Below, piece by piece: positions 1 through 64,000 of a DNA stretch of 64,000 nucleotides. Numbering within the stretch: the stretch's first letter is position 1; each line of letters begins with the position of its first letter. The DNA is taken from NCBI GenBank assembly GCA_964016885.1, contig OZ024744.1, forward strand, positions 39,494,001 to 39,558,000. The letters run 5' to 3'. The notes under the pieces were generated by a model, which saw only the letters and a program-made list of their open reading frames with translations, was not told where the DNA came from and did no database searches. The position numbers and the translations under genes are program-made. This stretch comes from Eledone cirrhosa. Lineage: Eukaryota.

Positions 1-38
1 CCCTGACAGACCCCCCCCCCCCCCCCCGGGCTGATAAT

Positions 39-672
39 CTTCTTCTTCTCCCACTTATTCCTGAGAGGGTTGTGGAGGCAGAGTCCTCAAACACTCCATC
101 CAGTAGGTCCTGTCAGAAGCAACTATCTCCAACGAGAGACCAGCCAAGCTCATGGATGTTATCCAACTATCTTGCTCGGTGTCTACCCGGGGTCTCCTGC
201 CGGTTCCTTTTGCCTGAAAAATCAGTCCAGTGATTCTTTCCTGGGACATTCTAACCGCATGCTCATAGTATCGCAGCTGTGATCTCTCAAATCGGAGAAG
301 TAGCGGCTCTAACTGGAGTGACTCTCTGATCTTCGACCTACGCACTTTATCGAGTAACGTTACACCAAAGACCTGTTGGAGAAATAACATTTCGGTTGCT
401 TGTATTTGCGATCGTATTCTTTTGGTCATTACCCAAAATTCATGGCCACCGAATTGTAGATAGCAAGTTTGACTTTTACACCTACCTCCCTTTTTCCGAT
501 TACTGAATGCTGAAGCTGACGCATTACTACACCAGCTCCTGTAATTCTTGCACTTAATTTAGCCTCCTGCCTTCCATCATTCGTGAACACGGCCCCGAGA
601 TACTTGAACTTTTCTACCTGCTTCAGTGGAACTCCATTCACGTGCAGAGTGCACTGCGAAGGCTTCCTTGAC
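39..672 (-). mobile_element. RTE-clade LINE 3' fragment (RT thumb and C-terminus), decayed
   Basis: ORFs 429-641 (KQVEKFKYLG) and 55-429 (IQATEMLFL, SQLRYYEH, GRRPR) are typical RTE ORF2 C-terminus; (GAA)n tail on the minus strand at 39-49; same family at 40590-41000. Confidence 0.8.
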
Positions 673-789
673 TACCAAGTTTCGTACAATTAATTTGGAC
701 TACATGCAATAAATAGGTACAGAGAAGATTTTTTCGTTAAAACGTCAGATTGACAGAATTCATTAGCTATTATATCTATCTATCTATCG

Positions 790-890
790 TCGAGGCTAAC
801 TTTGCCTTTCATCCTTACGGGGTCGATAAAATAAAGTACCAGTAATGTACTGGGTAATTGCTGGCCTTGTGCCAAAAGTAGAAACAATTA
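790..890 (+). mobile_element. SINE, 5'-truncated copy
   Basis: ctttgcctttcatccttacggggtcgataaaataaagtaccag...gctggccttgtgccaaaagtagaaac, nearly identical to copies at 2465, 27027 and 40207. Confidence 0.75.
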
Positions 891-1376
891 TATCTATCTA
901 TTACTAAAACTCTGCGATTGCTTGTTTGCTTGTCTGTAATGTAATACAGCCAAAAGGGAGAGTAGATTGAAAGAGAGCCATAGCGAGAGAGAAAGAGAGA
1001 AAGAGAAGGAGACAGAGAAGGAAAATGGAAGAGAGGGAGAGAGGGGGCGAGAGAGATAGGTGTTGTTGAATGAAATGATAACTGGTGACTTCAAAGAAAC
1101 GAATACAGCATCCTGCTAAATAGAAAGGGTTTCTAAGTGTGTGTGTGTCTGTGACTGGTGTATATAGGTCACAGACACCGCATATACATATACACACAAA
1201 CACACATATATATATATGAATATATATATTACTTTAAAAGGAAGTTGACTCTGAAATGCGAATACAAATGGAATAAAACAAGTTTCGCGTAAATCGGTGC
1301 ACGGGTTCCCGAGATATAGGGACGTAACTGTGCTGCAAAGCATGGCGCCCGACCCTCTACCGATACTGCCAATTCA

Positions 1377-1640
1377 TATTGCCAGAAATGATAACAGAAC
1401 ACACTCACTGTTTGGTTTGGGTTATAAATATATCTATTTTGAGTTTTTAACTCAATCTATGATATATATTTATATCTATATTTTTAACCGCTGGTCAATC
1501 AATGATAAACATTGGTTGCCAAATAAATTAACTATGGAGATATAAAAATACAGAAGCGAAAACCAACCCAAACCAAACAGTGAGTGTGTTCTGTTATTAT
1601 TTCTGGCAATACTATAACAATATGACCCTCCCCAAGTATA
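1377..1640. mobile_element. Fold-back remnant of a Penelope-type pseudo-LTR
   Basis: 1377-1423 is inverted at 1566-1611; ends in atgaccctcccaagtataac like the pLTR end at 4196-4216 and 18720-18741; a related copy lies at 39968-40082; followed by (TA)n. Confidence 0.6.
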
Positions 1641-1660
1641 ACTATATATAACTATATATA

Positions 1661-1694
<34 letters not shown>

Positions 1695-1827
1695 AATACA
1701 TACATTTATATATACAAATACACACATTTATTTATATATACAAATACACACATTTATTTATATATACAAATACACACATTTATATATATATACAAACACA
1801 CGCATTTATATATATACATACACACAC

Positions 1828-1883
<56 letters not shown>

Positions 1884-2464
1884 ACCTTCCAGTTTCATTT
1901 GACATTATATACGTTTGTGTATATTTTAATTATTTAAAAATTATTTTTAGGCGAACATGACCCAACGGGCCACGGGTGGTCTTGTATGTATCTATTAGGG
2001 TCATGGTTCACACGTCGACTCGCGCGCGCGCGTGATAATCTTTGGTTTTAAGTATCGTGAGAGTGAAAGAACACCATGAAACAAATTTCCAATAATCGGT
2101 AATAAAATGATATTGAACGGTACCTAATTTATTTAAATGTATGTAAAGTCCGAATGATTTATATGTACAATAGAATATGAAAGAAAAGGATTATAATCGA
2201 TATTAATAAATGCTAATAAATGTAAAATTAAATTATGTCGAATTTATAATGTCTAATATATTTCATAAAATATAGAGTAATGGGTAAAGACGCCCTTCGG
2301 TCACGAATGACCATGGGATTTGCATCTAGAAAGTTCTCCTCCAAGGCACATGCCTGGGCAGGGTTGTTTGTGGAAGACCATCAATGTTGTCCAACGAAGT
2401 GCAGAGTGTGGTTTAATTATTGCTGGTTTCAAATTCCATTATGAATTCCATTATTATGAATTTA

Positions 2465-2660
2465 TTGGCAGTATTGGGCGGTGGATTGGTAGAGGGTCGG
2501 ACGCCATGCTTTGATGCAGAGTTACGGTCCTTTCCCTTCTGAGTTCAAATCCCGCTGAGGTTAACTTTGTCTTTCATCCTTACGGGGTCGATAAAATAAA
2601 GTACTAGTAATACACTGGGGTAATTGCTGGCCTTGTGCCAAAAGTAGAAACAATTATTAT
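2465..2660 (+). mobile_element. Probable tRNA-derived SINE with conserved central domain (Meta/MESC-like)
   Basis: A-box-like tggcagtattgg, B-box gagttcaaatcc, central gtctttcatccttacggggtcgataaaataaagtac, (ATT)n tail; superfamily assignment from memory, not searched. Confidence 0.75.
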
Positions 2661-2844
2661 GAATTTATTTACAAGATGTTTCTTTTTAGGATAAGATAAT
2701 AAATGTAATTTACAAGCAAATGGTATGTTGATTTTAAAAAAGTGTGGGGGTGTAATAAATGAAGAAAAAATGGGGGTGGAGAAAACCCCCGCACACAATC
2801 CCACACGAGAATAAGAGGTGTTGGAGTTTCTAATATGTGTGAAG

Positions 2845-3000
2845 ACAATATTGCCACGGGTGATAGCGAGGCTGTGACACTGGAATAACCAAGCACCCTC
2901 ACAAGAATTACCTGTTACGTCGGTAAGACGAGCCGTCAACAATGACAAGAAGTTCGTTATCAGCGGCCCAGCTATACCAAAACGTCTCGAACGCAACTTA
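2845..3000 (-). mobile_element. CRE-like non-LTR retrotransposon C-terminal fragment
   Basis: Translation FGIAGPLITNFLSLLTARLTDVTGNSCEGAWLFQCHSLAITRGN resembles the CRE end motif FLFQRLSIAIQRGN. Confidence 0.55.
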
Positions 3001-3149
3001 CTGGGTTGTTTGCCAGTTGACTGTAGGTAGTCAGACCAGCAATCATTTATAATGCTTGGCAATACATGCTGAATTATGATTGCTAAAAAGTGTAAACACT
3101 TCCATTTATATAAATATATATATTATTATATTTGGGGAGGAAACAAATA

Positions 3150-3208
<59 letters not shown>

Positions 3209-3660
3209 CATACATACTGAGAGAGAGAGAGAGAGAGAGATACTAACCGTTTCAGACACTAGTCCTAAATCAGAAAATAGAATGAGAAATTAAAGAAGAA
3301 ATATGGCAATTGAAGTGACGGGCAATGGCAGAAACGAAAAAAAAAACCCGATTTATAAAGAAAAATATAGGTCCATGTCGTAATCTCTAGGAAAACTGTT
3401 GATGTTGGACTTTTGTGCACGATAAACTTGTTTTAAAAGGCGGTGATCGAGCGCATCTATCTGAAAGGTAAAAAGCCATTTTGTATAGACAGCTGTACGT
3501 GTGTGCATGCGTATACGTGTGTGTATGTGTGTGTGTGTTTGTATATGTCCATACGAAGATAAAAGGATATACGTGTGTATAAGAGTGTGTGTTTGTAAGT
3601 ACGAATGTGTGTGTATATAAGGGTGTGTGTGTGTATGTTAATTATTGATCTCTCTCTCTC

Positions 3661-3705
<45 letters not shown>

Positions 3706-3856
3706 ATACTTTGGGAGGGTCATGTTGCCAATAAGAAACACACGCACCAGTTGCTTTCACTTCAATTTAATTTATTATATATTTATAAATTTACAAATTT
3801 ATAAATTTCTGGTTGGTTGGTTGGTTCCACAACCAGATAGTTGTTTATATATATAT

Positions 3857-3901
3857 AATCATAGTTCTTTCGTCACACACTCTGTGACCTCTTCAGTGAC
3901 T
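3857..3901 (-). ncRNA. Minimal type-I hammerhead ribozyme (mirror copy)
   Basis: Reverse complement: agtca CTGAAGA g gtcac agagtgt gtgac GAAA gaac TA tgatt. Confidence 0.7.
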
Positions 3902-4016
3902 GGGGATTTCTTTCTTCGTTTCTGTGCCTTTCCTTTCTTCTATCCTACGCCATTTTGTTTCAAAATGGCGTAGGATAGAAGAAAGGAAAGGCACAGAAAC
4001 GAAGAAAGAAATCCCC

Positions 4017-4061
4017 AGTCACTGAAGAGGTCACAGAGTGTGTGACGAAAGAACTATGACT
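4017..4061 (+). ncRNA. Minimal type-I hammerhead ribozyme in Penelope pLTR
   Basis: agtca CTGAAGA g gtcac agagtgt gtgac GAAA gaac TA tgact: 5-bp stem I, 5-bp stem II, very short stem III, CUA site. Confidence 0.75.
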
Positions 4062-4272
4062 ATATATATATAAACAACTATCTGGTTGTGGAACCAACCA
4101 ACCAACCAGAAATTTATAAATTTGTAAATTTATAAATATATAATAAATTAAATTGAAGTGAAAGCAACTGGTGCGTGTGTTTCTTATTGGCAACATGACC
4201 CTCCCAAAGTATAACAATATCGGTTTCAACACACGATTTCAGATAAAGAATCTTGCTAAACAAATTCAGAAA

Positions 4273-4319
<47 letters not shown>

Positions 4320-4489
4320 ATATTAATAAATGGAAACTACATTTATAAAACCATAATTACTTTATTATATATATTTCAAGGGCGACCAAGGTAAATTATG
4401 GTGCGCTTTCAAATAAAATACAGATTTGTTTTATAAATAAATATTGACATACTCGGAAAAAAGACACCCTCAACGGTTGAAATTCGCTG

Positions 4490-4590
4490 GATAGTTATAT
4501 ATATATCAGTTATATATATATCAGTTATATATATATATCAGTTATATATATATCAGTTATATATATATCAGTTATATATATATCAGTTAT
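4490..4590. repeat. Compound (TA)nTCAGT minisatellite
   Basis: Six units of tatatatatatcagt with variable TA number. Confidence 0.9.
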
Positions 4591-4668
4591 AAAAAATGTT
4601 TAAGCTTGTTGAATCCCCACAAATTAAATATAACCTCTGCATATATATATATATTTATGAATACAGCC

Positions 4669-4755
4669 AGGACCCCGACGGCTGAGCTCCGGCCGTTTCG
4701 ACAACTAGTTCGGATCTAGCTGTCGAAACGGCCGGAGCTCAGCCGTCGGAGTCCT
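4669..4755. repeat. GC-rich hairpin containing the 3' half of a hammerhead
   Basis: About 40-bp inverted arms around ttcggat; right arm reads gtc GAAA cggc cggagctca gccg TC ggag. Confidence 0.75.
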
Positions 4756-4976
4756 CGTTTACTGAGGCTGATGCGGGACTAAACAACAACAACAGCAATA
4801 AGGACGACAGCAACAGTAACAACAAAAAACAACAATGTGTTCATATATATATATATATATATATATATACCTATATATGAGATGTCAACATGAATGGACC
4901 TGTTATTTTTATCTAAAGACATTTTTTTCCAATTACAACCCACCCGTCCCTTCAATCTATCTTATTTCTCAGTCTT

Positions 4977-5012
4977 TCTTCTGATGAAGGACTAGCATCT
5001 GAAACGTCAAGA
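4977..5012 (+). ncRNA. Minimal type-I hammerhead ribozyme
   Basis: tctt CTGATGA a gga ctagca tct GAAA cg TC aaga; palindromic ACGT at stem III, GUC site; decayed relative on minus strand near 3245-3275. Confidence 0.65.
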
Positions 5013-5097
5013 TCCTCTTCCTGGTATTTCAAGCGTTAACCTAATATATCACTTCCATATACTGTACCGATTGTGTTGTTATTTCTGTTTACCTTTT

Positions 5098-5133
<36 letters not shown>

Positions 5134-5223
5134 TAAATATATATATATATAATATAGAAATGGCTTCTACAGGACTAGAACTGTTTCATTCGGGAGAAAC
5201 CATCACCATCATATATATATATA

Positions 5224-6018
5224 GGCATACGTCGAGACGGGCGGTCTCAAAAGTGAAACTAATTTTTGACAGTTACGATTGTGAATTTGTTTGTTTTTTT
5301 ACAACAGGTCTCAATAGTGAAAGTATAATGCAGACACACGCAATTGTATAGATTTCTTAATATATATATATGTGTGGGTGTGTATATGTGTGTGTGTATG
5401 TATATATATATATGTCTGTTTTTATATATATATGTGTTTGTGTCATCATCATCGTTTAACATTCAAGGTGGCATTTACCTCCATGATGTTGTTGTGCACC
5501 AACGGAACTTTGTAGATCCTGAAGACCCTAATGTGCACACACAACTCATAGAGAACACTTGGAGCCGTGCAAAGAAAAAGATTCGTCGCCAGCATGGGAC
5601 AAGCGATTCTTTATTCCCCTCATATTTAGCTGAATTTCTTTGGCGGCAGAGAGTTGGTGCCAACAAGTTTGGCGAGATGATCAACTGTATTTCAGCTATT
5701 TATAGGGTGTAATAAGGATTTTCATAAGGTACGTCAATTTATATTTTATATGCAACAAACGTATAACTATGTAGTTATTTAAAAAAATTTTATTTCTTTC
5801 AACACACAATGTCATTATTTTTTAAAAAAATTTTCCGTACACACAATACACAAAAAAAGAAAAAAAAAAAAAATCACGTACACGCAATACTAATTAACAC
5901 CATATCACTATTGAGACCTGTTGTAAAAAAACAAACAAATTCACAATCCAAATTGAAAGTAATCACTTACGTAACTGTCAAAAATTAGTTTCACTTTTGA
6001 GACCGCCCGTCTTGACGT

Positions 6019-6023
<5 letters not shown>
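5224..6023 (+). mobile_element. Merlin (IS1595/ISXO2-like) DNA transposon, internally deleted
   Basis: TIRs ggcatacgtcgagacgggcggtctcaaaagtgaaac (5224) and its inverse ending 6023, about 97 bp with a right-arm insertion; remnant HQRNFVDP...HTQLIENTWSRAK...FPSYLAEFLWR; flanked by (TA)n. Confidence 0.85.
5490..5712 (+). pseudogene. Merlin transposase C-terminal remnant
   Basis: H-x-x-N-FVDP, HTQxIExxW and YLxEFxWR motifs of DDE_Tnp_IS1595. Confidence 0.85.
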
Positions 6024-6049
<26 letters not shown>

Positions 6050-6129
6050 GGGGGGGGGGGGGGGGGGTATAAATGTAATCTGAGTTTTTGAATATTAATA
6101 ATAATATTTGATTCGTTTGCAATCATGCA

Positions 6130-6335
6130 AACAAGCCTCTTTTAAGCTATGTCAGTAGAATGAGCTCCTCATTCTTGCTCTTGTGTTGGCATGTAAACAG
6201 AACTGGAGACACTAATGTTTCTGGGTATCACCCTTCATCGGTACAGCTCACTGTTCACCTGCCAATTGTCAGAGTTAGTGAAAATATATATTTTCTAAAA
6301 TATACAGTGACTGATCGGCCTCATTTGCATATTAG
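6130..6335 (-). mobile_element. Retrozyme-like octamer-TATA-hammerhead unit, copy C (degenerate core)
   Basis: Minus strand: ATGCAAAT (6330-6323), tatata from 6290, then gagctgta CCGATGA a gggt gat accc a GAAA cattagtg TC tccagttc (6249-6200). Confidence 0.6.
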
Positions 6336-6428
6336 CAGACTGGATGATCAGTCAAATCTGCATATTAGCAGATCCACTGATCAGCCAGATTTGCATATCA
6401 GCAGACTGGCCAGTCAGTTTGTGAAGTT

Positions 6429-6910
6429 TATGGCGATGATGTTGTAGGTGAATCAACTGTTCGAAAGTGGTTTGCAAAATTTAAAGCTGGAGAGTTTAGC
6501 TTGGGAGATGATAGTCGCAAAAATTGGATGAAGATGTATTGAAGGCAAAAATGGAAAAAATCTCAAATATTACGACTGGAGAACTTGCAGAGGAATTGGA
6601 AGTTTCTAAAAGTACGGCTCATGAACACCTAATGAAACTAGGATACATTTCTCGCTATAATGTATGGGTCCCTCACAAACTCTCAGAAAATAATTTCTTG
6701 GTCCGGTATTCTGTTTGTGATACGCTTTTGAAACGGAATGAAAGTATGCCTTTTTTAAAACAACATATGACTGGAGATGAAAAATGGATTGTGTACGAAA
6801 ACGTAGTGCGAAAGAAATCCTGGAGTTTGCGTAAGGATCTCCCAAAACAGCAACCAAAGACGAATATTCATACCAAAAAAGTTATGCTTTGTGTTTGGTG
6901 GGATCATAAA
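6429..6910 (+). pseudogene. Mariner-family transposase fragment
   Basis: YGDDVVGESTVRKWFAKFKAG then, after a frameshift, WVPHKL, MTGDEKWIVYEN, KKVMLCVWWD. Confidence 0.9.
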
Positions 6911-7381
6911 TACATTATATCGAGTGCTTTATTCCTCTTTCTATCTCTCCATCTCAGAATCGACCATATAAAGAAAGGAACATTCAACTCGTGTCGCTAC
7001 TAGTCCTTCTACCACGACATTGTGTTGATACGAAAAGAGTTGTTTTTTTTCTTTTCAAATGAAGTGTACTCGGGACTAAATTAGACAATGTATCTTTCCT
7101 TTTTCTTAAATCGATATGGTTTGGGGAGGAATCATTGCTATTCTAAATAGATTAAAGAGTTGCACAGAATATACCGTGTTGATTCTTGAAAGTAGCAATG
7201 ATGTTGTTAATGGTGATGGGAAAAGTATGAGATGATGACAGGGCGGCAGCGATGGTGATGGTGGTGGTAGTGCTGTTTTTGTTGGCGGCAGCGATGGTGG
7301 TGGTGGTGATAAGAGTTGTTTAATCCAGTGTTAGCGCTGATCCACAAACCTGTGGTTAAAGTTTTTCCAGTCGAGACCATC

Positions 7382-7579
7382 TGAAGCGAAGCAATGGTTA
7401 GTAAACATTGTTAGAGGTGAAATAACTCAAATAAAAGATGGTTTCGTTTTGATACAAAATTTACTTCACTTCAGTTAATAAATGAACAAAGAATAAGTTA
7501 CTACAAGTTATGATGGTTGACGATGTTTTTGCTGTTATGGTGAAATAGTCTGTGGCCAGAGAAGGGGAGAGCCTGTAAG

Positions 7580-7619
<40 letters not shown>

Positions 7620-7857
7620 CTGTAGACCCCAAGGGGCCTGTAGAAAGCAAATGTTTTACATCGTTATTCTATCAAGAACTGCTCCGAACTTCCCTTTGCT
7701 TGGTCTAAGACGGGCTATTTATATCTGTCGCTTGCTCCGTCCCCTGCCTCGAGAGATCCCCCACGCATCAACTTGTTTACGCTAAAAAGGAGGTAACCCA
7801 GAATTTGACCGTTAAATGTTACCCAGGGGTCAAGGTGTGGACAGATTTCGGTATACA
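7382..7857 (-). mobile_element. Possible solo LTR inserted into an older dispersed repeat
   Basis: Minus strand runs TG...CA with tataaatag near 7720; interrupts the repeat family seen at 7310-7380, 7860-8040 and 44480-44650; no clear TSD. Confidence 0.3.
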
Positions 7858-8049
7858 TCCCCACTTCTGTTCTAAACCAAATGTATCTGGGACTACATTA
7901 GCCAATGTGTCCCTGTTTTGTTATTGTTTAGTCCTTGGTCACTCCTGTCGAAGCAATCGCTTATTAAAATCTTTCCAATCGTGACCATTGCGTCTTTACT
8001 TTTTATCAGGCAATGCATCTAGGACAACGCTATCCTTCTTTGTTGTTGT

Positions 8050-8082
<33 letters not shown>

Positions 8083-8649
8083 TGTCGTCGCCGTCGCCGC
8101 CGCCTCATGCCATCCCCTATTGAGCAGACCTGTGATCAAAGTTATTCTGTTCCTTTGTTTCACTTAGATCCTGCCATCGTCATTGTTGATGTAATAGCAA
8201 ACCAGTGGTTATTAGTATATTTCAAGTTTTGATATTCACATTGTATATCTCTTCGTGTGTCCAGTCTAATATCACAAATGTTGGTACAAGTAGTGACACT
8301 ACAAGAGCGTTATAAAATACAGTTTTATTGAATACTAGCAGAATGGCCCGGCGTTGCTCGGGATTCTAAACATAGATTGGCATGTTTATCCCTCCTTTCT
8401 GAAACAGTTTCGTCGTATGTTCACCAATTGATGCAGAAGTCCTAATAAAAAGTGAAGTCGCCTTGGGTGAATAGGCAAATAATTTTCCATTAAGATTTTT
8501 CAAAAGCATGTAATTGCGTTCCTTCTCTTTTTTTTTTGTTGTTGTTTTTGCTGCTGTCGAGCCTCGTGAAATAAATACGTTTGTTTATATTTTGTTATTA
8601 TGTATGCAAAAATATCTGTACACGAATATATAATTATATATATATATTA

Positions 8650-9383
<734 letters not shown>

Positions 9384-9559
9384 TGAAATATTTTTTGCTC
9401 AAAACACTCACACGACCATAAGTATTACATGTGTAAAGTTTGAAAGAAATCGGTTGGGTGGTTCTTCTCGAGTTTTAGGGAGTCAGACAGACATTCTCTG
9501 TTTTAGATATATAGCTAGGCAAATCTGACCATCTGATCATCCGACTTCCAAACTTGTTG

Positions 9560-9900
9560 ATGTCTGCTGAGGTATACTTTGGTCTCTCTGGAATTTTACT
9601 CACAACACCAACGAATTAAACATTCTCACCGATTCTGAAATACTTGTAGTATTTCTCATTGGAGACAATAGAAATAATCAGGACAACAACCTTTCCCTTA
9701 TCCTGACCAAACTCCATTCCTATGTCCTGTGAGAATATTGCGACCAATTCTAACTCTCTCTTAGTGCTGTAAATATTAACTGAATACAGCTTAAGGTCAT
9801 TGGCAAAATGGTGTGGATGACATGAATTCTCCACTCCTAACATATATGTAGCTTTGGCATTTCCTGAGTTCATTGCAAGCATGATTAGCATTACAGGGAA
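9560..9900 (-). mobile_element. Old R4/Dong-type RT fragment
   Basis: HHFANDLKLY...LELVAIFSQDIGMEFGQDK aligns by eye with HLFFVDDLKLY...LDLITQFSTDIKMKFG of the 52-60 kb elements. Confidence 0.6.
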
Positions 9901-10171
9901 GCTGTCAAGCTGGAATATTGCTGGTGAAAAAAGAATTTTATAAAGTATATTTTGCCTACAACAAAAAAAGACAGTAATTAAAAAACAAAAGCACTTCACT
10001 CACTGATGCTGATATTGTGAAAATCTAGAAATGTTGATTAAACTGAATTATGGATGGGAAAAATCTGATAAAAAATGTTAAATATAGTTGTTATTTAATG
10101 AAATATGCACCCAGGCACACACATAAAACACACACTCATACACATACATACATATGTGTGTGTGGGGGGGG

Positions 10172-13090
10172 CCATCGTTTTTATGTCCGCTTTTCCAAGC
10201 TTGCATGGGTTGGACGAGTTCTTCTCAGCATGGCATCTCTCCATACGTCGCGATCCTTTGTCATCTCCTCTGTGAGTTTCAGTGATTTGAGGACAGCTCT
10301 CACAATCTCTGCTCAGCTCTTTCTTGGTCTACCTCTACTGTGACTTCCTTCCACTGGCATTTCTTGGCACGATTATGGTCCATGTGTATCATGTCTAAAC
10401 CAATGCAGTCTTCTCTCCTGCACACTACCTTGAATTTCTCTTAAACCTAGCTTCTTTTTCAACTCACCCAAGCTCTGCCTATCTCTCACACATACATTGC
10501 ACATCTAACGGATCATGCTTGCTTCATTTCTCTTCGGTCTAGGCACATCCTTCGCAGTCACAGCCCATGTTTCACTACCATGCCGCACCACACTTCGCAC
10601 ACAGGCATCATACAGTCGTCCTTTTGTATGTAGGAAGAAACCTTTTCAACAGTGGGAGTAACTCTTAACTTTTTCCATCCTATCCTTATTCTAGCTATTA
10701 TGTTCTCAGAGCACCCCGCCATTGTTAATTACGTTGCAGAAGCTAAAAACCACTTTTATAGGTCCTTCCTGTGACTGGAATATGTTTACATTACTGGCTA
10801 TCTTCTGCTCTGTTACCCCTGTGCATCTTCTACAAAGTCTTCCCTTCCTGTTAGCTTACTCGTTATCCCACTACATCGATTGTGTACCCAATATTTAATT
10901 GTGTACATCGTATGGAGTTTATGCCTTCCCTTTCTACATATTGAGCAGAGCCACTTTTTTCTTTCCTATGCATTAGCACTTTAGTTTTGACTAAGTTTAC
11001 TCTTAGGCCATTTGATTCTAAATTTTGTTTCTATAGTCGGAACTTATTTTCTAGATCTTTAATGGATTCAGCTAGAAGGACCAGATCATCTGCATAGAGA
11101 AGTTTCCATCGGCAGCCAGTCTTAAACTCCTCAGTTATAGCTTGGAGGACTATAATGAATAGTAGTGGGCTAAGAAACGAAGCTTCATGAACACCTACTT
11201 GTACCTCGAATTCCAGGCTAAACTCATTTCCTACTCTCACTTTGCTGACAGCTCTTCTGTACATGGTTTGCACTGCTCTCACCAACTATTCTTCTACATA
11301 CGATTTCCTTAAGGACCACCAGATAATAGATCAGGGTACTATGTCAAATAGTTTTTCTAGGTCAACGAAAGCTAGGTATGATGGCTTATTTTTGGTTAAG
11401 AACTTCTCTTGTAGTTGCCTCACTAAAAAGAGGGAGTCTATTACTTTTCCCAGATATGAAACCAAACTGCATCTCATCTATTTTGACTATTTCTCTAATT
11501 AGTTGCGCCATTACTTTCATAACTTAGGCCATTAGTTTTCCCTCTGTTGTTGCTCCTTTTTAGAGCAACACATTTGTTTTTGTAACAATTTACAATTGTG
11601 CTGCTGCACCAGTCATTGGGTATGACACTGTCCTGTATTACCTGATTGACTATGCGGGTCACTAGTTTGACTCCTACTTCTCCCGATGTTTTTAGCATCT
11701 CAGCAATTAGCTCTAAGTGTCCCACAGCTTTACCATTTTTTATCTCTTTAACTCTATGACTGCCAACTCCAATGGCTGACCCTTCCTCCCATTCATTCTC
11801 TACATTCATTAGTCTCTCATAGTAACATTTACAGGCCTCTTTCTCTTGAGCATCAGTGGTGCTAAATACACCAGTGTCATTTCTAACATTTTTCCCCAAC
11901 AACACCATGATTCACACTGACACACTGCCTTGCAATGTGGAACATTTCGCATCTCTGATCCTCACATCTCAGGACGTATTTCTTCAGTCTCTCTCCAAGC
12001 TGTGTATACCTGTTGCCTAGCTTCTTTCTTAGCCACTTTGCACCGATCTCTGCTACCCCCATTTGACCAGTCTCTCCAAGCCTGCCTCATGGCTTTGATG
12101 GCTCCATCTACTGTTCCACCACCAGATCACCTTCTGACTGGCTGATGCTCTACTCCAGCCACACACCACGTCAGTAGTTTGCCAAAGATTGTCAGGTAAG
12201 AATTTCCAGTTGTCCTCTACGTCATAGGTATCTAACTTGTAACTTTTCTCATCGAATGCGTCCCGTAAGGCCTTTTTAAATTTATATTTAATCGAGAGAT
12301 CCTTTAATTTCCAGATCCTCCGTCTCCATATTTACCTTTGTGCCTTGTTCTGTCTTGTGTTTATTTTGATGTCACTAATAACTAACTTGTGCTGAGCGGT
12401 GCATTCCTCCCCAGGGAAGGCCTTAGTATTTATAACAGTCCATTTGTCTTGTTGTCTAACAAGTAAATAGTCAATTTGGCTTTTGTGTCCATATGATTGA
12501 TATGAGATTAGGTGGCTAGCTGGTTTCCTGAAATTTGTGTTGTAAATGCTTAGTTTATTTGCATCACAGAATTCCAGGAGCTTCAATCCCTCTTCATTCC
12601 TTGAGTCATAACCATAACCACTGTGAACTCCACTGAATCCTTCCTAATAGGGTTCTACGTATCTGTTGAAGTCATCTGCCAGGATGACGAGGTCACCTTC
12701 ATTAGTAACTGAAGTCATCTGTAAAAGTTCTTCATAAAACCTGTCTTTTTGTTCTTTACTCAGTCTGGTCTGTGGAACATAGGCAGATGTAATTGTCACC
12801 ATTCTATTTCCTACTGCTAATCTAAGCTTCATAATTCTGACGCTTATCCTAACTACTTCTATCACTTTATCTATTTCTCAGCAAGTACACCTCCTACCCC
12901 ATCATAATTGCTTATCCAGTATAGCTTGCATCTATGCTGTTTACCTATGCTGTCAGTAGTCTTGCTGAGGCACCCCTCCATCTCACCTCTTGTGCATAAC
13001 AGATGTCTGCTTCTCTAGCAGTTCCACAATTGTGCCTGATTTACCTTTCAGGATGCCAGCATTGAGGTGGCTGTCCTGAGTATTGTACCT
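10172..13090 (-). mobile_element. Near full-length decayed RTE LINE (APE endonuclease plus RT)
   Basis: SAYVPQ, LADDFN, SQIDYLL, QHKLV (APE); VQVGVH, LSPLLF, LLYADDLVL (RT); 3' end at 10172; many stops and frameshifts. Confidence 0.9.
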
Positions 13091-13261
13091 TGTCAGTTGC
13101 TATTTCTTTGGATTGATGTTTTATGTATCTGAAAGGGGAAAAGGTTGTGCGACGATTGCTTCCTGCACATGGCTATTTAAGCCACCTTACTGCCGTGCAC
13201 AGCGCTAACATGATCAGTGTTAGACCTGTATACGCAATATCTATCTATCTATCTATCTATC

Positions 13262-14640
13262 AAACAAGTATGTCGGTTTGCAACTCGGCACATGGAGAGG
13301 CAAACCGATGCCTTCCGACAGTGTCGTTGGACGCTGGACGGAAGGACCGGTCAAATTGCTCGGGGTCTGGTTTGGTCCAGACCTCCAGGTGGACAAGAAC
13401 TGGAACAAGGTCACGGCGAAGGTGTTTGCACTCACCCAGAAGTGGGCTGAGTGCAAACTCTCCTTGAAAGGTCGAGCTGAGGTGGCGAACACTTTTATAG
13501 CGTCCGTCATCTACTACCGCTTGACAGTCGTGCCTTGTCCCCGCTAATATCTCACCAAAATGGAACACCTACTCTTCAAGTTCCTCTGGACGAAACAGGC
13601 TCCATTGGTGAGGAGATCCATCTGCTCTCAACACCCTTCTAACGGAGGGCTGGGTATGCCGTGGCTGATGATGCGCAAACACGCGCTGAGGCTACGCCAT
13701 CTCCAGGTATTCCTGACCGGTGAACCGGTGTGGCTGTCGTTTGTGAGACAAGCTCTTCCACAACTCGTCTCACTAACAGAGCTGCAGTCCTGAGTCAAGC
13801 GAAGACCGAAAATGGGTGCCTACCACCTCGAGTGCCTACAGGCGCTCACAGCCCTCTACCAAGCGGAAACGGCAATCAGCGGAGACTCCACTTCGACATT
13901 CTATAGGGATTAGTGGAGGATAAGTGCGACGACGTTCTCGGGGAAACTCTAGGCATCGAGGAGGACGAACTGACCAGTCTGTTCGGGAGGACTTTCCGTC
14001 CAGGTCCTATGGATAACTTCCAAAGGTCTCTGGCCTGGCAGTGTTACCGAGAAGCTCTACCAGTTCGAGACAAAATCCACAGGAACGGACGCCCTGGAAG
14101 AGATCCTGCTAAAAGGACCTGTCCAAGATGCAAGCAGGACATCAAAACCGTTCTGCACTCAATTGTTCAGTGCCCAGGGGTGACCGACTTGTGGAATTGT
14201 GTCGAACAGCTACTGTCACGTGTGGGACGCATCCAGATGTCAGCCGAGTCCATCGTGAGGATCAACCTGCCGCCTTCATTTAAGAATGAATGAGAGGCGG
14301 TTTTCCTCTGTCTGGTGGCTATGGCGAAAGAGGTAATATGGTGGACGAGGTTAAAAGGACTGAGGGCAAACACCTTTCTCTCTGGACAACAACTTATCCC
14401 CTTCTTTAAGTATCACTTCAGAAGGACGGTGAGAGTGGAGAGAGAGGTGCTACACCCCATAAATTCGCTGAAAGGTGGGTGAATGTGGCGAAAATGGCCT
14501 GAGTGAATAGGCCTTCTCTGTATATAAACCTGTAGGTTGAGGAAGATAACAGAGGGAAGACAGGAACACCTACAAAACGTGTTCCTGCTGTTGAGGGTTG
14601 TTCTATCCACGGGGTGTAAAACAACCCAGCAGTAACGTTC
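13262..14640 (+). mobile_element. L1/Tx1-clade LINE 3' part
   Basis: VKLLGVWF, LSLKGRAEVANTF, LFKFLW, GGLGMP and CCHC knuckle CPRC...HSIVQC; begins right after (TATC)n. Confidence 0.85.
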
Positions 14641-14659
14641 CTCACTATTGGGGATTTCA

Positions 14660-15645
14660 ATTGTTATTTTATTATATACAATATTGCTAATAGAAAGACA
14701 CACACGCACCATATAATTTCACTTTATCTTTATTGTTTGTTATTCATTTGTTTATCAAAGTTCTTTCGTCACACATTCTGTGACCTCCTCATTTTCTTGG
14801 ATTTAAACTTCTTCTTCATCTTGTTTTTATTTGTTTTGTGGTGTGTTTTGTGTCAGTGCATGCGTTTGCACCTGTATCTCTGTGTGTGTGTTTGTATGTG
14901 TGTTTTATGTGGGGGGAGGGGGGTTGTATCGTTTACTGTTTTGCTGTTTGTGTCTCTATTCTTTCTTCAGTCATTAACTTGTGTGTTGTTACTATTCCAT
15001 TCGTGTTTTCTGTTCAGGCTAGGACTATCTTCTATTATGTGTGTGGCTGCCGTAATTTGTCTGAGTGTTGCATCAGTTCTATTTGTGGATAGGATCTTTA
15101 TTTCTATGTTATCTATTGATCCCTGGTATTCTAGTTTTGTATGTTGGTATAGCACTAATAATCTTTTTTCCTCCTTAAGTTCTCATCACTGTTCCATTAA
15201 TCTCTCTCCCATACTACGGACTGCCTCTCCTATGTATGTTGTTGTCTTGTTTCTACATCGTCCCTCTGTACATTTTATCCTATAGACTACAGTTTTCTTA
15301 TTTTACAGTTTATCTGTAGACTTATGTTATAGATTATACAGTTTCTATCAGTACAGGGCGTTTTCCTAAAAGGGTATGTCCTACTGATCCGGGATTTTAT
15401 GGTAGCTCCTGGTTTTTCTACTACTTTAATGCTATGGTTCATATTTTCTAAAGCTCTTCTAAAACATTATGCTAGTTCGCCTCTAACATCGACAAACATG
15501 ACACTCTGGTATTTTTACCTGTCATACCATGAGTTGGCCTACTTTATCTTTTTCTTAGTCCTTTCTATTGGCAATATTGGCAACATGACCATCGCCAAAT
15601 ATAACAATATCGGTTTCAATACACGATTTCACATCAAGAATCTTA
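14660..15645 (-). mobile_element. Penelope-like element, 5'-truncated with inverted pLTR piece
   Basis: Minus strand YIGEAVRSMGERL (GIY-YIG); homologous to 17700-18600; broken hammerhead at 14761-14787; inverted pLTR end at 15575-15645. Confidence 0.8.
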
Positions 15646-15765
15646 CAGTACATACACGCACATACATGCATACATACACGCACATACACGCATACATACA
15701 TACATACATACATACATACATACATACATACATACATACATACATACATACATACATACATACAT

Positions 15766-16217
15766 AAAATAAAAACTGCCACCAAATTAAAGCACAACCG
15801 GCCTGATATTGTTGTTTGGGACCACACATTGAAAACGTGTTCTGTTGTGGAGATCAGCTGCCCACTTGATGTCAACGTTGTCAGAAAAATACAGGAGAAG
15901 GAGGACATCTACGGACCATTGATGAGGAGTTTACAAATCCAGTATCCAAGGTACACCTTTAGCTTCATACCCATCATTATTGGTGCTACGGGTTATATAC
16001 CAACCCGCTTGGACCAAAGTATGACTGAACTTGGATTTGCGGACAAAGAGCGCAGCTCCCTCATTCATAGTCTACAAGTGGCTGCGATAGCTGGCACATT
16101 CAAAATTTGCAAAACATTCTTGCTATTCAAGGGATGACAATTTCTTTTCTTTTACAACCTTGCCACCAGGAAGGTGGCCGGTCAAAAAGATATACTCGAA
16201 ATTAAGAGAAAGAGATA
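15766..16217 (+). mobile_element. R4/Dong-type RLE retrotransposon 3' fragment
   Basis: HNRPDIVVWD...VEISCP endonuclease, nearly identical to 51918-52370; (TACA)n on both sides. Confidence 0.9.
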
Positions 16218-16287
<70 letters not shown>

Positions 16288-16288
16288 G

Positions 16289-16387
16289 ATTAAAGTTTAA
16301 GCAAAGAATCGCTGCTTTCACCCTTAACGGGATCTTCAGAAGATCCCGTTAAGGATGAAAGCAGCGATTCTTTGCTTAAACTTTAAT
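16289..16387. repeat. 49-bp-arm hairpin of the 8664-8714 hammerhead-like family
   Basis: Inverted arms centred on 16338, within the CAGAAGA core. Confidence 0.85.
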
Positions 16388-16508
16388 GTTATTTTAATAA
16401 ATATTTGCTCTACGGTTCTTATATATCTAATATATATTTATCCTTATCGAGCCCTCTTTGGATTTTAGTCTTCACATTTATTATTATTACTATATATATA
16501 TATATATA

Positions 16509-17110
16509 AGTATGTATGTATACGTACATGCATATATGTATACAGACGTACAGTAGTATGTATATATATACATACATGTACACATATATATACGTATCGG
16601 TTTACCGAACATTTATTAATATTCGGTTTGTTTGTTTGTAAACAAACAAACAGCCCGAATTACGCCGTAAAGTGTTCAAGCAACCAACGTCGCCTTTTTG
16701 TTCAACACTGACACAGGAACGATGTACTAGTTTCAAGCTTATTAGCTATCGTCAGCATCGTATACCTTTCTGCCAGATGATTGAACGTCTGAAAGTATAT
16801 ACTTTCCTTATGCATATTAACGGCTGAGCCCCCCCCCCCCCCAAAGGGGGGGGGGGGGGCGACGATGGTTGCTTGAACACTGTACGGCGTAATTCGGGCT
16901 GCTTGTTTGTTTAAACAAACAAACCGAACATTATAATAAATGTTCGGTAAACCGATACGTACATATATATATGTGTGCATGTGTGTATATATATACATAC
17001 TACTGTACGTCTGTATACATATATGCATGTACGTATAGATACATACTTACATTTAAGTAAGTGCCGTACTAAGAGTGAGAAATGAAATTTCGTTTCATTC
17101 TTTTCCATTT
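16509..17110. mobile_element. Fold-back hammerhead element (same family as 62397-63107 and 31095-31285)
   Basis: 16509-16694 inverted at 16858-17048; spacer holds hammerhead, palindromic TATA and a poly-C/AAA/poly-G hairpin; shared right tail gccgtactaagagtgagaaatgaaatttcg. Confidence 0.8.
16719..16761 (-). ncRNA. Minimal type-I hammerhead ribozyme
   Basis: acgatg CTGACGA t agct aata agct t GAAA ctag TA catcgt; palindromic ACTAGT stem III, GUA site. Confidence 0.75.
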
Positions 17111-17201
17111 ATATATATATATGTGTGTATATATATAGTTAGCTTGAAACTAAATTCCAATTCAATTCTATTATAAGTTGAACCAACTTATACAGCTTCA
17201 T

Positions 17202-17250
17202 ATGCAAATGTGATTAATCCCTCATTTACACAGACGAGAAAACTATATAT
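17202..17250 (+). promoter_or_regulatory. Candidate compact snRNA-type promoter (octamer plus TATA)
   Basis: Octamer-to-TATA spacing 42, 42 and 40 nt in three otherwise diverged copies. Confidence 0.45.
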
Positions 17251-17290
17251 CTCACCTGTTTTCAAGGCCAACAGTTGCAAGACGGAAGGG

Positions 17291-17334
17291 ATCGTCTTGA
17301 TGAGAACCAGTTCAGTTCGAAATGCATCGACGAT
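17291..17334 (+). ncRNA. Minimal type-I hammerhead ribozyme (U3 variant)
   Basis: atcgtc TTGATGA gaac cagttca gttc GAAA tgca TC gacgat; 6-bp stem I, 4-bp stem II, palindromic ATGCAT stem III, AUC site. Confidence 0.75.
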
Positions 17335-17448
17335 TGTCCACCTTGCTTCTGCTGCCATGGTGATAGCTGCCGGTGTCTTTGCATAGCAAGGCTTTGTAAA
17401 TGTTTATTTATAAACATACCGTATTTCTTTCGAAATCGAAATTCCAAT

Positions 17449-17513
<65 letters not shown>

Positions 17514-17518
<5 letters not shown>

Positions 17519-18736
17519 ATACTTTGGGAGGGTCATGTTGCCAATAAGAAACACACGCACCAGTTGCTTTCCCTCCAATTCATTATAAATTAAATTTATA
17601 ATTTTAAGAAATTTGTAAATTTCCGGTATATAATATATACTCTGGCTCCTCTATATACTCCTCTATAAACTGTAGAGGAGCCAGAACCAAATGGGAAAAA
17701 ATGGTAAATAATGATACAAATGGGACCTGTCCCCTGTATAGGAGATCATTTTGGAATAGAATAGAAAGAACTAGGAATAAGGTTAATAGAATAAACTCAT
17801 GGTATGATAACAATAAATACCAGAGTGTAATGTTCATCGATACAACCCCTAGACGTGAACTAGCTTACAAATTTAGAAGGGCCCTAGATAAACTTGATAT
17901 TAAGATAGTAAAAAAACCAGGTACCTCCATAAAAACACTTATTAGTAATACATACCCTTTTCAAAGACCTCCCTGTGTAGATAAGAAATGCATAATCTGT
18001 AAACTAAGCCCCCATATTAACTGTAAAACTAGAAACATAGTATATAGCATAAGATGTACTGAGGGACAGTGTAAAAATAAGAATATAGTGAACATAGGTG
18101 AGACAGCTTGTAGTACAGGAGAACGGTTAAATGAACACTGATGAGAGCTTCAAGATAGAAAAGAATCATCAGTACTCCACCAACATGCTAAAATAGAACA
18201 TAAGCGCAAATTAGAGAACATAGAATTATAAAATAAAATCTACACACAGAAAAGTTGCAATGTTTAGACAAATCACAGAGGCAATAAACATAAATGAACT
18301 CCAACCAAAATTAAATAGAAAACATGAATGGAATAGCAACATCACAACTTACAATTAAGGACAAAATGAAAACACACACACATAGAACAAATAACCAACT
18401 AGTAACATGTAAATAAACAAATAAATAAACAAATAAAAACACACACAGACACCCGGATGTAACACATGCGCAAACTAAGCACACAACACACACACAAACA
18501 AGATGGCGTAGCAGAAGAACAAAGGAGAGGCACAAAACAAAGAAAAGAATCCCCAGTCACTGAAGAGGTCACAGAATGTGTGACGAAAGAACTTTCACAA
18601 TATATGAACAACCGTCTGGTTGTGGAACCAACCAGAAATCTATAAATTAAAAAAAAATTTGTTAATTTATAATAAATCGGAGTGAAAGCAAATGGTGCGT
18701 GTGTTTCTTATTGACAACATGACCCTCCAAAAGTAT

Positions 18737-18741
<5 letters not shown>
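17514..18741 (+). mobile_element. Penelope-like element (GIY-YIG part plus pLTR, inverted 5' pLTR piece)
   Basis: ORF 17701-18141 CKTRNIVYSIRC...IGETACSTGERLNEH; hammerhead remnant 18555-18594; termini ttgttatactttgggaggg and its inverse; (TA)n on both sides. Confidence 0.9.
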
Positions 18742-18829
<88 letters not shown>

Positions 18830-19145
18830 GAGAGGTATAGAGATTGTTTTAGCAAGAAGCTAACGGCATTCTATAACATATATGCAACTATATATATATA
18901 TATATATATATAAATATATATATATATAAAATACGTAGTTAAGAAAGCCACAACAATGCAGAGGGAAATCTCGAGGTAGGAAGTGAATGATAGATAGGAG
19001 AAACAGGAGAAAGTGAAAATTGAGAGAGACAAAGATGAAAACAAAACAAAGGTAGAAGGGTTACCGTAGTGGAGATTTAATCCCAATATTTCGGGCTCAC
19101 GCCCATCAACGGGGGAAAGTTCCAAAAGGGGGGGAACGGGCCAAG

Positions 19146-19188
19146 CGGAGAAAGTTGTGATGTCGTTAAGACATCACAACTTTCTCCG
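19146..19188. repeat. Perfect 19-bp-arm hairpin
   Basis: cggagaaagttgtgatgtc gttaa gacatcacaactttctccg. Confidence 0.85.
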
Positions 19189-19199
19189 TAAGTTATCAG

Positions 19200-19890
19200 T
19201 TATTTCCCTTTGTTCTGTTTACATTGAGCGTCTTACGTAAAAAATTACGCTGGCTTTCTCAGCGTTTAAAATGACATTAACACAATACACGAACAGTTAT
19301 TATAAGCCAGCAAAATATTGACCTGCAAAATTCATCAGTTCGAACACTAAGTTCCGTTTTGCTTCATTTCCATTTAAAAGCATTTTAAAACAATATTTTT
19401 ACTTGAAAACAAGTCTATTTAAAGACTACGTAAAACAAGCAAATATTTCGTCGTTAGGCGTGCAGACAGACAGTCGTGCAGAGAGGTGATATAGGCGTGC
19501 AGACAGACAGTCGTGCAGAGAGGTGATATAGGCGTGCAGACAGACAGTCGTGCAGAGAGGTGATATAGGCGTACAGACAGACATAACTGATAATTTGGTT
19601 ACGCTAATGTTTTTCTCTGCGTTGCAGTGTTTACATTTTCGATCTTTGTTAATAAATAACCAGTGCAGTTTCTATCCCCAGCATCCTCTTTTGTTATAAC
19701 ATTCGGGTTATCATTATGTTTTCTTAACTTCATAAGGCATATTGTTGGTTGAGGGAATATTAATCAAAAACACCACATGCAAGTCTGCACAGTAGACACT
19801 ACAGTTTTTAAGCCAAAAAAGAAACTTAACATTGTAACTTTAACACAGCTACTGAGCGACCCCGAGCAACGCCGGGCTTTACTGCTAGTA
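19200..19890 (-). mobile_element. Helitron-like element with internal 37-bp tandem repeat
   Basis: End matches the inverse of 8333-8362; aggcgtgcagacagacagtcgtgcagagaggtgatat about 3.5 times at 19456-19582; left boundary uncertain. Confidence 0.45.
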
Positions 19891-19934
19891 TGTTTATATT
19901 AGTGTTTATCATATATTAATTTATATTAACTTGT

Positions 19935-19965
<31 letters not shown>

Positions 19966-19981
19966 TACATATTCATGTATG

Positions 19982-20475
19982 CATATAAGTCAGAAATAGC
20001 TGTCGGTAGTTTCCCCTTGGTTCAACTAAAACTCGCTAGGTGGCACCAGCTTTTAAAATCCTTAGCTAAAGGCTTTTAAAAGGTTATTCGTAAACATATA
20101 TATTATTCTATATACAAAACTTACATACTTATATACATACAACTATGCTAGAGCAACACTTAATTCTATTTCTTGTTCAGGGTGAGAGAGCCTACAGTTC
20201 CATATGCAAATGAGGCTAATCAGTCCTGTACATAAGTGTTAAAATTATATGTTTGTGCCTAAATTGAGTTTCAGCAGAAAGCGAGGTAGAGGGGTGGATT
20301 ACCTTAATGATGATCATATAAGTCAGAATCAGCTGTCAGTAATTTTCCCTTGCTTCTGCTGGAACTCGCTAGGTGACACCCTGCCACCAGCTTTTAAAAT
20401 CCATAGCTAAAGGCTTTCAAATGTTTATTTTTAAACATATCGTATACATATTATTCTATAGTCAAAACTTACATA
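19982..20475 (+). mobile_element. Retrozyme-like unit, copy B, partial tandem with 333-bp period
   Basis: 19982-20127 repeats at 20315-20475; octamer 20204-20211, TATA-like from 20246; decayed hammerhead attacc TTAATGA tgat catataa gtca GAAT cagctg TC agtaat; upstream half copy gtca GAAA tagctg TC ggtag. Confidence 0.65.
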
Positions 20476-20789
20476 TATATATATATATATGTATATAAAG
20501 AATAATAAACACCAGAATCAATATGTTGTCAAACTAACACATGTTTCAACCAACAGAGATTCATCCCAAGGATATGAGTCTATAAAATCAGGAATCTTAG
20601 AATTTTCTTAAGAAGGAAGGTTTTTTTTTATGTAAGGTTCCATTATGATTTTATACTTCAATCATCAGAAATAGATTCAAAATCAGTATCATCAGAGTTT
20701 TATTAACATAGAATATTAGCTTTATATATCAGCTCTGCATGAACCGTACTGCATTGAGCTTTAAACCTTCTGGTTAAGTCTATACCAAA

Positions 20790-20892
20790 TAATAGCAATC
20801 ATTCCTGCATCAAATGGAACAAAACCGTCTAACCCATGCTAACATGGAAGATGGACGTTAAACGGTGATGATGATGATGATGATGATGATGA
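20790..20892 (+). mobile_element. RTE 3' tail fragment
   Basis: aacccatgctaacatggaagatggacgttaaacg followed by (GAT)n. Confidence 0.7.
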
Positions 20893-21699
20893 TATATATA
20901 TATATATATCATGATCATCATCATTATTTAAAGTCTGTTTTCCCAAGCATCCTAGCATGTGAGGAGATTGTTATGTCTTTGACACAGCTCAAAACTTCTC
21001 CCAACCCTATGTTTGGCAGGTTTTCTATGGTTGGATACCCATCCTATCATCAACCACTTTACAGAGTGTACTGAGAGCGTTTATCATGTTCATTACCAAC
21101 ACTAGATGGGTTGTAATACCTTTGACACAACTAGAGAGCCCTCTCAACCCTTTTTTGGCATGGGTTCTACAGCAGTTTGCCTTTTCTATTGCCAACCTCA
21201 TTACAGGGTGTATTAGGTGCATTTTTGTTTTTGGCCCCATCACAAGAGAGGTTGTTGGTTATTGACTCACCTGAAGTGCCCCTCTACTCTAGCTGGGGAA
21301 TGCAAGAAGGATGATATATATGATGCCATAAGTGAAATGGGGTGGGATATGACAGGGTGATGAGTAGAAAGAGAGAGTGATGACTTCTGAGAGCATGGGA
21401 GGTACAGTGATGAAAACAGCTACTAAAGGATTATAACTGATGTTTCAGAATTTTAAAGGGATGTGGTTGGTTCTAGATAGAGTGGGAGTTGATCCTGTAT
21501 ATTGCATTGAAGTAAGGGTTTAAGATGGTTAGCAGTGTACAAAGATAGCGAGGGTAGATACTATGGAGTGATAGTGGAGAAGGGGGCATGAATGGGTGTA
21601 GGGTGTACGGTGTATGGTGATGGTGAGAATAGCTTGAAAGGAGTGATAGTTGAAGAGTGGGGTACATGGAGGGGTCACATCAGGTCTGATTTTATGCTG

Positions 21700-23480
21700 G
21701 TAAGCAGATCTTCCCTAATACAGCATGTCGCCAATCCCTTCAGTCCTATGACATCTCTATTGTAAGGTTCAGCTTCTTAAGGTCAGTTTTCACTACTTTC
21801 TCCCAAGTCTTTCTGGGTTTTCTTCTTCCAGCACTACCATCCATTGAGATTTCTTTGTACTTCTCTATACAATTATCATCTTCCATACATATCACATATT
21901 CATTCTTGTGCTGTCTTCTCTTTTGTATATTACATTCAATTCTTGCAATGCCTAGTTTTTCTCTCAGCTTGCTTATGCCACATCGTTCATGTACATATTA
22001 CACATCCATTGCTGCATAGTCTCTTAATTTCTTTTTACCTTTTGCAGATCTTTTACAGTCACGGCACATGTCCCACTGTCATGTAACATTGTAGTTTAGA
22101 GGCATCATACACTTCATACACTCTGAGAGAAAGAAGCCCTTCCTTGTCAGCAGAGGTAATAACTCCCTAAACTTCTTTCATTTTATTCTTATTCTGGCTA
22201 CCACTCTTTCAAAGCATCCTCCCTCGGTGATGGTTAGGTCTCTTAGGTAACAAAAGCTGTCAACAACATCTAAAGAGCCTCCCAGACAACTGAGGCAATC
22301 AATTTCACATGTGCTCAAAATGCTTACTTCTCCTTTGCATCAGCCACATATAGAGTCAATCTTTTCTGTGAACCTGCCTGCAATCCCACAACATCCCTTG
22401 TGCATCCATAGATTACCACCTTATTTGAAGTCTTCCTGGGTCTTTCTACTCCATAGCTTCCATCAACTTTGAGTGCTCTGCACCTTTTTATACAGCTGTC
22501 ATACTTCATACCTATGACATGTCCATACCAACACAATCTCCTCTCCTACACACTGCATGTAATCCCTCTTATGCCTAGTTTCTCTCTTAGTTCATTTATG
22601 CTTTGCCATTGATGTATATTGCTATTACACACTTATCAGAGCATGCAGTCTTCATTTCTTTCCAATCTTTGCAGTCCTCTGCACACAGTGCCCAGGTCTC
22701 TCTACCATGCAACATTGCTGTTTTATATACATGTATCATACAATCTGTCCTTCATTTTGAGGGGAAAACCTCTGGCTACTGTACTTTTGGAACACCATAC
22801 TCCACTGCTAATTTAGTCACCCAAGTAACAGAAACTGTTGACTATTTCTACAGAACCCTGTGGACATTTAAAGGAGTTAGTATCCTTTGGGCTCTTGATA
22901 CTTACTGCACTTGTGCATCGACTGCATATAAAACCTATGTTCTTTGTTAACCTGCCTGTGATTTCACTACATCTTTTGTGTACCCATAGCTTGCATTTGG
23001 GACATAGGATGGAATTTGGGCCCTGTTTTCCTTTCTACATACTAGGACTTTAGTCTTAGACAAGTTAACTTTAACACCTTTTGATTCTAGGCCATGCCTT
23101 GAGGTTTGGAATTTCTTCTCTAGTTCTCCCATAGATTCAGCTATGAGAGTTAGATCCTCTGCATACAGAAGTTTCCATGGGCAGCCAGTCCTAAACTCTT
23201 CTGTTATAGCCTGTAGGACAATGATAAACAGGAGAAGGCTCAGAACAGAGCCCTGATGAACACCTATCTGCATGCTAAATTCGTCACTATAGTCGTCGAT
23301 CAGTGGCTTGTATAGCCTTCACAAGCCACTCATCTACTCCTAGTTTTCGAAGAGACCAGAAGATAATTGAATGGGGAACTCTGTTAAAGCCTTTCTCCAG
23401 GTCAATTAAAGTTAAGTAGAGAGGTAGGTACTTCTCCTGCAGTTGTCTCACAAGGAAGAGAGCATCTATAGTACTTTTAC
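21700..23480 (-). mobile_element. Two adjacent decayed RTE LINE fragments
   Basis: STIDALFLVRQLQEKY, IDLEKGFNRVP, GVHQGSVLS, LLYAEDL, WYGHV; older relative at 21700-22320. Confidence 0.8.
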
Positions 23481-23964
23481 TTGGCGCATACATACATTTT
23501 ATGTTACAAATGAGAAAGATTATTCAATACATGTGGATACTTGGAATCAGCTGGTGGTTTACTCTGTTTCTACACTGAGTTTTTCATTGATGTGTGCACA
23601 CATCTGGAGTGTGAATCATCAGCTGCATCGAAATATGATACATAATATACATGCAGGCATGTTAAGATATTAGTTTCATGAACACATGATCCTGGATTCA
23701 ATATCATGGCATCATGGTGCACAGAGCATGGAATTGCATAGGCATTAGATGTCTAAAGGCCCATCATGAGTGTACATACACACCCAAATACATGTGTACT
23801 CACACACACATATATTATATTCATATATATGTATATAAATATGTAAGATTGTTCTGGATATTGTGTTCATGGAAAGAGATGAAACAGAACTATGGGAATC
23901 ATTCCCCTTCACTGATGAATTAAGGACATCATAGGGTCGTACATATATATACATATATATATAT

Positions 23965-24117
23965 AAGAAAAACATGGGCAGAGGTTGTGAGAGCTAACCT
24001 CAGATCACTGAAGCTCACGGAGGAGATGACAAAGGACCCTGACGAATGGAGAGATGCTGTGCTGAATAGGACCCGTCCCACTATTGCAAGCAGGGAAGAG
24101 CGGACGTGAAATGATGA
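23965..24117 (+). mobile_element. RTE 3' end fragment
   Basis: Translates RKTWAEVVRANLRSLKLTEEMTKDPDEWRDAVL, ends atgatgat. Confidence 0.7.
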
Positions 24118-24189
24118 TATATATATGTATGTATTTACATATGTATACATATGTGTATGTATATATATGTATATATATATATGTATGTA

Positions 24190-24385
24190 TTGGGTCACTC
24201 TTGAGTGCTACTAGTAACATGTAACCCAGTACAACCTGTTGCATGGTCGGGTCGTCGGCGACTAAACCGGCAACCCCACCAAGTTTACTTGGTGAGAAGG
24301 GTTATTTTGGACACCCTGCAGGACAAAAAACAAAACCTGACAAAGGGCGGAAGATCTCATAAGAGTCAACGGCCATCCAAAAGTG
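24190..24385 (+). mobile_element. Fragment of RTE 5'-related non-autonomous element
   Basis: Ends in taagagtcaacggccatccaaaa, overlapping the start of the 25922-26370 element. Confidence 0.4.
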
Positions 24386-24449
24386 TGTAAATATGTATAT
24401 ACACATGTGCATATGTATGTATATGTTTATGTGTATTTACATATACCCA

Positions 24450-24680
24450 CGTTGTCTTCTCTCAAGTAAACAGCATCTGATCCCTCTTATTCCTAATTTC
24501 TCACTTAGTTCATTTATGCTTTGCTGTCCACGTATATTACTATTACACATCCAGCGGAGCATGCAAACTTCGTTCCTCTCCAGTCTGCGCAGATCATCTG
24601 CACACAATACCCATATCTCACTGCTATGTAACATTGCTGTTTGTATGCAGGCATCATACAGTCTGCCTTTCATTTTTAGA
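24450..24680 (-). mobile_element. RTE fragment
   Basis: LKMKGRLYDACIQTAMLH...LGIRGIRCC. Confidence 0.8.
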
Positions 24681-24937
24681 GGAATAGATAGAGATAGGGT
24701 AGCCATCATAGAGAGAGATATAGAGAGGGGGGGTAGGCACTGAGGGTCGCCGTTAGAATACCGCATGGTAAAAATCCGAAATAATACAGCAGAAAAACAG
24801 CAAATATTAATAATAATAATAGCGTCATAAGAGCTTAAGATACCTTCGAAAATTTGTATGGATGGGTGGCTGGAACGAAACCAAATCAACTCTAGTGATA
24901 CATTTTAGCAGATAAGGAGAAAGTGTCTTATCTCTTC

Positions 24938-64000: not shown

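Follow-up and report, generated by a model that had tools for sequence, protein, structure and literature searches.

Hammerhead repeat families of Eledone cirrhosa with putative snRNA-type promoters and Penelope-like insertion patterns

An octamer is part of the promoter of newt satellite 2. This hammerhead repeat of ~330 bp is described as carrying an internal snRNA-type promoter used by Pol II (PMC2220036, PMC6765202). In the hammerhead SINE-like Sm-alpha repeats of schistosomes, described as Pol III-transcribed, tandem units likewise contain a promoter followed by the hammerhead (PMC6765202). For the non-LTR retrozymes of coral, mussel and axolotl, cleavage, ligation and RNA have been shown, and Penelope is named as a candidate for their insertion; the mussel units measure 350-390 bp (PMC7229834). 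A study sampling 31 vertebrates, three insects and one coral gives retrozyme units of 51-972 nt, argues from co-occurrence and homology to Penelope pseudo-LTRs (pLTRs), and reports cleavage of one of nine predicted Xenopus retrozyme dimers (10.64898/2026.07.22.740005). Insertions of Penelope-like elements themselves are described as including partial tandems and a truncated copy in inverted orientation, as having a tail of 30-40 bp at one end and as favoring (TA)n (10.1101/2021.04.23.441226).

Here we analyze repeats of the 3.0 Gb genome of Eledone cirrhosa that probably represent high-copy non-coding hammerhead families, that is non-LTR retrozymes, with host-type snRNA promoter motifs, Penelope-type insertions and predicted self-cleavage. 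Features in common with the retrozymes of PMC7229834 are a type I hammerhead, tandem units that are short, low in GC and non-coding, copy numbers in the thousands and co-occurring Penelope elements. In contrast to these, the Eledone units reach 466 bp, are described at the DNA level and combine a common promoter cassette with a one-sided-tail anatomy, neither of which appears in the parts of PMC7229834 covered here (the word promoter occurs twice in its main text, both times for T7). The internal snRNA-type promoter is a feature shared with newt satellite 2; unlike the newt repeat, the Eledone repeats form several families, place the octamer immediately 5' of the proximal element and possess a TATA-like box. 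Their promoter motifs are of the upstream snRNA type, unlike those of Sm-alpha.

An earlier note on this DNA had proposed a mollusc-lineage element with no description in cephalopods. The first part is not new because mussel retrozymes have already been published (PMC7229834). The second part holds for the literature searched, which yielded neither octopus retrozymes nor this cassette, while supplements and Repbase may hold such families; the word ribozyme is absent from the main text of a 2026 repeat annotation of Octopus vulgaris (PMC13282606). Mollusc retrozymes and the snRNA-type promoter of newt satellite 2, which the Eledone families parallel, are thus already known. The match of the repeat promoter to host snRNA genes and the Penelope anatomy of the insertions are new.

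Hammerhead families in the window and in the genome

The window, a stretch of 64,000 nucleotides of contig OZ024744.1, contains copies of families A, B and C and five pieces of family H:

17132-17463, plus strand: family A copy spanning about one unit of 341 bp, 89% identical to the family majority, finishing at the short 3' end with (TA)n next to it
17202-17212, plus strand: A octamer with 3-nt extension, the same motif as 76-78 nt upstream of host U6/U6atac
17218-17231, plus strand: position of the A proximal-element-like word, TCAC in the family majority and decayed in the window copy
17244-17251, plus strand: A TATA-like box (TATATA)
17268-17354, plus strand: A type I hammerhead within long stem I, predicted cut after 17328
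19985-20487, plus strand: family B insertion that spans about 1.45 of the 346-bp units (upstream partial tandem copy and full unit)
20204-20253, plus strand: B promoter cassette, with octamer at 20204, TCAG word at 20220 and TATATG at 20246
20304-20337, plus strand: B hammerhead core, deviant (TTAATGA, GAAT), as is the family majority
6070-6420, minus strand: family C copy, 94% identical to the majority of the 438-bp unit, 5'-truncated, with short 3' end
6284-6396, minus strand: C promoter cassette, with octamers at 6396, 6363 (one mismatch) and 6330 set in 33-bp repeats
6208-6241, minus strand: C hammerhead core, CCGATGA at 6241 with deviant second base, predicted cut after 6208
16511-16829, minus strand: family H copy, with intact CTGACGA core at 16755, octamer lost through 5' truncation and short 3' end
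16859-17112, plus strand: inverted partner of this H copy, with long 3' end, stopping 19 nt before the A copy
31094-31287, plus strand: family H 3' fragment with long end
62397-63110: second H head-to-head pair, 62397-62703 on the minus strand and 62743-63110 on the plus strand, with cores at 62644 (minus) and 62805 (plus)

The octamers, TATA-like boxes and hammerhead cores that the earlier note placed at the A, B and C loci are all present at their positions, as are the stem pairings it named. In the A copy the core (TTGATGA, first base deviant) occupies 17297-17303, stem II 17304-17318, GAAA begins at 17319 and stem III is palindromic. The three loci had been presented as very diverged copies that barely align. 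This is true of the window copies as such, yet the family majorities of A and B show 69.7% identity along the full unit, making A and B sister families and leaving two independent lineages instead of three. The longest identical runs between A and B include a 12-nt block at the octamer and a 10-nt block at the TATA box. Core deviations, from which dead copies had been suspected, are specific to the window copy in A and C, while in B the family majority itself deviates. The window's three copies are likely inactive, in agreement with that suspicion, which we grade as probable.

Every family unit carries a type I hammerhead motif with a core that is intact in A, C, D and H and deviant in B. Pairing holds for 88.9% of stem cells in 18 natural copies representing ten subfamilies, compared with 23-41% in slid controls, and 11 of 13 stem pairs display two-sided changes; as the stem structure was handwritten from the hammerhead model and the alignment rows are related, the covariation figure is not a probability. 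The long stem I capped by each core is reflected in z values of -5.4 to -6.2 for A-D, -2.3 for H and -3.6 for E. Family D aligns to Rfam HH9 with 37.7 bits (E 1.5e-8 over 151 bases), which lies below the gathering score of 52. No Rfam hammerhead reaches its gathering score in 17 loci, and none is found for the window A copy at E<=10.

Units range from 310 to 466 bp (A 341, B 346, C 438, D 466 with 466-469 in arrays, H 420-430 and K 310), and the GC content of A-D and K is 0.34-0.41, to be set beside retrozyme criteria of ~170-400 nt and GC under 45%. The units are non-coding, with longest ATG-initiated ORFs of 50-102 aa, and a Pfam search of two frames over the window A and C copies returned no match. 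Both tandem dimers to multimers and dispersed monomers are present. This unit structure, the covarying fold, the lack of coding capacity and the coexistence of tandem and dispersed copies point to a hammerhead retroelement that codes for no protein and belongs with the non-LTR retrozymes, as the earlier note had put forward.

A first look at the whole genome gave 2,616 candidate copies of A, 953 of B and 1,881 of C, with 40 candidates scored for each. Among the 30 best copies of each family, which were picked by likeness to the window copies and may therefore be biased for B, CTGATGA is intact in 16/30 (A), 0/30 (B) and 25/30 (C), and the octamer is exact in 27, 12 and 26, respectively; the majority-type core of B, TTGATAA, is found in 14 of its 30. 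Octamers spaced upstream of the core, for which the earlier note had suggested a genome-wide test, are not a matter of chance. The pattern octamer-N84-108-CTGATGA-N10-18-GAAA has 10,051 matches genome-wide and its CTGACGA version 12,634, compared with one match each for the reversed controls; the total for octamer and intact type I core of 22,685 versus 2 counts family copies and not independent events. By our count, the first 100 CTGATGA-pattern matches listed comprise 81 D, 7 C, 5 A and 7 others. Five of the latter suggest families E, F and G, with F and G being candidates based on two and one copies, respectively, while the remaining two (L192 and L194) look like chance octamers and were rejected as family members.

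Family D is young, with neighboring array units 98.9-99.8% identical. A search of sequencing runs with the D monomer found matches in 6 runs from 4 studies with 4 organism codes, and no RNA run was listed. Family H, which has a CTGACGA core, came out of evenly spaced genomic regions and includes a 10-kb array: locus L316 (G000:C28:110000001-110010000) consists entirely of H units of ~422 bp. In 580 kb of such regions, A-D and H together account for 16 loci and for ~1.2% of the sampled bases (6,595 of 570,000, array excluded), which extrapolates to roughly some tens of thousands of loci in the genome. These families contain 11 of the 46 octamers sampled.

The octamer marks just a subset of the genome's hammerheads. 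Of the 36 exact-core hammerheads found in evenly spaced regions totaling 570 kb, 6 are accompanied by an octamer (background 2.6%; the reversed control gave 0 exact matches). The other 30 comprise 11 copies of a K array, 10 members of an AT-rich family and 3 hammerheads of the Penelope type, together with 3 truncated A or H copies and 3 singles. Family K (L331:281-3381; G000:C3:190.0 Mb, minus strand) is a 310-bp tandem array with 11 intact hammerheads and no octamer, and its 3' hairpins are common to A and B. The abundant AT-rich family (L329, L309, L332, L295 and L015:1261) also lacks the octamer, has a long stem II and often occurs as inverted pairs; it is probably another Penelope-linked family.

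The window contains a number of further features. A hammerhead-like motif at 38020 (plus strand) has an intact core, no octamer and a weak stem I, and lies 3' of a (TA)-rich run. Near-perfect inverted repeats of 85-100 bp are found at 3908-4010, 9041-9140 and 38501-38593. They account for the spurious miRNA-like hairpin matches that alone were seen among 150 of 215 matches listed in an Rfam search of the whole window. Tandem arrays are located at 28323-29837 (36-bp), 45580-49651 ((ACC)n) and 49737-51760 (38-bp). Reading frames at 52001-54911 (minus strand), 35155-36688 and 6515-7000 (plus strand) are, judged by eye, what we take to be degenerate reverse transcriptases of LINEs and a piece of a mariner-type transposase.

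Promoter motifs compared with host snRNA genes

The cassette of the repeats consists of the octamer, a proximal-element word and a TATA box. Host promoters compared with it are those at loci L121-L123, L231, L141-L230 and L337. The octamer is present at -76 to -78 in all four distinct U6/U6atac promoter types, exact in two and with one mismatch in two, and carries the same 3-nt extension as in the repeats. It is found in none of 71 upstream regions of U1, U2 and U5. These genes instead have in common an ATCAGT word at -55 to -58 with TATATA 25-28 nt later. AATTA near -89, TATATA near -31 and a 3' box are also seen in U1, U2 and U5.

To score the proximal element, a matrix was built from 13 distinct Pol II (U1/U2/U5) promoters, with leave-one-out scores of 8.9-28; U6/U6atac score below zero. 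In C and B the best-scoring site lies precisely 17 nt from the octamer start, with values of 15.2 (p 1e-4, rank 1 of 876) for C and 8.5 (p 0.006, rank 1 of 692) for B; the match at this position is weak in A (1.9, p 0.054, rank 2) and H (2-4, p about 0.045) and missing from D and E. In the window, the C word at 6314 (minus strand) is the best match to host U1/U2/U5 promoters with a score of 20.3, with TATA at 6290. Family K possesses the word at the expected place (8.5, p about 0.06) and a TATA box, without the octamer. By sequence comparison, the octamer of the repeats and, clearly in C and B but weakly in A, H and K, the proximal element match the host's own snRNA promoters, which agrees with the snRNA-type promoter suggested in the earlier note. 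The octamer and the TCAG word are combined in no host snRNA gene examined.

Which polymerase would use this promoter is best judged from spacing. RNase P RNA has one gene, which carries this TCAG/ATCAGT word as well, with TATA 32 nt later and a T10 run, and which lacks the octamer. Since this gene ends in a T-run, the word represents a general proximal element that does not decide the polymerase, and the distance from word to TATA is the better guide. This distance is 25-28 in Pol II genes and 31-33 in U6, U6atac and RNase P; it is 26-29 in A, B, C, D and H and 31 in E. Insect and plant work indicates that such spacing can set polymerase choice. The proximal element is reported further upstream in Pol III genes, and RPPH1 is reported to use both enzymes (PMC3499247).

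The same elements could instead be driven by a Pol III type-3 (U6-like) promoter yielding short RNAs terminated at T-runs, with longer templates arising through leaky termination. Among host genes examined, the extended octamer occurs solely at U6/U6atac, RNase P uses the TCAG word together with a T10 terminator, and the 3' ends of D (359-365 and 432-434) are located at or shortly after T5 runs. Family E (L196 and L198) combines U6-like spacing with a T-run right after the hammerhead hairpin and is a candidate Pol III version. We nevertheless consider Pol III unlikely for the elements as a whole: the spacing in A, B, C, D and H is that of U1, U2 and U5, promoter-bearing copies longer than one unit (105 of 287) would need read-through of T-runs, and newt satellite 2 is described as a Pol II repeat (PMC2220036, PMC6765202). 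Less favorable to the main reading are T4-T6 runs inside the units. No significant 3' box is found downstream in the units, with C giving the best match (p 0.09).

Insertion anatomy and the link to Penelope

The insertions resemble Penelope-like elements and their pLTRs (10.1101/2021.04.23.441226) in 5' truncation, partial tandems, an inverted 5'-truncated partner, a one-sided extension, microsatellite targets and a type I hammerhead. They differ in lacking an ORF and in part in tail length, which is about 35-40 nt in A and C and 56-73 nt in H and D versus the 30-40 reported. Over all non-redundant loci, 69 paired insertions are head-to-head and 1 is tail-to-tail. One short and one long 3' end are combined in 36 of 43 classifiable pairs (49% expected, p 3e-6), with 26 further pairs having an unclassifiable end and the end classes having been drawn after seeing the data. 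Of 89 A-C copies, 60 have a microsatellite no more than 45 nt from the 3' end, compared with a background of 14%; the microsatellite flanks obscure any pattern of target-site duplication. While 3' ends recur sharply (of 29 in D, 12 fall at 359-365 and 13 at 432-434; in H1, 9 of 25 fall at 386), 5' ends are variable. Fragments exceed one unit in 105 of 287 cases, and the sequence on the upstream side consists of partial copies in tandem or of inverted ones. The predicted cuts fall at unit positions 131 in A, 127 in C, 132 in D and 112/120 in H. No overall pile-up of 5' ends is seen at the predicted cut, where 5 of 285 lie within 2 nt and 3.6 are expected; a cluster noted post hoc is confined to C. 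The insertion pattern suggests that the repeats likely spread as RNA copied by Penelope.

Satellites amplified at the DNA level or rolling-circle (Helitron-like) repeats, with the hammerhead and promoter as passive relics, would account for the long homogeneous arrays and the AT-rich DNA hairpins near the 3' ends. They appear very improbable in view of the fixed 3' and variable 5' ends, the head-to-head bias, the compensatory stem changes across families and the retention of one promoter geometry by families without other alignable sequence.

A young coding Penelope-like family is present in the genome. Its frames of 754-823 aa contain reverse transcriptase and C-terminal GIY-YIG motifs (the Pfam GIY-YIG match having an E of just 0.026), and many copies are 95-99% identical. 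The units could be solo or tandem pseudo-LTRs of another coding Penelope family and not independent retrozymes, in line with their Penelope insertion anatomy, with the homology of Xenopus retrozymes to pLTRs (10.64898/2026.07.22.740005) and with the coding side being covered by one family at 38 loci. We regard this as improbable. The coding family examined owns a hammerhead without the octamer and has no detectable sequence in common with A-D, which means that the units do not form its terminal repeat. Pure arrays of more than 10 kb occur, and the upstream flanks noted above consist of further repeat copies. Units joined to a reverse transcriptase-endonuclease ORF as a terminal repeat were found in none of 110 element loci and 38 loci of this one coding family. 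By eye, Penelope-like ORF fragments are present in 2 of the 110 element loci (L015 and L202; flanks of ~1.5-2.5 kb), neither joined as a terminal repeat. The earlier note had named a unit that is always the pLTR of a coding Penelope as refuting its proposal; in the one coding family examined, no such arrangement was found.

At L015, the seed locus and 1 of 30 loci, a C fragment and a fragment of the coding Penelope-like family are joined head-to-head, and another C fragment is fused to a U6atac retrocopy. Two BLAST matches in which D or B lies close to a coding Penelope copy (L265 and L251) were rejected as fusions, as they are not at the truncation junction.

A separate observation concerns the hammerhead of the coding Penelope-like family. 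At L134 (G000:C10:48072680, minus strand) and L272:2045-2090, the 3' end of a U6 retrocopy is joined exactly to the first base after its predicted cut. This junction, 1 of 26 retrocopy junctions, is likely a fossil of in vivo cleavage and ligation to U6, and similar ligation has been reported for U6/L1 chimeras (PMC6789731). By eye, none of the 26 retrocopy junctions listed, with L408 appearing in two rows, shows U6 or U6atac fused at the cut site of A-H.

Proposed life cycle and significance

Taken together, the families are likely retrozymes with a borrowed host promoter, their spread probably involving RNA that cut itself and was copied by a Penelope retrotransposon. All RNA steps of the following scheme are modeled on the coral, mussel and axolotl retrozymes of PMC7229834, as far as that source was covered. 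Transcription would begin at the internal promoter, more likely by Pol II than by Pol III, with a SNAPc/POU-driven start ~57 nt downstream of the proximal-element word (near octamer+74), close to the base of the long stem I. The polymerase may read through into the next unit, as proposed here in the light of the lack of a significant 3' box. Hammerhead cleavage would then release unit-length RNA, possibly acting as dimers because stem III is short and palindromic, and the cut RNA could be ligated into a circle. A Penelope reverse transcriptase-endonuclease would copy this RNA into (TA)n sites by target-primed reverse transcription that begins at the AT-rich hairpin end and continues for more than one unit.

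Retrozyme transcription and the inserting enzyme are questions left open by PMC7229834 and 10.64898/2026.07.22.740005, as far as these sources were covered, and both can be tested here in one genome, where the repeat promoter can be set against the host's own snRNA promoters. The rule of one short and one long end in head-to-head pairs represents a mechanistic footprint of Penelope integration that goes beyond co-occurrence. The young, near-identical families D and H are ready templates, and the host snRNA promoter motifs could aid the design of small-RNA expression tools for Eledone cirrhosa.

More tentatively, and at a confidence we put clearly on the low side, an old retrozyme superfamily may have assembled a hybrid promoter from a U6-type octamer and a proximal element and spacing of the U1/U2/U5 type, kept it in at least five families and been spread by Penelope to tens of thousands of sites. 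If so, about a quarter of the genome's octamers, judging from the sample, would belong to these repeats and circular RNA would be abundant. Capture of an snRNA promoter would then represent a recurring solution of animal retrozymes, reached here and in newts.

Follow-up and report, generated by a model that had tools for sequence, protein, structure and literature searches.

The locus at 19982-20475 is a 5'-truncated copy of a short non-coding repeat followed head to tail by a complete 348-nt monomer, and it lies between TA-rich runs. Copy 1 has only the second half of a hammerhead motif, and the monomer has a degenerate one. With somewhat better than even confidence we read the repeat as a likely non-LTR retrozyme, placed in a TA microsatellite by a single insertion of about 1.5 units that was driven by a Penelope-like element (PLE), and we predict that it is now dead. 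It is likely an ordinary fossil of a known element type. As a decayed copy of such a class the locus itself carries little weight. It does show how elements of retrozyme type land: the 3' end stays constant and lies in a TA run, the 5' end varies, and one or 1.5 units are inserted; this fits mobilisation by Penelope-like enzymes. The window, by which we mean the whole 64-kb stretch of DNA analysed, is eukaryotic, AT-rich and dense in microsatellites, with many broken transposons and interspersed repeats, including fragments with RT, transposase and PHD matches, and TRF returns 100 rows for it.

Anatomy of the locus and its relatives

The sequence CATATAAGTCAGAA begins at 19982 and again at 20315, and these are its sole two occurrences on both strands of the window. 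In both copies GAA(A/T) is followed by a palindromic helix III and GTC, with GAAA/TAGCTG in copy 1 and GAAT/CAGCTG in copy 2. The two GTC sites, at 20002-20004 and 20335-20337, are 333 nt apart, and the octamer ATGCAAAT (20204) and the TATA-like AAATTATAT (20242) sit between them. The two start points, the shared motif, the spacing of the GUC sites and the octamer/TATA between them had been noted in the first-pass annotation and are borne out here. The fixed 333-bp period that was read from them does not hold: from the 5' end onwards the offset of 333 grows to 341 past an 8-nt gap and to 348 past a 7-nt gap. The alignment of 19982-20139 with 20315-20487 has 173 columns at 78.6% identity (E 2e-38). 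In the ungapped columns 136 of 158 are identical, with 12 transitions and 10 transversions between copy 1 and copy 2. An exact pair of complex 14-mers appears in 4 of 500 shuffles of 19500-21000, and this together with the alignment excludes a chance repeat. Both gaps are bases absent from copy 1 (8 and 7 nt) that are largely present in the relative at 17140. The offset drifts because copy 1 lacks these bases; the whole unit is therefore about 348 nt long, and 333 is the outcome of later deletions. Neither TRF nor a profile search finds a tandem array of the 348-nt unit within the 64-kb window.

A degenerate (TA)n/(TACA) microsatellite at 19905-19981 (TRF rows at 19911-19987, and the sequence itself) borders the 5' side and is likely the insertion target. 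Copy 1 (19982-20127, plus strand) begins inside hammerhead loop II. Missing from it are CUGANGA and the helix I 5' strand; what remains is GAAA (19993-19996), TAGCTG, the GUC at 20002-20004, GGTAGT (20005-20010) as the 3' strand of helix I, and the 3' arm. The 3' arm holds a near-perfect palindrome at 20049-20083, seen as a self-match at 20050-20082 and in folds, and its counterpart in copy 2 (about 20390-20424) is less perfect. Three copy 1-specific changes all perfect this palindrome, as a template-switch event would. A short TA-like stretch at 20124-20140 marks the junction of copy 1 with the full monomer and is either a piece of the template unit or a remnant of the target microsatellite.

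The full-length monomer (20128-20475, plus strand, 348 nt, GC 0.36) is collinear with the solo relatives. An 11-nt box ATATGCAAATG at 20202-20212, which holds the octamer and is invariant in all three full members, is followed by the TATA-like box at 20242-20250, 38 nt from the octamer start. The 5' arm of an extended helix I occupies 20266-20303; it pairs with 20338-20367 of copy 2 and worse with 20005-20034 of copy 1. The copy 2 hammerhead, a degenerate canonical type I motif, spans 20298-20343 with its GUC at 20335-20337, and the insertion ends 3' in a (TA)n run at 20471-20497. The unit is non-coding, with no stop-to-stop frame of at least 100 aa between 19173 and 20963. The segment 20140-20314 aligns to both relatives with scores that none of 300 shuffles attains, and it has no match to its own flanks. 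It is the 5' half of the unit, and the locus is therefore a 5'-truncated copy plus a full monomer. Upstream, a 37-bp tandem repeat (3.5 copies) at 19455-19891 adjoins the TA run that holds the locus. A GC hairpin followed by CTAGT at 19861-19891 recurs at 8362-8332, and we take the pair (19861-19891, 8332-8362) to resemble a Helitron-type 3' end.

A similarity search of the window finds related sequence near 17190-17480 and 6300-6400. The first relative is a solo copy at 17140-17452 (plus strand, 313 nt, GC 0.39) with a hammerhead at 17291-17334 and TA runs on both sides. The second and more distant one is a solo copy at 6070-6345 (minus strand, 276 nt, GC 0.36) with a hammerhead core at 6241. 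The 20141-20470 unit scores 114 against 17140-17452 and 66 against 6070-6410, and none of 200 shuffles reaches either score. A profile of the three long members recovers those three, which is a match by construction, and copy 1. The only other match below E 0.1 in the window is a repeat of the 6.3-kb member's own octamer stretch; at 6309-6409 this stretch is present three times with a 33-bp period and two perfect octamers. All three full members have the same order of ATATGCAAATG, TATA-like box, hammerhead core, 3' arm and TA run, and their 5' halves share 51/93 to 60/94 columns. The two copies match each other in 106 of 123 columns and the 17140 relative in 62/107 and 79/119. By sequence they are each other's closest relatives and belong to the same subfamily, from which the other two window members differ. 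The helix I 5' strand of copy 2 also places them together: it pairs with the 3' strand of copy 1 at 6/6 (one G-U) and 5/5 positions, a better fit than with its own 3' strand. Both the mutual closeness and this fit speak for a single insertion.

Within the window one of the three loci is a partial tandem and two are solo, and window self-comparison and profile search detect no terminal repeats in the solo members. The 17140 copy starts directly after a TA run, about 30 nt past the end of another repeat family (16858-17112). The 6070-6345 relative is flanked by fragments of Transposase_1 with HTH (6515-7003, plus strand) and DDE_Tnp_IS1595 (5329-5712, plus strand). ARAGORN reports 0 tRNA genes, and no correctly ordered A/B box pair occurs in any of the three members; the tRNA-like head of a tRNA-derived SINE is not found.

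Hammerhead motifs and the octamer/TATA module

The copy 2 motif consists of helix I ATTACC/AGTAAT (5 of 6 pairs), helix II TGAT/GTCA and the palindromic CAGCTG. Its core, TTAATGA...GAAT, carries three changes (U3, A5 and U15.1). The hammerhead of the 17140 relative has one core change (U3) and 6/6 helix I pairs, and that of the 6070-6345 relative has the single change U4C; C at position 4 is tolerated according to PMC4075628. Every full member has a single hammerhead of canonical type I layout, and the numbers of core changes in the three are 3, 1 and 1. U3 occurs with G8 unchanged in both the 17297 and the 20304 motifs. A descriptor scan of the window gives 20 hammerhead candidates. The motifs at 17297 (10.5) and 6241 (7.75) score above the best of six shuffles (4.75 to 7.2), while the copy 2 motif (20304) at 6.0 is within that range. 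Rfam has 0 matches in the window at the gathering score, and at E up to 10 its 19 matches in 19700-20700 include no hammerhead. The probable identity of copy 2 as a hammerhead rests on homology and position with respect to its two better-preserved relatives.

The first-pass annotation had described a minimal hammerhead with a palindromic stem III and two cleavage sites. The palindromic helix III is present in both copies. The shape is not minimal, since helix I of 6 bp, helix II of 4 bp and a short palindromic helix III make a canonical type I motif; in the definitions given in PMC4209133, minimal hammerheads differ from canonical ones by a helix II of 7-8 bp, a bulged 5' base and a helix I of 4-5 bp. 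Nor are there two intact cleavage sites, as copy 1 lacks half of the core and copy 2 has the three core changes. Upstream of copy 1 a 10-nt stretch faintly resembles the missing core, but 8 of 135 background flanks do as well or better, and essentially no pairing is predicted for this flank (-1.6 kcal/mol). According to PMC4075628, a change at C3, G5 or A15.1 costs more than 100-fold in activity, and G5A is the usual inactive control. Cores with U3 are found in nature (PMC7151607), and U3 may be a family variant and not decay. At about 7% decay per copy 0.9 core changes are expected, with P 0.23 for at least two and P 0.057 for at least three, so that the core damage is roughly compatible with copies identical at birth. 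We predict that cleavage is absent at either GUC, alone or as a dimer. In a dimeric fold reasoned from the model in PMC4209133 the copy 1 GUC would need the copy 2 core and the copy 2 GUC would need the missing half of copy 1, and neither cut is expected.

The arms outside the core are predicted to extend helix I. In each of the three members the 5' arm (42 nt) finds its best partner in the 3' arm of its own unit, with duplexes of -36.8, -33.9 and -29.6 kcal/mol and 1/200 shuffles in every case. When arms of different members are paired, the six combinations give 8 to 90 of 200 shuffles that do as well, and two of the six stand at 16/200 or better. The 5' arm of copy 2 against the 3' arm of copy 1 gives -27.2 kcal/mol (4/200 shuffles). 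The folding models thus support that extended helix I pairing is kept while the sequence changes. Folded as circles, the whole units are more stable than 59, 59 and 60 of 60 shuffles. When these folds were rerun, the z values were -1.2, -1.8 and -3.8, the antisense was equal and 6 of 24 background windows had z ≤ -2, so that the apparent whole-unit stability was not upheld by the background and antisense controls.

Among 93 ungapped columns, 42 of them invariant, no invariant stretch is longer than the 11-nt box, and 425 of 100000 permutations reach that length. The distance from the octamer to the TATA-like box is 38, 38 and 36 nt in the 20128-20475 unit and its two relatives, and the hammerhead core lies 100, 95 and 89 nt past the octamer in the three full members. 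A TATA box preceded by an octamer is a familiar arrangement in Pol II promoters, and the promoter of newt satellite 2 has an octamer. An internal promoter of snRNA type is described for newt satellite II in PMC2220036. The box in our unit is a putative internal promoter element. We propose tentatively, as a possibility on the doubtful side, that the RNA unit of this retrozyme family contains a POU/Oct-driven RNA polymerase II promoter of its own, made of the 11-nt box and the TATA-like box at fixed spacing. Three sequences cannot prove the function of the module. If the proposal is true, each tandem or circle would re-seed the promoter and spread Oct sites over the genome, and intact copies elsewhere would be predicted to yield circular RNAs of about 350 nt that depend on Oct and are restricted to certain tissues. 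The family would then provide a counterpart outside amphibians to the internal promoter of newt satellite 2. The conserved module bears on how animal retrozymes come to be transcribed so strongly. A literature search, judged by titles and with most subscription papers outside its coverage, made no octamer evident in retrozymes or hammerhead elements. The idea that the octamer forms one side of an RNA helix whose other side is a downstream TTTGCAT was considered and rejected; that motif occurs in two of three members and is absent in 20128-20475, and no consistent pairing is predicted.

Other hammerheads and repeats are present in the window. A second short repeat family, which is younger (85-91% identical), occupies 16491-17112, 62381-63109 and 31092-31324 and forms inverted pairs, with intact hammerhead cores at 16755 (minus), 62644 (minus) and 62805 (plus). 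At 62381-63109 two hammerheads face away from a shared centre of 17-bp tandem repeats with TATA-like and octamer-like words. This family is a better candidate for a live ribozyme than the 19982-20475 locus. Profile matches of the unit to the 16.8-kb and 62.7-kb family are weak (E 0.2 to 1.8), and local alignment finds no similarity of the unit to the other hammerhead families (142, 147 and 59 of 200 shuffles are as good). A lone hammerhead at 38014-38062 (plus strand, intact core at 38020) lies just after a TA-rich run and is unlike the 19982-20475 family. A MAFFT alignment of seven hammerheads did not keep register and was left out of the analysis. A broken non-LTR retrotransposon with RT and zinc-finger regions and CATA-repeat ends is present twice, at 51894-54908 and 56851-59815 (minus strand, 88% identical). 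Long tandem arrays extend over 28323-29837 (36-bp unit, 42 copies), 45580-49651 (ACC-type, about 4 kb) and 49737-51760 (38-bp unit, 53 copies). An RT-family repeat copy at 35152-36691 has PHD finger matches in frames on both strands, consistent with an inverted or rearranged insertion.

Origin of the two copies

A broken PLE at 17453-18830 has a GIY-YIG region, a CxxxxCxxC linker and inverted terminal arms (17453-17627 against 18631-18803), and PLE-related pieces lie at 3665-4315 and 14739-15569. The CxxxxCxxC linker is tied to Neptune and Nematis PLEs in PMC8557442. Hammerheads of PLE type, with a bulged base before a 6-bp helix II, are at 4022 (plus) and 3896 (minus), and a related one is at 18560. 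Within the remnant 17608-18740 (broken ORF 17608-18400) a 117-aa piece has 462 relatives at E ≤ 0.001. Of 20 relatives scanned among the 150 matches listed, three have GIY-YIG and two RVT_1, all below curated cut-offs, and 15 have none; the relative P0012 has RT and then GIY-YIG. Atlas leads for the fragment carry GIY-YIG on 11% and 27% of members in two clusters. The fragment itself has no Pfam match and no match in a word-indexed protein search. No intact PLE copy is seen in the window, and the nearest remnant ends more than 1 kb upstream of the repeats. Local alignment of the unit with the terminal region of this PLE finds no similarity, with 189 of 200 shuffles scoring as well. Since the PLE piece has no sequence in common with the unit, it shows only the presence of such enzymes. 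Three of four element 3' ends are within 25 nt of a TA run, compared with 8.5% of the window, a figure that is partly circular because the ends were placed partly by TA runs. No target-site duplication was found at the locus; the only shared 10-mer (19932, 20490) is off the element ends.

Our proposed route would start from an active ancestor in which the internal octamer/TATA module fires RNA polymerase II just upstream of the hammerhead. A tandem donor would be transcribed into a multimer, and hammerheads pairing via the palindromic helix III would release monomers of about 350 nt that may then become circles. The PLE enzyme would nick AT-rich DNA. Reverse transcription would begin at the end of the 3' arm, cross one full unit into the next and halt in loop II, where CATATA resembles the target. 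A truncated copy ahead of a full copy is described as the typical PLE arrangement, and Neptune and Naiad PLEs prefer (TA)n (PMC8557442). The first-pass annotation had seen the footprint of rolling reverse transcription of a circular RNA. Part of this stands, as the locus is a head-to-tail partial tandem of hammerhead retrozyme type and reverse transcription of more than one unit is its best single explanation. The circular template does not follow: partial tandems are general to PLEs (PMC8557442), both other window members are solo, and one PLE uses uncleaved RNA in vitro, where hammerhead cleavage is dispensable, unprocessed RNA is the main template and reverse transcription starts internally (PMC11167929). 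A circle and an uncleaved linear multimer both predict the layout and cannot be told apart at this locus, and many collected insertions could test between them. The hammerhead is mid-unit in all three full members, which means that copying of a linear GUC-to-GUC monomer from one end to the other did not produce them.

Alternatively, the subfamily may have inserted here twice. The 5'-truncated copy would then be the older and have entered the TA run, the full copy would have followed at the TA-rich 3' end of the first, the 333-nt spacing would be a by-product, and no copying of more than one unit would be needed. We consider this unlikely but well worth weighing. Changes polarised against the 17140 relative number 10 on copy 1 and 3 on copy 2 (3 further sites are unpolarised), and both gaps are on copy 1 as well, which leans towards an older copy 1; the rate difference is, however, not significant (p 0.09), and the three changes that improve the palindrome may be a single event. 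Also in its favour, the copy 1 arm pairs worse with the shared 5' arm (-27.2 against -36.8), a TA-like stretch lies at the junction, both relatives are solo, unrelated hammerhead elements pile up in TA runs at 16491-17514, and a PLE enzyme is reported to nick AT-rich DNA, its own pLTR included (PMC11167929). Against it, the two copies are mutually closest and the other two window members are of different subfamilies. A tandem duplication at the DNA level, by slippage or unequal exchange between the flanking TA runs, with later deletion of the upstream 5' half between TA-like sequences, seems improbable to us. TA-rich runs are indeed on both flanks, copy 1 starts at CATATA beside one of them, local tandem expansions are common here (the 33-bp triplication at 6309-6409), and local amplification has been invoked for retrozyme tandems (10.64898/2026.07.22.740005). 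Yet two events are needed where 5' truncation during reverse transcription needs one, and partial tandems are described as routine products of PLE insertion (PMC8557442).

Two further readings concern what the copies are and what they still do. That they are leftover pseudo-LTRs of an autonomous PLE with a deleted ORF is hardly credible. PLE pLTRs do carry type I hammerheads and form partial tandems (PMC8557442, PMC4209133), and a small palindromic helix III is known from some PLE hammerheads of Drosophila, rotifers and shrimp. But what separates the copies is the 5' half of a short unit seen in two solo members and not the remnant of an ORF, and the 4-bp helix II lacks the bulged base that is typical of PLE minimal hammerheads and present in the local PLE. 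There is also no ORF with RT and GIY-YIG in or beside the repeats, and helix I has 6 bp plus an outer helix. The unit-length RNA between two cleavage sites that was predicted earlier for this locus does not follow from its present state; no working core is predicted to be available to either GUC, the length of the unit is about 348 nt and not 333, and a 333-nt RNA from here is unlikely. That such an RNA, linear or circular, is still yielded between the GUC sites by a dimeric hammerhead we regard as very improbable. It would close a good helix I between its own ends, helix III is palindromic in both copies, and U3 is common to the 17140 relative and occurs in natural cores (PMC7151607). The sole available core, however, has A5 and U15.1 besides U3, and the copy 2 site is without a partner core. 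The putative promoter is inside the interval and points downstream, with copy 1 reachable by read-through only, and the GUC-to-GUC 333-nt RNA has no special stability, shuffles being as good in 29 of 100 linear and 27 of 100 circular folds. We thus retain the single insertion of about 1.5 units, probably PLE-driven and followed by loss of activity, as the preferred reading.

Comparison with known systems

PLEs and their pLTRs, as described in PMC4209133, PMC8557442 and PMC11167929, share with the locus the order of a truncated and then a full copy, a constant 3' end beyond the hammerhead, and AT-rich or (TA)n targets. They differ in that the unit here has no ORF, carries a canonical and not a minimal hammerhead, and is about 10 times shorter. 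Newt satellite 2, a 330-bp hammerhead repeat (PMC2220036, PMC7229834), is similar in unit length, in its dimer-type hammerhead and in an apparent internal promoter, whereas here a TATA-like box stands at +36 to +38 from the octamer and there is no array.

Non-LTR retrozymes are described as related to PLE pLTRs and often monomeric, with cleavage in one of nine tested dimers (10.64898/2026.07.22.740005). The unit belongs to the size class of the retrozymes of Li, Clavereau and Pollet 2026 (family means of about 313-342 bp in insects, amphibians and coral), where monomers and dimers are found too. Their 'active' retrozyme has two consecutive units with complete hammerheads, whereas 0 of 2 units are complete here, and similarity to the local pLTR was not found for our unit. 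Animal non-LTR retrozymes are described by Cervera and de la Pena 2020 (PMC7229834) as tandem units of 150-450 bp with low GC (below 50%) and type I hammerheads, whose RNA occurs in circular form and whose mobilisation is probably due to PLEs; the units measure 225-245 bp in coral, 350-390 bp in mussel, and 330 and 350 bp in axolotl. Unlike these published units, with which ours was compared by description only, the locus has 1.5 units, no intact ribozyme and solo relatives in the window, and it ends in TA runs without a visible target-site duplication. Like them (PMC7229834), it is built from a non-coding unit of 276-348 nt with GC 0.35-0.39 and one canonical type I hammerhead per unit, arranged head to tail, with a short palindromic helix III suited to dimer cleavage and with PLEs in the same genome.
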